Source of the DNA: an uncultured Actinomycetota bacterium
Lineage (GTDB): Bacteria > Actinomycetota > Actinomycetes > JAHEKZ01
Assembly (NCBI GenBank): GCA_963718235.1
Contig: CAVQYR010000002.1
Span: 525,454 to 589,453 of the forward strand
Reading direction: 5' to 3'
DNA: 64,000 nt
Numbering within the stretch: position 1 is the stretch's first letter; the number at the start of each line of letters is the position of its first letter. Made by a program: the position numbers and the translations under genes. The notes below the pieces were generated by a model. The model did no database searches. It worked only from the letters and a program-made list of their open reading frames with translations, and was not told where the DNA came from. This document shows, one piece after another, positions 1 through 64,000 of this stretch.

Positions 1-766
1 GGCGATTGCCGCCAGCGCCTCGCTCACTGGGGTCGGTGTCGAGGGTGCTTCGTCAACCGCCGCCATCAGGGTGACCGGAACGGTCACCTGTGAGTACAGC
101 GGCCGCGGGTCGTCAGCCCACAACGAGTGGACGATGCTGCGGTGGTGCTCCCGCGACAGGTGCGGACGCACCGTCCCGTCGGGTCGATCGGCGAAGTTCG
201 CCAGCGCAGCCGCACGACCCTCTTCGGGCCAGTCGGGGTGCCAGCTGCTCGACTGAGCCTCGAGCTCGGCCCGGGTCAAGTGGTCGAACCTCGGTGGTGC
301 GAGCGCGGCCCAGCACTCCTCGAAGGTGGGATAGCGGTCGGCGAGATGGATCCAGCCGCCGTCGACGAGGCCGAGGGCCGCCACGCCACCATGCTCGACC
401 GCCTGGGTGAGAACGACGTTCCCGCCCCAGGACTGACCGGCCACGACGGGGAGCCGGTCGTTGTCCCAGCCCAGCTGCGGCACACAGCGCGGCGAGGTCG
501 GTGGCCGCCGTCGACGTGTCGTAGCCGTCCTCGGTCACCTCGGAGCGACCGTGGCCGCGCTGGTCGACGGCTGCCACCGGGTGTCCGGCCGCCGCGAGGC
601 GCCACGCGACGCCGTCCCACAGGCGGGCGTTGCTCGCCAGCCCGTGCACGAGCAGGAACGGACGACCCGGTCCGTCGGCTCGTCTCACCGCCAGGCGCGG
701 CCCACCGGGCAGGTCGACCCACTCGTCGTGCAGCCGTGGCCGGTCGGCTGAGGCGAACGTGCTCAT
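1..766 (-). pseudogene. alpha/beta hydrolase, partial at window edge, apparent frameshift near 470-485
   Basis: The N-terminus reads MSTFASADRPRLHDEWVDLPGGPRLAVRRADGPGRPFLLVHGLASNARLWDG...QRGHGRS in the frame of ORF 113..901, from an internal ATG at 766. After about position 480 that frame degenerates into R/G/P junk. A second minus frame, open from 480 to 1 with no start codon, reads LPVVAGQSWGGNVVLTQAVEHGG...TVPVTLMAAVDE. It contains the GxSxG nucleophile elbow and runs off the window edge. Confidence 0.6.
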
Positions 767-1725
767 GTGCTCGGCGCCGCGCGGGCGATGTCGTCGAGGA
801 CCACGGCCACGTCCGCGGTCACCGACAGCGGCAGTACCCATGCCGGCTGTCCTGAGGCTGCCGCGGAGACCGAGTCGACCATGAGCCGATAGGCGTCGCA
901 CGGGGCGAACGCCTCCTCCCGGGCCGCACCTGCCTCGATCACACGCAGAAACGAGGGCTCTCTCCAGCTGGTGAACGCCGGGTCGGCGAGCTCGACGGTC
1001 AGGTCAGGTGCCTCGACCCGAAGGACCTGCGACTCCGGTTGCTCGATCGACGCCTCGATCCTGGCCCGGCTGTCGCCCGCGTCCAGGACCGCAGCGGTGG
1101 TGAGATCGACCCCGGTCGGTCCGACATGTCGGGTGACGTCATGCACCTGGACCGTGGACGTGCCGAGGGCCCAGAGCGCCGCGCCCACCAGGTAGGGGCC
1201 GACGTCCAGCAACGCGCCGCCCCCGCTCGCGGGGTCGAGCCGGTAGTTGTCGCGGGGCACCCCGGCGAACGTGAACTGGGTCTGGACCGCGCGCGGCCCG
1301 GAGGACTCACTGACGAGCTGCTGTGCTCGTCGGGTTCGGGGGTGCCAGTGGTTCCAGGTGGCCTCGACCAGGAGGCGGTCCGCCGTGGCGGCGGCGCGGG
1401 CCATGACGTCGACCTCGTCGGCGGTGCGTCCCAGTGGCTTCTCGCACAGCACGTGCTTTCCGGCTTCGAGGGCAGCGACCACCCACCGGAGGTGGTCACT
1501 GTTGCGCAGTGACACGTAGACCACATCCACGTCGTCAGCGGCGCAGACCGCGTCGTACGAACCGGCCGTGCGCCGAGGCTCGAGCGACTCCGCCCGCCGT
1601 TCATCGCTCGAGCCGACCACTTGGAGCACCGCTGAGTCGGCGGCGTGGACAGCTGGAGCCAGTGCTTGCGACGCCACGAACCCGGCCCCGACGAACCCCC
1701 AGCGGACGACAGGAGCCTTGGTCAC
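763..1725 (-). CDS. Gfo/Idh/MocA family NAD(P)-dependent oxidoreductase
   Basis: 320-aa ORF. It has an N-terminal Rossmann motif, VRWGFVGAGFVAS, and an EKP motif, HVLCEKPL. Its stop overlaps the start of the downstream hydrolase by 4 nt. Confidence 0.85.
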   Translation of the reverse strand: MTKAPVVRWGFVGAGFVASQALAPAVHAADSAVLQVVGSSDERRAESLEPRRTAGSYDAVCAADDVDVVYVSLRNSDHLRWVVAALEAGKHVLCEKPLGRTADEVDVMARAAATADRLLVEATWNHWHPRTRRAQQLVSESSGPRAVQTQFTFAGVPRDNYRLDPASGGGALLDVGPYLVGAALWALGTSTVQVHDVTRHVGPTGVDLTTAAVLDAGDSRARIEASIEQPESQVLRVEAPDLTVELADPAFTSWREPSFLRVIEAGAAREEAFAPCDAYRLMVDSVSAAASGQPAWVLPLSVTADVAVVLDDIARAAPST

Positions 1726-3392
1726 AGTGGCGCCACGGGCCGGCCGTCGTCGGCGGCCGAGTGTCGGGCGGCCTCCATCACGGCCAGGACCCGCCGCGAC
1801 TGGGCGCCGGTGACGGTCATCGGCAGTCCGAGACGCACCCGGTCGGCAACCTCACGGTGGAAGGCGTAGGGCTCAGCGCTGGGCATGGCGAGCCGGGTGA
1901 CACTGCCATCGGCGGCGTACTGGTCGAGCGTGGGCGGTGAGTCCGCCGGCGCCAGGATGTCCTCGGTGAGGGTGCCGATGTCGCTGCGGGACACCACCTT
2001 CTCGGTACGCCACTGCCCGACGACCGCCCCGAGCGTGCCCAGCACGTACCAGCGCGGCTTGAGCGCAGCGGCCAGGTCGGAGTGGACGAACTCGGCCTCG
2101 GCGCCTCCGTCGAACCGGATGGTCACTCGAGAGTGGTCGGCGTTGGTGACGTCGTACCAGCGTCGCTTGTGGGTAGCCGCGGTGACGTAGTCGACCTCGG
2201 TGGGGACGAGGTCGAGGATCTGGTCGAGGACGTGCGACCCCCAGTCGTAGAAGGCGCCACCGGAGACCTCCTCGTCGGAGTGCCAGAGGTTGCAGGGGTG
2301 GCCGTACCCGCCGATGAAGGTCTCGATCTGGAACAGGTCGCCCAGGGCGCCGGACCGCACGAGTCGTCGGATCGCCAGATGGTCAGGGTCGTAGCGACGG
2401 TTCTGGTACACCACGGCCAGGAGGCCAGCCGCGTCGGCTTCGGCGAGGACCTCGTCGGCCTCACTCGTCCGGATCGCGAAGGGCTTCTCGACCACGACGT
2501 GCTTGCCCGCACGCAGTGCCTTCAACGCCCACGGTGCGTGAGTGCTCGGCGGGGTCGAGATCACCACGAGGTCGACGTCGTCGCGCTCGAGCAGCTCGTC
2601 GGCCGATCGGGTCGTGCTGACCCCCGGCGCCGCTGTCGCCGCAGCCGTCAGCCGGTCCGGGGAGGTGTCGCAGACCGCGGCCAGGCTCAGGCCGTGCACC
2701 GCGCGCACCGCGCGACTGTGCTCGTGTCCGATGGCGCCGTAGCCGAGCAGCCCGACACCAACCGTGGCCGCCTCGGGCACGCCGCACATGAGCTGGAGCA
2801 GCTGGGCGAGGGCACGGGTCGCACCTGCGCCGCCGACCGCCCCCGGTGACGTGCCGAGCGTCCACGCCGCCGTGGCCGTTGCCGGGCGCCAGGTCAGCAC
2901 CGGTTGTTCGACCAGTCCGATCCGCGCGGTGAGCAGCACCCGGACGTCGTCGGCGGACTTGTCGACCTGAACCAGGCGGTCGGTCACATGGTCGTGCTGG
3001 CCGACGTGGTCGTCCTCGTGGTGCTGGTGACCCGCCGGGTGCAGCGTGCCCGGAGCGTCGTGGCCGGCTCTGACCCGTACGTCGTGCACCGGCGTGGTGT
3101 CGCCGACGAGAAGCCCCGCCGCCTCACCCAGAACTCGGTCCGGGTCGGCCCGAGTGAGCGTTGGGCCGGCCAGGACGACCCTGAGGTCGGTGTCGGTGAG
3201 GGCGCTGACCAGAGCAGGGGAGAGCGCTCGGTCGGCCCACACGACCACGGCATCGGCCGCGCTCAGCTCGCGGTCCGAGCCCGGCGCGCCCACGTCGACC
3301 AGTCCGGACGACGTCAGGCGGTCGCGCAGGGCGGCCACCTCGGCAGCCAGCTCCGGGTGGGACAGGTCGACGACCCAGGCGATGCGCAGCAC
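1722..3392 (-). CDS. Gfo/Idh/MocA oxidoreductase with an N-terminal ThuA-like extension; start uncertain
   Basis: The C-terminal 350 aa have the Rossmann motif GVGLLGYGAIG and an EKP motif, VVVEKPF. Upstream lie about 200 aa of non-junk sequence (WVVDLSHPELAAEVAALRD...QPVLTWRPATATAAWTLGTSPG) that resembles a ThuA / class-I glutamine amidotransferase-like domain. The ORF as listed extends to 3812, but its first 140 aa are R/P-rich junk. I propose a GTG start near 3392. An alternative is two separate genes, with an ATG (MCGVPE) at 2789. Confidence 0.6.
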   Translation of the reverse strand: MLRIAWVVDLSHPELAAEVAALRDRLTSSGLVDVGAPGSDRELSAADAVVVWADRALSPALVSALTDTDLRVVLAGPTLTRADPDRVLGEAAGLLVGDTTPVHDVRVRAGHDAPGTLHPAGHQHHEDDHVGQHDHVTDRLVQVDKSADDVRVLLTARIGLVEQPVLTWRPATATAAWTLGTSPGAVGGAGATRALAQLLQLMCGVPEAATVGVGLLGYGAIGHEHSRAVRAVHGLSLAAVCDTSPDRLTAAATAAPGVSTTRSADELLERDDVDLVVISTPPSTHAPWALKALRAGKHVVVEKPFAIRTSEADEVLAEADAAGLLAVVYQNRRYDPDHLAIRRLVRSGALGDLFQIETFIGGYGHPCNLWHSDEEVSGGAFYDWGSHVLDQILDLVPTEVDYVTAATHKRRWYDVTNADHSRVTIRFDGGAEAEFVHSDLAAALKPRWYVLGTLGAVVGQWRTEKVVSRSDIGTLTEDILAPADSPPTLDQYAADGSVTRLAMPSAEPYAFHREVADRVRLGLPMTVTGAQSRRVLAVMEAARHSAADDGRPVAPL

Positions 3393-3571
3393 CTGGCGAC
3401 AGTAGAGGAATCTGCCGAGCGCTGCCGCCCAGCCCTCCTCGCACCCCTCGGGGCCGACCCGTTCTCGTACCCCGATACCGAAAGAAGGGCGCCGGCTCGG
3501 GCGCGCCGTGGCCCGGACGGTCGGCGGCCGCACCGCGCTCGAAGCTGGACCCGTCCCTATACTCCGGCGTC

Positions 3572-4198
3572 GTGCCCACCACGCCCGCGGCCCCCCGTCG
3601 GGGCCGGCCGCCCAGGCACAAGCGCGCCGACATCTTGGACGCGGCCTCCGAGGTGCTGGTCTTCCGCGGTTACGAGAGCACCCGGTACAGCGACGTCGCC
3701 GAGGCCAGTGGTGTCCCCGTCGGGAGCCTGCAGCACTACTTCCCGACGATCGAGGTCTTGCGACGCGATGCCCTGCGCCACAAGGTTCGGGCCGAGCTGA
3801 CCGCCCTGGCAACGGAGCTCGCTCAGATCGACGACCCGTGGGCGCGGATTCGTCACATCATCGTGTCCTCGGTGTCCCTGGAACCCGCGCGTCGCCGCGG
3901 TGGCTGGGTCCTGTGGCTCGAGTACTGGCGGGCGGCGGCCCACGACCCCGAGCTGGCCGACGACACCCACGAGGTGGACGCCGCCTGGCTGGACCTCGCG
4001 GCGCAGTGTGTCGACGACGGCGTCCGATCGGGGCTCTTCCGGCTCGACGGTACGCCACACGAGGCGGCGGTGGAGCTGCACGCCCTGCTCGACGGGCTCG
4101 GGGTGGGGCTGGCCGTGGAGCACCCGCCCGAACAGGCCGCCGAGGCGATCGCTCTGGTGGAGCGCGCCGCGCGGCGGATGCTGTTCTCCACGCGCTGA
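3572..4198 (+). CDS. TetR/AcrR family transcriptional regulator
   Basis: 208-aa ORF. The N-terminal HTH region is RGRPPRHKRADILDAASEVLVFRGYESTRYSDVAEASGVPVGSLQHYF. It lies divergent to the oxidoreductase pair and upstream of the amine oxidase. Confidence 0.9.
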   Translation: MPTTPAAPRRGRPPRHKRADILDAASEVLVFRGYESTRYSDVAEASGVPVGSLQHYFPTIEVLRRDALRHKVRAELTALATELAQIDDPWARIRHIIVSSVSLEPARRRGGWVLWLEYWRAAAHDPELADDTHEVDAAWLDLAAQCVDDGVRSGLFRLDGTPHEAAVELHALLDGLGVGLAVEHPPEQAAEAIALVERAARRMLFSTR

Positions 4199-4268
4199 CC
4201 GACGGCCGGTCACCCACCGTTGCGCCTGACGGGTGGTGGGGTCTTGACGGGGACGCCGCCCGGGGTCA

Positions 4269-4302
4269 TCATTCCTATACCCATATGGCGCTATGAGAAT
4301 GA
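4269..4302. promoter_or_regulatory. AT-rich imperfect palindrome (TetR-type operator candidate) upstream of the amine oxidase gene
   Basis: The site is TCATTCCTATACCCATATGGCGCTATGAGAATGA. The arms TCATTC and GAATGA flank a central CATATG. It lies 30 nt upstream of the SD of the amine oxidase gene and downstream of the TetR stop. It is AT-rich in a 70% GC genome. Confidence 0.4.
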
Positions 4303-4334
4303 CTCGGGTCGTTCCCACGAGAGGAGCATCAGCC

Positions 4335-5711
4335 ATGACGCTGAACCGTCGGGACTTCATCAAGGTGGCCGGGGCGGCCGCCGCGGTCGTTGCCTGCTCC
4401 CCGGCCACCCGGGCCGTGGCAGCGACCAGGCAGCGGGTGCTGGTGGTCGGCGCGGGCATGGCCGGAATGGCGGCGGCGCGACAGCTGGTCGACGCCGGAC
4501 ACACGGTGACGGTGCTCGAGGCGCGCAACCGCCTCGGCGGCCGGATCCACACGAGCAACGCGTGGGCCGACGCACCGATCGACCTCGGCGCCTCGTGGAT
4601 CCACGAGACGCAGGGCAACCCGCTCACCTCGCTGGCGAGCCAGGCGGGGGCGCGCACGGTCACCACCGACTACGCCAGCTTCGCCACCTACGACGCGAGC
4701 CTGGGCAAGATCACGACCGGCTCCGGTTCGGCTTACGCGTCCATGCAGGCCAAGTTCGACAGCGCCGTCAAGGCCGGCTACAACACCAACAAGGACACCG
4801 CGCTGCGTACGGCTCTGGAGAGCAGCCTCAAGCTGAGCACGCTGACCGAGCCGAACAAGCGGTTGGCCAACCACTTCATCGTGAGCCTGGCCGACGACGA
4901 GTACGCCGGCGACTCCGCCGAGCTGTCCAGCTGGTACTGGGACAGCATGGGCGGCTACTCGGGTCTCGACGCCGTTCTGCCCGACGGATACGTCGCGCTG
5001 GTGAACCACCTGGCCACCGGGATCAACGTCCAGCTGAACCGCACCGTCACGGCCATCTCCCACACGTCGACGGGCGTCACGGTGACCACGTCCGGCGGCA
5101 CCTTCACCGGCGACCGCGTGATCGTGACCGTACCGCTGGGTGTCCTCAAGAAGAACGCGATCACCTTCAGCCCCGCCCTGTCCTCCACCAAGACGACCGC
5201 GATCAGCAAGCTCGGGATGGGCACGGGGACCCTGAGCAAGGTGTTCCTGCGCTTCCCGAGCGTCTTCTGGGACAACGTCGACTGGATCGAGTACGTCGCG
5301 TCGACGGCCGACCGGGGCCGGTTCCACCAGTGGCTCAACGTCGCCCGGGTGTCCGGGGGCAAACCGATCCTGCTGGGCTTCCTCGGTGGGTTCTACGCCC
5401 AGTCGGCCGAGGCGATGACCGACCAGCAGATCGTCGACGCCGCCATGGGCCCCCTGCGCACGATGTACGGCGCGAGCATCCCCAACCCGGTCGCATGGCA
5501 GATCCCGCGATGGAGCACCGACCCGTTCTCCTACGGGTCGTACTCCTTCAACAAGCTGAACTCGACGCCGAGCATGCGCAACAACCTGGCGGCCGACGTC
5601 AGCAAGCGGGTCTTCTTCGCTGGTGAGGCCACCCACAAGACGCTGTTCGCCACGGTGCACGGCGCGTACCTGTCCGGACAGCGCGCGGCCACCGAGATCA
5701 TGAACGCCTGA
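4335..5711 (+). CDS. flavin-containing amine oxidase (polyamine/monoamine oxidase family), Tat-signal lipoprotein
   Basis: The GAGAGGAG Shine-Dalgarno (SD) sits 8 nt before the ATG at 4335. The N-terminus [21 protein letters not shown] has a twin-arginine motif and a VVAC lipobox. The FAD-binding fingerprint is [17 protein letters not shown]...[11 protein letters not shown]. The C-terminus reads VFFAGEAT. Confidence 0.85.
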
Positions 5712-5761
5712 GCGAGCCGAGAGGCGGGCTCCTTCGCCGCCCAGATGGCTACAGTGAGGCC

Positions 5762-6766
5762 GTGTCGGTCCGGTGGTCCCTGCTCGCCTCGACGGTCGCG
5801 CTCGCCGTGGTCTCGAGCGTCGCCGTGGTCGACGCACCGACAGCCAACAGTCGGGCGTTGCCGGCGGGTTCGACGCAGTCCACGCCGGGGTGGGCGCTGG
5901 ACCGGATCGACCAGCGACGTCTCCCGCTGAACGGCACCTACCGGTCCAGGGCGAACGGGTCGGGGGTGACGGCCTATGTGGTCGACTGCGGCGCGCAGGT
6001 CGGCAACCCCGCGTTCGGTGGCCGCGGCCGACGCGGCCCCAACCTCGCCGGGGGCACCTGGGGCGACTGCACCGACTCGTTCGCGGTCGGACATGCGACC
6101 TTCGTCGCCGGGATCATCGGGGGTGCCGTGACCGGCGTGGCGAAGGCTGTGCGTGTGGTGTCGGTGAGGGCGCTCAACGGTGGAGAGGGCGTCGGCGCCC
6201 CGCCGACTCGGGTCCAGGCGCAGCGGGTCGTCGACGCGATCGACTGGGTGATCAAGGACGCGGCCAGACACCCCGGTCCAGCCGTGGTGAACCTCTCGCT
6301 GGGATTCCCGGAGCGATTCATCGGTGTGAGCCGTGCGCTGCAACGGCTGGAGCGCGCTCACATCACGGCGGCCGTGGCGGCTGGAAACGAGTCCGGAGAC
6401 GCGTGCCAGCACACCCCTGCCCGGGTCCCCACCGCGCTCACCGTGGGCGCAGTGAACCGCCACGACCGGCGGTGGAGCGGATCGAACAGCGGGCCCTGCG
6501 TCGACCTCTTCGCGCCCGGGGTCGGCGTGCGCTCGGTCCTGCGCGGCGGTGGCGTGTTCACGTATCGCGGCTCGGGGGCGACGTCGTGGGCCACGCCGTA
6601 CGTGACCGGCGCCGTGGCCCTGTACCTGTCCACTCACCCCCGGGCGCACCCACCAGCAGTCCGTCGCTGGGTCCTGACCGGCTCGACAAGGGGACTGCTC
6701 AGCGGACTCCCGACCGGCACGCCCAACCGCCTGCTGTACGCGTTCGCCCCACTGCGCCGAGCCTGA
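5762..6766 (+). CDS. S8 family (subtilisin/proteinase K-like) secreted serine peptidase
   Basis: It has a signal peptide and a WALDRIDQR motif. The catalytic Asp, His and Ser contexts are VVDCG, GHATFVAGIIGG and GTSWATPYVTGAVAL. It starts with GTG. Confidence 0.85.
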   Translation: MSVRWSLLASTVALAVVSSVAVVDAPTANSRALPAGSTQSTPGWALDRIDQRRLPLNGTYRSRANGSGVTAYVVDCGAQVGNPAFGGRGRRGPNLAGGTWGDCTDSFAVGHATFVAGIIGGAVTGVAKAVRVVSVRALNGGEGVGAPPTRVQAQRVVDAIDWVIKDAARHPGPAVVNLSLGFPERFIGVSRALQRLERAHITAAVAAGNESGDACQHTPARVPTALTVGAVNRHDRRWSGSNSGPCVDLFAPGVGVRSVLRGGGVFTYRGSGATSWATPYVTGAVALYLSTHPRAHPPAVRRWVLTGSTRGLLSGLPTGTPNRLLYAFAPLRRA

Positions 6767-6805
6767 GCCCCACGCCGGCCGTGCTCCCGACCAGGGGCGG
6801 GACCG

Positions 6806-7273
6806 TCATTGCAGGGGGATCCCCGTGTCGTCGCCCTCGGCGCGTGCTCCGTAGATACGGCGCTGCGCCGCGTCGATGGCCACGTCGTTGATGCTCGCCT
6901 CACGACGGGACATGTAGCCCCGTTCGTCGAACTCCCAGTTCTCGTTGCCATAGGACCGGAACCACTGTCCGGCAGCGTCGTGCCACTCGTACTGGAAGCG
7001 CACGGCGATCCGGTTGTCGCTGAACGCCCATAGTTCCTTGCGCAGCACATAGTCGAGCTCGCGCTCCCACTTGCGCTGCAGGAACGACACGATCGCTGCG
7101 TGGCCCTGGAGGAACTCGTCGCGGTTGCGCCACTGCGAGTCGGGGCTGTACGCGCCGGCCACGCGCTCGGGGTCCCGGCTGTTCCAAGCGGTCTCAGCCA
7201 TCAACACCTTGGTACGTGCGGACTGCTCGTCGAACGGCGGCAGTGGGGCGCGGGGGGTGGGGGCGGTCGACAT
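6806..7273 (-). CDS. DUF1348 / NTF2-like (SnoaL-like) family protein
   Basis: 155-aa ORF. Its sequence ([10 protein letters not shown]...[28 protein letters not shown]...YGNENWEF) matches my recollection of the conserved actinobacterial DUF1348 proteins. Confidence 0.7.
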
Positions 7274-7456
7274 GCGGCCTCCATAGGTGGGGGAACGGCA
7301 GGGTCAATCTAGGCCTCACCAGCTGTTGCCCGCCTGCGTCCGATAGACCAGCTGCGCCACGACGCGCCGGACCCCTCGTCGCCTCCTGGGCGCCCTTTGC
7401 TGTGAAGATGGCGGGCAGCAGATGACGGCCTCACCGTTTGGCGACCAGGAGTGACG

Positions 7457-9883
7457 ATGTCGACCTCAGCGCACCAGTTGGCGTGGACCTCCGGCCGAAC
7501 CCGGGTCAGCCTGGTCGTGGGGCTGCTCGCCACCACGAGCGTCCTCCTCGGTGTGCCTCAGCTGGCAGGGGCCGCCGCGGCGGACCGAGCCGTCCCTGCT
7601 CCCACTCCGAGCTACCAGGTGACGATCGTGGCGCGCACCTGCGACTCGTTCGCCTCGATCATGGCCAACCGGGCCCGGAACAACATCCAGGAGAGCCTGC
7701 AGGACCTCGGCCCCGACACGCTCTACTCCAGTGGTCAGCCGGTGAGTCCCAGGGTCGAGGACGTCAACGCCACCACCCAGGTGGCCGGCTGCGACCCGCT
7801 GGCCGGGTGGAGGTTCCAGCTGGGCACGGGGATCGCCGGCAAGTCGGACTTCCTCAGCCAGGTCAGCAACCCGTACGCACCTCCGCCCGGACCGACCACT
7901 GCGTCGGTGCCCGAGCTGGATCCACAGGGTCAGCCAACCGGCCGCACCGTCCAGGGCGCGCGCACCATCACGTTGACCTCGGCCCAGGCCCAGCTCGCCC
8001 AGCAGTCGAGCCGGTTGTGGATCCAGGGCGGCGTGGTGGGAGACCCCCTGCTGGACAACCCGCCGTCCCCCTTCGACCCGCCGCAGGCGTTCGGCGCCCT
8101 GCGCTGCGCGGTCGACAACCTCAACGGCGACAACGTCGAGTGGATCGGCTTCCCGAGCGGGGCCACCCACGTGTTCTGCTACTACTTCGCAGTCAGCCCT
8201 CCGCCTGAGGCGGCGACCATCCGCGTCGTCAAGCAGCTTCCGGGCTCCGAGGCGCCGGTCAACCGCACCTTCGGGTTCGCCGGCAACGTCAGCTACGTGC
8301 CGGGGCCGACCGGAGACCCCAACGACAACCCCTTCGGTGTCCCCGTCAACGGCCGGACCGGGTCGGTCGACTTCGTCCGGGCTGCCGACACGTCGGCCCC
8401 ATGGACGTTGTACGAGCAGGAGGACCCCGACTGGGCGCTGACCAACGCAGACTGCCGGTCCCGAGACGGCACCAGCACGATCACGCCACCCGGAACGGTG
8501 CAACAGGGCCCGGCGGGGAGGTTCGCCGTCACCCTCGGCGCGGGCGACCTGGTCACGTGCACCTTCACCAACGTGCGCGACATCGCCGGCCTCGCGATCG
8601 AGAAGGTCACCGAGGAGGGCACGGGCACGTTCGACTTCCGGGCCAGCAGCCCGAGCGGTCTGAACACGGCCTCGGCGTCGGTCACCACTCTCCAGCCGGG
8701 AGACCCGGTCCGCGCGCTGGAGATCACCGGCGCCTCGGGCACCTTCACTGCCCAGGAGGACCTGCCCTCGGGCGTGGCCGCCGGCGCGTGGACGATCAGC
8801 CGGGTGTCGTGCAACGGCACCGACCTCTCACCGACTCCGGTCGTCGGCCAGCCAGCAAGCGGCACGATCGCCCCGGGGGCGAACGTCTTGTGCACCGTCT
8901 ACAACAGCCCGCAAGGGTCGATCACCGTCCGCAAGACCTCCGAGGGAGGCACTGGAACGTTCTCCTTCGTCATCGTCCCCCTGGGGGGCTTCCCCCTCGA
9001 CGGAACGGGCGGCAACGTCGGTCTGAGCGCGACGACGAACCAGCAGGGTGTGCGTGTCCCTGCAACGCCCACGGACGGGTCCAACACCGGCCTGCCCTTC
9101 CAGCGCTACGCCGTCGTCGAGCTCGCACCGCCCAGCGAGCCGAGCGGGACGTGGCGGCTCACCGAGGCCACGTGTGACGCGTCGGACAGCACGTCGGTGC
9201 GCTCGGCCGGCCTCATCGGTGCCGCCTTCACCCTCTCGCCGGCGGATCCGACAGTGACCTGCGACTTCACCGACGAGCTGGTGCCAGCCGCCGCGCTCCA
9301 GGTGGTGAAGACCGTGTCCGGCGACGCCTCGGCCCGAACGGGTGAGGTGCTGGTCTCGGTCCAGTGCAACGACGCGACGACGGCATCCCTGGTCGGACCT
9401 GCAGGGCGGCCCGGCCCGTTCTCGTTGCCTCAGCGCCTCGTCTTCACCGACTTCCTGTGGAACGCCCAGGACGAGCCGACGCTGTCGTGTCGCGTCCGGG
9501 AGGCCGAGACCGGAGTCGCCGACGGGGCGACCGTCGCCACCGAGTGGACGGTCGTGACCGACGGGGTCCCGGCTCCGCCGACGTCCGGCGAGTCGGTCCG
9601 GGTCGACCCGACACCGGGACAGGTGGTCACGGTGCGGGTCGAGAACACCTACCAGAGCGCCTCGGGGCCGACGCCGACACCGACCCCGTCGGGGACCGAC
9701 GGCGGTGGAACGGGCGGGGCCGCCGGCGGAGGGGCGGGCGGTCCCCTTCCGGTCACGGGCCTGTCCGGCGCGCTGGCCCTCACCCTCGGGGCCGGCCTGG
9801 TGCTGCTCGTGCTGGGCGGGATCGCGCTGATCGTGTCCTACGGTCGTGGCCGCCGGACGGCGGAGCGCCCTCAGTCTTCGTAA
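7457..9883 (+). CDS. LPXTG-anchored cell-surface protein with repeated Ig-like/SpaA-like domains
   Basis: An AGGAG SD sits 5 nt before the ATG at 7457. The protein has an N-terminal signal peptide. CTFTN/CTVYN/CDFTD-type motifs recur about every 110 aa. The C-terminus carries LPVTG, a hydrophobic helix and an RGRRT tail, which is a sortase sorting signal. Confidence 0.8.
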   Translation: MSTSAHQLAWTSGRTRVSLVVGLLATTSVLLGVPQLAGAAAADRAVPAPTPSYQVTIVARTCDSFASIMANRARNNIQESLQDLGPDTLYSSGQPVSPRVEDVNATTQVAGCDPLAGWRFQLGTGIAGKSDFLSQVSNPYAPPPGPTTASVPELDPQGQPTGRTVQGARTITLTSAQAQLAQQSSRLWIQGGVVGDPLLDNPPSPFDPPQAFGALRCAVDNLNGDNVEWIGFPSGATHVFCYYFAVSPPPEAATIRVVKQLPGSEAPVNRTFGFAGNVSYVPGPTGDPNDNPFGVPVNGRTGSVDFVRAADTSAPWTLYEQEDPDWALTNADCRSRDGTSTITPPGTVQQGPAGRFAVTLGAGDLVTCTFTNVRDIAGLAIEKVTEEGTGTFDFRASSPSGLNTASASVTTLQPGDPVRALEITGASGTFTAQEDLPSGVAAGAWTISRVSCNGTDLSPTPVVGQPASGTIAPGANVLCTVYNSPQGSITVRKTSEGGTGTFSFVIVPLGGFPLDGTGGNVGLSATTNQQGVRVPATPTDGSNTGLPFQRYAVVELAPPSEPSGTWRLTEATCDASDSTSVRSAGLIGAAFTLSPADPTVTCDFTDELVPAAALQVVKTVSGDASARTGEVLVSVQCNDATTASLVGPAGRPGPFSLPQRLVFTDFLWNAQDEPTLSCRVREAETGVADGATVATEWTVVTDGVPAPPTSGESVRVDPTPGQVVTVRVENTYQSASGPTPTPTPSGTDGGGTGGAAGGGAGGPLPVTGLSGALALTLGAGLVLLVLGGIALIVSYGRGRRTAERPQSS

Positions 9884-9953
9884 CCCGGTACCCCGAGGGG
9901 CTGGCGGTGCCGCGCGGGCGCGGCCATGCTGTCAGCGTCGAGAGGGGCTCCGG

Positions 9954-11843
9954 ATGGGTGTCGAGTCCGATCAGGTGACCGGTTCCGCGCCGACGAGCAC
10001 GCGTCCGGGTCCGACGCTGGACCCTCTCGTGATGACCCCGGAGGAGATGCGTCGGACCGGCTACGCCGTCGTGGACGCCATGGTGGGGTGGGCCGACCAG
10101 CCGGACCCGGTCATTCGACGGGCCGACCCCGAGTCCATGCAGGCATGCCTGCACACGGCGTGCCCCGAGGTCGGCGTCGGCATGGACGACGTCCTGGAGC
10201 GGCTGTGCCACGACGTGCTTCCCTTCGCGAGCAAGGTCGGTCACCCGGGCTACTTCGCCTACATCCCCGGCTCGACGACCTGGCCGTCGGCACTGGCGGA
10301 GTTCATGGCCAACGTCACCAACGTCTACTGCGGCTCGTGGATGGAGGCGGCCGGACCGAGCCAGCTGGAGCTCACGGTGCTCGACTGGTTCCGGGACTGG
10401 CTCGGGATGCCGCCGGAAAGCGACGGCGTCCTCGTGTCGGGCGGGTCGGCGTCCAACCTGACCGCGTTGGCTGCTGCCCGCGAGCTCCGGCTCGGTCCGA
10501 TGAGCAAGCACGCGGTCATCTACTGCGCCGACCAGGCGCACTCGTCGGTGGGGCGTGCGGCGCGGGTGCTCGGTTTCCGTCCCGACCAGGTGCACGTCAT
10601 ACCCTCCGACGACCGCTTTCGGCTGCGACCTGAGGCGTTGCGGGCGGCGATCGAGTTCGACCTGGCCGGTGGGCGTCAGCCGTTGGTCGTGTGCGCTGCG
10701 GCCGGGTCGACCAACACCGGAAGCGTCGACCCCATGCACGAGATCGCTGACCTGTGCGCCGAGCTGGGCGTGTGGATGCACGTCGACGCGGCCTACGGCG
10801 GCTTCGCCGCCCTGACCGAGCGTGGTGCAGCAGCACTGGACGGGATCGAGCGCGCCGACTCGGTCACGCTCGACCCGCACAAGTGGCTGTTCCAGCCAAT
10901 GGAGTGTGGTGCCTTGCTGGTCCGCGAGCACGGGGCACTGGAGAAGGCGTTCGGGGTCCTTCCGGACTACCTCGCCGATGCCGACGCCCACGGCACCGAG
11001 GTGAACTTCAGCGACCGCGGGCTCCAGCTGACCCGCAATGCGAGGGCGCTGAAGGTGTGGGCGTCCCTCTCGGCGTTCGGGGTGTCGGCGTTCCGCAGCG
11101 TCGTCGACCGGAGCCTCGACCTGGTCGGGGTAGCCCAGCAGTGCATCGAGTCGGACCCCGACCTCGAGCTGATGAACCCCGCAAGCCTGGGCATCGTGTG
11201 CTTCCGGCGCAGGGTGGACGGACTGAGCGAGGCCCAGACGGCGCGGGTGAACCTGTGGCTGGCGGGCGAGCTGGAGGCAACCGGTCGGGCGATGGTCTCC
11301 TCCACCCGTCTGCACGGTCGATTCGCCCTGCGGATGTGCGTGCTGAACCACCTCACCCAGGAGGAGGACGTCCGCTGGACCCTCGACTACCTCGCGCGCA
11401 CCCCGATCCCGTCCCGGCTCTTGGTCGACGACGTCGATGGTTCAGCCGGCTGGGCCGCGCTGCCCCTGCTGTCCCTCCTGACCGAGGAGGGAGTGGACTT
11501 CCTGGTGAACCACTCCTTCCGGCGTACGTTCTCGGCGGGGTCGACGATCGTGTCGCAGTGGGCCACCGACCGTGACTTCTACGTGGTGCTCGACGGCAAG
11601 GTCGCGGTGAGCGTGGACGGCGAGCTCGTGCGGACCCTCGAGCAGGGGGACTTCTTCGGCGAGATCGCCGCATCGGACTGGGGAAGCGGCTACGGCTACG
11701 TGCGGCTGGCCGACGTCCGGGCCGAGTCCGAGGCCGACCTGATGCTTGTACCTGCGGAGGCACTGGCCAAGCTGATGGGTTCCGAGCCCGCCTTCCGCGA
11801 ACGTGTCCTCACTGCTCGCTCCGACCGGCTCGCGCAGATGTGA
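9954..11843 (+). CDS. PLP-dependent group II decarboxylase fused to a C-terminal cyclic-nucleotide-binding (CAP_ED) domain
   Basis: A GAGAGGGG SD precedes the ATG at 9954. There is one continuous frame of about 630 aa. The decarboxylase part includes HPGYFAYIPGS and the PLP lysine context SVTLDPHKW. The C-terminal 120 aa (GSTIVSQWATDRDFYVVLDGKVAVSVDGELVRTLEQGDFFGEIA...) match the cNMP-binding fold. Confidence 0.8.
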   Translation: MGVESDQVTGSAPTSTRPGPTLDPLVMTPEEMRRTGYAVVDAMVGWADQPDPVIRRADPESMQACLHTACPEVGVGMDDVLERLCHDVLPFASKVGHPGYFAYIPGSTTWPSALAEFMANVTNVYCGSWMEAAGPSQLELTVLDWFRDWLGMPPESDGVLVSGGSASNLTALAAARELRLGPMSKHAVIYCADQAHSSVGRAARVLGFRPDQVHVIPSDDRFRLRPEALRAAIEFDLAGGRQPLVVCAAAGSTNTGSVDPMHEIADLCAELGVWMHVDAAYGGFAALTERGAAALDGIERADSVTLDPHKWLFQPMECGALLVREHGALEKAFGVLPDYLADADAHGTEVNFSDRGLQLTRNARALKVWASLSAFGVSAFRSVVDRSLDLVGVAQQCIESDPDLELMNPASLGIVCFRRRVDGLSEAQTARVNLWLAGELEATGRAMVSSTRLHGRFALRMCVLNHLTQEEDVRWTLDYLARTPIPSRLLVDDVDGSAGWAALPLLSLLTEEGVDFLVNHSFRRTFSAGSTIVSQWATDRDFYVVLDGKVAVSVDGELVRTLEQGDFFGEIAASDWGSGYGYVRLADVRAESEADLMLVPAEALAKLMGSEPAFRERVLTARSDRLAQM

Positions 11844-11874
11844 GGACCTGGAGCAACCAGGGGACGAGAGGCAC

Positions 11875-12519
11875 ATGAGATTCCGCGACCGACGGGACGC
11901 CGGGCGTCAGCTCGCGGCGTCCCTCGCCTGGGTCCGACCGGAGCATCCGGTCGTGCTCGGTCTCCTGCGCGGGGGCGTACCCGTCGCCTTCGAGGTGGCT
12001 CGAGGGCTCGGGGCTCCGCTGGACGTGGTGATCGTTCGGAAGGTCGGGGTGCCCGGCCAGCCGGAGCTGGCGATGGGTGCGGTCGGCGAGGAGGATGCGC
12101 GGGTCCGCAACGCGTCGGTGATCCACGACGCCGGCGTGACCGTGACCCAGCTGGAGGCGGCCGAACGTGAAGCGGAGGCGCAGGTGAGGATCCGCGCCGG
12201 AGCCGTGCGCCGAGTCAAGCCACGCATCCCGCTGAAGGGGCGCACGGTGGTCATCGTCGACGACGGGGTGGCCACGGGGTCGACGGCACGCGCGGCGTGC
12301 CAGGTGGTTCGGACCGAGGGGGCAGGGCGTGTCGTCCTCGCCGTGCCGGTCGCCCCCGCCGAGACGGTCGTTGCGCTTCGGGAGGTGGCCGACGAGGTGG
12401 TGTGTCTCGACGTGCCGAGTCCCTTCTACTCCGTCGGTCAGTTCTACGACGACTTCACCCAGGTCGAGGACGACGCCGTGATCGCCTGCTTGCGCGAGGT
12501 CGACCCGACCGAGGCGTAG
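11875..12519 (+). CDS. phosphoribosyltransferase family protein (COG1926-like)
   Basis: A GGACGAGAGG SD precedes the ATG at 11875. The N-terminus MRFRDRRDAGRQLA and the PRPP-binding motif VVIVDDGVATGSTARAA support the call. It lies 32 nt after the decarboxylase-CAP gene. Confidence 0.75.
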   Translation: MRFRDRRDAGRQLAASLAWVRPEHPVVLGLLRGGVPVAFEVARGLGAPLDVVIVRKVGVPGQPELAMGAVGEEDARVRNASVIHDAGVTVTQLEAAEREAEAQVRIRAGAVRRVKPRIPLKGRTVVIVDDGVATGSTARAACQVVRTEGAGRVVLAVPVAPAETVVALREVADEVVCLDVPSPFYSVGQFYDDFTQVEDDAVIACLREVDPTEA

Positions 12520-12533
12520 TGCTGGGCTTCGGC

Positions 12534-13130
12534 TCAGCGGGAGTCGAACCAGGCTGGGAATCCATGGAGGTCGTCCAGGATCACGTCGGGGCTCACCTCC
12601 TCCAGAGACTCGCGGCTCACTCCTCCGGTGAGGACCACCACCGAGACGGCATCGGCCGCGCGCGCGGCCGCCACGTCGGCCCAGTGGTCCCCGACGTACA
12701 CGTCGGCCTGCCACTCGCGCAGGGCGATCGCCTTGTCGACCCCCCACAGGTCCCCGACGAGGGCGTCGGTCGCCAGCCGGGACGCCGTCATCGTGACCTC
12801 GGCCAGTGGCTGGTGCTTCGCCGTGACCACCACGACTCGACCGCCGCTGGCCTGGACCGCAGCGATGGCCCGGCGCGCGCCGGGCATCGCGGTGGCCATG
12901 GCGGCACCGAACTTCGCCATGTGGACGCGGAACCGGCGAACGGCGTCATCGACGTCTTCGTCACCGAAGGCGTCGAGCAGTGCGTCGCGAACCGGAGGTC
13001 CGAGCTGCTGAACGATCGCGTCGGCGTCGATCGTGCGCCCGGTCTCGTCGGCCAGCGCGTCCAGACTGGCCCGGATGCCGGCGCGGGAGTCGACGAGGGT
13101 CATGTCCAGGTCGAACCCGACGGTCAACAC
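12534..13130 (-). CDS. HAD family hydrolase (phosphoglycolate-phosphatase-like)
   Basis: Motif I DxDxT (FDLDMTLVDS) is at the N-terminus, and the C-terminus has VYVGDHWADV. 198 aa. Confidence 0.8.
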   Translation of the reverse strand: MLTVGFDLDMTLVDSRAGIRASLDALADETGRTIDADAIVQQLGPPVRDALLDAFGDEDVDDAVRRFRVHMAKFGAAMATAMPGARRAIAAVQASGGRVVVVTAKHQPLAEVTMTASRLATDALVGDLWGVDKAIALREWQADVYVGDHWADVAAARAADAVSVVVLTGGVSRESLEEVSPDVILDDLHGFPAWFDSR

Positions 13131-13157
13131 AGCGCCAGCCTAATGAGCGGTCGTCGG

Positions 13158-13622
13158 CTACCGGGTCGACGGGGGAGCCGGGACGGCGCGACCGAGAGCC
13201 TGGCCGGACAGGCTCGTCGCGATGGAACGGGCCCAGCGCCGCACGTCCGCGTCCCCCTCGTCCTCCGTGGAGAACGTCGCATGGTCGCGGGCCCGCAGAC
13301 GCAGCATCGCCTGCACGGCCCCACGCACCGGAACGTCGGACAGCGCCTCGCCTGCGGGCACCGAGCTGAAGAGCCAGACCGGGCGCCGGAGCAGAGCCAC
13401 CGCGTGGCGACGGGCGAACCGGCGGGCGTCGTCGTGCCAGTGGGACGCGAACACCGCGCCACCCAGCACGACGGCGTCGTACCCGTCGACGAGGTGGATC
13501 TCGAGGGCAGGTGCGACGTCGACGACGAAGTGGTGGCGGCGCAGCTCGTCGGCGACGACCTCGGCGACGTGCCGCGTACCGCCGTTCGACGTGCCGTACG
13601 TCACCAGGACCCGATGGCTCAC
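13158..13622 (-). CDS. flavodoxin-like domain protein
   Basis: VLVTYGTSNGGTRHVAEVVADEL is a flavodoxin phosphate-binding loop. I take the internal GTG at about 13622, which has a GGGGAGG SD 6 nt upstream. The listed ORF extends to 13694. Confidence 0.7.
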   Translation of the reverse strand: MSHRVLVTYGTSNGGTRHVAEVVADELRRHHFVVDVAPALEIHLVDGYDAVVLGGAVFASHWHDDARRFARRHAVALLRRPVWLFSSVPAGEALSDVPVRGAVQAMLRLRARDHATFSTEDEGDADVRRWARSIATSLSGQALGRAVPAPPSTR

Positions 13623-13715
13623 CCGGCACCTCCCCTCGCTGACAACCGGATCTCTCGATGTCAGCACGCCCGCTGCGGCGGCGATACGGTCCAAAGACCC
13701 GAAGCGGGGCTCAGG

Positions 13716-15941
13716 TCACCCCGGGTCGGGGTCGAACCGACGGAGGCGAAGGCTGTTGGTGACCACGAAGACGCTGGAGAAGGCCATGGCGGCCCCCGCG
13801 ATCAGCGGGTTGAGCAGACCCGCGGCGGCCAGCGGGATCGCCGCCACGTTGTAGGCGAAGGCCCAGAACAGGTTGCCCTTGATCGTGGCCAGGACCCGCC
13901 GCGAGAGCTGGATGGCCTGCGGCACGGCCTGGAGGTCACCGCGGACGAGGGTCAGATCGCTGGCCTCGATCGCCACATCGGTCCCGGTACCCATCGAGAT
14001 CCCGAGGTCGGCCTGGGCGAGCCCGGCAGCGTCATTGACCCCGTCACCCACCATCGCCACGACCCGGCCCTGCTCCTGCAGCTCGCGGACGGCAGCGACC
14101 TTGCCTGCCGGGAGCACATCGGCGATGACGGTGTCGATCCCGACCTCCTGGGCGACACTGGCCGCGGCCCGGCGGTTGTCCCCGGTGAGCAGGACCGGGC
14201 GAAGCCCCATCTCCTTGAGCTGGGCCACCGCTGCGGCACTGGTCGGTTTCACCGTGTCGGCCACGACGAGCAGCCCGAGCACGACGCCGTCACCGCCGAC
14301 CGCGACGACGGTGCGTCCGGCCGCCTCGGCCCGCTCGTACTGCGCGGCCAGGGCGGCCGGCAGACCCAGCGCCCAGGACTCCCGAAGCCACGACGGGCGC
14401 CCCGCGGCGACGGCTCGTCCGGCAACGACCCCCTGCACGCCCAGGCCCGCGACGCCGGCGAAGTCGCTGACCTCGGGAAGTGGCCCTACCCGGTCCTCGG
14501 CGGCAGCAGCGATCGCTCGTCCGACCGGATGCTCCGAGGCATGCTCGACCGCACCCGCAAGGAGCAGCAGGTCATCCAGGCCCGTACCGTCAGCCGGGAC
14601 GACGTCTACGAGACGCATTCGGCCCTCGGTCACCGTTCCGGTCTTGTCGAGGACGACGGTGTCGACCCGCCGGGTCGACTCGAGCATCTCCGGTCCCTTG
14701 ATCAGGATCCCGAGCTGAGCGCCGCGACCGGTGCCGACCAGTAGTGCCGTCGGCGTGGCCAGGCCCAGGGCGCACGGGCACGCGATGATCAAGACCGCGA
14801 CGGCCGCGCTGAACGCCATCGTGGCGCTCTCGCCCTGGAGCAGCCAGAAGAGCAGCGTCGCCAGTGAGATCGCGATGACGATCGGGACGAACACCGCGGA
14901 CACCCGGTCCGCCAGACGCTGGACCGGGGCCTTGCCGCTCTGAGCCTGGGTCACCAGGCGAGCCATGGCCGCGAGCTGGGTGTCCTCACCCACCCGGGTC
15001 GCCTCGACAACCAGCCGCCCGCCGACGTTGACGCACCCGCCGACGACGGGTTCGGAAGGCCCGACCTCGACGGGCACGCTCTCGCCGGTGAGCATCGAGG
15101 CGTCGACCGCCGACGTGCCGTCGCGCACCACGCCGTCCGTGGCGATCTTCTCTCCCGGTCGGACCACGAAGCGGTTGCCCACGGCGAGCTGTTCGATGGG
15201 CACGCGCACCTCGTGCCCATCGCGCACCAGGGTGACGTCCTTCGCACCGAGGCGCAGCAACGCATGCAGGGCAGCACCGGACCGTCGCTTGGCACGGGCC
15301 TCGAGATAGCGACCGGTGAGGACGAAGACGGTCACCCCGGCGGCAACCTCGAGATAGAGCTCGTCGGTGCTGCCCCGGCTGGCATCGGTGTGGAACGACA
15401 TCGTCATGCCGGAGTCACCGGCGTCACCGAAGAACAACGAGTACAGCGACCAGCCGAACGCAGCAAGCACGCCCACGCTGATCAGGGTGTCCATCGTGGT
15501 GGTGCCGTGCCGCAGGTTGGTCCATGCAGCACGGTGAAAGGGCCAGGCACCCCACACCACGACAGGCGCGCTGAGGGTCAGGGCCAGCCACTGCCAGTTG
15601 CGGAACTGCAGGGCGGGAACCATCGACAAGACCACGACCGGGACGGTCAGGATCAGGCAGATCTGCAGGCGCTGCCGCAACGATCGGGTCGGGTCGTCCA
15701 GGTCGCTACCGGGAGCTTCGTCGGGCGAGGGGACGGGGAGCTGCGCGTGGTACCCGAGCGCCGCCACCGTGTCGAGAAGGTCGTCAGGGCTCACCGCGCT
15801 GTCGAAGGTCACGAACGCCTGCTCGGTGGCGTAGTTGACGTTTGCTGACACGCCGTCCATCCGGTTGAGCTTCTTCTCGATCCGGGAGGCGCACGACGCG
15901 CACGTCATCCCCGTGATCTCCAGCTCCACCGAGCGGCTCAT
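13716..15941 (-). CDS. copA: copper-translocating P1B-type ATPase
   Basis: 741-aa ORF. It has an N-terminal heavy-metal-associated (HMA) metal-binding domain (GMTCASCASRIE), a CPC motif (IACPCALGLATP), the DKTGT phosphorylation site and GDGVNDAAGLAQADLGISMG. Confidence 0.9.
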   Translation of the reverse strand: MSRSVELEITGMTCASCASRIEKKLNRMDGVSANVNYATEQAFVTFDSAVSPDDLLDTVAALGYHAQLPVPSPDEAPGSDLDDPTRSLRQRLQICLILTVPVVVLSMVPALQFRNWQWLALTLSAPVVVWGAWPFHRAAWTNLRHGTTTMDTLISVGVLAAFGWSLYSLFFGDAGDSGMTMSFHTDASRGSTDELYLEVAAGVTVFVLTGRYLEARAKRRSGAALHALLRLGAKDVTLVRDGHEVRVPIEQLAVGNRFVVRPGEKIATDGVVRDGTSAVDASMLTGESVPVEVGPSEPVVGGCVNVGGRLVVEATRVGEDTQLAAMARLVTQAQSGKAPVQRLADRVSAVFVPIVIAISLATLLFWLLQGESATMAFSAAVAVLIIACPCALGLATPTALLVGTGRGAQLGILIKGPEMLESTRRVDTVVLDKTGTVTEGRMRLVDVVPADGTGLDDLLLLAGAVEHASEHPVGRAIAAAAEDRVGPLPEVSDFAGVAGLGVQGVVAGRAVAAGRPSWLRESWALGLPAALAAQYERAEAAGRTVVAVGGDGVVLGLLVVADTVKPTSAAAVAQLKEMGLRPVLLTGDNRRAAASVAQEVGIDTVIADVLPAGKVAAVRELQEQGRVVAMVGDGVNDAAGLAQADLGISMGTGTDVAIEASDLTLVRGDLQAVPQAIQLSRRVLATIKGNLFWAFAYNVAAIPLAAAGLLNPLIAGAAMAFSSVFVVTNSLRLRRFDPDPG

Positions 15942-15943
15942 GC

Positions 15944-16168
15944 TCAGTCCGCCAGCTCGTACCCGGCCTCGTCGACGGCCGCCGCGACCGCGGCCCGATC
16001 GAGCGGGCTGGTGCTCACGACGACGACCCGCCCGGACTCGAGCTCCACGGTGACCGAGTCGACGTCACCGAGCGCGGTCAGCTCATCGGTCACCGCATGG
16101 ACGCAGTGACCACAGGTCATCCCGTTGACGTGGTACTCGGTGGACACCGTGGCGTGCTGATCGGACAT
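15944..16168 (-). CDS. copZ: copper chaperone, HMA domain
   Basis: A GAAGGAG SD precedes the internal ATG near 16168. The protein MSDQHATVSTEYHVNGMTCGHCVHAVTDEL... has an MxCxxC motif. Its stop is 2 nt from the copA start. Confidence 0.8.
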   Translation of the reverse strand: MSDQHATVSTEYHVNGMTCGHCVHAVTDELTALGDVDSVTVELESGRVVVVSTSPLDRAAVAAAVDEAGYELAD

Positions 16169-16205
16169 GTCGCTCCTTCGTCGAAGAGCGAGTGGACCTG
16201 AACCC

Positions 16206-16592
16206 TCAGGTGCCGCCGCTCGTGGGTGCCCAAGCACGAACGATGTCACGCATGGAGATGATTCCCACGACGTCGGCGTCCTGGATCACCACGAGGTGGC
16301 GGAAACCCCCTCGGCGCATCGTCTCAGCCGCCTCCTCCAGGGTCCACGAGGGGTCGGCGTACGCCGCCTCGTAGGTCAGGTGCTCACCGGACTTGGCCTG
16401 GTCGACGTCGAGGCCGGCGGCGATGGCCCGGACGACGTCACGCTCGGTCAGGATGCCCGGTCCGTGCGCGTCGGTGTCGATCACCACCACTGAGCCGACG
16501 CTTCGGTCGGCCATGAATCGACTGGCGTCCCGAAGGGAGTGGGTCGGCCCCACGCTGACGACCTGGTCGGACATCGTGTCGCGGACCAGCAC
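16206..16592 (-). CDS. CBS domain-containing protein
   Basis: 128-aa ORF. MLVRDTMSDQVVSV...VVVIDTD...HLVVIQDADVVGIISMRDIV are tandem CBS motifs. Confidence 0.8.
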   Translation of the reverse strand: MLVRDTMSDQVVSVGPTHSLRDASRFMADRSVGSVVVIDTDAHGPGILTERDVVRAIAAGLDVDQAKSGEHLTYEAAYADPSWTLEEAAETMRRGGFRHLVVIQDADVVGIISMRDIVRAWAPTSGGT

Positions 16593-16741
16593 GGCCCACC
16601 GCCTCTCGTTCGACCCGGCCCTCGGGTCGGCTGCGGGGCCCGCGAGTCACAGGTTCGTGGGCGGCGCCCTGCAGCCCTGAGCCTGTCCCGTCGGCGCGTC
16701 GGAGGCAAGGGGTTGCCCTCGACCGGTGGCCGGGGAGACTG

Positions 16742-17530
16742 GTGCACACTGGCCGGGTGGAGCGACAGGCAGTCCTGGTCATGGCGGTGCTGGGCTGGAT
16801 CACCGTCACGTTGTTCGTCGACGCGACCGCTTCGCCTGCGACACAGGTGTTCCTCGGCGTGACGACGTGGCTGCTGCTCCTGGGGCTGCTCACCGCCGAG
16901 TCCTCCCTGGTCCGGGTCCAGGTCGCGGTCGTCGTCGCCTTCGCCACGGTGGTGGAGTACACGTTCTCGCAGGGACTGGAGGTGTACGTCTACCGACTGG
17001 AGCACGTGCCGTCGTACGTGCCCCCGGGCCACGGTCTGGTGTACCTGGGTGCCCTGGCGTTCGCCCGGATCGGCTGGGCCCAGCGTCACGAGGGGTGGCT
17101 GTTGGTCGTAGCGGTCACGGCCGTCGCCGGCTATGCGCTCTTCGGGCTGTCACCGTGGGCGCCGCGTCCGGATGCCCTGGGCGCGTTCTGGGCCGTATGC
17201 CTGGTGGCCTTCATGATGTGGGGGCGCTCGCGCCTGGTGTACGTCGGCGCCTTCGTGGTCGTCACCTATCTCGAGCTCGTCGGCACCACCTGGGGCAACT
17301 GGACCTGGGGAACCCACGACCCGACCGGCTGGGTGACCATCGGCAACCCGCCGAGCGGGGCGGCCGGCGGCTACGGGTGGTTCGACCTGGCGGCCCTGGT
17401 GGCCGCGCCCCTCCTGCTGAGACAGTGGTACGCGGTCTCAGCCCGCGTCCGCGGGATCCAGCAGCCCGAGTACCTCGCGGTGCAGCAGACCGTTGGTGCT
17501 CAAGGCGTTGCCGCCGACCAGCGGGTCTGA
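16742..17530 (+). CDS. polytopic membrane protein, hypothetical
   Basis: 262 aa with about 7 hydrophobic helices. It starts with GTG, and GGGGAGA lies just upstream. Its 3' end overlaps the convergent IMPase-family gene by 93 nt. Confidence 0.5.
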   Translation: MHTGRVERQAVLVMAVLGWITVTLFVDATASPATQVFLGVTTWLLLLGLLTAESSLVRVQVAVVVAFATVVEYTFSQGLEVYVYRLEHVPSYVPPGHGLVYLGALAFARIGWAQRHEGWLLVVAVTAVAGYALFGLSPWAPRPDALGAFWAVCLVAFMMWGRSRLVYVGAFVVVTYLELVGTTWGNWTWGTHDPTGWVTIGNPPSGAAGGYGWFDLAALVAAPLLLRQWYAVSARVRGIQQPEYLAVQQTVGAQGVAADQRV

Positions 17531-18256
17531 CCCGTCCAGGGCGCTGATCCGCCCGCCTGCCTCCTCGACGATCGGCACGAGGGCCGCCATGTCCCAGGTA
17601 CCGAGCTGCGGTTCGACCGCCACGTCGATGGCTCCCTCGGCGACGAGCATGTGCGACCAGAAGTCGCCGTAGGCGCGGCTACGCCAGGACCGGTCGAGGA
17701 GCCTGTGGAATCCCGCCGCCGAGCCGGTGGCGGCCCACGCGGGGTCGGTGATCTCGGAGAACGACACCGAGGCGTCCTCGACGTGGGACACCGCTGAAAC
17801 GCGCAGGGGGCGCGCGTCGCTGAGCCTGTGACCGGTCCACGCCCCGTGCCCGCGGGCCGCCCACCACCGAAGGCCCAGGGCGGGTGCGGAGACGACGCCC
17901 ACCACGACCTCGTCGTCGTGCACCAGGCCGATCAGGCTGGCCCACACCGGAACGCCGCGCACGTAGTTCTTCGTGCCGTCGATCGGGTCGAGCACCCACT
18001 GCCGGCTCGCGTCACCCGTCACGCCGAACTCCTCGCCGAGAACGGAGTCGGTCGGGCGCTCGCGGCTCAGCGTCTCTCGCAGCGCCTCCTCGGCGGCGCG
18101 GTCGGCGTCACTGACCGGCGTGAGGTCCGGCTTGGTGTCGATCACGAGGTCGAGCGCACGGAACCGGTTCACGGTGATCGCGTCGGCCTCGTCGGCCAGG
18201 CGGAAGGCGAGCTGCAGGTCCTCGCCGAGGTCGGTCTGGCTCCCCTTGGTGGTCAT
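17438..18256 (-). CDS. inositol monophosphatase family protein (histidinol-phosphatase/SuhB-like)
   Basis: It carries the IMPase motifs WVLDPIDGTKNYVRGVPVWASLIGL and WDMAALVPIVEEAGG. 272 aa. Confidence 0.8.
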   Translation of the reverse strand: MTTKGSQTDLGEDLQLAFRLADEADAITVNRFRALDLVIDTKPDLTPVSDADRAAEEALRETLSRERPTDSVLGEEFGVTGDASRQWVLDPIDGTKNYVRGVPVWASLIGLVHDDEVVVGVVSAPALGLRWWAARGHGAWTGHRLSDARPLRVSAVSHVEDASVSFSEITDPAWAATGSAAGFHRLLDRSWRSRAYGDFWSHMLVAEGAIDVAVEPQLGTWDMAALVPIVEEAGGRISALDGSDPLVGGNALSTNGLLHREVLGLLDPADAG

Positions 18257-18377
18257 GCGTTCACGCTACCGCCGCCGGATCGGGTCGGGGTGGCCGAGCG
18301 TTTCGCTAAGGGTCGGGTAAGGCCGGGCCAACGCCGCGTGTTGACGTTGGAGACAGGAGAACGAGCGGGGTTGACTG

Positions 18378-18863
18378 GTGGCCATGCCTGACAATGTCTT
18401 CGGAATCCCCGTCCACCCCCTGGTCGTGCACGCTGTCGTGGTTCTGATTCCTCTTGCCTCGCTCGGTGTGATCGCAATCGCGTTCGTGCCGAAGTGGCGC
18501 CAGCGGTTCGGTGGGCTCGTGGCCCTCGTCACCCTTGCAGCTGTCGCCATGGTGCCGGTGGCGACCCAGAGCGGCGAGCAGCTCGAGGAGGCGGTTGGCG
18601 AGACACCGTCGCTGGAGAACCACATCGAGCTTGGGAACGCGATGCTCTACTTCGCTCTCCCGTTGCTGGCAGCCGCCGTGGCCCTGTGGTGGCTCGGTCG
18701 ACGGGAGGCGGAGCGCCGGCCGTACGGACGGGGGATCACTCTCGCGGTGGGTGTCGTGTCGGTCGTGGTCGCTCTGGCCGCCACGGCGTGGATCGTGCGA
18801 GTCGGGCACTCCGGCGCCGAGTCCGTGTGGAGTGGGGTGGTCAACTCGATCTCGGCAGGGTGA
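18378..18863 (+). CDS. DUF2231-like small membrane protein
   Basis: It has a GIPVHPLVVHAVVVLIPLASLG N-terminal helix and about 4 TM segments. 161 aa. Confidence 0.6.
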   Translation: MAMPDNVFGIPVHPLVVHAVVVLIPLASLGVIAIAFVPKWRQRFGGLVALVTLAAVAMVPVATQSGEQLEEAVGETPSLENHIELGNAMLYFALPLLAAAVALWWLGRREAERRPYGRGITLAVGVVSVVVALAATAWIVRVGHSGAESVWSGVVNSISAG

Positions 18864-18871
18864 CCCTCGGC

Positions 18872-19918
18872 CTACGGGTCGTCGTCGGTGGCTCCCCGGC
18901 TCGCGAGCAGTCGGCGCAGTGACGCCAACCGCTCCGGGTCGGCGTGGCCGTCGGCCACCCAGCGGTCCAATGCGCAGTGCTCGTCGTCGTGGCCGCACCC
19001 ACGCGGACACTCCTCGGTGCCCGGCTCGAGGTCGGGGAAGGCGTGCATGAAGCGGCCCAGCTCGACGTGGGCGAGCCCGAACGACCGGATCCCGGGTGTG
19101 TCGACCACCCAGCCGCCCTGGGGGAGCCGTAGGGCCACCGCCGAGGTCGAGGTGTGACGGCCCCGCCCGGTGACCACGTTCACGTGCCCGGTGCTTCGTG
19201 CGGCGTCCGGGACGAGTGCGTTGACCAGCGTCGACTTCCCCACCCCGGAGTGACCGATGAGCGCCGTCTCGTGGTCGCGCAGGAGTGCGGCGAGCTGGCT
19301 CAGGTCACCGCCGCGCCTCGTGACCACGAACGGGACTCCCAAGGAGTCGTAGGTTGCGCGCAGCGACTCGTCGCTGGCGAGGTCGCTCTTGGTGAGCACG
19401 AGCAGCGGTTGCAGCCCGCCGTCGAACGCGGCAACGAGTGCGCGGTCGATCAGGCGGGTCCGCGGCTCCGGGTCCGCCAGGGCGACGACGACGGCGAGCT
19501 GGTCGGCGTTGGCCACGATGATCCGCTCGTCGGTGTCGGTGTCGTCCGCACTGCGGTGAAGGACGCTCGTGCGGGCCCGCCGCCGCACGATCCGGGCGAG
19601 TGCGTCCGAGCCACCGGCGAGGTCACCGACCAGCGAGACACGGTCGCCCACGACGATTCCCTTGCGGCCCAGCTCGCGCGCCTTGACCGCGTAGAGCGCG
19701 CGGTCGCCCTCGTCGACGAGCTCGACGGTGAACCTTCCGCGGTCGACGGCGGTCACGAAGCCTTCGGCGGCGTCGTCGTGCCCCGGTCGTACCTTGCTGC
19801 GCGGGCGGGCCTTTCCTCGGCCGGGGCGCACCCGGACGTCGTCCTCGTCGAGCTCTCGGCCCCGTGGACCGGCCCGCCGGGCGCTCACGCGGCCGCCGAG
19901 CCGACCAGGCGATGCCAC
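18872..19918 (-). CDS. rsgA: ribosome small-subunit-dependent GTPase A
   Basis: The circularly permuted GTPase motifs are LLVLTKSDL and GHSGVGKSTLVNAL. The C-terminal Zn cluster is ECPRGCGHDDEHC. Confidence 0.85.
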   Translation of the reverse strand: MASPGRLGGRVSARRAGPRGRELDEDDVRVRPGRGKARPRSKVRPGHDDAAEGFVTAVDRGRFTVELVDEGDRALYAVKARELGRKGIVVGDRVSLVGDLAGGSDALARIVRRRARTSVLHRSADDTDTDERIIVANADQLAVVVALADPEPRTRLIDRALVAAFDGGLQPLLVLTKSDLASDESLRATYDSLGVPFVVTRRGGDLSQLAALLRDHETALIGHSGVGKSTLVNALVPDAARSTGHVNVVTGRGRHTSTSAVALRLPQGGWVVDTPGIRSFGLAHVELGRFMHAFPDLEPGTEECPRGCGHDDEHCALDRWVADGHADPERLASLRRLLASRGATDDDP

Positions 19919-21183
19919 AGCTGCACGAACCCGGGGAGGGTCTTGCCGGTCGTGGCGATGTTCTCGACCGAAACACCAGCGACGCGCAGGCCGAGGATCG
20001 CCCCTGCGGTCGCCATCCGGTGGTCGTGGTAGGTGTGCCAGCGCCCGCCGGTCAGCGGCCGTGGCCTGATCGACAACCCGTCGTCGGTCACCGTGACGTC
20101 GCCCCCGAGGCGCGTGGCCTCGGCAGCGAGTGCGGCGAGCCGGTCGGTCTCGTGTCCCCTGAGGTAGTCGACCCCGCGGATCTGCGTCGGGCCGTCGGCC
20201 AGCAAGGCCAGGACGGCGACGGTGGGGGTGAGCTCGCCCAGGTCGCGCAGGTCGATCTCGCCGCCGCTGACCACACCGCGTCCACGAACGGTCACTCGCT
20301 CGTCGGTGAGGTCGACGGCACCCCCCAGCGCCTCGACCAGTGCCGTCACCGGGCCGATGGCCTGGACACTGCGTCGACCCAGCCCGTCGAACCGCACGGT
20401 CCCTCCTGTGAGCAGGGCAGCAGCGATGAAGGGCGTGGCATTGGACAGGTCGGGCTCGACCGCCCAGTCCCGAGCGGTCACCTCAGACGGCTCGACCCGC
20501 CAGGTCTCGGTCCCGCCGTCCGGCACCGGCGCCGCGTTGACCTGGTGCGCCGCGAGCATCCGAAGGGTGAGGTCGATGTGCGGCCGGTTGGGTGCCACCC
20601 GCCCGGTGTTGCGCAGCGTCAGCCCCTCGTCGAAGCGGGCGGCGGACAGCAGCAGCCCGGACACGAACTGCGAGGACTTCGAGACGTCGACGGACACGTC
20701 GCCGCCGGTGACCGACCCTGAGCCGACCACGGTGAAGGGAAGTGCCGACGCCTCGTCGGAGACCGCGACGCCGCAGGCCCGCAGCGCCTGGAGGAGCGGG
20801 CCCATCGGTCGCCGTCGGGCCGCCGGGTCGCCGTCGAACAGGACGGGTCCGCGGGCCAGGGCAGCCACCGGGGGCACGAACCGCATCACCGTTCCGGCCA
20901 GCCCGCAGTCCACCGAGACGTGACCGTGCAGTGGGCCGGGCTGGACCGACCAGCTGGTCTCGTCTACGGGCTCGATGCCGACCCCGAGCGAGCGGAGCGC
21001 GTCGACCATGAGCTGGGTGTCTCGTGCAGCGAGCGCTCCACTGACGACCGAAGGACCGTTCGCCAGAGCCGACAGGACGAGCGCCCGGTTGGTCATCGAC
21101 TTCGAACCGGGAAGCGTGACCTCCGCGTCCACCGGTGTCGCGGCGACGGGAGCGGGCCACCACATCTCGTCGCCGGTCGTCAC
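19885..21183 (-). CDS. aroA: 3-phosphoshikimate 1-carboxyvinyltransferase (EPSP synthase)
   Basis: 432 aa. The N-terminus LPGSKSMTNRALVLSALA and the full-length EPSPS architecture support the call. It overlaps rsgA by 34 nt. Confidence 0.9.
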   Translation of the reverse strand: MTTGDEMWWPAPVAATPVDAEVTLPGSKSMTNRALVLSALANGPSVVSGALAARDTQLMVDALRSLGVGIEPVDETSWSVQPGPLHGHVSVDCGLAGTVMRFVPPVAALARGPVLFDGDPAARRRPMGPLLQALRACGVAVSDEASALPFTVVGSGSVTGGDVSVDVSKSSQFVSGLLLSAARFDEGLTLRNTGRVAPNRPHIDLTLRMLAAHQVNAAPVPDGGTETWRVEPSEVTARDWAVEPDLSNATPFIAAALLTGGTVRFDGLGRRSVQAIGPVTALVEALGGAVDLTDERVTVRGRGVVSGGEIDLRDLGELTPTVAVLALLADGPTQIRGVDYLRGHETDRLAALAAEATRLGGDVTVTDDGLSIRPRPLTGGRWHTYHDHRMATAGAILGLRVAGVSVENIATTGKTLPGFVQLWHRLVGSAAA

Positions 21184-21251
21184 TTCCTCAGACTACCGAG
21201 CGCCGGGCGAGCGGCCTTCGAGCCGACGCGACCCGCGTCTAGGGTGGGCGC

Positions 21252-22037
21252 ATGTGCGGCAGGTACGCGGCAGCCAAGGACCCGGCTGCTCTCGTCGAGG
21301 AGTTCGAGGTCGAGGAGTCACTGGTCGACCAACCCCTTGCCGCCGACTACAACGTGGCTCCGACCAAGCAGGTGTACGTCGTCGTCCAACGACGCGCCAA
21401 GGACGCGCCTGACGACGAGGTCGTGACCAGGCAGCTGAGGGTGGCCAAGTGGGGTCTGGTGCCGTCGTGGGCGAAGGACCCCGCGATCGGGTCACGGATG
21501 ATCAACGCACGTGCGGAGACCCTGACCGAGAAGCCGGCGTACAAGCGGGCCTTCGCCGCCAGGCGTTGCCTGCTCCCGGCCGACGGCTACTACGAGTGGT
21601 ACACCCCGGACAGTGCGTCGGCGGCGCCCAGAACGGCCAAGGGCAAGCCGCGCAAGCAGCCGTTCTACATCCACTCCGACGACGGTTCGTCGCTGGCGAT
21701 GGCCGGGCTGTACGAGTGGTGGCACGACCCCAGCAAGGACCGGGACGACCCCACGACCTGGCTGCTGACGACCACGGTGATCACCACGGCGGCAAGTGAG
21801 CAGGTGGGGCACATCCACGACCGCATGCCCCTGGTGGTGCCGAAGGCCGACTGGGCCGCCTGGCTGGACCCCGACCTGAAGGACCCGGCGCGGCTGGTGC
21901 CGGTGCTGGTGTCGGCGGGGACTCCCGCGCACTCGGTCGCGCTGACCGCGTACCCGGTGTCGACCGAGGTCAACGACGTCCGACACAACGGCCCTCAGCT
22001 GTTGGAGCCCCTGCCCCTCGACCACGCCGCGGAGTGA
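21252..22037 (+). CDS. SOS-response-associated peptidase (SRAP/YedK, abasic-site processing)
   Basis: The N-terminal MCGRY has the catalytic Cys2. Downstream motifs match the SRAP family (FAFAGLYEWW-type: LAMAGLYEWW). Confidence 0.85.
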   Translation: MCGRYAAAKDPAALVEEFEVEESLVDQPLAADYNVAPTKQVYVVVQRRAKDAPDDEVVTRQLRVAKWGLVPSWAKDPAIGSRMINARAETLTEKPAYKRAFAARRCLLPADGYYEWYTPDSASAAPRTAKGKPRKQPFYIHSDDGSSLAMAGLYEWWHDPSKDRDDPTTWLLTTTVITTAASEQVGHIHDRMPLVVPKADWAAWLDPDLKDPARLVPVLVSAGTPAHSVALTAYPVSTEVNDVRHNGPQLLEPLPLDHAAE

Positions 22038-22735
22038 CCCGAACCAGGCTGGTGCGGACCCCGCGCGGCCGGGCCCGGCTGCACGTCCATCTGGCGCCGA
22101 TGTCGACCCGGGCGCTGCTCGTGCTGGGGCACGGAGCAGGCGGCGGGGTGGACGCCCCGGACCTGGCCGCGCTAGCCCGGTGGCTCCCCGCGCGGGGGGT
22201 GAGCGTGGTGCGGGTCGAGCAGCCTTGGAAGGTGGCCGGACGCCGGGTCGCCTCGCCTCCGACCTGGTTGGACGAGGCGTGGGTCCCTGCGGTGTCGGCG
22301 GCCCGACGCCTCTGCCCCGAGGTGCCAGTCGTCGTCGGAGGGCGGAGCGCAGGGGCGCGGGTCGCCTGTCGGTGTGCCCGGGCGACCGGCGCTCGGGGAG
22401 TGCTCGCCCTCGCCTTCCCGCTGCACCCGCCGCAGCGTCCCGAACGCAGCCGGGCCGGGGAGCTGGAGGTGCACCTGCCCCTGCTGGTGGTCCAGGGTGA
22501 GCGTGACGCCTTGGGGACGCCGGCCGAGCTGCGCGCCGCCTTGTCGCCGAGCGGCGGCTCTGGACGGGGGTCGCGCTCGGAGCTGGTGGCGATCCCGGCT
22601 GCCGACCACGGGTTCGGTGTGCCGCGCCGCGGGCCGATCACCCCCGCGGAGGTCGACAGCCTGATCGTGGAGGCGGTGGTGGGCTGGATCGCCGCGGTCG
22701 AGGCCGGCCGACCCGGTGGGGAATCTTCACCGTAG
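22034..22735 (+). CDS. alpha/beta hydrolase-fold protein (KANL3/dienelactone-hydrolase-like predicted hydrolase)
   Basis: It starts with a GTG that overlaps the previous stop (GTGA). The sequence contains [10 protein letters not shown]...[12 protein letters not shown]...AADHGF. Confidence 0.7.
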
Positions 22736-22836
22736 GCGGTGGCGTTGCCCCTGGCGTGACGAGGACGAGTGCCCCACGGGCGCTGCAGGCACGGGGGGGC
22801 GATGGCGCGTCCCTCGCGCCGCTACCCTTCGGCGTG

Positions 22837-23496
22837 ATGACTGACGACACTCACGACACCCACGACGCTGACGGCGCTGCGGGCGACCCGGCCGACGAGA
22901 GCATCGAGCAGCGCACGGCTCGCTTCGAGCGCGACGCGCTGCCCTACCTCGACCAGCTCTACGGAGCGGCCCTGCGGATGACGCGCAACCCGGCCGATGC
23001 CGAGGACCTCGTCCAGGAGACCTTCGCCAAGGCGTTCTCGGCCTTCCACCAGTACCGCGACGGCACCAACCTCAAGGCCTGGCTCTACCGCATCCTGACG
23101 AACACGTTCATCAACACCTACCGCAAGAAGCAGCGGGAGCCCCAGCAGTCGATGGCCGAGGAGGTCGAGGACTGGCAGCTCGCCCGGGCCGCCGAGCACA
23201 CGTCGGCAGGACTGCGCTCGGCGGAGGCGGAGGCCCTCGACCGGCTGCCGGACAGCGACATCAAGGATGCGCTGAACGAGCTCAGCGACGACTTCCGGCT
23301 CGCGGTCTACCTCGCCGACGTCGAGGGCTTCGCGTACAAGGAGATCGCCGACATCATGGGGACACCGATCGGCACGGTCATGTCCCGGCTGCATCGGGGG
23401 CGCAAGCAGCTGCGCACCCTTCTGGAGGACTACGCGATCGAGCGAGGGCTCATCCCCGCGACCACCGGCGGGGACCAGGAGGAGGAGGGGTCATGA
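22837..23496 (+). CDS. sigH: ECF sigma-70 factor of the SigH/SigR (thiol-oxidative stress) type
   Basis: Region 2 is [20 protein letters not shown]...[16 protein letters not shown]. Region 4 is [42 protein letters not shown]. The ZAS anti-sigma gene immediately downstream is 4-nt coupled to it. The start could be the ATG at 22837 or the upstream one at 22756. Confidence 0.85.
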
Positions 23497-23774
23497 GCTG
23501 CGGGAACCCGCACGCGGTCGACTGCTCGAAGGTGCTCGAGACCGTCTACCTCTACCTCGACGGCGAGATCGACCACTCCGAGCTCGGGGTCATCCGAGAG
23601 CACCTCGACGAGTGTTCGCCGTGTCTTCGCGAGTACGGAATCGAACGCGAGGTCAAGCAGCTGGTGGCCCGTAGCTGCTGCGAGACGGCGCCGGAGTCGC
23701 TGCGGCACGCGGTGATCGCGCGGATCCGGGTGGTGCGCACCGAGATGACCCAGGTGGAGTTCCGCGCCGACTGA
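23493..23774 (+). CDS. rshA: ZAS-family anti-sigma factor (RsrA/RshA-like)
   Basis: 93 aa with an HxxxCxxC zinc motif ([12 protein letters not shown]) and further Cys residues at the N-terminus. It overlaps the sigma gene (ATGA). Confidence 0.8.
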
Positions 23775-23812
23775 TCGTCGTTCGCACCGGACCAGGCCCG
23801 GCGAACGTCGGG

Positions 23813-23887
23813 TCAGGCGGCCGGCCGGTTACCGTGGTTGGCCTTCTTCTTCTTGCGGTCCTTGCGCTTGCGCGAGCTCTTGCTCAT
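23813..23887 (-). CDS. 24-aa ribosomal protein bL37-like
   Basis: This ORF is not in the ORF track. The ATG at about 23887 is preceded by GGAGA 5 nt upstream. It encodes MSKSSRKRKDRKKKKANHGNRPAA, which matches in length and in the KANHG(K/N)RP C-terminus the mycobacterial bL37 small ribosomal protein as I recall it. Confidence 0.55.
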   Translation of the reverse strand: MSKSSRKRKDRKKKKANHGNRPAA

Positions 23888-23990
23888 GGTGTCTCCAGGC
23901 TGGGTCGAGTCGGGTTCCGCTGGTGGGTTCCGCTGGTGGCGGCGCGGCTCAGGTGAGCCCCGAGTTTCTCACAGGGCCCCACACCCTCGG

Positions 23991-24749
23991 TCAGCCGGCG
24001 ATCCGGCGGTTGAGGGCATCGAGCACCGAGCGGGCTACCGCGTCGGCCTCGTCGCCTCGGATGACCGCGCTGCCACTGGTCGACTGTGGGCCGATCCGCG
24101 GCACGTTCACGACGAGCACGGTCAGGGCCACGCTGTGGATCCCGGCCTCGATCACCGTGACCGACTCGACCTCGGTCGGCAGCCCCAGCAGCGGCTCGAG
24201 GGCCGACAGGGTCGCCTGGGCCACGAGTCGATGACGGTAGGAGGCGGCTCCGGACCCTGACGCCGCGCCGTCGAAGGTCTCGTCGCCGAAGGCCAGTCGA
24301 ACCACGGCCTCGGCCTCTGCGCCGGACGTGCGGACCGTCAGCGACGTGATTGCCGGCCGCACGGTCTCCTCCGAGTCAGCCTCGACGACGTCGTCGCGGA
24401 CCGGCACCGGACCGGCCTCCTGAGACTCAGCCGCGAGGACGCTCGGTGCTGTCGGGGTCTGCGAGGTCGGCGCCTCGGCCGGGGGCCGGGTCGCCCCGTT
24501 GGGCGGGGTGGCGTCCTCCTCGCCGATCTGGACCACGCTCACGATCCGGTGGTCCAGATCGATGTCGTAGCGGGTCAGCGCCACCGACTGGACGTCGCGG
24601 ACGAGCTGCTTGGCGGGCTTGCCCGGGGACGCCAGCACGTGGACCTCGGTCGGGACCGCTTTGGGGTCGGTGACCACACTGACCGCGCGGATCCCGGGGA
24701 TCTGGCGCAGCGCGTCCTCCAGGGCGGGCAGCAGACGCAACGTGGGCAT
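23991..24749 (-). CDS. hypothetical protein (two similar beta-rich halves)
   Basis: I take the internal ATG at 24749 (MPTLRLLPALEDALRQIPGIRAVSVV...), which has GAGAGAG about 11 nt upstream. The listed ORF starts at 24791. I recognise no family for it. Confidence 0.5.
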   Translation of the reverse strand: MPTLRLLPALEDALRQIPGIRAVSVVTDPKAVPTEVHVLASPGKPAKQLVRDVQSVALTRYDIDLDHRIVSVVQIGEEDATPPNGATRPPAEAPTSQTPTAPSVLAAESQEAGPVPVRDDVVEADSEETVRPAITSLTVRTSGAEAEAVVRLAFGDETFDGAASGSGAASYRHRLVAQATLSALEPLLGLPTEVESVTVIEAGIHSVALTVLVVNVPRIGPQSTSGSAVIRGDEADAVARSVLDALNRRIAG

Positions 24750-24803
24750 GAAGGTCAGTCTCTCTCGGGTATGGGTCACGGGGTTGCGCATCGGTCAGAC
24801 AGG

Positions 24804-25220
24804 TCAGGGGTCGCTGGGCAGGACGGTGAGCCCGGCGACCAGGAGCCGACGGGGGGTGGGGTCGTAGGGAGCTTCGTCTCCAGCGTCACCCTCGTCGTAG
24901 GACGGCCCCTCGTCGAGGACGTCCTCGGTGGGTTCCTGGTCGAGGATGTCCTCGTCACGAGCCTCGGCGCGGGCCTGTTCGAGGCCGAGCATCGCGGCCG
25001 GAACGGCCGTACGGGCGTGCTCGACGAGCCCTCGCACCGACTCCCGCTGGAGCCAGCGCAGCCGCCGGGCGGTGTCGGGGTCGAGGTGACCGCTGGCCAC
25101 CGCCGCCGCCACCTCCTCGTCGAAGCGCTGGGTGGCGACGTCGTCACGGACGTCCAGGAGACCGGCGACGAGGTCGCCGTAGGCGGCCGTCCTGGCCGAG
25201 CTGCGAGCCGTGTCGATCAC
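24804..25220 (-). CDS. hypothetical protein with an acidic C-terminal tail
   Basis: I take the internal GTG near 25220 (VIDTARSS...), which has a GGGGAGG SD 7 nt upstream. The listed ORF extends to 25334 with low-complexity sequence. It is 12 nt upstream of the previous gene. Confidence 0.45.
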   Translation of the reverse strand: MIDTARSSARTAAYGDLVAGLLDVRDDVATQRFDEEVAAAVASGHLDPDTARRLRWLQRESVRGLVEHARTAVPAAMLGLEQARAEARDEDILDQEPTEDVLDEGPSYDEGDAGDEAPYDPTPRRLLVAGLTVLPSDP

Positions 25221-25357
25221 CGGATGTGCCTCCCCCCAACCGTCGCCCGCCCGCGCAGCGGGCACGCCGCGTGAGGACGAGGCTAGGGCAGCGAGATCGC
25301 CGCTGAGCCAGGGCCGGGTACAAGCCTGCGCCATTCGGGTTGGGGCTAGTGCTTGAT

Positions 25358-25386
25358 GACTATTTCTTATAGTCCAGAAGGACTAT
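25358..25386. promoter_or_regulatory. AT-rich island with a GACTAT-N5-ATAGTC palindrome and a third GACTAT half-site
   Basis: The island GACTATTTCTTATAGTCCAGAAGGACTAT is the lowest-GC stretch in the window. It lies in the divergent region between the 24804..25220 hypothetical gene and the HD-GYP leader. Confidence 0.4.
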
Positions 25387-25496
25387 GTGCGCACGACGGT
25401 TCGGGATCGACCTGCCCGGTGTCTTGACGGCACCACCCGTCACACCCTTCACTTCCGTTCGGTGGCATGTCTGATTTATCCCAGGCAGCCCCGGCA

Positions 25497-25524
25497 CAGC
25501 ACGACGGCACAGCACGACGGCACT
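25497..25524 (+). repeat. 13-nt tandem direct repeat (ACAGCACGACGGC x2) in the HD-GYP leader
   Basis: The repeat reads directly in the sequence as cacagcacgacggcacagcacgacggcac. Confidence 0.5.
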
Positions 25525-25575
25525 CACCACAACTGCACAGGGCGAAGCCAGGATCGGCAGCATTGGGGGTTCGAC

Positions 25576-25612
25576 CCCGTCGTCCTCGTGACGACGGGCA
25601 CGAGCTTTGTTT
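25576..25612 (+). terminator. terminator/attenuator-like hairpin inside the 5' leader of the HD-GYP operon
   Basis: The element is CCCGTCGTC-ctcgt-GACGACGGG, a perfect 9-bp stem. It is followed by cacgagcTTTGTTTCat. It lies about 200 nt upstream of the HD-GYP start codon. Confidence 0.35.
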
Positions 25613-25685
25613 CATCCAGCGGAGCGAATCGCGCGCGAGCCAACCAGCGGGGCTCGTGACACTCCAACGGAGGTGATTCCCACCG

Positions 25686-25751
25686 ATGAGCAAGATCGTG
25701 GCAGCTGTCGAGCGTGCCCTCGCCGCAGGCGCAGGGTGGGCCTGGAACTGA
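25686..25751 (+). CDS. 21-aa upstream ORF (candidate leader peptide)
   Basis: A GGAGGTGA SD lies 9 nt before the ATG. It encodes MSKIVAAVERALAAGAGWAWN and ends 56 nt before the HD-GYP gene start. Confidence 0.3.
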   Translation: MSKIVAAVERALAAGAGWAWN

Positions 25752-25807
25752 CCCCACAGCTGCCGATCCTGGTTTCGCCCTTTGCGCCTTCCCCAGGAGT
25801 GGAGCCG

Positions 25808-27262
25808 ATGCAGGCACTGCGCCCCGCGGCGCGCGGCTACATCGCGGTGGTCATCACCATGGCCGCCGTGGCTGTCGTCGTGTCGATGGCGGCCGCCCTC
25901 GGAGTCATCGACGTCGAGATTCTGCGCATCTCCGAGGTTGACGATTTTTGGCAAACGATCATCGTGCTCGCCCCCGTGTACGTCCTCGCCACCTCCACAC
26001 CGTCGGCCATGGCGGTCCCGGTGGCCATGATGGCGAACGTCCCGGTGCTCTTCGCGGCCTACCTGATCGCCGGTCCGGCCGCCGCCGTCCTCGTCGCCGC
26101 GTCCGGGCTCCTCGCGTTCACCTCGGTCCCGTGGGTCAAGCGAGGTTTCAACACCGCCCAGTTCACCCTGATCGGCCTGGGCGCCGGCCTGGTCTACGTG
26201 ATGCTCGACGGCCCCTTCGCCGAGGACTTCGCGGCGGCCAACTTCGGACGGGACATCCTGGTTCCGGTCGTCGCCTCCAACGTCGCAGCGATGGTGCTGA
26301 ACGGGCTCCTGCTCTTCGGCGTGCTCCGTACCGCCGAGGGACTGTCCTTCCGGTCCATGTGGCGCACCGTCATCGCCGGCTCGGCCGTGCCCTACCTCGG
26401 GTACGGGCTGTTCGGACTCCTCATGGCGGTGCTGTGGTCCGTCGGCAGCGGGTTCGGTGCGACTCTGGTGCTGCTTCCGCTGCTCATCGCCCGCTGGGCG
26501 TACCGGCAGTACGCCGAGCAGCAGCGGGCGTACGAGGCGACCATCGCCGCGATGGTGCAGGCGGTCGAGACCAAGGACCACTACACCCGTGGACACAGCG
26601 AGCGCGTGTCGCGAGCCGCAGTGATGATCGCCCGCGTCCGGGGCATGACGGCGGACCGGGTGAACGCCCTGCGCTACGCCGGGATCCTGCACGACGTCGG
26701 CAAGCTGGGTGTGCCCACACGTTTGCTGCAGAAGACCGGCCCCCTGGCCGACGGTGAGTACGAGCGGATCAAGATGCACCCGGTGCACGGCACCGAGATG
26801 GTTCGTGGGATCACCTTCCTGGAAGAGGCGTACGAGGGGATCCTGCACCACCACGAGCGCCTCGACGGTCTCGGCTACCCCAGCGGTCTGAAGGGCATGG
26901 ACATCCCCGAGTTCGCCCGCGCCATCGCCGTCGCCGACGCCTTCGACTCGATGACGTCGACCCGTTCGTACCGAGGGGCTCGCAGCGTCGAGAAGGCGCT
27001 GGAGGAGCTGGACCGCTGGAAGGGTACCCAGTTCGACCCGGCCATGGTCGACGCGCTCGTGACGGCATTGGAGCGCGAACCGTGGAAGACCACCGCGGTC
27101 GTCGTCGACACCGCTGACGGCGAGACGCCGGTCGCCGCGAGCTTCGACCACGACGACCCGGGCGCCCCGATCCCACTTGGCAGCGACCAGGCCCTGGCTG
27201 CGGCCGCCGAGGAAGCCGAGAGCGCCCAGGTGTCGGCCCTGCGACGTCAGGACGACGCATGA
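25808..27262 (+). CDS. membrane-anchored HD-GYP domain protein (putative c-di-GMP phosphodiesterase)
   Basis: An AGGAGTGGAG SD precedes the ATG at 25808. About 7 N-terminal TM helices are followed by an HD-GYP domain (HSERVS...HDVGKLGV...HHERLDGLGYPSGLKG). Confidence 0.8.
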   Translation: MQALRPAARGYIAVVITMAAVAVVVSMAAALGVIDVEILRISEVDDFWQTIIVLAPVYVLATSTPSAMAVPVAMMANVPVLFAAYLIAGPAAAVLVAASGLLAFTSVPWVKRGFNTAQFTLIGLGAGLVYVMLDGPFAEDFAAANFGRDILVPVVASNVAAMVLNGLLLFGVLRTAEGLSFRSMWRTVIAGSAVPYLGYGLFGLLMAVLWSVGSGFGATLVLLPLLIARWAYRQYAEQQRAYEATIAAMVQAVETKDHYTRGHSERVSRAAVMIARVRGMTADRVNALRYAGILHDVGKLGVPTRLLQKTGPLADGEYERIKMHPVHGTEMVRGITFLEEAYEGILHHHERLDGLGYPSGLKGMDIPEFARAIAVADAFDSMTSTRSYRGARSVEKALEELDRWKGTQFDPAMVDALVTALEREPWKTTAVVVDTADGETPVAASFDHDDPGAPIPLGSDQALAAAAEEAESAQVSALRRQDDA

Positions 27263-28542
27263 GGTCGCGCTGGTTCGACTCCTCGGCGGGCGCGACGCTC
27301 GTGGTGATCGGCGCGCTCCTGCTCGTGGCCGGTGCGGTGATGTCGACGAGCGTCCAGGGTCTCGTCCAACCGATGATCGCCCTGGCCTTCGGCGGCTTCG
27401 TGGCGGTCGGTGAGCTGATCCGGATCAACCTGCCGGGAGACCGGGTGACCGCTCCGCTGGGCGCGGCGGGTGCTCTGGGCTACGCCCTCCTGGAGAGCTT
27501 CGACGGGGTCCCGACGCAGTACGACGCCATGCAGGTGATCGCCGTGGTTGCGGTGGGCATGCTCGTCGGCACCGTGCCGCACGTGGCGGTGGGCCAGCCT
27601 CCCCGGCTCGAGGCGATGGCCCGCCGGATCCTCACGACGGCCTTCGCCGCGGCCATCTTCCGGCCGCTGTACACCTCCGGTGCCCTCGACGGGCTCGAGA
27701 CGCCGGACTGGCAGCTGCCGGCGTTCATGCTCGTCGTCGTCGCGTGCAGCGGTTTCGTCGACGCCCTGCTCGCGGCACTGATCCGCAGCAGCCGCGAGCG
27801 GCTTCCGTTCCTCGCCGCACTTCGGGACGAGGGGCGCGCCTTCGTGGGGATCGGCTCGGTCATCGGTGCCACCGGCGTCCTGATCGCGCTGGCCGCCGAG
27901 GTCATGGGCTACTGGGCGCTGCCCATCTTCGCGATCCCGCTGCTCATCGCCCAGTTCTCCTTCCGCCGGTACGCAGCGATCCGAGCCACCTACACCCAGA
28001 CGATCCGGGCACTGTCCCGCGTCACCGAGGTGGGTGGGTACACCGAGACCGGGCATGCCCGCCGGGTCAGCCAGCTCGCCCTGGCGGTGGGGCGCGAGAT
28101 GGGGCTGTCGGAGTCTGCCCTGATCGACCTGGAGTACAGCGCCCTCATGCACGACATCGGCCAGCTGTCGTTGTCCGACCCGATCCCCGGCGGAGCGACG
28201 GTCATGGTCGCGCCGGACGAGCAGCGCCGGATCGCCGGCCTGGGTGCCGAGGTCATCCGCAAGACGGGGGTCCTGGACCGGGTCGCGGTGATCGTCGAGT
28301 GCCAGAGCGAGCCCTACCGCCGCCCAGGACAGCCCCTGGACGCCGGGATCCCGCTGGCGAGTCGGATCATCCGGGCGGTCAACGCCTACGACGACCGGGT
28401 CGGCGGGTTGAACGACCTCGAGCACCAGCTTGCCGCGCTCGAGCAGCTGCGGCTGGGCATGGCCTACGACTACGACCCACGGGTCGTGGAGACCCTGAGC
28501 CGGGTCGTGGAGCGCAACTCCCGGCTCGGCGTCCAGCCCTAG
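27259..28542 (+). CDS. paralogous membrane protein with a degenerate HD domain (HD-GYP-like, GYP motif lost)
   Basis: It is 4-nt coupled (ATGA) to the upstream gene and has a similar polytopic N-terminus. The domain has HARRVSQLA...MHDIGQLSL but no GYP motif. Confidence 0.75.
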   Translation: MRSRWFDSSAGATLVVIGALLLVAGAVMSTSVQGLVQPMIALAFGGFVAVGELIRINLPGDRVTAPLGAAGALGYALLESFDGVPTQYDAMQVIAVVAVGMLVGTVPHVAVGQPPRLEAMARRILTTAFAAAIFRPLYTSGALDGLETPDWQLPAFMLVVVACSGFVDALLAALIRSSRERLPFLAALRDEGRAFVGIGSVIGATGVLIALAAEVMGYWALPIFAIPLLIAQFSFRRYAAIRATYTQTIRALSRVTEVGGYTETGHARRVSQLALAVGREMGLSESALIDLEYSALMHDIGQLSLSDPIPGGATVMVAPDEQRRIAGLGAEVIRKTGVLDRVAVIVECQSEPYRRPGQPLDAGIPLASRIIRAVNAYDDRVGGLNDLEHQLAALEQLRLGMAYDYDPRVVETLSRVVERNSRLGVQP

Positions 28543-28617
28543 CCGGCCGGAGGCGACCGCGTCGCGTGCTTGGATGGCGCTGCGTGTGCTGCACGCGACG
28601 AGGCGAAGGGAGCCACG

Positions 28618-28851
28618 GTGGCTGAGCAGGTCCGCGCGGAGATGGTCGCGAACGTCCTGAAGGTCCTGGTGGGTGCCGGCGACCCGGTGGCCGCCGGAGA
28701 CGCCGTGGTGATCCTGGAGTCGATGAAGATGGAGATCCCGGTCCTGGTCGAGCACGCGGGAACCGTGGTGGCGATCGACGTCCAGGAGGGCGACGTGGTC
28801 CAGGAGGGCGACGTCATGGTCGAGGTCGCCGACGCGGTCGCGGCCGGCTGA
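28618..28851 (+). CDS. biotin/lipoyl-attachment domain protein (TB7.3-like biotinylated protein)
   Basis: The GTG start is supported by a GAAGGGAG SD. The sequence VAEQVRAEMVANVLKV...VVILESMKMEIPV has the AMKM-type biotinyl-lysine motif and resembles the small mycobacterial biotinylated protein. Confidence 0.75.
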   Translation: MAEQVRAEMVANVLKVLVGAGDPVAAGDAVVILESMKMEIPVLVEHAGTVVAIDVQEGDVVQEGDVMVEVADAVAAG

Positions 28852-28942
28852 GCCCGGCTGACCCCGGCCGAATCTGACCGCGGACCGCAGCGCGGCAGTC
28901 ATTCGGGTAAAGGTCGACGCCGCAGGCACCGACACATTCCCC

Positions 28943-30118
28943 GTGGAGAGCTCCAGTGAGACCCTCGACGCCATCCGTGCGCCTCTGATCGAGGCCGCCC
29001 TGGACCCGGCGACCGGCAGCGACCTGAGCTCGAGCGCGCCGGTCTCCGTCGAGCCGTTCCTGCGCGCTCTGGTCGACCTCGGCGGCTCCGACCTGCACTG
29101 CAAGACCGGCTCGCCGCCCCGGGTCCGGATCGACGGGCGGCTGCGCAAGCTCCAGGCCCGTACCCTCACCGCCGTCGACACCGAGTTCATGGCCTCTGAG
29201 GTCCTGCGCGACGACCTGATCGAGCAGTTCGCCCACAGCAACGAGGCCGACTTCGCCTACTCGCTGCCGGGCGTGGGCCGGTTCCGGGTCAACGCCTTCC
29301 GGGCCCGTGGGTCGGCCGGACTCGTCTTTCGTCGGGTGTCGGTCGGCGCGATCGAGCTGGAGGACCTGGGGCTGCCCCAGGTCGTCGGTGCCCTGTCGCT
29401 GGAGCCGCGCGGACTGGTGCTGGTCACCGGCCCGACCGGTTCGGGCAAGACGACGACCCTCGCGGGCATGATCGACAACATCAACCAGAACCGCGAGGTC
29501 CACATCGTCACGATCGAGGACCCGATCGAGGTCCTGCACTACGACAAGCTCTCGATGATCAACCAGCGCGAGATCCGGATCGACACCCAGGACTTCGCCA
29601 CCGCGCTGCGGGCCGGCATGCGCCAGGACCCCGACGTCATCCTGGTCGGTGAGATGCGCGACTCCGAGACGGTCAAGGCCGCCCTGGCTGCCGCAGAGAC
29701 CGGCCACTTCGTCATGTCGACCCTGCACACCACTGACGCGGCTGAGACGGTCAACCGAGTCATCGACTTCTTCCCACCCCACGAGCAGAAGCAGATCCGG
29801 CTCACCTTGGCCGAGTCCCTGCGCGGCATCCTGTGTCAGCGCCTCGTCCAGCGAGCCGACGGCTACGGGCGGTGCGTGGCGATGGAGGTGCTCGTCAACA
29901 CCGGCCGGATCGCCGACGCGATCTCCGACCCGGACAAGACGTCGACGATCACCCAGCTCGTGAGCGAGGGCTCGCTACTACGGCATGCAGACGTTCGACC
30001 AGCACCTGGTCTCGCTGATCCGCGACGGCGTCATCACGCTGGAGTCGGCGATGCTCGCCTCGTCGAGCCCGCACGACCTGACCGTCGAGCTGCGTCGTCT
30101 GGGCCTGGTCGCCTAATC
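28943..30118 (+). CDS. pilT: type IV pilus retraction ATPase PilT, apparent frameshift near 29975
   Basis: The Walker A motif is GPTGSGKTT, the Asp box is HIVTIEDPIE, Walker B is DVILVGEMRD, and the His box is VMSTLHT. The listed frame ends in junk (LLRHADVRPAPG...) at 30139. A shifted frame reads the canonical PilT C-terminus YYGMQTFDQHLVSLIRDGVITLESAMLASSSPHDLTVELRRLGLVA and stops near 30118. Confidence 0.7.
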
Positions 30119-30148
30119 TTGAGGTCGCGCCGCTCGTAGGGTGGCGCC

Positions 30149-30532
30149 ATGGGTATCGACGTCGGTCTGACCGCCGGGCTCGTCCACACCGTGGGTGTCG
30201 AGGACACCGCACGCTACGTCGGCAGCGGTGACCTTGACGTACTCGCCACGCCTCGCCTGCTGGCCCTGGCCGAGGCGGCGACAGTGGCCGCCCTCGACGA
30301 GGCGCTGCCGGCCGGTCAGACCTCGGTCGGGACCCGGGTCGAGCTGGAGCACCTCAGGCCCACGCCGGTGGGCGAGACGGTCACCGTGGCAGCCGCGCTG
30401 CAGCACGTCGACGGCCGGCTCCTGCGTTTCGAGGTGGTCGTCACCGACGACGCCGACCAGCTGGTGGGTCGGGCGCAGGTCACCAGAGTCGTCGTCGACC
30501 GCAGCGACTTCCTGGACCGGGCACGGCGCTGA
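30149..30532 (+). CDS. hotdog-fold thioesterase
   Basis: 127 aa with hotdog thioesterase sequence (GETVTVAAALQHVDGRLLRFEVVVTDD). Confidence 0.7.
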   Translation: MGIDVGLTAGLVHTVGVEDTARYVGSGDLDVLATPRLLALAEAATVAALDEALPAGQTSVGTRVELEHLRPTPVGETVTVAAALQHVDGRLLRFEVVVTDDADQLVGRAQVTRVVVDRSDFLDRARR

Positions 30533-30565
30533 GCCGCCCGACGGCTGCCCAGGTGAGCGGATCGG

Positions 30566-30736
30566 TCAGCGGATCGGCAGCCGGCTCCACGCCAGGGCCT
30601 CGTCGCGCCAGTCGCGCGGTGAGCCGGGGGGCCGGGTCGACCGGTCGCGTCGGGTGGTGCGGACCGTGGCCACCAGCGTGGCCAGGACGAGGAGGACGGC
30701 CACGAGCAGCCAGAACGAGGTCAGCGAGAGGGTCAT
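30566..30736 (-). CDS. 56-aa hydrophobic small ORF, weak
   Basis: The ORF MTLSLTSFWLLVAVLLVLATLVATVRTTRRDRS... has one predicted TM helix. It has no clear SD and overlaps the candidate glxA leader. It is not in the ORF track. Confidence 0.2.
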   Translation of the reverse strand: MTLSLTSFWLLVAVLLVLATLVATVRTTRRDRSTRPPGSPRDWRDEALAWSRLPIR

Positions 30737-30763
30737 GGCAGTAACTGTGTCATCGCTGACTTG

Positions 30764-30829
30764 CTGCCACCAGTGGCAGTTTTGCCCGCTTTCGCATTAT
30801 TCCTGCCATTTCCTGCCTTTTCCTGCCAT
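30764..30829 (+). promoter_or_regulatory. inverted repeat CTGCCAC-N2-GTGGCAG followed by three 10-bp-phased TTCCTGCC repeats upstream of the GlxA-family regulator gene
   Basis: ctgccaccagtggcag lies at 30764-30779. ttcctgccat/ttcctgcctt/ttcctgccat lie at 30800-30829, each exactly 10 nt apart. They are immediately 5' of the proposed GTG start at 30840. Confidence 0.45.
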
Positions 30830-30839
30830 ACTGCGTCCC

Positions 30840-31784
30840 GTGCTGCATGACGTGGTCGTCGTGGCCCTCCCGGGCGTGGCCCCCTTCGAGCTGGGCGTCG
30901 TGTGCGAGGTCTTCGGGATCGACCGGTCCGACCAGGGGCTCCCGGACTTCGACTTCGCCGTGGTTGCCGCCGAACCCGGCCCCGTGACGACCTCGGTCGG
31001 TCTCGACCTCGTGGTCACCGAAGGACTCGACCGGGCGGAGTCGGCCGACCTGATCTGCGTCCCGGCCGCCGACCACGAGCGGCCGGTCCCCCCTGCGGTG
31101 CTGAACCTGCTTCGGCGTGCGGTCGAGCGGGGAGCCCGGGTGCTGAGCGTGTGCAGCGGGGCCTACGTGCTGGCCGAGGCGGGGATCCTGGACGGTCGCC
31201 GCTGCACGACGCACTGGTACCACCTGAGCGACTTCGTCCGGCGGTATCCACAGCTGGACACCGTGTGCGACGTGCTCTACGTCGAGGACGGCCCGGTGGT
31301 GACCAGCGCGGGCACGGCCTCGGGGATCGACGCCTGCCTGCACATCGTCCGCCAGGAGCTCGGCGCCGAGGCGGCCAACGGCATCGCCCGGCGGATGGTC
31401 GTGTCGCCTCACCGCGAAGGTGGGCAGGCCCAGTTCATCGAGACGCCGGTTCCGGAGGTCGCTGCCGACACCCTCGCGCCGGTCCTGGCCTGGTTGCAGG
31501 CGCATCTGGACGACGACGTCACGATCGACGAGCTGGCCGCCCGAGCCCACCTGTCACCGCGCACGTTCGCCCGCCGCTTCCGGGCCGAGACCGGCACCAC
31601 GCCGCACCACTGGCTGATCCAGCAGCGGCTGGGGCGGGCCGAGCTGCTGCTGGAGTCGACCGACGAGCCCGTCGAGCGGGTGGCCGTGCTGTCCGGGTTC
31701 GGCTCGGCGACGGCCCTGCGGCACCACTTCACCCGCCGTCGCGGGACCTCACCGCAGTCCTACCGGCGTTCGTTCAGACGCTAG
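30840..31784 (+). CDS. GlxA-family transcriptional regulator (DJ-1/PfpI domain plus AraC-type HTH)
   Basis: It has a DJ-1/PfpI region (VVVALPGVAPFELGVVCEVFG...VLSVCSGAYVLAEAG). The C-terminal AraC HTH is DELAARAHLSPRTFARRFRAETGTTPHHW. I assign the GTG start at about 30840. The listed ORF runs further upstream through a repeat-containing leader. Confidence 0.7.
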   Translation: MLHDVVVVALPGVAPFELGVVCEVFGIDRSDQGLPDFDFAVVAAEPGPVTTSVGLDLVVTEGLDRAESADLICVPAADHERPVPPAVLNLLRRAVERGARVLSVCSGAYVLAEAGILDGRRCTTHWYHLSDFVRRYPQLDTVCDVLYVEDGPVVTSAGTASGIDACLHIVRQELGAEAANGIARRMVVSPHREGGQAQFIETPVPEVAADTLAPVLAWLQAHLDDDVTIDELAARAHLSPRTFARRFRAETGTTPHHWLIQQRLGRAELLLESTDEPVERVAVLSGFGSATALRHHFTRRRGTSPQSYRRSFRR

Positions 31785-32371
31785 GGGCCGGGCCGGCTCT
31801 GAGGCTGGGCGTCCGAGCGCACGAGGTCACGCTCGTGCGCCAGCAGCCGCAGGCCGGGCACCGGCTCCCAGTCGCGCTCGGTGGCCCGACGAAAGCCCAG
31901 CCGCCGGTACAGCCGAAGGGCTGCCTCGTTGCCGTCGAGCACCACCAGGACGATCCGACCCACCCCCTCGCCGGCCAGCAGACCGGCGACCTCGCTGACC
32001 AGCCGGTCTGCGACTCCCTGGCCCCAGGCCCTCGGGGAGACGGCGAGCATCCGGATCTCGGCCTCTCCGGGGCGGGCGATCTCCGACCACACCGTCGAGG
32101 TCCGGCACACGGTGACGGTGCCCAGCAGCGTGTCGTCGCGGGGGTCGACCGCGACGAGCAGCTGGGCCTCCTCGGCTCGTTTCGCGGCGTCGCGCAGGGC
32201 CTGCACGTACCCGGTGTCACCGTCGGCCAGCGCGCCGCCGGCCTCGTAGGCAGCCAGGGTCAGGGTGCCGACGGCGGTCAGCTCGTCCGGCCGTGCCTCC
32301 CGGACCTGCACGGGAGTGTCTCCGGAGGTGTGCTCGAGAGTGTCCTCGTGGGTGTCGTCGCGCACGGTCAC
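31781..32371 (-). CDS. GNAT family N-acetyltransferase
   Basis: The acetyl-CoA-binding motif is RAWGQGVADRLVSEVAGLLAGEGVGRIVLVV. It is 4-nt coupled to the upstream ThDP enzyme gene. Confidence 0.75.
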   Translation of the reverse strand: MTVRDDTHEDTLEHTSGDTPVQVREARPDELTAVGTLTLAAYEAGGALADGDTGYVQALRDAAKRAEEAQLLVAVDPRDDTLLGTVTVCRTSTVWSEIARPGEAEIRMLAVSPRAWGQGVADRLVSEVAGLLAGEGVGRIVLVVLDGNEAALRLYRRLGFRRATERDWEPVPGLRLLAHERDLVRSDAQPQSRPGP

Positions 32372-34020
32372 ACCCCGGTGGTGCTGCGGGGGTAGGGGAC
32401 CTCGGGGTCGGTGACCACGTTGACCAGGTAGGGCGCGCCGCTGGCGAACGCCCGGTCGAGGGCCGGGCCGATCTGGTCGGGATCGGTCACCGTCTCGCCC
32501 TGGCCACCGAGGGCCCGCACGACGTCGTCGTAGCGGGTCTGCGGCTGCAGGTCGGCGGCGACGTCGTAGCCGTAGAGGAGGCGCATCGGGTGCTTCTCCA
32601 GCCCCCAGGCACCGTTGTTGCCCACGACCATGACGACCGGCAGGCGGTGGCGGACCAGGGTGTCGACGTCCATGAGCGAGAAGCCGGCGGCGCCGTCGCC
32701 GAGCAGCAGCACGACCTGGCTGTCCGGGTGGGCCAGCCGGGCGGCCATTGCGTAGCCCAGGCCGGTGCCCAGGCAGCCGAACGGGCCGGGGTCGAGCCAG
32801 CGCCCGGGCAGCGCAGGCTCGATGAAGCGGCCGGCGAACGAGACGAAGTCGCCGCCGTCGCCGATGACGACGGCGTCGCGGTCGAGCCGAGGGATCAGCT
32901 CGCCGTAGATCCGGGCCGGGTGGATCGGCTGCGCCGGTGAGTGAAGCAGCTCCTGGTCGAGCAGGCGGGCGGCGGTGGTCGCCTCGGCGAGGTCGCCCGC
33001 CCAGGCCGGGTCACGCCCGGGTGACCCCGACCAGGTGCTCGTGAGGTGCTCGAGCATCGGGCTGAGCGGTCCGGCGGCGCTGGCGCCGAGGGTGACGTGC
33101 TGGGCCAGGCGGGCGGGGGAGTCGACCAGGTGGACGACCGTGGCGGGGGGGCCAGCGTCGGGCTCCTTGCCGCCGAAGACCCCGTACCCGAGCCGGAAGT
33201 CGAGCGGGGTTCCGACCACCACGACGAGGTCGGCCCCACCCAGGGCGCGACCGCGGGCGCGGGTCACGAGCAGCGGGTGCTCGGCCGGCAGCACGCCGCG
33301 CCCCATCCCGTTGGCGATGGTCGGGACGCCCAGGGCGTCGACGAACGCCCGGGCCGCGTGCTCGGCGCCGTCCAGCCACACGTCGGAGCCGAGGACGACG
33401 ACCGGCCGGACGGCCCCGGCGAGCAGGCCGGCCACGCGCTCGAGGTCGGCCGGGTCGGCCTCGGGTCTGGGGGTCGGGGTGACCGCGGGGACGGTGACCT
33501 CGGCCCGGGCGAAGAAGTGGTCGATCGCCACATCCAGGAAGACCGGCCCCCGGGGGGCCGAGACGGCCAGCCGCAGGGCCTGGTCGACCTGCTCGGCGAT
33601 CGTGGCCTCGCCGGTGATGGTGGTCGACGCCTTGGTCACGGGTGCGAGCAGCGGGGGGTGGTCCAGCTCCTGCAGGGCGCCGTCGCCCCATCGATAGGCC
33701 GGAGCCCGACCCCCGAGGACGAGCACGGGCGCCCCGTTGAACCAGGCAGTCGTGACGGCGCTCACCGCGTTGGTGACGCCGGGACCGGCAGTGACCGCGG
33801 CCATCGTGGGGCGGCGGGTGAGTCGGGCCAAGGCCTCTGCGGCGAAGACGGCCGTCTGCTCGTGGCGCACGTCGACCAGCAGGACCGCGCCGTCCGTGGC
33901 CACGGCGGCGTCGTACAGGGGGAAGATGTGCGCCCCCGACAAGGTGAAGACGGTGTCGACGCCGTGCGCGCGGGCCGCGGCGAGGGCGAGGGTGCCGCCG
34001 TGCCCTTCGAGCGTGCTCAT
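32368..34020 (-). CDS. thiamine-diphosphate-dependent enzyme (acetolactate synthase large-subunit family)
   Basis: 550 aa. It has the ThDP motif [33 protein letters not shown]. The N-terminal pyrimidine-binding domain is [24 protein letters not shown]. Confidence 0.85.
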
Positions 34021-34048
34021 CCTCGGGGTCGGGGGCCGGTCACCCCGG

Positions 34049-34297
34049 TCAGGCGCTGGCCCGGGCCCGAGCCGTACGTCGCTTCAGGGCGCGGCGCTCA
34101 TCCTCGCTCAGGCCACCCCAGACGCCGGCGTCCTGTCCGGTCTCGAGGGCCCACTGGAGGCAGGCGTCGACGACCTCGCAACGATGGCAGACCGCGCGTG
34201 CCTCCTCGATCTGCAGCAGGGCGGGGCCAGTGTTGCCGATGGGGAAGAACAGCTCGGGGTCCTCGTCACGGCAGGCGGCACGGTGGCGCCAGTCCAT
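34049..34297 (-). CDS. whiB: WhiB-family [4Fe-4S] transcriptional regulator (WhiB1-like)
   Basis: 82 aa with four Cys (C..C..C..C) and the GVWGG turn motif. Confidence 0.9.
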
Positions 34298-34362
34298 GCG
34301 GATCCACTCTCCTCGGGCTCGGTGCGAGGCGGCGCCCTCGCGGGACCGGGATGTCCCGGCTT

Positions 34363-34378
34363 GTGAACGCGTTCACGA
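34363..34378. promoter_or_regulatory. CRP/FNR-type site TGTGA-N6-TCACG upstream of whiB
   Basis: tGTGAacgcgtTCACg lies within the perfect 14-bp palindrome GTGAACGCGTTCAC, about 65-80 nt upstream of the whiB start. A degenerate second copy (gagTGCGTTCACgg) lies about 60 nt further upstream. Confidence 0.45.
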
Positions 34379-34542
34379 GGGGTTCCGTTCCGGAGAGGCT
34401 CAGGTCCGGGGAGGCTCGCAGGCGTTCGGGGAGTGCGTTCACGGGGACGCCGGCCCCGGTCGACACGCGACCTCAAGCCTCGCAGACGCGTCCGGGGCGC
34501 ACAAGATGAAATCGGAACCAACTGCCTCCGTCGGTTGTCGGG

Positions 34543-35043
34543 TTGGTCACACGACTCCGGGACGGCCGGACCGGACCCCTCACCCCCGGGCCGCACCGAG
34601 CGAGGCTGGCTACCCTTCGACGCGTGACGGACGAGCCGAGAACCCCTGAGAGCACGGCCTCCTCGCCCCCACAGCTGCGCACCCTGGCCGCCCTGGCCGG
34701 CCTGCAGGGCGTGGCCATGCTCGGCTACGTCGCGGTCGACATCGTCGTCGCGGCGTCGGAGGCGGAGGCCAACTGGGGAGCCGTGGCCTTCACAGCGACC
34801 CTGCTCGGGCTGTGGGGCGCCGGGCTCTTGCTGTGCGCGCGGGGCCTGCTTCGGCTGCGCCGATGGGCGTTCACCCCGGTGGTGTTCACCCAGCTGATCT
34901 TCGGTGCGATCGGCCTGAGCGTGCTCCGGTCGGCGTCGGTCGGCGCCAAGGTGGCCTGGGTCGTGATCCTGGTGCTCGCCGTGGTCGCCCTGGCGCTGGC
35001 CTTCAGCCGTCCGGTCAGGGACGCCGTGACGTCCCCCCGGTAG
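34543..35043 (+). CDS. hypothetical membrane protein (4 TM); start uncertain
   Basis: It has hydrophobic helices from LRTLAALAGLQG onward. A GTG at about 34624 is an alternative start. I recognise no family. Confidence 0.4.
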   Translation: MVTRLRDGRTGPLTPGPHRARLATLRRVTDEPRTPESTASSPPQLRTLAALAGLQGVAMLGYVAVDIVVAASEAEANWGAVAFTATLLGLWGAGLLLCARGLLRLRRWAFTPVVFTQLIFGAIGLSVLRSASVGAKVAWVVILVLAVVALALAFSRPVRDAVTSPR

Positions 35044-35092
35044 CCGGCCATGCGGGGGAGTGGCCCCGCTCGTCGTGCGTCATGATCGTGGG

Positions 35093-35638
35093 ATGTCCCA
35101 GTTCCGGATCCGCAACGCCCGCCCCGATGATGTCGCCGAGATCTTCGCGATGGTCTGCGAGCTGGCCGAGTACGAGAAGGCCCGCCACGAGGTCCAGTCG
35201 AACGAGGCCCTGTTCGCCGAGGCACTCTTCTGCACCGAGCCCGCGGTGTGGTGCTCGATCCTGGAGCACCACCCTGACGACGACGCGGCACCGGACCCCG
35301 GCGGCTGGGAGGTCGCGGGCATGGCGATCTGGTTCCGCAACTTCTTCACCTGGACCGCGAAGCACTCGATCTACCTGGACGACCTGTACGTCCGCGAGCA
35401 GTACCGGGGCCTTGGCTACGGCAAGGCGCTCCTCCAGCACCTCGCGCAGATCTGCGTCGAGCGCGGCTACCCGCGGCTGGACTGGTGGGTGCTGGACTGG
35501 AACCCCGCTGTCGACTTCTACCAGCGGATCGGCGCGATCTCGATGGACGACTGGACGGTGAACCGGCTGACCGGACCGGCGCTGGAACGCCTTGCGTCGG
35601 GCCGTTTCGACGACAGCGGCGACCCGGAAGCGGTCTGA
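35093..35638 (+). CDS. GNAT family N-acetyltransferase (diamine acetyltransferase-like)
   Basis: The GNAT core is LYVREQYRGLGYGKALLQHLAQICVERGY. I take the internal ATG at 35093 as the start. Confidence 0.7.
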   Translation: MSQFRIRNARPDDVAEIFAMVCELAEYEKARHEVQSNEALFAEALFCTEPAVWCSILEHHPDDDAAPDPGGWEVAGMAIWFRNFFTWTAKHSIYLDDLYVREQYRGLGYGKALLQHLAQICVERGYPRLDWWVLDWNPAVDFYQRIGAISMDDWTVNRLTGPALERLASGRFDDSGDPEAV

Positions 35639-35748
35639 ACGACGCTGACGGACCTGAAGCTCGCGATCCGTTGGCCCCCGGCCGGGGACCGGGCACATCG
35701 TGGGCGCGACTGTGTCAACCTGATGGGTCAGTCCAACGACTCTCAGGC

Positions 35749-36321
35749 ATGACGAACTCCGTACCGGAGGACCTGCTCTCCATGGGTGAGTGGCGCACCA
35801 GCAGTGGGCGCGAGGCGGCGGGCTCGGCTGGCGCCGAACTCGTCGACGTGCTGTTCCGGCGGCACTACGCCGCACTCCTGCGCCTCGGAGTGGTCATGCT
35901 GGGAAGTCGCGAGGCGGCAGAGGACGCGGTCCAGGACGCCTTCGTGACCCTGCACCGTCGTCAGTCGTTGTTGCGCGACCCGGATGCCGCCGCGGCGTAC
36001 CTGCGCTCCGCGGTGCTGAATCGCTGTCGGTCCTGGGTGCGACGTCAGGTCACCCAACGCGCTCCAAGGCCGCTGATGCTCGTGCCCGAGCACCAGGAGA
36101 GCGCGGAGGAGACGATCGTGGGTCGCGATGAGGTCGGGTCACTCGTGGCCCTCATGCGCACCTTGGCGCGGCGTCAGCGTGAGGTGCTGGCCTGCCGGTT
36201 CGTGCTGGAGCTGTCCGTCTACGAGACCGCCCAGCTCCTGGAGATCAGCGAGGGGTCGGTCAAGGCCCATACCCATCGCGGACTGCATGCACTTCAACGA
36301 CGGATCGAGGTGACCCGATGA
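35749..36321 (+). CDS. ECF sigma-70 factor
   Basis: Region 2 is AEDAVQDAFVTLHRR. Region 4 is QREVLACRFVLELSVYETAQLLEISEGSVKAHTHRGLHALQRRI. It is 4-nt coupled to the following gene. Confidence 0.8.
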   Translation: MTNSVPEDLLSMGEWRTSSGREAAGSAGAELVDVLFRRHYAALLRLGVVMLGSREAAEDAVQDAFVTLHRRQSLLRDPDAAAAYLRSAVLNRCRSWVRRQVTQRAPRPLMLVPEHQESAEETIVGRDEVGSLVALMRTLARRQREVLACRFVLELSVYETAQLLEISEGSVKAHTHRGLHALQRRIEVTR

Positions 36322-37364
36322 GCAGCATCGAGGAGCGGCTTGCACGGGACATCGCGGCAGTAACCGGAGGTGTCGTCGTGACCGAGTCAGACCTGCACGA
36401 TGCGCGTGAGGTACTCGACGAGCGCATCGACCGCAAGCGCGTGCGCGACCGTGCTCGTACCGTCGGCGTTGCCGCCGCGGCCGCAGTTGTGGTCGCGATC
36501 GTTGGCGTCACGGCGTTCCAGACACTGAGCAACGAGGACGATCCGGCCCCTCCTGCCGACTCCGGGCCGACCACGCCCGTCGACCCTGAGGCGCGCTTCC
36601 TCACCGGGAAAGCCCCGACCCCGCAGCTCATCGAGGGAGTCTGGCGGGTGGACAACGGCACCCTGCTGCTGAGGTTCAGCAGCGACGGCACCGTCCAGCT
36701 CGACGACGGTGGACAGCTGTACTCCGACCCGCTCGCCTTCGGTACGTACGAGATCACCGATGACCTGATCACCGTCACTGTGGACGCCGGCACAGGCCAG
36801 TGTGTCGGCCAGACGTTCGCCATGCGCGCCTCCCTCCCGGAGTCTGGAGCCATGCGGTTCGTGCACACCCAGCCAGGAACGGGCACCTGCACCCCTGACC
36901 CGGTGTTGATCGATGCCGCCCCCACGGGGCCGCACACCGACGTGTGGTGGGTCCTGGAGCGGGTGCTGCCGACCAGAACGAGTGCCTGGCCACGCTTGAC
37001 TTCTCCAAGGAAGGGCCCTGGACGCGGCCGGCGGACAGGAGCGCCTTGTACGGCGACTGGATGGCCCAAGGGGGCGGACACCTCCTCGAGCTGGCACCGG
37101 ACGGCGACTACTCCGTCGCGAGCGAGTCCGGTGACCTGGTCGACCGTGGTCTGTGGGTGCGCCGCGGCTCGGAGCTGACCCTGACCAGCTCAGCCGCCTC
37201 CGGCGAGTGCGCCAAGGGGGACCGGCTCGTGTGGAGCGGACTGGAGCAGGCGTACCCGGGTACCACCACCATGCGCGGGACCGTCGTCGAAGACACCTGC
37301 GGCGGACCCTGGGCGTCCAAGAGCGTGGATCCTGCTCCCCCAAGAGCGAGACCAGAGTCGCTGA
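36318..37364 (+). CDS. anti-sigma factor-like single-pass membrane protein with a duplicated extracytoplasmic domain; apparent frameshifts near 36900-36950 and 37336-37340
   Basis: It has an N-terminal cytoplasmic segment and a TM helix (TVGVAAAAAVVVAIVGVTAF). The ectodomain repeat GVWRVDNGTLLLRFSSDGTV...GTGQC recurs in a different frame (ORF 36944..) as GDWMAQGGGHLLELAPDGDYSV...ASGEC. C/G homopolymers sit at both shift points. Confidence 0.5.
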
Positions 37365-37401
37365 CGGACTCCCTGATCCGTGGCCGCCGGGCCAGGTCTG
37401 C

Positions 37402-38160
37402 TCAGGCAGGGACCTGGCTCGACCGGCGCAGCGCGATGTCGCCGCTGACCGTGCGGACCTTGACGTCGAGCGCCACCGCGTCCGAGCCGAAACCTGCCGG
37501 ATCGTCCTCGAGGTCGAGGTCGGGGTTCATCGTCCCGGACAGGGAAGAGAGCTCGAGGTGCAGCCGCAGTCCGCGCTCGACCGCGAGGTCGACGTCGCCG
37601 GAGACGACCTGGATCGACGTCCGCCCGGCCCGCAGCAGACCCACAGCGACGTCACCGGACGCCGACTGGACGGTCAGGTCGCGGTCGGCCCGGCCGAGCT
37701 GGACGTCACCGGAGGCCGACCGGACGAGGACCGGCCCGGTCACGTGTTCGGCCTGCACGTCCCCAGACGCACTGTGCACGCGAAGCTCGCCGTCGACGGT
37801 GTCGACCTGCATGTCGCCGGACGCGGTGCTGACGGCCACCGACCCGACCCGGCCGTGTGCCTCGAGGTCCAAAGCCTCGCCCTTGAGCCGCAAGGCGGTG
37901 CCCTCCGGCACGACCACCACCAGCGACACCCCTGAGCCGAACCAGCCGAACCCGCGACGGCGGGGCTGGGTGATGCTCACGGTCTGGGTGCGTTCGTCGG
38001 CCCGCACGACCACATCGTTCGGGTCGCGCGCACCGCGGACGGTGACCTCGGTGCTGGGCTGGGCGTGCGTCGTGACGGTCAGGGTGCCGTCGGGCACGCT
38101 CACGGACAGCGTCCAAGGGCCGGTGGTGGGGAAGGTGACGGGGTCGAGGTCGACGGACAT
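37402..38160 (-). CDS. DUF4097 family beta-repeat protein (putative adhesin/stress protein)
   Basis: SASGDV/VSGDV repeats recur about every 20 aa. 252 aa. Confidence 0.8.
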   Translation of the reverse strand: MSVDLDPVTFPTTGPWTLSVSVPDGTLTVTTHAQPSTEVTVRGARDPNDVVVRADERTQTVSITQPRRRGFGWFGSGVSLVVVVPEGTALRLKGEALDLEAHGRVGSVAVSTASGDMQVDTVDGELRVHSASGDVQAEHVTGPVLVRSASGDVQLGRADRDLTVQSASGDVAVGLLRAGRTSIQVVSGDVDLAVERGLRLHLELSSLSGTMNPDLDLEDDPAGFGSDAVALDVKVRTVSGDIALRRSSQVPA

Positions 38161-38192
38161 GAGTGGCTCCGATGCGGTCAGAGAGGAAGGGC

Positions 38193-38657
38193 TCAGCTGC
38201 TGGCGTAGCCGCTGAAGTGGTTGCCGGTAACGGTTCGTCTGCGGGGGGCGCGGCCCTCCAGGGCCGAACGGATGGCCTGGACCAGCCAGGCGTTGGTCGA
38301 CTGACCGGTCATCGCCGCCGCCTGCTCGACTCCCGTCTTGAGCGCTTCGGGTAGCCGCAGGGTGATCCGGGCGGCCGAGCCGTCGTCGTCTGGGGTGGTC
38401 GGGGTCGGGCCGGACACCGTGGCGTCCTCGACGTACAGCAGGTGGACGTCGCGTCCGGCCAGGCGCAGCTCGACGTGGCCCTGCGGCACCTGGTCGGACA
38501 GCTCCAGCGCTGCGACGCCCAGGACGTCCATGACCTGCAGCTGGAGCGCGGGTTCCAAGGAGGCCAGCAGCCGGTGCACGGTCGCGGCGGTTGCCTCGTC
38601 GGGCGCCGCTGCCTCGAGTCGGGCGGACAGCTGCTGGACGTGGGGGGTGAGGTCCAT
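38193..38657 (-). CDS. hypothetical protein with a C-terminal ribbon-helix-helix (Arc/HicB-like) motif
   Basis: The C-terminal ARITLRLPEALKTGVEQAAAMTGQSTNAWLVQAIRSAL has the RHH pattern. It is the immediate upstream partner of the DUF4097 gene. Confidence 0.6.
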   Translation of the reverse strand: MDLTPHVQQLSARLEAAAPDEATAATVHRLLASLEPALQLQVMDVLGVAALELSDQVPQGHVELRLAGRDVHLLYVEDATVSGPTPTTPDDDGSAARITLRLPEALKTGVEQAAAMTGQSTNAWLVQAIRSALEGRAPRRRTVTGNHFSGYASS

Positions 38658-38663
38658 CGTGGG

Positions 38664-38798
38664 TCAGTCCTCGCTCCGGGGCTCGGGGTAGCGCACGTTC
38701 GTGACGCCGGGCCGCCGGGCGTCCCGGCCAGGGGCGTGGCGAAGGTTCGGACGGGTGGAGTGGTACCGGCGCATGTAAGAGTGGATCTGGGGGTCCAT
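38664..38798 (-). CDS. 44-aa small ORF with a strong SD
   Basis: A GAAGGAGG SD lies 4 nt before the ATG. It encodes MDPQIHSYMRRYHSTRPNLRHAPGRDARRPGVTNVRYPEPRSED and stops 6 nt before the RHH gene start. It is not in the ORF track. Confidence 0.4.
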   Translation of the reverse strand: MDPQIHSYMRRYHSTRPNLRHAPGRDARRPGVTNVRYPEPRSED

Positions 38799-38822
38799 GA
38801 CGCCTCCTTCGCAGTCAACAGG

Positions 38823-38860
38823 ACGTCTCACTGACATCCACATGACGTCACTATGACATC
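38823..38860. promoter_or_regulatory. operator-like cluster GACGTC / TGACATC / TGACGTCA / TGACATC upstream of the 44-aa ORF, RHH and DUF4097 operon
   Basis: gacgtctcacTGACATCcacaTGACGTCActaTGACATC lies directly 5' of the strong SD of the small ORF at 38798. Confidence 0.4.
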
Positions 38861-38897
38861 AAACCGCCGTCAGGTCAACCGCCGGGGCCGGCTCCGG

Positions 38898-39857
38898 TCA
38901 GGGGTCGTCGAGCAGTCGGTCGAGCAGGTCGTGGACGGCGGCGACCTCCGATCGGCTCCTGGCCCGCACCGCGCTCCACAGGGCGTGCTCCAGCGCGCGG
39001 GCCCTGACCCACGGCGCCAGCCTGACGTCGTCCGGCGGGTGCCCGTCCGGAAGGGTCCCGTAGGCGGCGACCGCGGCCGCACCGTCGTCCGCCGACGTGC
39101 TGCGCAGAGTCGCGAGGTCCCACTCGACGGGCGCCAGGCAACAGTCCTCGAGGTCGTTCCACACCAGGCGTCCGTCCAGCCGGAGGACGTTGCCCGGGTG
39201 GGCGTCGCCGTGGACCGCCTGCCACCCCGCCGTCAGCGGGTCCGACCCGGCTGCGGCCAGGAGGGGGGCGACGACCGCCTCGTGCGCCGCCCGCAGCCGG
39301 AGCTGCAGCTCGGCGGCGATCTCGCCGGTTCCGGACGTCGTGCTGAGGACACTCTCGAGGTCACCGGCCACCGGCGCGAGGTGCGGCAATTGGTCGGCCC
39401 AGGGAACGCCACGAGCCGCGGCGTGGAGCGCCCGCAGCGCCTGCGCCAGTCGGGCAGGTGTGGCGTCTCGCGGCGTAGGGACGGCTGCGGCCCGCCAGAC
39501 CGTGAGGGTCAGTCCGTCGACCTCGTGGGGGCCGGCCTCCAACCAGTCGCCGGGCCCGGCGGGGGGCACGACCGGACCGCCGCGCGCCACGAGCTCCCGA
39601 GCCAACGCGACCTCCTGGTGGATCCGCCAGGGGTTCTCCAGCCGCTGGCCGGCGAGCAGGTCGGTGCGCGACGGCGACCGTACGACCAGTCCCGCCCCGG
39701 TGCTCGGCCGGCCGTCGAGGGCCACGACGATGTTGGCCTTGGCGGACAGCACCCGAGGCTCGACTGCGGTGAGGCCGTGCCCGGCGAGGAACGTCCGAGT
39801 CGCGCTCAGCACCCGGGTCGCACGGGCCGCCCTACGCTCGTCGATCGACGCGGGCAC
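38898..39857 (-). CDS. phosphotransferase enzyme family protein (APH/choline-kinase-like)
   Basis: It has the Brenner motif HGDAHPGNVL and a DLATL segment. 319 aa. Confidence 0.75.
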   Translation of the reverse strand: MPASIDERRAARATRVLSATRTFLAGHGLTAVEPRVLSAKANIVVALDGRPSTGAGLVVRSPSRTDLLAGQRLENPWRIHQEVALARELVARGGPVVPPAGPGDWLEAGPHEVDGLTLTVWRAAAVPTPRDATPARLAQALRALHAAARGVPWADQLPHLAPVAGDLESVLSTTSGTGEIAAELQLRLRAAHEAVVAPLLAAAGSDPLTAGWQAVHGDAHPGNVLRLDGRLVWNDLEDCCLAPVEWDLATLRSTSADDGAAAVAAYGTLPDGHPPDDVRLAPWVRARALEHALWSAVRARSRSEVAAVHDLLDRLLDDP

Positions 39858-39998
39858 GGCACCACCTCATCGCATGGAGGTGGACGCTCAGGCCTTCGTG
39901 GTCTCAGGGTGTCTGGAGGACTCCCCGGCCACCGGCGATGCCCCGCCGATGGCCTCTGACCTGCGCATTCACCGTTGATCGGAGTTGGTCGCTGTTGA

Positions 39999-40032
39999 CT
40001 GCGGACGAGCCTACTGCGGACTCTCTGCGGAC
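39999..40032 (+). repeat. three direct CTGCGGAC repeats (spacing 15 and 11 nt) upstream of the DUF1905 gene
   Basis: gaCTGCGGACgagcctaCTGCGGACtctCTGCGGACtgg. Further downstream the hairpin GCGCGATcgagaATCGCGC abuts the SD and start of the 40147 gene. Confidence 0.4.
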
Positions 40033-40146
40033 TGGTTGAACGTGAAGGCGCGGGTAACGTCGGAGACGGAAGCGGGTCGGGGTGTCGAACCAACAGGGCG
40101 ACCCCCGGTCGTTGCGCGATCGAGAATCGCGCGAAGGATCGCGCCG

Positions 40147-40443
40147 ATGATTGAGGCGTCGTTCGTCGCCACGCTGGTGCGCCACCACGGAGAGGCCCCG
40201 TGGTTCTTCATCACGCTGCCCCTCGACGTCGCAGACGACATCCGTCATCGCGTGGAGCCGGTCGGGTTCGGCTCGGTCGCCGTCGAGGCCACGGTTGGGG
40301 CGACCTCGTGGTCCACCTCGGTCTTCCCCGACAAGAAGTCGGGCTCGTTTGTGCTGCCCGTGAAGGCCGCCGTGCGCAACCGGGAGAGCCTCGACGACGG
40401 CAGCGAGGTGCACGTCGGACTCCGGATCCGGACGGACCACTGA
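40147..40443 (+). CDS. DUF1905 domain protein
   Basis: I take the internal ATG at 40147, which has a GAAGGA SD. The 98-aa product is MIEASFVATLVRHHGEAPWFFITLPLDVADDI.... The listed ORF starts at 39985. Confidence 0.65.
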   Translation: MIEASFVATLVRHHGEAPWFFITLPLDVADDIRHRVEPVGFGSVAVEATVGATSWSTSVFPDKKSGSFVLPVKAAVRNRESLDDGSEVHVGLRIRTDH

Positions 40444-40486
40444 CGCCGGACCCACCGGTCTAGGGTCGCAAGGACGCACGACCACC

Positions 40487-40521
40487 GACCGGGGCAAGGC
40501 GGATTCGCTGCCCGGTCCGGC
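40487..40521. terminator. GC-rich hairpin between the convergent DUF1905 and TMEM175 genes (possible bidirectional terminator)
   Basis: GACCGGGGCAAGGCGGATTCGCTGCCCGGTC has outer arms GACCGG and CCGGTC. It has no strong U-tract. Confidence 0.3.
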
Positions 40522-40542
40522 ACTCGAAACCTCAGTCGACGG

Positions 40543-41157
40543 TCAGTCGAGCCTCCCCTCCTCAGCCAGCACTCTCTCGACGCGACGATCGGGAACCACC
40601 CAAAGAATCGCGACCCCGACGAAGATCGCGTAGGAGATCCATACCCAGACGAATGCGGCAGGGATCGCCACGGCGTAGCCCACGACAGAGAGCAGGCCCT
40701 TGGAGTCTCGCCCCATCGCACGCGCCGTCAGTGAGTCCTCGCCCTGGCTACTGATGATCACCCGGACGAGGAGGGTGTATGCGGCTCCAGCCGCGAACAG
40801 CACGACGCCATAGGCCGCAGCAGGGGCTGGGTCGCCCACGTTCTCGCCCATCCAGCTCGTGGCGAACGGGAACAGTGAGAGGCAGAACAGAAGAGCCATG
40901 TTCGCCCACAGGATGCCTCCGGTGACCCGATCCACTGTCTGCATCAGATGGTGGTGGTTGTTCCAGTAGATGGCGATGTAGAGGAAGCTCAGCAAGTAGC
41001 TGGCGAAGACGAGATGCGTTCCTCCAGCCCACAGGTCAGACAAGGACGCCGGTCGCCCCTCGGCGACCGGCGCTCTCAGTTCGAGCACCATGATGGTGAT
41101 GATGATGGCGAGCACACCATCGCTGAACGCTTCGAGCCGGGTCGACCGCATCGACAA
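40543..41157 (-). CDS. TMEM175/DUF1211 family potassium-channel-like membrane protein
   Basis: The signature is RLEAFSDGVLAIIITIMVLEL. It has 6 TM helices. Confidence 0.8.
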   Translation of the reverse strand: MSMRSTRLEAFSDGVLAIIITIMVLELRAPVAEGRPASLSDLWAGGTHLVFASYLLSFLYIAIYWNNHHHLMQTVDRVTGGILWANMALLFCLSLFPFATSWMGENVGDPAPAAAYGVVLFAAGAAYTLLVRVIISSQGEDSLTARAMGRDSKGLLSVVGYAVAIPAAFVWVWISYAIFVGVAILWVVPDRRVERVLAEEGRLD

Positions 41158-41264
41158 CCTCCCACCGGGCCGTCATGGACGCGACCAGGACGGGTAACGA
41201 CCAACGGCGGACCGAGCGGGCCTCCTGGGAGCGTTTCCGCAGGTCAGGAGGCCCGCGACGGAGC

Positions 41265-41663
41265 CTAGGCCTTCTTGGTCTCCCAGAAGATCTCGGCGAT
41301 CTCGTCGATCTTGGCGAGCAGCTGGTCGGCCACGGCGACGTCGGTGCTGCCCTTGGTCCCGCCCGCGCCGGCCAGCTTGGTTGCCTCGTTGAACAGCCCA
41401 CTGAGCTGGGGGTACTTCTCGAAGTGGGGAGGCTTGAAGTAGTCGGTCCACAGCACCCAGAGGTGCTCCTTCACCAGGTCGCTGCGCTGCTCCTTGATGA
41501 ACACCGCGCGCTGACGGAACTCCGAGTCGTCGCTGGCGTGGAACTTCTCCATGCAAGCCTTCACCGACTGGGCCTCGAGGCGTGCCTGGGCGGGGTCGTA
41601 GACACCGCACGGGAGATCACAGTGCGCGCTCACCTCGGCGATGGATCGGGCGAACCGACGCAT
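41265..41663 (-). CDS. sodN: nickel superoxide dismutase precursor
   Basis: The Ni-hook HCDLPCGVYDP follows a 14-aa propeptide (MRRFARSIAEVSA). An AAAGGA SD lies 8 nt before the ATG at 41663. Confidence 0.9.
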   Translation of the reverse strand: MRRFARSIAEVSAHCDLPCGVYDPAQARLEAQSVKACMEKFHASDDSEFRQRAVFIKEQRSDLVKEHLWVLWTDYFKPPHFEKYPQLSGLFNEATKLAGAGGTKGSTDVAVADQLLAKIDEIAEIFWETKKA

Positions 41664-41724
41664 GGGGGATCCTTTCGACGCAGACAGTAGGGATGTGAGC
41701 GACACTACCCCTGGCGAGGCGTCG

Positions 41725-42063
41725 ATGCATCGGGGAGGGCGAGCCGTGCCCAGCTGGTCTCTGGTGCGCGTCCGGGGTTCGTCGATGTCGCCGACGCTGG
41801 CCGACGGCGACATCCTGCTGGTCCGTGGCGGTGGACCGGGTCGGGTGGGCGACCTCGCCGTCGTGCGCCTTCCTGGTGGTAGGCCGTGGTCGGTCAAGCG
41901 CCTGGCGCGGCTGGACGGCGACGGTTGGTGGGTCGAGAGGGACAACCCCCGGGAGGGCGTGGACTCGTGGACGCTCGGTGTTCCCGTCCCAGGCGCCGAT
42001 GTGCTGGGCATCGCCCGAATGCGGGTCTGGCCCCGCCCGGGGCGCCTGCTGCGCCGCGCCTAG
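41725..42063 (+). CDS. sodX: S26-family peptidase, Ni-SOD maturation protease
   Basis: The signal-peptidase serine box is GSSMSPTLADGDILLV. It is divergent and adjacent to sodN. The start could be the ATG at 41725 or an upstream site. Confidence 0.75.
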   Translation: MHRGGRAVPSWSLVRVRGSSMSPTLADGDILLVRGGGPGRVGDLAVVRLPGGRPWSVKRLARLDGDGWWVERDNPREGVDSWTLGVPVPGADVLGIARMRVWPRPGRLLRRA

Positions 42064-42067
42064 TCCG

Positions 42068-43006
42068 CTAGCGAGTCACGTGAGCTCTGCGCTGAAGCCC
42101 GATCACGTTGATGATGAGGCGACTGATCGTGAGTGCCGTCAGGTCGCGGACGTCGAGGTGCGGCTGGTACTCCGTGACGACCAGGGCCGCCACCCTGTCC
42201 TGTCGGGCCAGATGGCGGAGTATCCCCCCGATCTCCGGGTAGGTCAGGCCACCCGGCTCGGGCCACCCCACCCCAGGGGCGATGCTGGGGTCCAGTCCGT
42301 CGCAGTCGATCGTGACCAGCCAGCGGTGGTCGGTCGGGAGTGTCTCCACGAAGGATGCGACACCGGTCTCGCGAAGCTCCCAGGCGGTCACGATCCGGTT
42401 GCCGACCTCGACGGCGTCGCGCAGGTCACCGGGCCGCGCGCTGCCGACGGCGCGTAGGCCGAGTTGGACGACGTGCTCGACGCAGCTGAGTTCGCGGATC
42501 CGACGAATGGGGCTGGAGTACCCATCACGGACCCCGTCGACCTCGTCACGGAAGTCGAGGTGTGCATCGACGTGCAGCACGTTGACCTGCTCGTGGCCTT
42601 CGAACGCTCGAGCGACCATCGGCGGGACGGAGTCGAGTCCACCGAGCACCAACGGGGTCCGTCCGTTCCTCACCAGCCGGCCCAGGACGTCGAGCGCGGT
42701 GTCCAGGATCGAGTCCGGATCGCGTACGTCAGCGACCACGTTTCCGCAGTCCGACACCGTCGGGACCCCGTCGGGGAAGAGCGGGCCCCCGAGGTCGAAG
42801 TCGTAGTGCTGGGCCAGCCGGCCGTACTCCATCCGATCGGTCAGCTCCCGGACAGCGTCCGCGGCGCCGGCGCTGACGACCAGGTCAGCCGGTACGTAGG
42901 GAGGCCCGAAAGGGATGCCGACATAGGCGTACGGCGTCTCGACCAGGTCGGGGTCCAGGACCACGGGGGCGTTGAGAAACGGCGTCGTGCCAGGGCTCAA
43001 GGACAT
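42068..43006 (-). CDS. arginase/agmatinase/formiminoglutamase-family ureohydrolase
   Basis: The Mn-binding motifs are HVDAHLDF, DCDGLDPS and a SxxxGGLT segment. I take the internal ATG at 43006 as the start. Confidence 0.8.
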   Translation of the reverse strand: MSLSPGTTPFLNAPVVLDPDLVETPYAYVGIPFGPPYVPADLVVSAGAADAVRELTDRMEYGRLAQHYDFDLGGPLFPDGVPTVSDCGNVVADVRDPDSILDTALDVLGRLVRNGRTPLVLGGLDSVPPMVARAFEGHEQVNVLHVDAHLDFRDEVDGVRDGYSSPIRRIRELSCVEHVVQLGLRAVGSARPGDLRDAVEVGNRIVTAWELRETGVASFVETLPTDHRWLVTIDCDGLDPSIAPGVGWPEPGGLTYPEIGGILRHLARQDRVAALVVTEYQPHLDVRDLTALTISRLIINVIGLQRRAHVTR

Positions 43007-43061
43007 GTGCAGCACCTCGGCGGAGTAGGGGCCTGTCGGGGGGACAGACGACCTGGTCGCA

Positions 43062-43829
43062 TCAGAGGACCTTGGACAGGAACTCCTTCGTGCGCTGGTG
43101 CTGAGGGTTGCTGAGCACCTGTCGGGGGTCCCCCGCCTCCACGACGATGCCCCCAGCAATGAGGACGATCTGGTCACCGACCTCTCGGGCGAACCCCATC
43201 TCGTGGGTGACCACGAGCATCGTCATGCCCGACAGAGCGAGGTCCTTCATCACGTCGAGGACCTCGCCGACGAGCTCCGGGTCGAGAGCAGACGTTGGCT
43301 CGTCGAAGAGCATGAGCTTCGGCTCCATCGCCAGCGCGCGGGCGATCGCCACCCGCTGCTGCTGGCCCCCGGACAGCTGGGCCGGATAAGCGGCCGGCTT
43401 GTCGGACAGTCCGACCCGGTCCAGGAGCTTCTCGGCTCGCTCGCGGGCCACCGACTTGGCTTCGTTCTTGACGCGCATCGGCCCCTCCATGACGTTCTGC
43501 AGCGCCGTCATGTGTGGGAACAGGTTGAACCGCTGGAACACCATGCCGATGTCGCGACGCTGAGAGGCGACCTCCTTGTCCTTCATCTCGTGCAGCTTGC
43601 CGCCGCGCTCCACATAGCCGACGAGTCGCCCCTCGACCGACAACCGACCGGCGTCGATCTTCTCCAGGTGGTTGACGCACCTCAGGAAGGTTGACTTCCC
43701 ACCACCGGATGGGCCGACGATGCACATGACCTCACGTGGAGCGACCTCCAGATCAATGCCCTTGAGCACTTCGACCTTGCCGAAGGACTTGTGCACGTTC
43801 TCTGCCTTGACCATGGCTGGTTCGGTCAT
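43062..43829 (-). CDS. polar amino acid ABC transporter ATP-binding protein
   Basis: Walker A is GPSGGGKST, the signature is LSGGQQQRVAIARAL, and Walker B is LMLFDEPTSALD. Confidence 0.9.
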   Translation of the reverse strand: MTEPAMVKAENVHKSFGKVEVLKGIDLEVAPREVMCIVGPSGGGKSTFLRCVNHLEKIDAGRLSVEGRLVGYVERGGKLHEMKDKEVASQRRDIGMVFQRFNLFPHMTALQNVMEGPMRVKNEAKSVARERAEKLLDRVGLSDKPAAYPAQLSGGQQQRVAIARALAMEPKLMLFDEPTSALDPELVGEVLDVMKDLALSGMTMLVVTHEMGFAREVGDQIVLIAGGIVVEAGDPRQVLSNPQHQRTKEFLSKVL

Positions 43830-44746
43830 GAGCGCCCCCTGGACAGCGACCTCTTGAGCCGTTGGATGGGCGTGGGCGGAAGGTTGCGCGTGGCCCCCTT
43901 GGCGTAGTGGCGTTCGATGTAGAACTGCCCGACCATCAGGATCGAGGTCAGGGCGAGGTACCACAGGCTGGCCATGATGGCCATGGGGAAGGGCTGGAAC
44001 AGCCGGTTGCCTATGGCTTGCGCTTGGAAGAGAAGCTCCGTCGACAGTGGGATGGCGATCACCAGGGAGGTGGTCTTCAGCATCGAGATCGTCTCGTTGC
44101 CCGTCGGGGGAACGATGACCCGCATCGCCTGTGGGAAGACGACACGACGGAAGCTCTGTCCGCGGCTCATGCCGAGTGCGGTCGCGGCCTCCGTCTGGCC
44201 CTCGTCGACGCTGAGCAACCCGGCCCGCACGATCTCGGCGAGGTACGCCGCCTCGTTGAGCCCCAGGCCGAGGAGTGCGGCGACGAAGGCCGGGATGAGT
44301 GTTCTCGTGTCGAACGAGAACCACTCTGGCCCGAACGGGATCCCCAGGGCGAGCTCGTTGTACAGGGCGATGAAGTTGCCCCACAGGAACAGCTGGACGT
44401 AGATCGGTGTGCCTCGGAAGACCCACAGGTAGACCCATGCCGACCCGGTGAAGACCGGGTTCGGGGACAGACGCATCACGGCCAGGATGACGCCACCGAC
44501 GATGCCGATGATCATCGACAGCACGGTCAGCGTCAGAGTGATCCCGACGCCCTTGATGATGGGCTCGGCGAACATCCACTCGAAGACGAGCCCCCAGTTC
44601 CAGTTGGGGTTCGTGAGGATGCTGTGCACCAGCATCGCGAAGAGCAACGCGATGAAGGCCCCACCGACCCAGCGCCAAGGGTGCCGAACCGGAATGGCCT
44701 CAATGGCCTCGGGCCGTTGTGGTTCGGTCGTCACCGGCGCGGTCAC
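43826..44746 (-). CDS. amino acid ABC transporter permease
   Basis: The EAA-like loop is NEAAYLAEIVRAG. It has TM helices and is 4-nt coupled to the ATPase gene. Confidence 0.85.
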   Translation of the reverse strand: MTAPVTTEPQRPEAIEAIPVRHPWRWVGGAFIALLFAMLVHSILTNPNWNWGLVFEWMFAEPIIKGVGITLTLTVLSMIIGIVGGVILAVMRLSPNPVFTGSAWVYLWVFRGTPIYVQLFLWGNFIALYNELALGIPFGPEWFSFDTRTLIPAFVAALLGLGLNEAAYLAEIVRAGLLSVDEGQTEAATALGMSRGQSFRRVVFPQAMRVIVPPTGNETISMLKTTSLVIAIPLSTELLFQAQAIGNRLFQPFPMAIMASLWYLALTSILMVGQFYIERHYAKGATRNLPPTPIQRLKRSLSRGRS

Positions 44747-45675
44747 GAAGTGACGGGGTTGATCTCAGACGTGGTGATGGCACCGTCACCGACGCCCCAC
44801 CCGTCGAGGATGGTCTGGTAGGTACCGTCGTCGATCAGGGCCTGGACCGCACCCTGGATCGCCTCGGCGAAGTCCGACGCATCCTTCGGGACGACGATTC
44901 CGTAGGGCGCCGAGTCGTAGATGTCACCTGTCCCTTCGAGCTGGCCGTTCGTCTGCTCGATCGCGTACGCAATGACTGTGGAGTCGGCCAAGACCGCATC
45001 TGCCTTGCCTGACACAACCGCCCCGGTCGCCTCGGACTGCTGGACGTACTGCTGGATGGTGATGGGTTCTTCGCCGGCGTCTGTGCACGTCGTCGATCGG
45101 GCGGTGAGGTCATCGACCTGGACGGTTGCCTTCTGCACGGCCACGATGTGACCGCAGGCCGTGTCCGGCGTGATGTCGGCTGGGTTGCCCGACGCCACTG
45201 CCCACAACGTGCCGGCGGAGTAGTAGCTGATCATCTTCGACTCTTGCTCACGCTCGGCCGTGATCGTGAACGAGGACATTCCGACGTCGTAGCGGCCCTT
45301 GTTCACCCCGACGATGATGGAGTCGAAACTGGCGTTCTGGAACTCCCCGTCGAGACCGAGCTTGGCTGCGATGGCCACGCCCAGGTCGACGTCGAACCCG
45401 ACGATCGTGGTGCCGTCCTCGGCGAAGAACTCACTGGGTGCGTATGACGCGTCGGTGCCGTAGAGGATCTTTCCGTCGCTGCTGATGTCCGAGGGGACCA
45501 TCGCAGCGAGGGCGTCATCGGCAGTGACCGAGGCCGGGTCGAAGCTCTGGGACGCGCCCGCTGCGTCGCTTCCCCCGCCGCCATCGTCACTACCCCCGCA
45601 GGCAGCCAGCACAAGGGTGGTGCTCAGACCCAGGGCGGCGAAGGCAAGAATCTGGCGTCGTGTCGAGAGGGTCAC
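44743..45675 (-). CDS. amino acid ABC transporter substrate-binding lipoprotein
   Basis: The GTG near 45675 has a GGAAGGAAA SD. The signal peptide and lipobox read LAACGG. It has the periplasmic binding fold. Confidence 0.8.
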   Translation of the reverse strand: MTLSTRRQILAFAALGLSTTLVLAACGGSDDGGGGSDAAGASQSFDPASVTADDALAAMVPSDISSDGKILYGTDASYAPSEFFAEDGTTIVGFDVDLGVAIAAKLGLDGEFQNASFDSIIVGVNKGRYDVGMSSFTITAEREQESKMISYYSAGTLWAVASGNPADITPDTACGHIVAVQKATVQVDDLTARSTTCTDAGEEPITIQQYVQQSEATGAVVSGKADAVLADSTVIAYAIEQTNGQLEGTGDIYDSAPYGIVVPKDASDFAEAIQGAVQALIDDGTYQTILDGWGVGDGAITTSEINPVTS

Positions 45676-45854
45676 AGGAGTTTCCTTCCAATGGTGCGGA
45701 ACCGAACAGAATGACTGCCCTCGCAGCTGGTGGCCTGCGGACCAGGACAGTTGCGCCTGGGTCGAAACTTTCACCAAACCCGGCGCTCGGCACCGTCCGG
45801 ATGATCACGATTCCGTCACGGTCCCGCCGGACGTGTCGTACGCAGATGACAGCT

Positions 45855-45880
45855 CAGAACTCAAGGGGCCGAGGTCACAC
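45855..45880 (-). terminator. hairpin overlapping the ltaE stop codon
   Basis: On the minus strand it reads CCGAGGT-ttgtgtg-ACCTCGG followed by ccccttgagttctgag. The stem includes the last codons and the TGA of ltaE. Confidence 0.3.
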
Positions 45881-46912
45881 AAACCTCGGTGCGGTCTCGC
45901 CGACCGCCGCGGCAAACCGGTCGACGTCGTCCTCGGTGGTGTCCCACGAGCACATCCAGCGAACCTCGTGGGTGGCCTCGTCCCACTCGTAGAAGTGGAA
46001 CTGGTCCTGCAGCACCTTGACTGCTTCGCCGGGCAGGGTGGCGAAGACACCGTTCGCCTGGACCTTCTGGGTCAGGACCACACCGTCGACGCCCTCGACC
46101 GCGGTCGCGAGACGTCGGGCCATGGCGTTGGCGTGCGACGCGTTGTGTCGCCACAGGTCGTCACTGAGCAGGGCCAGGAACTGAGCGGAGATGAACCGCA
46201 TCTTGCTGGCCAGCTGCATCTGCTGCTTGCGGATGAACAGCGCGTTGCTGGCGAGGTCAGGGCGGAAGAACACGACGGCCTCGCCCCCGACGAGGCCGTT
46301 CTTCGTGCCGCCGAAGGAGAGCACGTCGACACCGCAGTCACCGGTGGTCTCGCGCAGCTCGACACCCAGCCCCGCGGCCGCATTGCTGATCCGGGCGCCG
46401 TCCATGTGCAGGTACATGTCGAGGGAGTGCGCGGTGTCGGCGAGGTCGCGGATCTCGTCGGGGGAGTAGACGGTGCCGACCTCCGTGGACTGAGTGATCG
46501 ACACCACCCTCGGCTGCGACCGGTGCTCGTCGCCGATCCCGGTGTGGGTGGATCGGACGAGGTCCGGCGTGAGCTTGCCGTCCGGCGTCTCGAGGTCGAT
46601 CAGCTTGCTCCCGAGGTGACGCTCCGGAGCCCCGCACTCGTCGATGTGGATGTGCGCGGTGCGCGCGCAGACCACGCTCTCCCAGGTGCGCAGCAGGGCC
46701 TGCAGCCCCACGACGTTCGCGCCGGTGCCGTTGAAGACGAAGAAGACCTCGACCTGCTCGCCCAGCAGCTCGCGAAACCGGCTCACGGCATCGGCCGTGG
46801 TGGGGTCGGCGCCGTAGGAGGTGACGTGGCCCACGTTGACCTCGGCGAGGGCGGCCAGCACGTCTGGGTGCGCCCCTGCGTAGTTGTCGCTGGCGAATCC
46901 ACGCTGGCTCAT
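45875..46912 (-). CDS. ltaE: low-specificity L-threonine aldolase (beta-eliminating lyase family)
   Basis: The N-terminus GFASDNY, the PLP lysine context SFGGTKNG and the motif NGTGANVV support the call. Confidence 0.8.
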   Translation of the reverse strand: MSQRGFASDNYAGAHPDVLAALAEVNVGHVTSYGADPTTADAVSRFRELLGEQVEVFFVFNGTGANVVGLQALLRTWESVVCARTAHIHIDECGAPERHLGSKLIDLETPDGKLTPDLVRSTHTGIGDEHRSQPRVVSITQSTEVGTVYSPDEIRDLADTAHSLDMYLHMDGARISNAAAGLGVELRETTGDCGVDVLSFGGTKNGLVGGEAVVFFRPDLASNALFIRKQQMQLASKMRFISAQFLALLSDDLWRHNASHANAMARRLATAVEGVDGVVLTQKVQANGVFATLPGEAVKVLQDQFHFYEWDEATHEVRWMCSWDTTEDDVDRFAAAVGETAPRFV

Positions 46913-47616
46913 GCAGGGCTCCCGGAGTACAGGCGAAGACGTTGACCGTTCATCGTGGCGGCGGCGTCGGAGGACAGGTAGACGAGAGCGTCGGCGATCA
47001 CCTCGGCGGACACGAAGGAGGGGCCGCCCTTGGCCGGGTCGGCGGCCCGCATCTGCGGGGTGAGGATGGCCGGCACCACGACGATGTTCGCCGTGGCGGA
47101 ACACCCGGCGAGCTCGTCAGCCAGGGCCAGGGTGACAGCCTCGGCAGCGGCCTTGCCCGCTGCGTAGGCGGCGTTGGTCGACGTCGGTGCCAGCGCCTGC
47201 GGCGACGACACGATCGCGAACCGACCTGCCGGTGACGCCTTGAGCGCAGGGGTGAACGCCCGGATGACGTTGACCGTCGTGCGGACGAGCCCGTCGTACA
47301 GCTGCGCCCAGTCGTCGAGGCTCTGCTCGTGCACCGGGCGGCCCCCGCGCCACCCACCGACCAGGTGCCACACGAGGTCGACGTCGTCGACGAGGGACGC
47401 CGCCAGCTCAGTGACCGCGGTGGGGTCGATCAGGTCGACGGGGTGGGACCCGGCCACCGCGGGGCCCAGCTCGGCCGCGAGCCCGGCGAGTGCGGTCGGG
47501 TCGCGGCCGACGAGGTGGACCGAGGCGCCAGCAGCAGCAGCTGCCGCGCAGGCCACCGGCCCGAGCCCGCCCGTCGCACCCGTGACCAGCAGCCGACGCC
47601 CGGCCAGCGGACTCAT
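46909..47616 (-). CDS. SDR family oxidoreductase
   Basis: It has the TGATGGLG Rossmann motif and YxxxK (YAAGKAA). It is 4-nt coupled to its neighbours. Confidence 0.75.
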   Translation of the reverse strand: MSPLAGRRLLVTGATGGLGPVACAAAAAAGASVHLVGRDPTALAGLAAELGPAVAGSHPVDLIDPTAVTELAASLVDDVDLVWHLVGGWRGGRPVHEQSLDDWAQLYDGLVRTTVNVIRAFTPALKASPAGRFAIVSSPQALAPTSTNAAYAAGKAAAEAVTLALADELAGCSATANIVVVPAILTPQMRAADPAKGGPSFVSAEVIADALVYLSSDAAATMNGQRLRLYSGSPA

Positions 47617-47798
47617 GACGGGTCGTCCGGGTCGTCGTCGAGGCGGGCGAGCCAGGTGGCGAGCCGCTCGACCGGCGTCTCGAAGTCCGGGTTCAGGTCG
47701 ACGAACTCGCGCAACCGCTCGGCCAGCCAGTCCAGGCTCACCTGCTCGTCGCCCCGTCGCTGCTGCAGCTCCTCGATGCCGCGGTCGGTGAAGTACAT
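47613..47798 (-). CDS. 61-aa conserved hypothetical small acidic protein
   Basis: It encodes MYFTDRGIEELQQRRGDEQVSLDWLAERLREF.... It lies 1 nt after the kgd stop and is 4-nt coupled to the SDR gene. Confidence 0.5.
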   Translation of the reverse strand: MYFTDRGIEELQQRRGDEQVSLDWLAERLREFVDLNPDFETPVERLATWLARLDDDPDDPS

Positions 47799-47799
47799 G

Positions 47800-50700
47800 T
47801 CAGGCGAAGGCCGCTTCGACGATCTCCCGCTGCTCGCGCTCGTGCGACTGGTGCGAACCGCCGGCCGGGGCGGAGCTCGCGGGTCGGGAGACTCGGGTCA
47901 GGGAGTGACCCAGCGCCTCGGCGAGGTTCAGCGCCACGAAGGGCCAGGCTCCCTGGTTCGCCGGTTCCTCCTGGACCCAGCGTAGCTCGGCGTCCCCGTA
48001 CTTGGCGATGGCGTGGAAGACCGGCTGGGCGGGCAGGGGGTACAGCCGCTCGACGCGCACCAGCGCGGTGTCGGTGATGCCGTGCTTGTCGCGGTAGGCG
48101 GCCAGGTCGTAGTAGACCTTGCCGGTCGACAGCACCACCTTGCGCACCTCGGACTGGTCGACGCTCTCGTCGTCGATGACGGGACGGAAGTGACCGCTGG
48201 TGAAGTCGGCCGTCGCGCTGACCGCCGCCTTGTTGCGCAGCATCGACTTCGGCGTGAACAGCACGAGAGGACGTCGAACCGGCGACAGCGCCTGCCACCG
48301 GAGCAGGTGGAAGAGGTTGGCTGGCGTCGTGAGGTTGGCGATGGTCATGTTGTCCTGCGCCCCCATCTGCAGGAACCGCTCGATGCGCGCGGACGAGTGG
48401 TCGGGACCTTGCCCCTCGTAGCCGTGCGGAAGCAGGAGGACGACGCTGGACCGTTGGCCCCACTTCTGCTCTCCGGAGGAGATGAACTCGTCGATGATCG
48501 TCTGGGCGCCGTTGACGAAGTCGCCGAACTGCGCCTCCCACATGACCAGGGCGTCGGGTCGCGCCACCGAGTAGCCGTACTCGAATCCGACGGCGGCGAA
48601 CTCACTGAGCGGGCTGTCGTACACGTACAGCCGAGAGCCCTTCTCGTACATGCGCTTCAACGGCTTGTAGGCCCACCCGCTGTTGCGGTCGATGATGACC
48701 ATGTGCCGCTGCCCGAAGGTGCCGCGGCGGGAGTCCTGTCCGGCGAGGCGCACGGACACTCCGTCGGCGAGCAGCGACCCGATGGCGAGCGTCTCGCCCA
48801 TGGCCCAGTCGATCGTGTCGTCGGTGACCATCTGCGCACGTCGCTGCAGCTGCGGGGCCAGCCGGTGGTGCACGGAGAATCCCTCGGGCAGGTTCAGCTG
48901 CGTGTCGACCACGCCGTCGATCACCGAACGCTCCACAGCCGTCGGAACGTCGCGCTCGGGGGTCTGGGGGGCCAGGGTGACCTCACCGCGCTGCTCGACC
49001 TCGGTGACGGGCTCGATGTCGGGTGAGTCCTCGCCGGAGCCACGGGTCTCGGTGAAGACCTTCTCCAGCTGCTGCTGGTAGTCACGCAGCGCCTGCTCGG
49101 CCTCCTCGACGGAGATGTCCCCGCGCCCGACCAGGGCCTCGGTGTACAGCTTGCGCACCGATCGCTTGGCGTCGATGACGTTGTACATCAGAGGCTGGGT
49201 CAGCGACGGGTCGTCGGCCTCGTTGTGCCCGCGGCGCCGGTAGGACATCAGGTCGATGACGACGTCCTTCTTGAACGCCTGACGGAACTGGAAGGCGAGC
49301 TGGGCCACGCGCACGACCGCCTCAGGGTCGTCACCGTTGACGTGGAAGATGGGGGACTGCACGGTGCGGGCGACGTCGGTCGCGTACACGCTGGAGCGCG
49401 CGGCGGCCGGAGCGGTGGTGAACCCGACCTGGTTGTTCACGACGACGTGGATGGAGCCGCCCGTGCGGTACCCCCGCAGCTGGGACAGCTCCAGGGTCTC
49501 GGCCACCACTCCCTGCCCGGCGAAGGCCGCGTCGCCGTGCAGCAGCAGGGGGAGGACGGTGAAGCCGTGCTCGCCCAGTCCGAGGATGTCCTGCTTGGCC
49601 CGGGCGAAGCCCTCCAGGACCGGGTCGACCGCCTCGAGGTGGCTGGGGTTGGAGACGAGCGAGACGGCGACCGTCGAGCCGTCGGCCGCCTTGAACGTGC
49701 CCGCGGCGCCGAGGTGGTACTTGACGTCCCCGGACCCCTGCACCGCGTGGACGTCGAGGTTACCCTCGAACTCCCGGAAGATCTGGCCGTAGCTCTTGCC
49801 GACGATGTTGGCCAGCACGTTCAGCCGGCCACGGTGGGGCATGCCGACGGTGACCTCGTGCAGGCCGGCCTGCGCCGCCTCGGTCAGGATCTCGTCGAGC
49901 AGGGGGATGACCGACTCGCTGCCCTCGAGGGAGAAGCGCTTCTGGCCCACGTACTTGGTCTGCAGGAAGGTCTCGAACGCCTCGGCACCGTTGAGCCGGC
50001 GCAGGATGCGCAGCTGCTCGTCCTGGCTGGGGCGCTCGTGGGGGCGCTCGACCCGCTCCTGGATCCACCGGCGCTGGTCGGGGTCCTGGATGTGCATGTA
50101 CTCGATCCCGACCGTGCGGGCGTAGGAGTCACGCAGGACGCCGAGGATGTCGCGCAGCTGCATGAGCGGCTGGCCGCCGAAACCCCCGGTGGCGAACTCG
50201 CGGTCGAGGTCCCACAGGGTCAGCCCGTGGTTGACCAGGTCGAGGTCGGGGTGCCGCCTCTGCTCGTACTCCAGAGGGTCGGTGTCGGCCATCAGGTGGC
50301 CACGCACGCGGTAGGCGTGGATGAGCTCTTGCACCCGCGCCGTCTTGTTGATGTCGTCCTCGTGCGAGGCCGTGATGTCGGACACCCAGCGGATCGGCTC
50401 GTAGGGGATCCGCAAGGCGCCGAAGATGGTGTCGTAGAAGTCGTCGTCACCGAGCAGCAGGGCATGTACCCGGCGCAGGAAGTCCCCGGACTGAGCGCCC
50501 TGGATGATCCGGTGGTCGTAGGTCGAGGTGAGCGTGACCACCTTGCTGACCGCCAGCCTGGCGAGGGTCTCCGAGGATGCCCCCTGGTACTCGGCCGGGT
50601 ACTCCAGTGCGCCGATCCCGATGATGGCGCCCTGGCCCTGCATCAGCCTTGGCACCGAGTGGACCGTGCCGATCGTCCCGGGGTTGGTGATGCTCATGGT

Positions 50701-51507
50701 CGTTCCGGCGAAGTCGTCGGCGGTGAGCTTGGCGCTGCGGGCCCGGCGCACGATGTCCTCGTAGGCGGCCCAGAACTGGGTGAAGTCCATCAGGTCGGCG
50801 GCCTTGATGCTCGGGACGACCAGCTGACGGCTCCCGTCGTCCTTGGCCAGGTCGATGGCCAGGCCGAGGTTCAGGTGCTCAGGGCGGATCACGACCGGCT
50901 TGCCCTCGACCTCGCCGTAGGAGGCGTTCATCTCCGGCATGGTGTCGAGCGCCTGCACCAGCGCCCACCCGATCAGGTGGGTGAACGAGATCTTGCCGCC
51001 GCGGCTGCGGCGCAGGTGGTTGTTGATCACGGTGCGGTTGTCGATCAGGAGCTTCGCGGGGACCGAGCGAACGCTCGTCGCGGTCGGAACCGCGAGCGAG
51101 GCCTCCATGTTGGTGACGACCCGCGCCGCCGGCCCGCGCAGGACGGTGGTGTCGGACCCGGCGGGAGGTGGCGGGACCGGGGCGATGGGGCCGGCAGCGG
51201 TCGGCGTCGGAGCAGGCTGGGCGGGAGCCGGGTGGGCCGGAGCGGGCGCAGGCACGGGAGTGACCGGAGCGGGGGCCACGGGGGTGATGGTCACTGCGGT
51301 GGCGTCCGGTGGCGGGGTCGGCACCCGGGAGGCCGCTGCGCTCGCCTCGGAAGGCCGGTAGTCGTCGAAGAACCCGTGCCACGCCGGGTCGACCGACGAG
51401 GGGTCCGCGAGGTACTGCTGGTACAGCTCGTCGACCAGCCACTGGTTGGGCCCGAACTCCGCGGATCGACTGGTCTGCTGCGGTTGAGTGGTCACAGGTC
51501 CTCGCAT
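47800..51507 (-). CDS. kgd: multifunctional 2-oxoglutarate dehydrogenase E1 / 2-oxoglutarate decarboxylase (Kgd/SucA) with an N-terminal acyltransferase-like domain
   Basis: 1235 aa. The N-terminus [30 protein letters not shown] resembles mycobacterial Kgd. It has a Pro/Ala-rich linker, a succinyltransferase-like region ([10 protein letters not shown]) and the ThDP-dependent E1 core. Confidence 0.9.
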
Positions 51508-51599
51508 CGACGGTCGGTGCCCTCAGCCTAGACCGGTTGACGGCGTCGGGCCGCGCACCGCCGAGTTGCGGATCGGTCCGGACCCGGCACGGTGGAGCC

Positions 51600-52325
51600 A
51601 TGCCATCGTCCCGTCAGGTCGCGCTGGTCACCGGAGGTTCCCGGGGGATCGGGCGCGCGGTGGCAACCGGGCTGGCTGAGGCGGGGGCGACCGTCGTCAT
51701 CGTGGCGCGCGACGAAGAGCGAGTCTCGGTGACTGCCCGTGAGCTGGTGGACGACGGGCTCGACGTCGTCGGGTTCGCCTGCGACGTGTCCGACGACCAG
51801 GCCGTGCGAGAGCTGCCCCAGCGTCTCGGCCCCCTCGCGGAGGTCGACGTGCTCGTCAACGCAGCTGGGGTGATGAGTGAGCGGATGGCCAAGTCGTTGC
51901 GCGCAGACGACGCCGAGTGGCGACGGGTCCTCGGGACCAACCTCGAGGGTCCGGTCCGGATGGTGCGCACCTTCGCGCCGGGCATGGTCGAGCGACGCGA
52001 CGGGCGGATCATCAACGTGTCCGCCTGCCTGGGTCGGTTCACCGGACCGGGACTCGCCGGTGGCCTGGCTCCCTACCGGGTCAGCAAGAGTGCGCTGAAC
52101 GCCTACACCCGCAACCTGGCCGCCGAGCTCGGCTTCGGCCGGCGTGGTGTCTTCGCCGACGTGGTCTGCCCCGGCCACTGCCGGACCGACCTGGGGGGAG
52201 CGAGCGCCCCGAGGTCACCGGAGCAGGGCGCTGACACGGTCCTCTGGCTCGCCGGTCGTACGGTGGACCCCGGTCCCGACTCGACCGGGCTGCTCTGGGA
52301 GGACCGCGCGGTGGTCCCGTGGTGA
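51600..52325 (+). CDS. SDR family oxidoreductase
   Basis: I take the internal ATG at 51600. The motifs are VALVTGGSRGIGRAV, NAAG and YRVSK. Confidence 0.8.
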   Translation: MPSSRQVALVTGGSRGIGRAVATGLAEAGATVVIVARDEERVSVTARELVDDGLDVVGFACDVSDDQAVRELPQRLGPLAEVDVLVNAAGVMSERMAKSLRADDAEWRRVLGTNLEGPVRMVRTFAPGMVERRDGRIINVSACLGRFTGPGLAGGLAPYRVSKSALNAYTRNLAAELGFGRRGVFADVVCPGHCRTDLGGASAPRSPEQGADTVLWLAGRTVDPGPDSTGLLWEDRAVVPW

Positions 52326-52329
52326 GGGC

Positions 52330-53100
52330 TCAGGTGACGTCGCGGCGCACCGTCGTCCGGGCGCCGACGAGGGCCAGCACGATCCCGTAGGCGGCGAACA
52401 GTGCCGCGCCGGCTCCTTGGCCGAGCAGCTCGCCCCCGCGCATAGGCTGCCCGAGTGTCATCGCCGAGGCCGCCCCACCGGGCAGCCACCGACCGACCTC
52501 TGGCACGAAGGTGACGAGCAGGGACTCCACGAGCAGCATCCAGACCAGCGCCACCGCGAGGGCGGCGACCTGGTTGCGCACGAGCGCGCCGAACCCCACG
52601 CCGAGCACGGCGTACAAGGTCACCGCCACCAGGCACCCGAGCAGGATCTGCGGGACCTGGTCGTCGGCCGACACGGTGACGCCCTTCCAGTCCAGCATCG
52701 GCCAGGCGATGGCCACGGTGAGCGCGATCCCAGCCGCGGCGTACCCGACGGCGACGATCGGCAGGGCGAGCGCCTTGGCCGCGATGACCCGACCGCGTCG
52801 GGGCACCGCCATGAAGGTGCTGACCGCGGTGCCGTGGCGGAACTCCGAGGTGACCGACAAGACCCCCAGGAGCAGCGTGAAGACCGCCGCCTGCAACGTG
52901 GCGGCGAACACGTTGCGAATCCCCTCGGGGGAGTCCAGCGCTGGGATGCCCTGCTGGGCCGGGGCCTGGTCGCTCGCCAGGACCTGGGCCACCACGTTGA
53001 CCGTGGTGAGGACGAGGAAGCCCAGCAGCAGCCCCCAGACGGCCCGGGTGGTCGCGGTCTTGCGGAGCTCGACCCGCACCTGGCGCAGCAGGCCCCTCAT
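52330..53100 (-). CDS. ABC-2 type exporter permease
   Basis: 6 TM helices. It is 4-nt coupled to the upstream ATPase gene. Confidence 0.75.
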   Translation of the reverse strand: MRGLLRQVRVELRKTATTRAVWGLLLGFLVLTTVNVVAQVLASDQAPAQQGIPALDSPEGIRNVFAATLQAAVFTLLLGVLSVTSEFRHGTAVSTFMAVPRRGRVIAAKALALPIVAVGYAAAGIALTVAIAWPMLDWKGVTVSADDQVPQILLGCLVAVTLYAVLGVGFGALVRNQVAALAVALVWMLLVESLLVTFVPEVGRWLPGGAASAMTLGQPMRGGELLGQGAGAALFAAYGIVLALVGARTTVRRDVT

Positions 53101-54077
53101 CTGCGGCTCCCGTCGCGTGACTCCTCGACGAGGCGCAGGAACACCGACTCGAGGTCGGGCTGCTCGTCGACGAGCCAGTGGACGGCGATGCCGGCGCGGG
53201 CGGCGATGTCACCGACCTCGGCGGCCGAGGCACCGTGCACCGCGAGCGTGTCGCCCGGCCCGGCGTCTGCTGGGGGCTCGGCGCGGTGCCCGAGGGCGGC
53301 GAGTGCGACCGCAAGATCGTCGGCCTGGGGTGAACGGACGAGCACGGTCGTCGCCTGGTCGGCGAGCAGCTCGTGGAGCGGCGCGGCACGGACCAGCCGG
53401 CCGCGGTCGATGATCACGACGTCGTCGGCGATCTGGGCCACCTCGGCAAGCGCGTGGCTGGAGACCAGCACCGTGCGACCGTCGTCGGCGAGGAACCTCA
53501 GGAACCCGCGCAGCCAGGCCACGCCCTCCGGGTCGAGCCCGTTCGCCGGCTCGTCGAGCAGCAGCACCTGTGGGTCGGCGACGAGTGCGGTGGCCAGCCC
53601 GAGCCGTTGCCGCATGCCCAGGGAGAAGCCGGCGACCCTACGGTCGGCCACGTCGGCCAGGCCCACCTGCACGAGCAGGTCCTCGACCCGCTTCGCACCC
53701 GCACGACCCCCGCGACCGGCCTGCAGGGTGACGACGCGCAGGTGGTTGCGGGCCGTCCGCCCGGGGTGGAAGCCCCCGCTGTCCAGCGCGGCCCCGACCA
53801 TCCCGCACGGGTCGGGCAGGTCGGCGAACCGACGTCCGGCGACCAGGGCCACACCGGCGCTCGGGCGCACGAGACCGACCAGGGTGCGCAAGGTGGTCGT
53901 CTTTCCCGCGCCGTTGGGGCCGAGGAAGCCGGTGACGGAGCCGGGCTCGGCCCGGAAGGACAGTCCGTCGAGCGCGACGACGTTTCCGAACGACTTGGTG
54001 AGCGCATCGACCTGCACCGCAGCGCCGGCTTCGGGGCCGGTGGCGGTGGCGGGGAGGTCGCCGTCGACGCCCGGCAC
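53097..54077 (-). CDS. ABC transporter ATP-binding protein (ABC-2 exporter partner)
   Basis: Walker A is GPNGAGKTT, the signature is FSLGMRQRLGLATAL, and Walker B is LLLDEPANGLD. I assign the GTG start near 54077, directly after the upstream stop. An alternative GTG lies near 54017. Confidence 0.75.
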   Translation of the reverse strand: MPGVDGDLPATATGPEAGAAVQVDALTKSFGNVVALDGLSFRAEPGSVTGFLGPNGAGKTTTLRTLVGLVRPSAGVALVAGRRFADLPDPCGMVGAALDSGGFHPGRTARNHLRVVTLQAGRGGRAGAKRVEDLLVQVGLADVADRRVAGFSLGMRQRLGLATALVADPQVLLLDEPANGLDPEGVAWLRGFLRFLADDGRTVLVSSHALAEVAQIADDVVIIDRGRLVRAAPLHELLADQATTVLVRSPQADDLAVALAALGHRAEPPADAGPGDTLAVHGASAAEVGDIAARAGIAVHWLVDEQPDLESVFLRLVEESRDGSRR

Positions 54078-54079
54078 GG

Positions 54080-55132
54080 TCAGCCCCGAAGCCCGTGCAA
54101 CGTTGCGAGCACCAGCGAACCGAGCGTCGGAAGGTGGTACCCACCCTCCTGGACCGCCACCACAGGGACACCGAGCTGCCGGATCAGCGAACCCGCGGCC
54201 CGGTAGCCGTCGTGGGTGATCCGAAGGGGGCTCTCCGGGTCGGCCGCAGCCGCGTCGACGCCGAGCGAGACGACGACCGCGGAGGCGCCGAAGCCGGCGA
54301 CGTCGGCGACGATCGACTCGAGACCGGTGAGCCACGGGTCATCCGGTGTCTCCGGCGCCAGGGGGAGGTTGCGGTTCGTTCCGAGGCCGGCGCCACGTCC
54401 GCGCTCGTCGGCGAAGCCCATGTAGTGCGGGAACCAGCCGCACCCCGGGTCGATGTGCAGGGAACCGTAGAAGACGTCGGCGCGGTCGTAGAAGAGCATC
54501 TGCGTGCCGTTGCCGTGGTGGGCGTCGATGTCGATGACCGCGACCCGCTCATGGCCGCCGTTGCGCAGCGCCTGCGCGGCAACTCCCGCGTTGTTCAGGT
54601 AGCACGAGCCGCCGTAGGAGTCACGCGTCACGTGGTGCCCGGGAGGACGGCAGATCCCGTACACCACCGGCTCGCCGGCCAGGCTGCGGTCGACGGCGGT
54701 CAGGGCGACGTCGACGGCTCCACGGGCCGCCTCCCAGGTGCCGGGCCCGATGAGGGTCATGGTGTCGTACCCGTAGCGACCGGCCCGACCGTGCACCCCG
54801 GCCGGGCGGCGCAGCGGGAGTCCCGACAGCATCCCCGGCGTGGGGAACACGTAGGGGACGATCCGGTCCTGGCCGGGGTCGTCGAGGAAGCCGTCGGCCA
54901 CCCACTCGTCGTACCCGTCCCGCAGGAAGCCGAGCAGGCCGTCGTCGTGGACCTGTCGCAGCACGGTGTCGTCGTGGGGTGCTGCGTCCAAGATCCGTGC
55001 ACCGGCCTCCTCGGCTGCGAGCCGGATCACCTGCGGGCGTTCCTTCAGCTCGGTGCCGGCGATGGCGACCCCGAGCCAGACCTCGGCCTTCGGGTCGTGG
55101 AGCAGGCTCGACTCCGACCACACCACGGTCAT
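54080..55132 (-). CDS. histone deacetylase-family amidohydrolase (AcuC / acetylpolyamine amidohydrolase-like)
   Basis: The Zn-binding and catalytic motifs are RPPGHH, DIDAHHGNGTQ and a C-terminal GGY segment. The start could be the ATG at 55132 (MTVVWSESSLLHDP) or one of the upstream ATGs at 55156 and 55165. Confidence 0.8.
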   Translation of the reverse strand: MTVVWSESSLLHDPKAEVWLGVAIAGTELKERPQVIRLAAEEAGARILDAAPHDDTVLRQVHDDGLLGFLRDGYDEWVADGFLDDPGQDRIVPYVFPTPGMLSGLPLRRPAGVHGRAGRYGYDTMTLIGPGTWEAARGAVDVALTAVDRSLAGEPVVYGICRPPGHHVTRDSYGGSCYLNNAGVAAQALRNGGHERVAVIDIDAHHGNGTQMLFYDRADVFYGSLHIDPGCGWFPHYMGFADERGRGAGLGTNRNLPLAPETPDDPWLTGLESIVADVAGFGASAVVVSLGVDAAAADPESPLRITHDGYRAAGSLIRQLGVPVVAVQEGGYHLPTLGSLVLATLHGLRG

Positions 55133-55175
55133 GTCCAGGGGCTCGTTCACGCTCATGTGCGGCATGCTGGCACGC

Positions 55176-56279
55176 ATGCCTCGTGCGCGTGACATCGGAC
55201 TCGCCATCGGCCCACTTCCCGTGGGGCCCACCAACTCCTTGCTCGACGTCCCCGGGGTCGGGGTCGGGCACTCCACCGTGGTGCGTGACGAACCGGACCC
55301 ACCGGCGGGGCGCGGGGTGGCCCGCACGGGCGTCACCGTCGTCGACCCGGGCGGGGAGACCTTTGTCCGGCCCGTTCCGTTCGGGTCGGCCGTCCTGAAC
55401 GGGGCCGGTGAGGTCACCGGTCTGCTGGGAGGACGCGAGTGGGGGCTGCTCGAGACCCCGGTCTTCCTCACGTCGACCATGCAGCTGGGCCGGGTGTACG
55501 ACGCCGCGTGCGGGCTGATGATCGAGGAGAACCCGCTGGTCGGAGCCGACGAGGTGGTGATCCCCGTCGTGGGGGAGTGCGACGACTCCTTCCTCAACGA
55601 CGCTCGCCGGATGCAGGTCACGGTCGACGACGTGCGTGCGGCGCTCGAGGCCGCCCGAGCGAGCGTTGGGGCCGCCCAGCCACCCGCCGAGGGAGCCGTG
55701 GGTTCTGGAACCGGCATGCAGTGCCTGGGCTGGAAGGGCGGGATCGGCACGTCGTCACGGGTGCTGCCCTCCGGGCACACCCTCGGGGTGCTGCTCATGT
55801 CCAACTTCGGTGAGGCCGAGCGGCTCACCGTCGACGGCGTGCGGGTGGGCGACCACCTGCGCCCCGAGGCCGCCGACGGGGTGGCCATCGACCCCGGCCC
55901 CAAGGGGTCGTGCATCGTGGTGGTCGGCACCGACGCACCGGTCGACTCCTCGACCTGCGACCGGCTGGCCCGTCGGGCGGGCCTCGGGCTCGCCCGCACC
56001 GGCTCGACGGCCCATCACGGCTCCGGTGAGATATTCGTCGCGTTCGGAACCGGTCAGCGGACCCGGCGCGGTGGGTCACCCGCTGTCCCCCCGGTCCGCG
56101 GCAGCGCCCTCGACGACTTCTTCGCCGCCGTCGTCGACGCCACCGAGGAGGCCGTGCTCAACTCGATGCTCCAGGCGCGCACGACAAAGGGGCGTTCCGG
56201 GAACACCCTGCACGCGCTCCCGGTCAGTGACCTGACGACGCTGCTGACTCGGTACGGTCGGCTCGCCCGCTCGACGTGA
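55176..56279 (+). CDS. DmpA/ArgJ-like P1 family peptidase (S58, L-aminopeptidase/D-Ala-esterase-like)
   Basis: It contains MPRARDIGLAIGPLPVGPTNSLLDVPGVGVGH. The conserved autoproteolytic glycine-serine site (GSG) is in the C-terminal half. The start could be 55176 or 55155/55164. Confidence 0.7.
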   Translation: MPRARDIGLAIGPLPVGPTNSLLDVPGVGVGHSTVVRDEPDPPAGRGVARTGVTVVDPGGETFVRPVPFGSAVLNGAGEVTGLLGGREWGLLETPVFLTSTMQLGRVYDAACGLMIEENPLVGADEVVIPVVGECDDSFLNDARRMQVTVDDVRAALEAARASVGAAQPPAEGAVGSGTGMQCLGWKGGIGTSSRVLPSGHTLGVLLMSNFGEAERLTVDGVRVGDHLRPEAADGVAIDPGPKGSCIVVVGTDAPVDSSTCDRLARRAGLGLARTGSTAHHGSGEIFVAFGTGQRTRRGGSPAVPPVRGSALDDFFAAVVDATEEAVLNSMLQARTTKGRSGNTLHALPVSDLTTLLTRYGRLARST

Positions 56280-57246
56280 GCCAGCAGGCGCACCTGTGCT
56301 CGCTGATCGCGGGAAGGACCGGCAGGTCTGCCGCGGCGCAGTGGTCGGCCACCCCTGCCGCGGCTGCCGAACCGTCGGCCAGCGACTGGCAGCGCGGGTG
56401 GAACCGGCACCCGGTCGGGATCCTGGTCGGGTCCGGCGGCTCTCCGGTGAGCACGATCGGTTCGCGGTGCTCGATCTCGGGGACGACCGAGAGCAGCGCC
56501 TGGGTGTAGGGGTGCTGCGGGTTGGCCAGGACCTCCTCGGTGGGACCTTGCTCGACGACCCGGCCGAGGTACATCACGACGATCCGGTCGGCGATGTTCC
56601 ACGCCAGCCCGAAGTCGTGGGTCACGACCAGCACCGTCAGGCCGAGCTCCTGACGCAAGCGAAGGAGCAGGGCGAGGATCTCGCCACGCACCGACGCGTC
56701 CAGCGACGACACCGGCTCGTCGGCGACCAGGACCTGAGGTTCCAGGGCGAGGGCACCGGCGATGACCACCCGCTGACGCTGTCCTCCTGATAGCTCGTGG
56801 GGGTAGCGCAGGAAGAACCGCTCGGGGGGACGCAGCCCGGCCTCGGAGAGGGCGTTGCGCACCTGCCCGAGCTCATCGGGCATCTTGTGCACCCGCGGTC
56901 CTTCGGCGACCGCCTCGTACACCGAGTGCCGAGGGTTGAGTGAGCCGGAGGGGTCCTGCAGGATCAGCTGCACCTTGCGCCGGTAGGCCTTGAGGTCCTT
57001 GGCCCGGTACGACAGGGGAACGCCGTTGTGCAGCACCTCTCCGGCCGCCGGGCGCTCCAACCCGAGGATGCTGCGGGCCAGGGTGGTCTTGCCGCAGCCG
57101 GACTCACCGACGATCGCGACGATCTCGCCCTTGGCCACGGAGAAGTTCACCCCGTCCAAGGCTCGCGCCTGACCGCCGCCCCGGGCCCGGAAGACCACCT
57201 CGAGGTCACGGACCTCGATCACCGGCTGGCTCGAGGCCTCACCCAC
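56224..57246 (-). CDS. oligopeptide/dipeptide ABC transporter ATP-binding protein (OppF-like)
   Basis: Walker A is GESGCGKTT, the signature is LSGGQRQRVVIAGAL, and the C-terminal Opp extension reads HPYTQALL. I take the GTG near 57246. An alternative ATG at 57312 would add VSDPVSDPVSEPV, encoded by a 12-nt tandem repeat. Confidence 0.75.
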   Translation of the reverse strand: MGEASSQPVIEVRDLEVVFRARGGGQARALDGVNFSVAKGEIVAIVGESGCGKTTLARSILGLERPAAGEVLHNGVPLSYRAKDLKAYRRKVQLILQDPSGSLNPRHSVYEAVAEGPRVHKMPDELGQVRNALSEAGLRPPERFFLRYPHELSGGQRQRVVIAGALALEPQVLVADEPVSSLDASVRGEILALLLRLRQELGLTVLVVTHDFGLAWNIADRIVVMYLGRVVEQGPTEEVLANPQHPYTQALLSVVPEIEHREPIVLTGEPPDPTRIPTGCRFHPRCQSLADGSAAAAGVADHCAAADLPVLPAISEHRCACWLTSSGRADRTESAASSGH

Positions 57247-57250
57247 GGGT

Positions 57251-57286
57251 TCACTCACTGGGTCACTTACTGGGTCACTCACTGGG
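57251..57286. repeat. 12-nt tandem repeat x3 (TCACTCACTGGG / TCACTTACTGGG / TCACTCACTGGG) at the oppD/oppF junction
   Basis: It is directly visible in the sequence. It spans the oppD stop codon and would encode VSDPVSDPVSEPV if oppF starts at the upstream ATG. Confidence 0.6.
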
Positions 57287-58253
57287 TCACCACCGACGCC
57301 ACGTGGATGCATGCGGCGAAGTGCTCGTCGGCCGCCGGGCGCAGCGGCGGCTCGGCCGCCGCGCAGGCGTCCTCGGCCTCCGGGCACCGCGGCCGGAACG
57401 GGCAACCCGACGCGAGCTCGCCTGGGAACGGCGGGTCACCGGGGAGTCCCTCGGGAGCGAACCGCGAGGTGCTGTCACCGATCGTCGGGAAGGCCGCAGA
57501 CAGGGCACGGGTGTAAGGGTGCTGCGGGCGCCGGAAGACGTTGCTGCCCGGTCCGGTCTCGACCACCTTTCCGGCGTACATCACCATGACCCGGTCGCAG
57601 GTCGTGGCCAGGACCGACAGGTCGTGGCTGATGATCATCAGGGCGAGCCCGTGGTCCTTGGCGATCTCCTGAAGCAGGTCGAGGACCTGGGCCTGCACCA
57701 TCACGTCGAGGGCGGTCGTCGGCTCGTCGGCGATCAGCAGCTGGGGGCGGCAGGCCAGGGCCAGGGCGATCATGATCCGCTGCTTCTGGCCGCCGGACAT
57801 CTGGTGCGGGTACGCATCGGCCAGCCGACCCGGGAGGCCGACCTGCTCGATCAGCTCGACGACGCGGGCCCGCGCCGACTCCGGCGTGGCCGACTTGTCG
57901 TGCAGCAGGATCGGCTCGCTCAGCTGCTTGTTGATCCGCTGGATCGGGTTCAGCGAGTGCAGGGCTCCCTGGAACACCACCGACGCCTTGGCCCACCGGG
58001 CTGCACGCACCTGCCCCCAGTTCATGGTCAGGACGTCTTCGCCGTCCAGCAGGACCTCGCCGGTGACGGTGGCGTCCCTCGGGAACAGCCGCAGCACGGT
58101 GGAGGCGAGGGTCGACTTGCCGCACCCCGACTCACCGGCGATGCCGAGCACCTCGCCGCTGTCGAGGGTCAGGTCGACACCGCGGACGGCCGGGACCGGA
58201 CCGTCCTCGGAGGCGTACGTCACGTGCACGTCGCGCATCTCCAGCATCGGCAT
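57279..58253 (-). CDS. oligopeptide/dipeptide ABC transporter ATP-binding protein (OppD-like)
   Basis: Walker A is GESGCGKST, the signature is MSGGQKQRIMIALAL, and the C-terminus has a HPYTRAL segment. Confidence 0.85.
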   Translation of the reverse strand: MPMLEMRDVHVTYASEDGPVPAVRGVDLTLDSGEVLGIAGESGCGKSTLASTVLRLFPRDATVTGEVLLDGEDVLTMNWGQVRAARWAKASVVFQGALHSLNPIQRINKQLSEPILLHDKSATPESARARVVELIEQVGLPGRLADAYPHQMSGGQKQRIMIALALACRPQLLIADEPTTALDVMVQAQVLDLLQEIAKDHGLALMIISHDLSVLATTCDRVMVMYAGKVVETGPGSNVFRRPQHPYTRALSAAFPTIGDSTSRFAPEGLPGDPPFPGELASGCPFRPRCPEAEDACAAAEPPLRPAADEHFAACIHVASVVTQ

Positions 58254-58254
58254 G

Positions 58255-59175
58255 TCAGCCCTCCTTCAGCCGGGGGTTCAGGACGACCTCCAGGGCGCGG
58301 CCGATCAACGTGAACGCCAGCACGATCACGATGACGGCCAGGCCGGGCGGCAGCAGGTACCACCAGGCGCCACTCGACGCAGCACCCGCCCCCACCGCCT
58401 TGTCGAGCATGGTGCCCCACGAGTCGAGGAACGCCGGACCCAGCCCCAGGAACGACAACGTCGTCTCGGACAGGATGACGATGGCCACGGTCAGCGTGGT
58501 GTTGGCCAGCACGAGCGGCATGACGTTGGGCAGCACGTGTCGGATCATCTGCTGCCAGTCGCTGTCCCCGAGCACGCGGGCCCGCTCGAGGTACGGGCGG
58601 CCCTCGACGCTGAGCGTCTGGGCCCGGACCAGGCGGGACGTCCCCGGCCAGGAGGTCACACCCAGCACCAGGATGATGGTGAAGAGTCCGGTGTTCTCCA
58701 GCACGGCCGCCAACACGATGACGAGCGGGATGAACGGGATGACGAGGAACCAGTCGGTGAGCCGTTCCATCAGGGCCCCGAACCAGTTGCGGTAGTGGCC
58801 GCTGGCAATCCCGATCAGGGTGCCGAGCACCATCGACATGATCGACGCCGTGAGCCCGACGATCAGGGAGACCTGGGCTGCCCAGACGAGGACGGCGAGC
58901 ACAGAGCGCCCGTTCTCGTCGGTGCCGAGCCAGAACTCGCTGCTCGGGGGGTCCAGGGCGGGGTTGTCCAGCGTCTGGGTGATGTCGAGCATCTCCCGCG
59001 GGAAGAGCAGTGGCGCCAACAGGGCAAGGCTGACCACGATGACCAGGAGGACGACCCCCGCAACTCCTGCCTTCTGGGCCAGGAAGGCCGACGTGAACCG
59101 TCGCAGCGAGGCGCGGCGCCTGGTCCAGGCGACGGCGCGTGCTGAGGCGATGGCTGGTGCGGTCACCTCGGTCAT
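58255..59175 (-). CDS. peptide ABC transporter permease (OppC/DppC-like)
   Basis: 6 TM helices. The EAA-type loop lies in the region of RARVLGDSDWQQMIRHVLPN. Confidence 0.85.
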   Translation of the reverse strand: MTEVTAPAIASARAVAWTRRRASLRRFTSAFLAQKAGVAGVVLLVIVVSLALLAPLLFPREMLDITQTLDNPALDPPSSEFWLGTDENGRSVLAVLVWAAQVSLIVGLTASIMSMVLGTLIGIASGHYRNWFGALMERLTDWFLVIPFIPLVIVLAAVLENTGLFTIILVLGVTSWPGTSRLVRAQTLSVEGRPYLERARVLGDSDWQQMIRHVLPNVMPLVLANTTLTVAIVILSETTLSFLGLGPAFLDSWGTMLDKAVGAGAASSGAWWYLLPPGLAVIVIVLAFTLIGRALEVVLNPRLKEG

Positions 59176-60224
59176 CGGCTGATCCTCGGGTCGATCACGG
59201 CGATCACGATGTCGGCCACCATGTTGAAGAACAGGACCGAGAGCGAGAAGACCAGGAACAGCGCCTGCATGACGGCGAAGTCCTTGTCCTCGATCGCCTC
59301 GAAGGTCAGCAGGCCGAGGCCAGGGTAGGAGAAGACGGTCTCGACCGTGATCGCCCCTCCGATGATGAACCCGATGTTGAGGAAGATGAGTGTGATCGTC
59401 GGCAGCGACGCGTTCGGAACGGCGTGCCGTCGTCGGACCAGCCGGTCCATCAGGCCCTTTGCCCTGGCCGTGTTCAGGTAGTCCTGGCCGAGCTCGTCGA
59501 CCATCGACGCACGCATGATGAGGGAGTACTCCGCGAGGTACACGATCGCCAGCGCCGTCGCAGGCAGCACGGTGTGGTACGCGATGTTCACGACACCCTC
59601 GAGGGACATCGCGTCGATCCCGGAGTCCTTGAACCCCCCGCTGGGGAAGATGCCGGGGAAGGGGCCGATCCCGGTGGAGAACAGCAGGATCAGGAGCAGC
59701 CCGAGCCAGAACTCAGGCGTCGCGTAGAAGAACAACGTGACCCCCGTGGAGGTCTTGTCGAAGCGGCTGCCCCGGTTCCAGCCGGCCCGGATCCCGATCC
59801 ACACCCCGACCGCCGTCGCGACCAGGGTCGACGCACCGATCAGGATCAGGGTCGGCCACATCCGCCCCCCGATCAGCTCCCACACCGGTCGGCCGAACCC
59901 GGTCGAGATGGCGTCCAGGCCGAACGGGTCCTTCAGGTAGCCCCAGAACTGCTGCGGCAGAGGGGCGGTCAGCTCGGCCCGGATCTGGGCGAGCTCCTCC
60001 GAGGAGATCCCCCGCACCCCGCGGTACTGGGCGGCCGGGTCGCCGGGCAGCATCCGGAAGAGGAAGAAGTTGAACACGAAGACGAAGACCATCGTCCCCG
60101 CTGCCGCTGCGAGTCTGCGCGCGGTGAACCGAGCCAGGCCGCCACTGGCCGTGCTGCGCCGAGACGTCTTCGCGCCGGTCGGAGCCGCCCCGGCCCCGGT
60201 GACCGCGCTCCCGTCGACCACCAA
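59172..60224 (-). CDS. peptide ABC transporter permease (OppB/DppB-like)
   Basis: It has the family architecture (AYHTVLPATALAIVYLAEYSLIMRASMVDELGQDYLNTARAKGL). It is 4-nt coupled to the oppC-like gene. Confidence 0.8.
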   Translation of the reverse strand: MVVDGSAVTGAGAAPTGAKTSRRSTASGGLARFTARRLAAAAGTMVFVFVFNFFLFRMLPGDPAAQYRGVRGISSEELAQIRAELTAPLPQQFWGYLKDPFGLDAISTGFGRPVWELIGGRMWPTLILIGASTLVATAVGVWIGIRAGWNRGSRFDKTSTGVTLFFYATPEFWLGLLLILLFSTGIGPFPGIFPSGGFKDSGIDAMSLEGVVNIAYHTVLPATALAIVYLAEYSLIMRASMVDELGQDYLNTARAKGLMDRLVRRRHAVPNASLPTITLIFLNIGFIIGGAITVETVFSYPGLGLLTFEAIEDKDFAVMQALFLVFSLSVLFFNMVADIVIAVIDPRISR

Positions 60225-60227
60225 CCG

Positions 60228-62078
60228 CTACTCCACGTCTGCGTCGTTGGACCGGCGCGACCGGGTACCCAGCCACACGACCACGCCGACCAGCAGGGCT
60301 GCCGCGGCTGCCCCACCCACGATCAGGCCGATGTTCGTGGCGTTTCCGGAGCTGGCGCCCTCTTCGGTGACCGGGGTGATGTTGCGGTAGGAGAAGGTGC
60401 CGTACTGGAACAGGATCGCCCCGTCGGGGTCCGGCTGCGGGACGAAGCCGGTGAACCGGTCGGTGCGGTAGGCCTGCAGGTAGTCGTAGTACTGGGTCAC
60501 GATGTAGGCGTTCGCGTCGTAGACCATCTGCTGCATCTTCTTGACGATCTCGGTGCGAGCCTCGGGGTCGATCTCGGTTGCCTGCTGCTCGTACAGCTCG
60601 TCGTACTGCTTGTTGCAGTAGAAGCTGTCGTTGAGCCCGGCGTAGACGACGCCGTCGGTCCACTCGTAGTTGCGCTGCCCGCAGGTGAAGGTCGACAGCT
60701 GGTAGTCGGGGTCGGGCTCGACCACCCAGCCCCACTCGTACATGTCGAAGGTTCCCTCACCGGCGATCTCGTACAGCCGGCTCTCCGACACGGTGTCGAC
60801 GTCGGAGTCGATCCCGATGTCCTTCAGCCACCCCTGCAGGAACTGGATGGTGGTCTTGGAGGTCTCGGAGTTCGACCGCGCGTACAGCTGGTAGACGAGC
60901 GGGTCGGAGCCGTCGGGCATCGTGCGGATCCCGTCGGGGCCCTTGGTGTAGCCGGCGTCGTCGAGGATCTGGTTGGCCCTCGCCGGGTCGTAGGTGACCG
61001 GCTCGGACGGCTCGTAGTGATCCGGGTACAGCGGGGGGATGACGGAGGTTCCCGGTGCCCCTCGCCCGTCGAGGGTTCGTTGGACCAGGGCGTCCTTGTC
61101 GACGGCGTAGTGGATCGCCAGCCGCACCTGCGGGTCCTTCAGCGAGGGGTGGCCGTCGCCGATCGGGGTGCCGTCGGTCAGGGCAGCCCCACCGTTCATG
61201 GTCAGGTAGTTGAAGCCGTAGTACACCGACTCGCGGGCCTCGATGTTGTCGGCGCCCTCCAGGGAGGCGAACACGTTGGGCTCGAGGTCGTCGGCGAAGT
61301 CGATCTCGCCGTTCTTGAGTGCCTGCACCATCGCGTCGGCGTTGCGGTAGAGGCGGAACTCCACGCCGTCGATGTTTGCCGGACCGCCCCAGTAGCCGTC
61401 GTTGCGGGTGAAGGTCCAGTACTGCCCCTCGCTCGCCTCGGACAGCACGAACGGTCCGCTGCCCACCCCGCCTTGCGGGTCGGAGCCCGGCTCGTTGGTG
61501 TACTTGCGGATCTCGTCGTCGTCGATCTGCTTCCAGATGTGCTCGGGCACGATCGGGACGGCCAGTCGCTCCATGATCGGCGTGGGCTTCTTCAGCGTCA
61601 TGACCACCGTGGAGTCGTCGGTGGCCTCGACGGTCTTGATCTGGGCGACGTAGCTGCCGTAGTTGGTCTTCTCGATCTTTCCGTCGAGCACCCGGTTGAA
61701 GCTGTAGGCGACGTCGTCAGCAGTCAGCGGCTCCCCATCGCTGAAGGTCACTCCCTGTCGGATCTGGTAGGTCCAGGTCAGACCGTCGGCCGAGTTCTCC
61801 CACGACTCGGCCAGCCGTGGCTCGGGTGCGAAGTCGGTGGCGCTGTAGCCAGTGAGGGTGTCGTACATCAACCCCCACATCTCGTAGGCGGCCGCCGTGA
61901 TGCCCTTGTAGGGGTTCAGCGAGTCGACGTCCTGGAGCACCCCGACCCTGAACACCGTGTCCCCCGAGCTGGGCGTCGCGCTGGGGGACGGCGTGTCCTC
62001 GGCGGCGGCGATGCCGACCGGCAGCCCCAGGGCCACCATCAGGGCCAGCGTGCCGGCGGTAAGTCGTGACTTCACCAT
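60228..62078 (-). CDS. ABC transporter family-5 (peptide/nickel) substrate-binding protein with a C-terminal TM anchor
   Basis: I take the ATG at 62078, with GGGAG 10 nt upstream. The signal peptide is MVKSRLTAGTLALMVALGLPVGIAAA. It has the SBP_bac_5 body. The unusual C-terminus is a Gly/Ala-rich linker, the TM helix IGLIVGGAAAAALLVGVVVWL and an RSRRSNDADVE tail. Confidence 0.8.
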   Translation of the reverse strand: MVKSRLTAGTLALMVALGLPVGIAAAEDTPSPSATPSSGDTVFRVGVLQDVDSLNPYKGITAAAYEMWGLMYDTLTGYSATDFAPEPRLAESWENSADGLTWTYQIRQGVTFSDGEPLTADDVAYSFNRVLDGKIEKTNYGSYVAQIKTVEATDDSTVVMTLKKPTPIMERLAVPIVPEHIWKQIDDDEIRKYTNEPGSDPQGGVGSGPFVLSEASEGQYWTFTRNDGYWGGPANIDGVEFRLYRNADAMVQALKNGEIDFADDLEPNVFASLEGADNIEARESVYYGFNYLTMNGGAALTDGTPIGDGHPSLKDPQVRLAIHYAVDKDALVQRTLDGRGAPGTSVIPPLYPDHYEPSEPVTYDPARANQILDDAGYTKGPDGIRTMPDGSDPLVYQLYARSNSETSKTTIQFLQGWLKDIGIDSDVDTVSESRLYEIAGEGTFDMYEWGWVVEPDPDYQLSTFTCGQRNYEWTDGVVYAGLNDSFYCNKQYDELYEQQATEIDPEARTEIVKKMQQMVYDANAYIVTQYYDYLQAYRTDRFTGFVPQPDPDGAILFQYGTFSYRNITPVTEEGASSGNATNIGLIVGGAAAAALLVGVVVWLGTRSRRSNDADVE

Positions 62079-62260
62079 CTGTGTGTCGCTCCCGATCAGG
62101 TCTACGGGCCAGGGTTGCCGAACTTCTGCCGCCGTGCACGTCAGCCACCGCGGCGTCCGGTATGGACAGTCTGGGGGTGGACGCGCGGCCTGTGAGCAGC
62201 AACCTAGTGAGGTCCTGTGTCGCAGTTCAGGGATTGGTGCCAATCCGTTACCGTCGCCGC

Positions 62261-64000
62261 ATGGTCACCACCCCCTCGAGCCCCCCGCCGCGCGCACCGC
62301 GGCATCCGCACGTCCACCGGGCCCACGGGCTTGAGCGCGACGACCCGTATGCGTGGCTTCGGGACAAGACGTCGTCGGAGTCGCTGGCCTTCCTGGAGCA
62401 GGAGCGGGCGTACTACGACGAGGCGGTCCGCCCGCTGGTCCCGCTGCGCGACCGCCTGCTGGCCGAGATGACCGCTCGCGTGGCTCCCGACGACGAGTCG
62501 GCACGTTGGCGTGAGGGCGGGTTCTGGTACTTCACGAGCACCGTCCCGGGGATGGAGTACCGGCAGCTGCGTCGCACGCCGGCCGACGACCCACACGGGG
62601 ACGGGGTCGTCCTGCTCGACGAGAACGCGCTGGCCGCGGGGCACGACTTCGTCGAGCTGGGCGTCCGACTCGTCAGTCCGGACGGGCGGCTCCTGGCGTA
62701 CTCCTTCGACCACGACGGGGACGAGGTCTACGACCTGCGCTTCCGTGACCTGGGGACCGGCGAGGACCTCCCCGACCTGGTGACCCACACGTACTACACC
62801 GGTGCCTGGAGCGCCGACGCCACGGACTTCTTCTACACCGTCAACGATGCCCTGTACCGCCCCTACCAGGTCTGGCGGCACTCGCTCGGCACGCCGTCGA
62901 CGAGCGACGTCCTGGTGTTCGAGGAGCCCGACGAGCAGTTCGAGGTCACCGTCGAGGCGACCCGGTCCGGTGAGTGGGTCGTGGTGACCTCGATGAGCCG
63001 CAACACCAGCGAGGTGTGGCTGGTCAACGCCTCCTCGCCCGCGACGGCCCCACGAGTGGTCGAGCCCCGTCGCCGGGGCGTGGAGTACTCGGTGGCACAC
63101 GTACCAGGCGGGGCGCCCGGTGGGGACCTCCTCATCACGACCAACGACGACGCGGTCGAGTTCCGGCTGATGAGGGCGCCGGCGACCGACCCTGGGCGTG
63201 GCCACTGGCGCGAGATCGTCGCGGAGCGGGCCGACGAGCGGATCCACGGTGTCGACGTGTTCGCCCACCACGCCGTGCTGAGCCTGGTCCGCGACGCCCA
63301 GCAGGTCCTGCGCATCGTGGAGCTCGCCGAGCTCGACGACGTGCTGCCGTCCGGCGCGGGGCTCGACATCACCTCGGGCGTGACCGCGGGACTGCTCACG
63401 CTGGGCCCCAACGAGGAGGCCGACGTCGACGCGGTCCTGGTCGAGGTGGAGTCCGACGTCGAGCCGCGGTCGTGGTACTCGGTGTCCTTGGCCACCGGAG
63501 AACGCACCCTAGCCAAGCGGGTCGAGGTGCCGACGTACGACCCCAGCCGCTACCTGGTCGACCGGATCGAGGTCACGGCACGCGACGGGGTGAGCATCCC
63601 GGTCACGGTGGTGCGGCGTGACGACACCCCGCTCGACGGTTCGGCGCCGGCCCTGCTGTACGGGTACGGGGCGTACGAGAGTGCGTGGTGGCCGGGCTTC
63701 GAGCCGGCGCTGGCCAGTCTGCTGGATGCCGGCATGGTGTACGTCCACGCCCACATCCGCGGTGGTGGTGAACGGGGCCGACGCTGGTGGCTCGAAGGCT
63801 GCCTGTCGGCCAAGGTGCACACCTTCGACGACTTCGTCGACGTCGCGGACGCCCTGGACGCCGACGGGATCGTCGACGGCACCCGGATCGTCTCCCGCGG
63901 GCTCAGCGCCGGGGGGCTCCTCCAGGGCGCGGTCTTCTCGACGCGTCCGGACCGTTGGCGGGCCGGTGGTCGCCGAGGTTCCCTTCGTCGACGTCGTCAC
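62261..64000 (+). CDS. ptrB: oligopeptidase B (protease II, S9A prolyl-oligopeptidase family), 3'-partial; apparent frameshift near 63950
   Basis: I take the ATG at 62261. The N-terminus is PHVHRAHGLERDDPYAWLRD. The beta-propeller leads to the catalytic domain (GGGERGRRWW, SRGLSAGGLL). The last 15 codons read junk, while the +1 frame reads the expected VVAEVPFVDVV. This ORF is not in the track because it has no in-window stop. Confidence 0.75.
   Translation, partial: MVTTPSSPPPRAPRHPHVHRAHGLERDDPYAWLRDKTSSESLAFLEQERAYYDEAVRPLVPLRDRLLAEMTARVAPDDESARWREGGFWYFTSTVPGMEYRQLRRTPADDPHGDGVVLLDENALAAGHDFVELGVRLVSPDGRLLAYSFDHDGDEVYDLRFRDLGTGEDLPDLVTHTYYTGAWSADATDFFYTVNDALYRPYQVWRHSLGTPSTSDVLVFEEPDEQFEVTVEATRSGEWVVVTSMSRNTSEVWLVNASSPATAPRVVEPRRRGVEYSVAHVPGGAPGGDLLITTNDDAVEFRLMRAPATDPGRGHWREIVAERADERIHGVDVFAHHAVLSLVRDAQQVLRIVELAELDDVLPSGAGLDITSGVTAGLLTLGPNEEADVDAVLVEVESDVEPRSWYSVSLATGERTLAKRVEVPTYDPSRYLVDRIEVTARDGVSIPVTVVRRDDTPLDGSAPALLYGYGAYESAWWPGFEPALASLLDAGMVYVHAHIRGGGERGRRWWLEGCLSAKVHTFDDFVDVADALDADGIVDGTRIVSRGLSAGGLLQGAVFSTRPDRWRAGGRRGSLRRRRH

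Follow-up and report, generated by a model that had tools for sequence, protein, structure and literature searches.

A group-II PLP decarboxylase fused to a C-terminal cyclic-nucleotide-binding domain, a widespread family in soil Actinobacteria with a recurrent transporter neighbor

We analyzed a 64,000-nucleotide stretch of DNA from an uncultured Actinomycetota bacterium (hereafter the window), in which one gene encodes a group-II PLP decarboxylase carrying a C-terminal cyclic-nucleotide-binding (CNB) domain. The fusion constitutes a widespread, unstudied family in soil Actinobacteria, and its recurrent and conserved partner is a gene for a second CNB-bearing protein, an MFS transporter (MFS-CNB), which the original prediction made on this DNA had overlooked. 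Judging from sequence and gene neighborhood, we consider it reasonably probable that the decarboxylase-CNB protein is a cAMP-gated, amine-forming enzyme of a make-and-export module, present here without the transporter. The partnership proposed initially, with a downstream phosphoribosyltransferase (PRTase), is weakly supported. The features of the locus are collected in Table 1.

Table 1. Features of the decarboxylase-CNB locus (positions refer to the window)
Feature	Position	Strand	Description
Decarboxylase-CNB fusion gene	9954..11843	+	629 aa; stop TGA 11841-11843; ORF listing, Pfam
Pyridoxal_deC catalytic region	10128..11207	+	residues 59-418; Pfam E 5.2e-75, 252.9 bits
Lys310 codon	10881..10883	+	predicted PLP Schiff-base lysine; SVTLDPHKW = residues 303-311
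Tyr339 codon	10968..10970	+	catalytic-loop tyrosine in P-D-Y-L
Variable linker between decarboxylase and CNB domain	11394..11468	+	residues 481-505; poorly conserved columns; coil in model
C-terminal CNB domain	11469..11840	+	residues 506-629; Pfam, AF2, Foldseek
Atypical phosphate-binding cassette GEIAASDWGSGYGYVRLA	11658..11711	+	residues 569-586; Gly-Glu and Arg kept; 5-residue insertion
Spacer	11844..11874	+	31 nt, contains GGGGACGAGAGG before the next ATG; no terminator-like site
TT1426-like type I PRTase gene	11875..12519	+	214 aa; Pfam Pribosyltran E 4.7e-18

The CNB domain and its phosphate-binding cassette

The original prediction had placed a CAP_ED-type domain at about residues 510-630, and profile and fold searches both support a CNB fold there. 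The cNMP_binding model (PF00027, CAP_ED) covers residues 524-609 (E 4.8e-12, 46.1 bits against a gathering score of 27.5), with FYVVLDGKVAVSVDGELVRTLEQGDFFGEIA at residues 542-572. An AlphaFold2 (AF2) model of the domain (pLDDT 83; strands, with helices at 27-36 and 117-143 in domain-model numbering) and Foldseek matches to the CNB domains of PKA-R (PKA RI-α), PKG and MloK1 (TM 0.67-0.75, E ~1e-9) agree on an eight-stranded β-barrel with N- and C-terminal helices. Against a full-length homolog of 79% identity (P0001), dN/dS is highest in the linker (0.42), followed by the CNB domain, which at 0.24 is under purifying selection, and the catalytic part (0.12).

It is the phosphate-binding cassette (PBC) that departs from the canon, both in length and in the R-[ST]-A motif. 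Gly569-Glu570 and Arg584, the predicted contacts to the ribose 2'-OH and the phosphate, respectively, are invariant in our alignments and present in 50 of 50 readable cassettes (51 genome loci). Between them lies a family-specific insertion containing an invariant [DE]-W-G (D-W-G in the window protein); the pattern across the family reads GE-x-AA-x-[DE]WG...R-x-A, with a Glu-to-Arg spacing of 14 as compared with 9 in the Arg-containing consensus cassettes counted in Table 1 of PMC2246266. The residue following the arginine is most often Leu (79 of 121 sequences), then Thr (23/121) or Ser (13/121); since PKA RI-α has R-A-A, a residue other than Ser or Thr at this site does not by itself disqualify the domain. 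Model confidence drops below pLDDT 50 at residues 576-583. Because the cassette is non-canonical in these three respects, namely insertion, prevalent Leu and low-confidence model, cNMP binding, though probable, is not assured.

A rather unlikely alternative is that the CNB fold senses neither cAMP nor cGMP and either accommodates another ligand, such as a nucleoside, another nucleotide, the amine product or the amino-acid substrate in a feedback loop, or acts only in oligomerization or docking. The invariant motif and aromatic residues of the insertion, the lengthened Glu-to-Arg spacing and the poorly modeled segment are all in its favor. PMC2246266 documents CNB families in which the cassette is non-canonical and a different signal is sensed, and PMC10959531 reports that the ligands of the CNB domains in trypanosomatid PKA are nucleosides and not cAMP. 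However, invariance of the Gly-Glu pair and the arginine would be unexpected had the phosphate site been abandoned, the cassette of the usual MFS partner is of the canonical cNMP type, and class III cyclases are repeatedly encoded beside the gene. Our preference hence stays with a cyclic nucleotide as the probable ligand.

When 1.84 billion representative sequences were searched via phmmer with the CNB domain, the inserted cassette was found in 85 of the best 149 matches, nearly all of them fragments of the fused decarboxylase; a few proteins of ~128 aa are possibly stand-alone, none with another Pfam domain. The CNB matches outside the family were generic multi-CNB, MFS, peptidase M50 or PrsW proteins, and no donor of the inserted-cassette domain was identified among the best 149 matches.

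Genomic neighborhood

At 24 of the 51 fused loci, the MFS-CNB gene is the direct neighbor, in most cases sharing the strand and separated by a gap of 0-110 nt. It also borders three of the eight non-syntenic close relatives (P0004, P0009 and P0015), the relatives that it adjoins being of 74%, 75% and 67% identity. Among the 79 immediate neighbors of the 51 fused loci, MFS_1 accounted for 28 and cNMP_binding for 26, as compared with two for the PRTase. Clustering of the neighborhood genes used a GC3 filter, as spurious high-GC shadow ORFs dominated when no codon-position filter was applied. The transporter is of the efflux type (TIGR00900/EntS-like, DHA3/EntS-like) and bears its own CNB domain with a PBC of canonical length, which matches the model and the structures of the mycobacterial acetyltransferase Pat. 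It is absent from half of the fused loci, including the window: tblastn over the 64 kb found no MFS-CNB gene, the sole match being the CNB domain of the decarboxylase itself.

Class III cyclases neighbor a minority of the fused loci. One lies 208 nt upstream in divergent orientation (L092), another 1.7 kb away (L085), and others are found within a few kb (L007, L009, L039 and others). The lysine of the EKF-x-GDA motif is present, a residue from which alone adenylate or guanylate specificity is not assignable. Agmatinase genes, which occur at 6 of the 51 fused loci, hint that in some lineages the substrate is guanidino or basic and the output a polyamine.

In the window, the downstream gene on the same strand does encode a PRTase-family protein, as first reported: Pribosyltran (PF00156) scores 65.4 bits against a gathering score of 26.3, the PRPP loop reads VVIVDDGVATGST, and the full-length PDB match is 1wd5 (E 2.3e-48), the hypothetical protein TT1426 of Thermus thermophilus, a putative type I PRTase. 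The intergenic gap is 31 nt and not 32, and the two genes are probably co-transcribed.

The original prediction went further and saw in the two genes a functional pair. A two-enzyme nucleotide- or amine-linked pathway, in which for instance the amine product would be phosphoribosylated, is nevertheless improbable. It would account for the short gap on one strand with no terminator in between, and homologous PRTases adjoin the fused gene in two further lineages, directly downstream in L006 and upstream in L018, on the same strand in both, with the MFS-CNB gene coming next in L018; by a rough, informal estimate, occurrence in three lineages exceeds the chance expectation for a low-copy family. 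Yet these are only 2 of the 51 other fused loci: the PRTase is absent at the remaining 49 and next to none of eight other relatives of 64-79% identity, and in P0004 the MFS-CNB gene occupies its downstream slot. The PRTase of L090 is not independent evidence because the DNA of this locus is 88% identical to that of the window, with synteny extending over 15 kb. Moreover, the TT1426 family has no known function or substrate. The adjacency is therefore not conserved across the family, and the TT1426-like PRTase is a lineage-specific neighbor, limited to the lineage of the window and two others, and does not regularly accompany the decarboxylase-CNB proteins.

The decarboxylase domain

The group-II PLP decarboxylase call stands. 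The score of Pyridoxal_deC (PF00282) is far above its gathering score of 27, and the complete fold-type-I decarboxylase body extends to about residue 480 (nt 11393). The best PDB match by phmmer is the Trp decarboxylase 4obu (E 2e-78, residues 52-480), and Foldseek retrieved 4obv (E 4.5e-32), both from R. gnavus. The lysine already singled out within SVTLDPHKW is Lys310, which in its D-x-H-K motif is predicted to bind PLP, with Asp278 pairing with the pyridine nitrogen and His196 stacking on the ring; we take these residues to be the equivalents of DDC K303, D271 and H192, also from alignments. Tyr339 aligns with pig DDC Tyr332 and C. roseus TDC Tyr348, the register being given by HMMER alignments to 6eew and 6eei, and the loop that bears it (337-361) has low pLDDT, as expected of a mobile loop. 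All 121 sequences compared retain Lys310, His196, Asp278 and Tyr339, and the domain is predicted to be catalytically complete.

That the domain is instead an aldehyde synthase, coupling decarboxylation to oxidative deamination, is very improbable. The idea arose from the conserved Phe352, which falls at the position of the catalytic tyrosine in an incorrect loop register; in the correct HMMER register the catalytic tyrosine is that of P-x-Y-L (NPEYL in C. roseus TDC), namely Tyr339 and not Phe352, whereas Arabidopsis phenylacetaldehyde synthase has NPEFL at this site. The invariance of His196 also argues against it, and we have withdrawn this reading.

The substrate class given originally, aromatic amino acids or glutamate, holds only approximately. 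The nearest solved relatives are aromatic L-amino-acid decarboxylases (4obu/4obv, the Pseudomonas DOPA decarboxylase 7xin, plant TDC/TyDC and pig DDC 1js3), which share the fold, the PLP lysine, the stacking histidine, the aspartate and the loop tyrosine, and match residues 25-480 with E-values from 2e-78 to 4e-56. At 27-33% identity (~30%), however, the relationship is too distant for substrate specificity to be transferred, and unlike the window protein none of those compared has a CNB domain or a nucleotide-sensing extension. No NCBIfam equivalog reaches its cut-off for the window protein, the bit scores being 268 for DABA decarboxylase (the best; cut-off 900), 143 for PanP (606), 104 for MfnA (299) and 72 for HDC (305). 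Position 360 is Thr or Ser, and the plant Gly/Ser rule is not followed by bacterial relatives. The hints on the substrate conflict, homology pointing to an aromatic one and the agmatinase neighbors to a basic or guanidino one.

Gene model and distribution of the family

The frame described originally as 665 uninterrupted codons is indeed open (9846..11843 on the + strand, counted from a GTG in the ORF listing), but the gene is likely shorter. The GTG sits within the upstream gene (7451..9883), the TAA of which occupies 9881-9883; the ATG at 9954 is preceded by GAGAGGGG; and the alignment to homologs begins at about residue 23. Taken together, these observations make the 629-aa version starting at 9954 the likely gene.

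The earlier statement that no frameshift produced the fusion also holds, a single frame with a uniform GC3 of 0.88 spanning both domains. An assembly chimera or frameshift artefact, suggested by an 87% identical relative (P0025) called as a 438-aa protein devoid of the CNB domain, is already refuted, given that the contig of this relative is full of frame breaks and still encodes the CNB domain directly downstream in another frame, that the window frame is unbroken, and that hundreds of independent assemblies encode the identical two-domain architecture.

Both domains are joined in 118 of the best 120 database relatives, and fused loci occur in at least 51 species-level genomes from Actinomycetota, Chloroflexota and Dormibacterota, so the orthologs do not carry the two domains as separate genes. 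A rough NJ tree groups the fused proteins in a single clade that excludes the unfused relatives from Gemmatimonadota. Cultured strains of Mycolicibacterium, Mycobacterium and Spongisporangium are among the carriers, with orthologs in Mycolicibacterium sp. 018/SC-01/001 and Spongisporangium articulatum. The original prediction knew of no characterized decarboxylase gated by a cyclic nucleotide; in agreement, our literature searches and one survey returned no paper on this fusion or on any such enzyme.

As to the wider window, the genes for HAD, flavodoxin, SpaA, CopA, CopZ and DUF1348 were found in 0 of 80 genome loci, and Rfam, tRNA, promoter and terminator scans gave no matches. At a distance of 4.2 kb upstream of the fusion gene there is a gene for a flavin amine oxidase with a TAT signal; among the fetched loci its tblastn match was confined to the syntenic L090, and a link between the two was set aside as coincidental.

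Proposed mechanism and known counterparts

In the mechanism that we favor, the CNB domain would serve as a built-in allosteric sensor on a group-II PLP amino-acid decarboxylase. A cyclic nucleotide, most likely cAMP from a class III cyclase, would bind in the β-barrel via the Gly-Glu pair and the arginine. Since no domain follows the CNB domain in the chain, the signal would have to run backwards, and the conformational change may reach the decarboxylase dimer, with its mobile catalytic loop, via the N-terminal helices of the CNB domain and the linker, or via a docking surface. Amine formation would thereby be switched on or off, relief of autoinhibition being in our view the likelier direction. 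The enzyme gene adjoins the MFS-CNB gene in about half of the genomes, often as an operon, and a single second messenger could control both synthesis of the amine and its putative export. In the window, the transporter is missing from this arrangement, with the TT1426-like PRTase in the downstream position.

The best precedent for such functioning is Mt-Pat/KATmt (Rv0998; 4oll, 4onu, 4orf), an enzyme from actinobacteria that has a CNB domain covalently joined to it as allosteric switch. In Pat, binding of cAMP relieves autoinhibition. Its CNB domain is N-terminal, has a canonical cassette and controls a GNAT acetyltransferase, whereas in the window protein the domain is C-terminal, the cassette carries an insertion and the output is a predicted PLP decarboxylase dimer; the two proteins have no homology outside the CNB domain. 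What points to ligand control of the Mt-Pat type is context only, namely the CNB-bearing transporter and the cyclase neighbors.

Gating of group-II PLP decarboxylases by a C-terminal appendage that senses a cellular signal has analogs: plant glutamate decarboxylase (GAD) has a calmodulin-binding autoinhibitory tail, and E. coli GadB a pH-dependent C-terminal plug. These appendages are short peptides responding to Ca2+/calmodulin or pH, as opposed to a folded CNB domain of 125 residues. The channels MloK1, HCN and CNG likewise have a C-terminal CNB domain that signals back via its N-terminal helices or linker, and channel CNB domains are among the best structural matches of the one described here (4muv, TM 0.75; 2q0a, TM 0.74). 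The MFS-CNB partner parallels them, likewise combining transport across a membrane with a CNB domain at the C-terminus. Unlike the window protein, the channels have a canonical cassette and an ion-conducting pore as output.

More tentatively, and on balance a little doubtful, a second messenger could gate the enzyme directly, a first among PLP-dependent amino-acid decarboxylases. With the exporter and, in some genomes, an adjacent class III cyclase, the enzyme would form a self-contained circuit in which the cNMP made by the cyclase controls synthesis and export of the amine. Such a circuit could yield a biogenic aromatic amine, or agmatine/putrescine where an agmatinase is part of the operon. 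Soil Actinobacteria have many cyclases and cyclic-nucleotide receptors, and few enzymatic outputs of cAMP are known, Pat being the main example. A cAMP-switched decarboxylase would tie the second messenger to amine or polyamine production post-translationally, and its pairing with a sensor-bearing exporter would amount to coordinated control of the synthesis and export of a metabolite. The cassette with its insertion, which is strictly conserved, could mark a new CNB subtype that differs from others in ligand preference or in coupling surface, and offers a natural experiment in CNB diversification. The family has many members across several phyla, some of them in culture, and the idea is therefore directly testable by standard binding and enzyme assays.

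Gene model and domain architecture

The window protein joins a group-II PLP decarboxylase to a C-terminal cyclic-nucleotide-binding (CNB) domain. The uninterrupted 665-codon frame of the original prediction is indeed open when read from a GTG, but the likely gene is shorter: because this GTG falls within the upstream surface-protein gene, the ATG at 9954 is preceded by that gene's stop and by the ribosome-binding-like GAGAGGGG, and homologue alignments begin around residue 23, the gene is best taken to start at this ATG. Pfam searches found both Pyridoxal_deC and cNMP_binding in this one protein, and the two previously quoted motifs, SVTLDPHKW with its lysine and FYVVLDG...FFGEIA in the CNB domain, are in place (Table). 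An AlphaFold2 (AF2) model of the C-terminal region displays the CNB-type β-barrel with its flanking helices and has TM-scores of 0.67-0.75 against the domains of PKA-R, PKG, MloK1 and HCN/CNG. The full-length model (pLDDT 80, pTM 0.75) is of low confidence in the mobile catalytic loop (337-361) and in part of the phosphate-binding cassette (576-583).

Table. Features of the window and of related loci (window coordinates unless a locus or residues are named)
Feature	Position	Strand	Details
Flavin-containing amine oxidase	4248-5711	+	Amino_oxidase E 1.6e-79; TAT_signal (TAT signal peptide); 4.2 kb upstream of decarboxylase
SpaA-type prealbumin-fold surface protein	7451-9883	+	810 aa; SpaA_4 x3, DUF5979; ends 70 nt before decarboxylase start
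Open frame from GTG (ORF listing)	9846-11843	+	665 aa
Decarboxylase-CNB gene	9954-11843	+	629 aa
Pyridoxal_deC	residues 59-418	+	Pfam E 5.2e-75
cNMP_binding	residues 524-609	+	Pfam E 4.8e-12; 46 bits, threshold 27.5
Lys310 of SVTLDPHKW	10881-10883	+	
FYVVLDG...FFGEIA	residues 542-572	+	
CNB domain, AF2 model	residues 485-629	+	pLDDT 83
Phosphoribosyltransferase (PRTase)	11875-12519	+	Pribosyltran, Pfam E 4.7e-18
HAD hydrolase to CBS-pair protein	12534-16646	-	run of genes
EPSP-synthase-family gene	19885-21192	-	~8 kb downstream
SRAP (SOS-response-associated peptidase) gene	21243-22037	+	~8 kb downstream
Low-G+C segment	40001-46000		G+C 0.64-0.67; ~0.71 in rest of window
Split decarboxylase gene	L090 8001-9886		
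Cyclase, decarboxylase-CNB, MFS-CNB	L092 593-7709		
Agmatinase operon	L008 4899-10020		
Agmatinase operon	L030 5143-9585		
Agmatinase operon	L010 2158-5110		

Conservation and origin of the fusion

The proposal that the fusion does not arise from a frameshift is borne out by the open frame, by an even codon-position GC across the whole of it, and by the presence of both PF00282 and PF00027 in 118 of the top 120 matches to a set of 5.8 billion proteins. These two-domain proteins are 590-730 aa long, with identities from 79% down to 50%. One of the exceptions to the two-domain rule is P0025, a homologue of 438 aa with 87% identity, whose contig (L090) shares 88% DNA identity with the window across 15 kb. 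Since that contig is rich in frame breaks and its CNB-coding sequence continues in the next frame, the missing domain is an assembly artefact of P0025's contig and not of the window, and the database entry is misleading. In this error-prone metagenome assembly, several genes neighbouring the decarboxylase gene are likewise split by frame shifts.

We scanned one genome per species and detected at least 597 loci, of which 80 were kept for analysis. The fused form is encoded in 51 of them, from Actinomycetota (Mycobacteriales, Streptosporangiaceae, Solirubrobacterales, Gaiellales and Acidimicrobiales), Chloroflexota and Dormibacterota; with the breaks of P0025 belonging to its own contig, we reject a chimera or assembly artefact at the window. 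Cultured carriers of an orthologue include Mycolicibacterium sp. 018/SC-01/001 (P0085) and Spongisporangium articulatum (P0026). Near relatives devoid of the fusion (~480 aa) come chiefly from Gemmatimonadota. In a rough tree built by neighbour joining from the catalytic domains, the fused proteins group in one clade with a few unfused members nested within, a topology consistent with a single fusion event and occasional loss. The CNB domain is kept up by selection: in comparison with the closest intact homologue, its dN/dS is 0.24, while the decarboxylase part has 0.12 and the linker 0.42, values that are approximate because synonymous sites approach saturation.

A remodelled cassette

In the cassette (GEIAASDWGSGYGYVRLA), the residues that contact ribose and phosphate, Gly-Glu and Arg, never vary. 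Glu and Arg stand 14 residues apart; where consensus cassettes in the survey by Kannan et al. contain the Arg, we count 9 (PMC2246266). The inserted [DE]-W-G...[FY] residues are nearly invariant across phyla, and when the domain served as query in an exhaustive phmmer search, this cassette type proved essentially restricted to the decarboxylase fusions and fragments of them. A cassette so remodelled could bind a ligand other than cAMP or cGMP, which is the main rival to the cyclic-nucleotide reading favored below. The sequences of P0146, P0183 and P0223 (~128 aa) open with the N-terminal helices of the CNB domain and have this inserted cassette too, GE-x-AA-x-DWG; they could be sensor domains that stand alone, or else split genes.

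Catalytic domain

The best solved relative is the R. gnavus tryptophan decarboxylase (E 2e-78, 31% identity), and others include Pseudomonas DOPA decarboxylase, plant TDC/TyDC, the lysine decarboxylase DfoJ and histidine decarboxylase. Lys310, His196 and Asp278 are invariant across 121 sequences. The catalytic tyrosine, the Tyr of P-x-Y-L in a register counted through HMMER alignments, is Tyr339 and is also invariant, whereas an Arabidopsis aldehyde synthase has NPEFL at this catalytic-loop site. With tyrosine where that enzyme has Phe, we reject the aldehyde-synthase reading, and the enzyme should, judging from its sequence, be a true decarboxylase. The window protein reaches no NCBIfam equivalog threshold, so no substrate is assigned. 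Positions 125-127 and 360 are pocket residues.

Genomic context

The gene that recurs beside the fusion encodes an MFS transporter with a C-terminal CNB domain of its own (MFS-CNB). In 24 of the 51 fused loci it is directly adjacent, and the two genes usually share a strand and lie 0-110 nt apart. Among immediate neighbours (n=79), MFS_1 occurs 28 times and cNMP_binding 26 times, the next families at most four times each. By family, the transporter is of the efflux-type TIGR00900/EntS-like group, and its cassette is of canonical length; one such gene spans 5928-7568 of L091. Its gene flanks the homologues P0009 and P0015 and lies 38 nt downstream of P0004, in the very slot held by the PRTase in the window. 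DHA2-type efflux pumps stand in for it in three loci, and no MFS-CNB gene occurs within the 64-kb window, whose locus represents the module incompletely.

Class III cyclases also recur near the fusion, 208 nt divergently upstream of P0009, 1.7 kb from the homologue P0007, and within a few kb in loci L007, L009, L039 and elsewhere. At the P0009 locus (L092, a 75% identical relative), the cyclase (Guanylate_cyc + AAA_16), the decarboxylase-CNB and a convergent MFS-CNB gene form a cluster uniting the signal maker with both receivers.

Agmatinase genes lie within 2.7 kb of the decarboxylase-CNB gene in 6/51 loci, and three of the four tested pass the TIGR01230 cut-off. In three loci (Table) they are operonic with the decarboxylase-CNB and MFS-CNB genes, which points, for at least part of the family, to a guanidino-amine or polyamine route and not to aromatic amines.

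The PRTase had been suggested as a functional partner of the decarboxylase. The gene is there on the same strand, 31 and not 32 nt past the decarboxylase-CNB stop, with no terminator-like site in this spacer, and its product is TT1426-like (PDB 1wd5, E 2e-48). The pairing itself was not supported: among the 80 genome loci, only L006 and L018 have the PRTase adjoining the decarboxylase; it is also there in L090, a near-identical contig with the same gene order, and is not found beside relatives of 79, 75, 74, 74, 70, 67, 66 and 64% identity. Recurrence lends weak support to what is a lineage-specific arrangement.

Proposed mechanism

A catalytically intact decarboxylase and a CNB-fold domain keeping its ligand-contact residues form a conserved, selected fusion, whose gene often lies with that of a CNB-bearing efflux transporter and at times with a cyclase gene. 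We infer a mechanism in which a cyclic nucleotide, probably cAMP, would bind the CNB domain and gate decarboxylation, while the transporter, under the same signal, would export the amine. With the CNB domain at the C-terminus, a route from its C-helix to a downstream domain is impossible; as in CNB-gated channels, coupling would proceed via its N-terminal helices and linker or via a docking surface. Functionally, the mycobacterial cAMP-activated acetyltransferase Pat comes closest as a precedent. That a C-terminal appendage can gate a PLP decarboxylase is known from plant GAD and E. coli GadB.

In agreement with the original prediction, which knew of no characterised cyclic-nucleotide-gated decarboxylase, our literature search found no paper noting or testing the fusion, which is absent from the list in the 2007 CNB survey (PMC2246266). 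Copies number in the hundreds in public databases, where they carry generic names such as 'aminotransferase class V-fold PLP-dependent enzyme' or 'aromatic-L-amino-acid decarboxylase'. CNB-regulated enzymes are of a known kind; new here are the output domain, the unusual invariant cassette and the conserved dual-sensor gene pair, a worthwhile and directly testable finding.

Other genes in the window

The upstream amine oxidase was rejected as an amine-degrading partner, being present among the other fetched loci only in the syntenic L090. With its C-terminal LPVTG, hydrophobic stretch and basic tail, the SpaA-type protein looks like a sortase substrate. No link to the decarboxylase-CNB was found for the EPSP-synthase-family and SRAP genes. 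Downstream of the PRTase lie genes for a HAD hydrolase, a flavodoxin_5 protein, a large putative P-type ATPase, a small putative copper-chaperone-like protein (both named from ORF translations) and a CBS-pair protein; together with the PRTase, this run is wholly syntenic in L090 and has the look of an island for stress or metal homeostasis. The low-G+C segment may have been horizontally acquired.

Follow-up and report, generated by a model that had tools for sequence, protein, structure and literature searches.

The closest described system is the hdgA-hdgB gene pair of Streptomyces. In S. venezuelae HdgA (Vnz_24090) is a 6TM-HD-GYP protein, while HdgB (Vnz_24095) is a 6TM protein with a degenerate HD-GYP domain from which the GYP motif is missing. 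The genes form a probable operon, and both products are membrane-bound (PMC6205966). The genes for HdgA and HdgB are carried by 76 and 79, respectively, of 93 Streptomyces genomes, and 13 of the 93 lack both. Deletion of hdgA or hdgB in S. venezuelae caused no developmental phenotype (PMC6205966). The two proteins are the sole HD-GYP proteins of Streptomyces, and no signal, partner or phenotype has been reported for them. Self-interaction of HdgB was found in a two-hybrid screen (BACTH); an interaction between HdgA and HdgB has not been reported in the literature. The only source for the hydrolysis of c-di-GMP by HdgA is a personal communication quoted in the preprint by Galperin and Chou.

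The reference active HD-GYP enzyme is PmGH of Persephonella marina (4mcw), with a GAF input domain and a trinuclear metal centre that includes E185. Its activity was abolished by each of the mutations H250A, H276A, H277A, K225A and D183A (PMC4159591). V-cGAP3 of Vibrio cholerae (5z7c) pairs a degenerate HD-GYP domain with an active one in a single soluble chain; the dead domain comes first and the substrate is 3'3'-cGAMP. DvhD of Desulfovibrio vulgaris (9rbz/9rc0) is a membrane protein with dCache-PAS input that uses a dead HD-GYP domain for signalling; HD is changed to SQ and HH to MN, and c-di-GMP is still bound (PMC13090378). In Shewanella oneidensis the degenerate HD-GYP protein HnoD has no hydrolytic activity on c-di-GMP and instead modulates the phosphodiesterase that is its partner.

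The hdgA-hdgB-like locus of the window

The window, a stretch of 64,000 nt, contains two adjacent genes, here called A and B, downstream of a sigma/anti-sigma pair:

22756..23496, + strand: ECF sigma factor of the SigH/SigR type (neighbour; conserved upstream together with the anti-sigma gene)
23493..23774, + strand: zf-HC2 anti-sigma factor of the RshA/RsrA type (neighbour; second gene of the conserved upstream pair)
25808..27262, + strand: gene A, predicted HdgA-like membrane HD-GYP phosphodiesterase, 484 aa
27259..28542, + strand: gene B, 427 aa; membrane protein related to HdgB, with its HD-GYP domain degenerate
27259..27262, + strand: ATGA overlap of the A stop codon and the B start codon ('gcATGAgg' holds the ATG of B and the TGA of A)

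The two open reading frames and their ATGA overlap were confirmed as originally predicted. AGGAG stands in front of the ATG of A, and the nearest homologues are likewise 484 aa long (100% coverage). The GC3 values of 0.90 for A and 0.93 for B, in DNA of 70% GC, fit the expectation for real genes. Both products passed the cut-off of Pfam HD_5 (27.2 bits), A with 129.1 bits and B with 35.0 bits, and BLASTP aligned them with 27% identity over about 230 aa (E 4e-17). Each consists of a polytopic N-terminus of about 230 aa followed by the HD_5 domain. This part of the prediction was correct, but the N-termini were only weakly alike when compared with hhalign, and calling the proteins '7TM-like paralogous' overstates the evidence.

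From its architecture, gene order and sequence identities the locus is regarded as orthologous to the hdgA-hdgB operon of actinobacteria, a pair that has already been described and named (PMC6205966). As in S. venezuelae, the first gene encodes a membrane HD-GYP protein and the second a membrane protein whose HD-GYP domain is degenerate and lacks GYP; the S. venezuelae proteins were matched by description, and the sequence identities given here are to other Streptomyces members. In the Streptomyces locus compared (L088) a sigma factor gene is followed by zf-HC2 and then by A and B, which are 57% identical (A) and, over 407 aa, 48% identical (B) to the window proteins. The position next to sigR-rsrA is common to Streptomyces and the window; in S. 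coelicolor SigR (SCO5216), RsrA (SCO5217) and an HD-GYP protein (SCO5218) have consecutive numbers, and SCO5218 with its neighbour is the counterpart of the pair there. Streptomyces HdgA has RxxS, whereas A of the window has RSYR; the L088 protein carries RTYS, which is the RxxS variant reported for HdgA. The 4-nt overlap in the window also differs from the L088 locus, where A and B are annotated 867 nt apart; not every such pair is tightly coupled. The window proteins belong to an uncultured actinomycete, and even in its best species-level relative B was only 68% identical. The pair is ancient, fixed beside sigH/rshA and found widely among Actinomycetes, in at least 586 species-level genomes. 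What the present analysis adds is support for joint action of A and B, from synteny, overlap, conservation and fusions, and a short upstream ORF.

Active-site residues of A and B

The C-terminal domains were delimited as follows:

26522..27082, + strand: stalk helix and HD-GYP catalytic domain of A, aa 239-425 (alignment to PmGH 4mcw and V-cGAP3 5z7c)
27988..28521, + strand: degenerate HD-GYP domain of B, aa 244-421 (keeps H266 and H298-D299)

Protein A has the motif string HD…H…HHHERLDGLGYP. All 7 core metal ligands of PmGH (H189, H221, D222, H250, H276, H277 and D305) are present, in the same order as H263, H295, D296, H324, H348, H349 and D377. Equivalents of PmGH D183, K225 and D308 are also there, as are the nucleotide-contact motifs GYP (G356-Y357-P358), a KPG-like K309-T-G311, and RxY[K/R] in the form R386-S-Y-R389. 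Among 187 family members the key residues of A (D257, H263, H295-D296, K299, H324, H348-H349-E350, G356-Y357-P358, D377, D380 and R386-x-Y388-R389) were 99-100% conserved. A shares the core ligands and motifs of PmGH completely, but has a membrane input instead of GAF, and Y259 aligns with the third-metal ligand E185, so that the ligand of the trinuclear subgroup is absent. Because of this tyrosine A was assigned to the binuclear (Y/F) subgroup of PMC4159591, the paper from which the residue roles were also taken.

In Foldseek searches the model of A matched DvhD, PmGH and PA4781 with E values of 1e-8 to 1e-6 (PmGH 2e-8). DvhD was the top structural match for the models of both A and B, and V-cGAP3 (5z7c) was the best PDB sequence match for both proteins, with A matching both V-cGAP3 domains. 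The expectation that A retains the HD-GYP motifs held at the level of residues, all of those of an active enzyme being present. A is likely to be an active HD-GYP phosphodiesterase that should hydrolyse c-di-GMP, and its RxYR motif fits this substrate.

Protein B keeps only 3 of the 7 core metal ligands (H266, H298 and D299). Relative to PmGH, G329/A330 stand in for H250, Q349/S350 for H276/H277 and N375 for D305, while G260 and Q302 take the place of the catalytic pair D183 and K225. B reads 'ECQSEPYRRPGQP' at the position of HHE…GYP in A, with H…HD still in place, and it lacks GYP, KPG and RxxK. In 85-100% of 171 diverse members all five PmGH residues that were essential in the mutants (H250, H276, H277, K225 and D183) are missing. 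In the same members H266, H298 and D299 are 99% conserved and N375, D378 and D379 88-94%, and the replacement residues Q302, Q349 and N375 are themselves fixed. The fold is nevertheless that of an HD-GYP domain: the C-terminal domains of A and B aligned in hhalign with E 3.7e-23, and the B model matched HD-GYP structures including 9rbz and 4mcw (Foldseek E 7e-4 to 2e-2, prob 1.0), in addition to the HD_5 score of 35 bits. Since 4 of the 7 core ligands and both catalytic helper residues are lost, together with GYP, and neither a complete ligand set nor a substitute for GYP was found, the view of B as a pseudo-enzyme stands. B is likely a conserved pseudo-enzyme that is dead yet functional.

That B is a decaying duplicate without function is hardly conceivable. 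Its catalytic motifs are lost, and its deletion was without phenotype in S. venezuelae (PMC6205966), but the conservation data contradict decay. Relatives of B fall into 391 clusters (E<=1e-30), the reading frame is intact with the high GC3 noted above, the replacement residues are fixed, and B is better conserved than A (median identity 52% compared with 49%, with B higher in 70 of 76 genomes).

The earlier suggestion that B is a c-di-GMP receptor became doubtful, as the nucleotide-contact motifs, the GYP tyrosine, KPG and RxxK, are gone too. A receptor that reports the nucleotide level outward or to A would have a precedent in DvhD, whose degenerate HD-GYP domain binds c-di-GMP without metal (PMC13090378) and whose structure 9rbz is the best Foldseek match of the B model. 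The pattern of loss in B is, however, opposite to that in DvhD. HD is retained in B, while the GYP Tyr, the Lys and Gly of KPG, and RxxK (a five-residue deletion) are lost, which makes such a receptor improbable. HnoD resembles B as a degenerate HD-GYP protein, but is a soluble REC-HD-GYP response regulator, and its partner is an EAL enzyme, not an adjacent paralogue.

Classical HD domains hold one metal by H…HD…D. With this precedent, B could be a re-tooled single-metal HD hydrolase acting on a different substrate, or a metal or redox sensor. The strong conservation of H266 and H298-D299, with N375/D378, and the constant position of the locus beside the thiol-stress SigH/RshA pair agree with this idea. 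On the other hand, the fourth classical ligand is Asn in B and not Asp, the catalytic D183/K225 pair has become Gly/Gln, and no known family with the motif set of B was found in Pfam, NCBIfam or the PDB. We therefore regard this function as a long shot.

Membrane domains

The N-terminal parts of both proteins are polytopic:

25808..26512, + strand: N-terminal polytopic membrane domain of A, aa 1-235 (hydropathy, AF2 helices)
27259..27963, + strand: N-terminal polytopic membrane domain of B, aa 1-235 (hydropathy, conserved charged residues)

The AF2 helices of A span residues 6-30, 44-63, 77-88/90-102, 109-132, 146-177, 181-212 and 215-235, and the conserved charges of B are E52, R55, R62, R123, R135, D168, R176 and E191. 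Comparison of the two domains with hhalign gave weak but collinear alignments (E 0.0067 to 2e-5; 2.3e-5 global and 1.4e-3 local). The label '7TM' could not be upheld, because the models and the charge distribution fit better to an even number of passes, with about six TM helices, a short re-entrant element and both ends inside.

MASE9 has eight hydrophobic segments, of which two are short and pair into a hairpin within the membrane. Compared by their boundaries, the AF2 helices of the A N-terminus are compatible with the MASE9 segment layout. MASE9 (Pfam PF20972) matched 14 of 47 A orthologues at E<=0.01 (best 3.3e-10) and 23 of 47 at E<=10. Protein A of the window had no match even at E<=10, and none of 50 B members matched at E<=0.1. 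The N-terminus of A appears MASE9-like from its orthologues, as a divergent domain of this type. Trp_oprn_chp (PF09534) was rejected as a relative, since it matched only 1 of the 47 orthologues even at E<=10, which was attributed to chance.

Foldseek also related both bundles to S components of ECF transporters (prob 0.85-1.0, TM-score on target 0.46-0.59). The A bundle matched TmRibU 5kbw (prob 1.0, TM-score on target 0.56), RibU 3p5n and BioY 4dve, and the B bundle CbiM 5x3x_M (prob 0.99, TM-score on target 0.59) and TmRibU. The E values were weak (0.1-3.5), sequence similarity was lacking and transporter genes were absent nearby; judged from the models, the resemblance is one of fold level only.

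Joint conservation and the upstream region

The pair is conserved as neighbours, A lying directly 5' of B in 80 of 80 related loci. A start codon overlapping in the form NTGA is available in 49 of the 80, and in most others the gap is shorter than 75 nt. Natural A-B fusions form two clusters of 950-979-aa proteins, with 44% identity between the two clusters across 951 columns. The fusion ORFs were uninterrupted in at least 7 samples, and their loci have the sigma and anti-sigma genes beside them, as at A-B loci. The topology with both termini inside would make such a fusion possible. The A half of the fusion proteins has lost the first His and the Lys, so catalysis may be lost in this lineage. 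Adjacency in all loci and fusion in one lineage favour joint action, and the data suggest that A and B work as one unit, for which we infer a heteromer.

The explanation that we hold, with moderate confidence, to be correct is that the locus is an hdgA-hdgB orthologue in which active A and pseudo-enzyme B form one heteromeric sensor. A would be a membrane sensor in which a MASE9-like bundle of helices, starting and ending in the cytoplasm, is joined by a long stalk helix to the HD-GYP domain. This domain, fully equipped and of the binuclear subgroup with Tyr for PmGH E185, would hydrolyse c-di-GMP. B, translationally coupled to A and of the same layout, would carry a domain unable to build the two-metal centre or to hold a nucleotide in the known way. 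Assembly would probably involve the stalk helices and membrane bundles, which are similar in the two proteins, and B would then be a second input or regulatory module gating the phosphodiesterase of A. V-cGAP3, with its dead N-terminal domain beside a live one, offers an analogy for the heteromer; the window differs in having two membrane proteins, the dead one second, and an RxYR motif that fits c-di-GMP.

Alternatively, A and B could be co-expressed but form separate homodimeric sensors, A acting as a stand-alone enzyme and B as a receptor or scaffold for other partners, so that the operon would provide co-regulation and nothing more. This arrangement, which we consider possible but rather unlikely, would agree with the self-interaction of HdgB in BACTH and with PmGH and DvhD acting as homodimers (PMC4159591; PMC13090378). 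The membrane domains are very unlike in sequence and B never matches MASE9, so that the two may sense different things, and in S. venezuelae transcript and protein of hdgB exceed those of hdgA (PMC6205966). It is at odds with fusions kept through divergence to 44% identity, with the invariable adjacency and frequent stop/start overlap, and with the mostly joint presence or absence of hdgA and hdgB in Streptomyces. The heteromeric sensor would be another enzyme/pseudo-enzyme pair and not a new principle of general biology; the age, fixed position and wide distribution of the pair, the better-conserved dead partner and the fusion of one lineage make this orphan input module for c-di-GMP open to concrete tests.

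The sigma and anti-sigma genes lie upstream on the same strand in 70 of 70 informative loci, and also at the fusion loci and in Streptomyces. A promoter-like site, GGAAT-N19-GTT, occurs at 22720-22746 in front of the sigma gene. A SigR/SigH promoter for A itself was discounted, as GGAAY-N16-20-GTT is absent upstream of A. Downstream, the proposed link to pilT did not hold as a conserved association. The gene lies within 8 kb in only 8 of 70 informative loci, all of them close relatives, and never in Streptosporangiales; in the window it is frameshifted and another gene intervenes. A gene for a 93-aa biotin/lipoyl-domain protein (28570-28851) is located between B and pilT.

Upstream of A a further feature was found:

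25686..25751, + strand: short ORF of 21 aa (MSKIVAAVERALAAGAGWAWN) with the ribosome-binding site GGAGGTGA

It ends 56 nt before the ATG of A, in a different frame. Peptides ending in [G/N/Q]xxW(x)-stop were present within 200 nt upstream of A at 69 of 78 loci; the reverse complement gave 1 of 78, and shuffled sequences averaged 1.8 of 78. An SD-like site precedes 55 of the 69, and the conserved residues show synonymous changes. The peptides matched no family in Pfam or NCBIfam, a link between HD-GYP and a leader peptide was not found in the papers searched, and the ORF is absent from the Streptomyces locus compared. The ORF appears to belong to the same conserved unit as hdgAB, as a candidate leader peptide or as a peptide partner or ligand. 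If real, it would be an unannotated third component.

We propose only speculatively, and think it unlikely, that a Trp-tailed micropeptide, HdgA and HdgB make up a three-gene module, a heteromeric phosphodiesterase with S-component-like pockets wired to SigH/RshA across Actinomycetes. The micropeptide might act as its peptide signal, processed from the C-terminus in the manner of the SHP/XIP pheromones of streptococci, or else set the translation of hdgAB as a nascent-chain switch. A riboswitch or other known RNA in the 470-nt leader was dismissed, as Rfam gave a chance match only (E 0.6), and the predicted RNA folding of 25660-25830 was not unusual (z -0.83). The only terminator-like hairpin (25585-25604) lies 5' of the short ORF.

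The overlapping gene pair and its conserved locus

The two overlapping genes of the original prediction were confirmed, with their ATGA overlap, as the following ORFs:

25808-27262, forward strand: ORF A, HdgA-like membrane HD-GYP protein, 484 aa; an AGGAG site precedes the ATG
27259-28542, forward strand: ORF B, HdgB-like membrane degenerate HD-GYP protein, 427 aa; the ATG overlaps the TGA of A as ATGA

The closest relatives of the window were uncultured Actinomycetes, and the nearest homologues of A were also 484 aa long, with alignments covering 100% of A. The GC content was about 70% throughout the window, with GC3 values of 0.90 (A) and 0.93 (B). Long ORFs on the opposite strand had no support and were rejected as antisense shadows of the kind typical for high-GC genes.

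A and B are a further member of a known, named and functionally orphan gene pair. Al-Bassam et al. 2018 (PMC6205966) named vnz24090 hdgA (6TM-HD-GYP) and vnz24095 hdgB (6TM-degenerate HD-GYP without key GYP residues). The two genes were judged to form an operon, both proteins occurred in the membrane fraction, and deletion of hdgA/hdgB gave no developmental phenotype. Among 93 Streptomyces genomes, 76 had HdgA orthologues and 79 HdgB orthologues, while both were absent from 13 (PMC6205966). Galperin and Chou assigned the HdgA N-terminus to MASE9; according to their quoted personal communication, HdgA hydrolyses c-di-GMP despite a Ser in place of the RxxK Lys. In S. coelicolor, SigR (SCO5216) and RsrA (SCO5217) are followed by the HD-GYP protein SCO5218. 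On a chromosome of the Streptomyces violaceusniger group the order was sigma factor, zf-HC2 anti-sigma, A-type and B-type gene; its A-type protein, which carries RTYS, was 57% identical to window A over 281 aa, and its B-type protein 48% identical to window B over 407 aa. Because of these gene orders and identities, the window pair was filed as a putative orthologue of hdgA/hdgB, by way of the violaceusniger-group proteins and locus order. What the present analysis adds is the universality of the A-B pairing, its synteny with sigH/rshA, fused A-B proteins, a modelled S-component-like fold of both membrane domains and a Trp-tailed short ORF.

At the violaceusniger-group locus (L088, 3683-7263, CP126066.1), a distance of 867 nt separated the stop of hdgA from the start of hdgB as annotated. 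The hdgB frame was open from within hdgA, and the same protein is called elsewhere at 448-664 aa; the true hdgB start may differ from the annotated one, or the protein may have an N-terminal low-complexity extension.

A pattern scan with one genome per species yielded at least 586 loci encoding a B relative, the best 80 of which were kept; these included Actinomycetota MAGs, Streptosporangiales, Jiangellales, Nanopelagicales, Sporichthyaceae, Trebonia, Actinopolymorpha and Nocardiopsis. In all of these best 80, B was immediately preceded by an A-type gene in the same orientation, and the pair is thus kept as neighbours in relatives. An NTGA-overlap start was available for B in 49 of the 80, and most of the others had an A-B gap below 75 nt. 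In 70 of 76 genomes, B resembled its window counterpart more closely than A did (median 52% against 49%). At E<=1e-30, a profile search among 1.84 billion cluster representatives retrieved 391 B-type clusters.

An ECF sigma gene and a zf-HC2 anti-sigma gene were located upstream on the same strand in every one of the 70 loci, among the best 80, with enough flanking DNA. This fixed SigH/RshA adjacency could stem from a functional connection with thiol stress or be old synteny only; a search for a SigH-type promoter in front of A found none. A SigR/SigH-type promoter pattern, GGAAT-N19-GTT, was present directly upstream of the ECF sigma gene (22720-22746, forward strand). It would fit autoregulation of this gene and suggests that the sigma gene starts further downstream than its listed GTG at 22756. 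Two divergently oriented reverse-strand ORFs (23991-24791, 266 aa; 24804-25334, 176 aa), neither with a Pfam match, separated the anti-sigma gene from hdgA. The former had counterparts (39-59% identical) in the same position in nine related loci (L001-L003, L005, L006, L009, L012, L016, L074) and was absent from the Streptosporangiales loci.

HD domains and membrane domains

Both proteins scored above the Pfam HD_5 cut-off, A with 129 bits and B with 35 bits. Residues were mapped by HMMER alignment to the reference active HD-GYP protein PmGH (4mcw), with residue roles taken from PMC4159591.

Table. Residues of A and B mapped on PmGH
A, seven core metal ligands: H263, H295-D296, H324, H348-H349, D377
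A, catalytic pair (PmGH D183/K225): D257, K299
A, further motifs: D380, G356-Y357-P358, K309-x-G311, R386-x-Y-R389
B, at PmGH D183: G260
B, at PmGH K225: Q302
B, at PmGH H250: G329/A330
B, at PmGH H276/H277: Q349/S350
B, at PmGH D305: N375

The listed positions of A were conserved in 99-100% of 187 A-family sequences. The third-metal ligand E185 of PmGH aligned with Y259 of A, which places A in the Y/F (binuclear) subgroup. B was confirmed as an HD domain that has kept H…HD and lost GYP: of the core ligands only H266 and H298-D299 were left, and GYP, KPG and RxxK were gone, with a five-residue deletion in the RxxK region. Alanine mutants of PmGH at H250, H276, H277, D183 or K225 had their activity abolished (PMC4159591), and since these positions are replaced in B, B is predicted to be inactive on c-di-GMP. 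Binding of c-di-GMP in the known way is likewise unlikely, as the contact motifs are absent. Among 171 diverse B-family members, Q302 was found in 95%, Q349 in 85% and N375 in 89%, H266, H298 and D299 were kept in 99%, and none had HH at the double-His position. Judging by these alignments, the degenerate state of B is old and fixed. With H…HD kept, a single-metal or redox role of B is conceivable.

BLASTP aligned A and B with 27% identity (E 4e-17) over a stretch that spans the final membrane helix, linker helix and HD domain, and profile comparison of the C-terminal halves gave an E-value of 3.7e-23. The N-terminal halves, about 230 aa of hydrophobic helices each, gave a collinear but weak profile match (E 0.0067, 73-75 sequences), and richer profiles gave 2.3e-5 globally and 1.4e-3 locally. 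Of 47 A orthologues, 14 matched Pfam MASE9 at E<=0.01, a number that rose to 23 at E<=10; neither the window's A nor any of 50 B relatives matched it. The AlphaFold2 models were confident (pLDDT 86.7 for B and 82.6 for A), and the C-terminal part of both matched solved HD-GYP domains (DvhD, PmGH, PA4781). The best non-HD matches of the membrane bundles (aa 1-235) were ECF-transporter S components, namely TmRibU, RibU and BioY for A (model mbe1171f7ff20) and, found independently, CbiM and TmRibU for B (model m206937f54cb3), with probabilities of 0.85-1.0, TM-scores on target of 0.46-0.59 and weak E-values. A common fold of the two membrane domains is plausible from these models, and they may also share descent. 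The S-component matches, with their weak E-values, hint that both bundles hold an intramembrane pocket for a small ligand. Both N-termini carry Arg and the C-terminal domains are necessarily cytoplasmic, so an even number of membrane passes is indicated, and not the 7TM-like topology proposed earlier.

Natural fusions and a possible A-B assembly

Two of the B-type cluster representatives were much longer, P0288 with 950 aa and P0322 with 979 aa. Both joined an N-terminal A-type half (membrane domain, HD…HHHE…GYP) to a C-terminal B-type half (membrane domain, LLHDxGQ…NAYDD):

L081-L083: fusion gene, 979 aa (6001-8940 in L081)
L084-L087: fusion gene, 950 aa (1853-4705 in L084)

Each cluster comprised several full-length members, which were spread over eight or nine contigs, and the ORFs were uninterrupted in three and at least four independent samples. 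The fusions sat at the same locus as the separate genes, in the order EPSP synthase, SRAP, sigma, zf-HC2, a 53-aa ORF and the fusion. The two aligned collinearly over 951 columns at 44% identity, so a single old fusion event has been retained across long divergence. In their A half the first His and the Lys were lost. As a Rosetta-stone argument, the fusions are evidence that A and B would work in one assembly, and are the strongest support found for the heteromer suggested by the original prediction, which as a whole was partly supported. The conserved pairing (80/80) also speaks for joint action of A and B, whereas the only interaction reported from a 2026 BACTH screen was HdgB self-interaction, with none for HdgA-HdgB.

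A is most likely a signal-gated c-di-GMP phosphodiesterase, and B a non-catalytic partner built like A. Outside the HD core, A and B were most similar in the last membrane helix and long stalk helix (LPLLIARWAYRQYAEQQRAYEATI in A, IPLLIAQFSFRRYAAIRATYTQTI in B). The corresponding stalk helix of PmGH (α5), together with the GAF input domain, mediates dimerisation (PMC4159591), and the corresponding stalks of DvhD form a tight dimer (PMC13090378); A-B stalk pairing would therefore be expected. The membrane bundle of B, which has many conserved charged residues, would then provide a second input gating A.

Downstream genes and the short ORF upstream of A

B was followed by these genes:

28570-28851, forward strand: biotin/lipoyl-attachment-domain protein, 93 aa
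28943-30139, forward strand: pilT-like ATPase gene, frameshifted near 29973

A biotin/lipoyl-domain homologue occurred within the flank in 54 of 70 loci, at varying distance and orientation; the gene is reminiscent of the one for the mycobacterial biotinylated protein TB7.3, which is located near sigH. The proposed association with pilT did not hold. Of 70 informative loci, only 8, all of them close relatives, had a pilT homologue in the vicinity of the pair, the biotin/lipoyl gene intervenes in the window, and no evidence for a functional link was found in these loci or the window. Compared with the homologues in L001, L016 and L006, the window pilT contained a single additional C near 29973 (GGCTCG-C-TACTAC). 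The final 46 codons of the gene (YYGMQTFDQ…RRLGLVA), 98% identical to those of relatives, were thereby placed in another frame; the frameshift is either a sequencing error or a truncation of the gene.

The 180 nt before A were 71-79% identical in the closest loci and contained an unannotated ORF:

25686-25751, forward strand: short ORF of 21 codons, MSKIVAAVERALAAGAGWAWN, with ribosome-binding site GGAGGTGA

Its peptides had no family match in Pfam or NCBIfam. Related peptides preceded A in the window's clade and Jiangellales (MSKLVSAVERFLSSGAGWSWH, MKKIVSAIEQFLQSNANWRWD, MKKASSAIENFLRTGANWRWQ), in Streptosporangiales (…PPGVSWT, MLKETVTPVFPGISWT) and in Trebonia (…RASGVSWG); the ORF was not seen at the one Streptomyces locus examined. 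In 69 of 78 loci, the 200 nt ahead of A encoded a peptide ending in [G/N/Q]xxW(x)-stop, compared with 1 of 78 for the reverse complement and a mean of 1.8 of 78 for shuffles. An SD-like site was located ahead of 55 of the 69 ORFs, whose median length was 21 aa. Loci with the short ORF were the window, L001-L007, L009, L015-L066, L069, L071-L075, L077, L079 and L080. Within the window's clade, changes at conserved residues were synonymous and the third codon position dominated the differences (186/145/251 for positions 1 to 3). The N-terminal part was highly variable and the C-terminus conserved; for a peptide encoded directly ahead of hdgA, this pattern is in keeping with a regulatory leader. 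Actinopolymorpha had two copies of a …GKGGYEWG peptide before A, a Streptomycetales MAG repeated PNWKW twice within the peptide, and the 53-aa ORF preceding the fusions contained two (T/C)WWWHP repeats. A peptide product or Trp-codon sensing fits such internal repeats and gene duplicates better.
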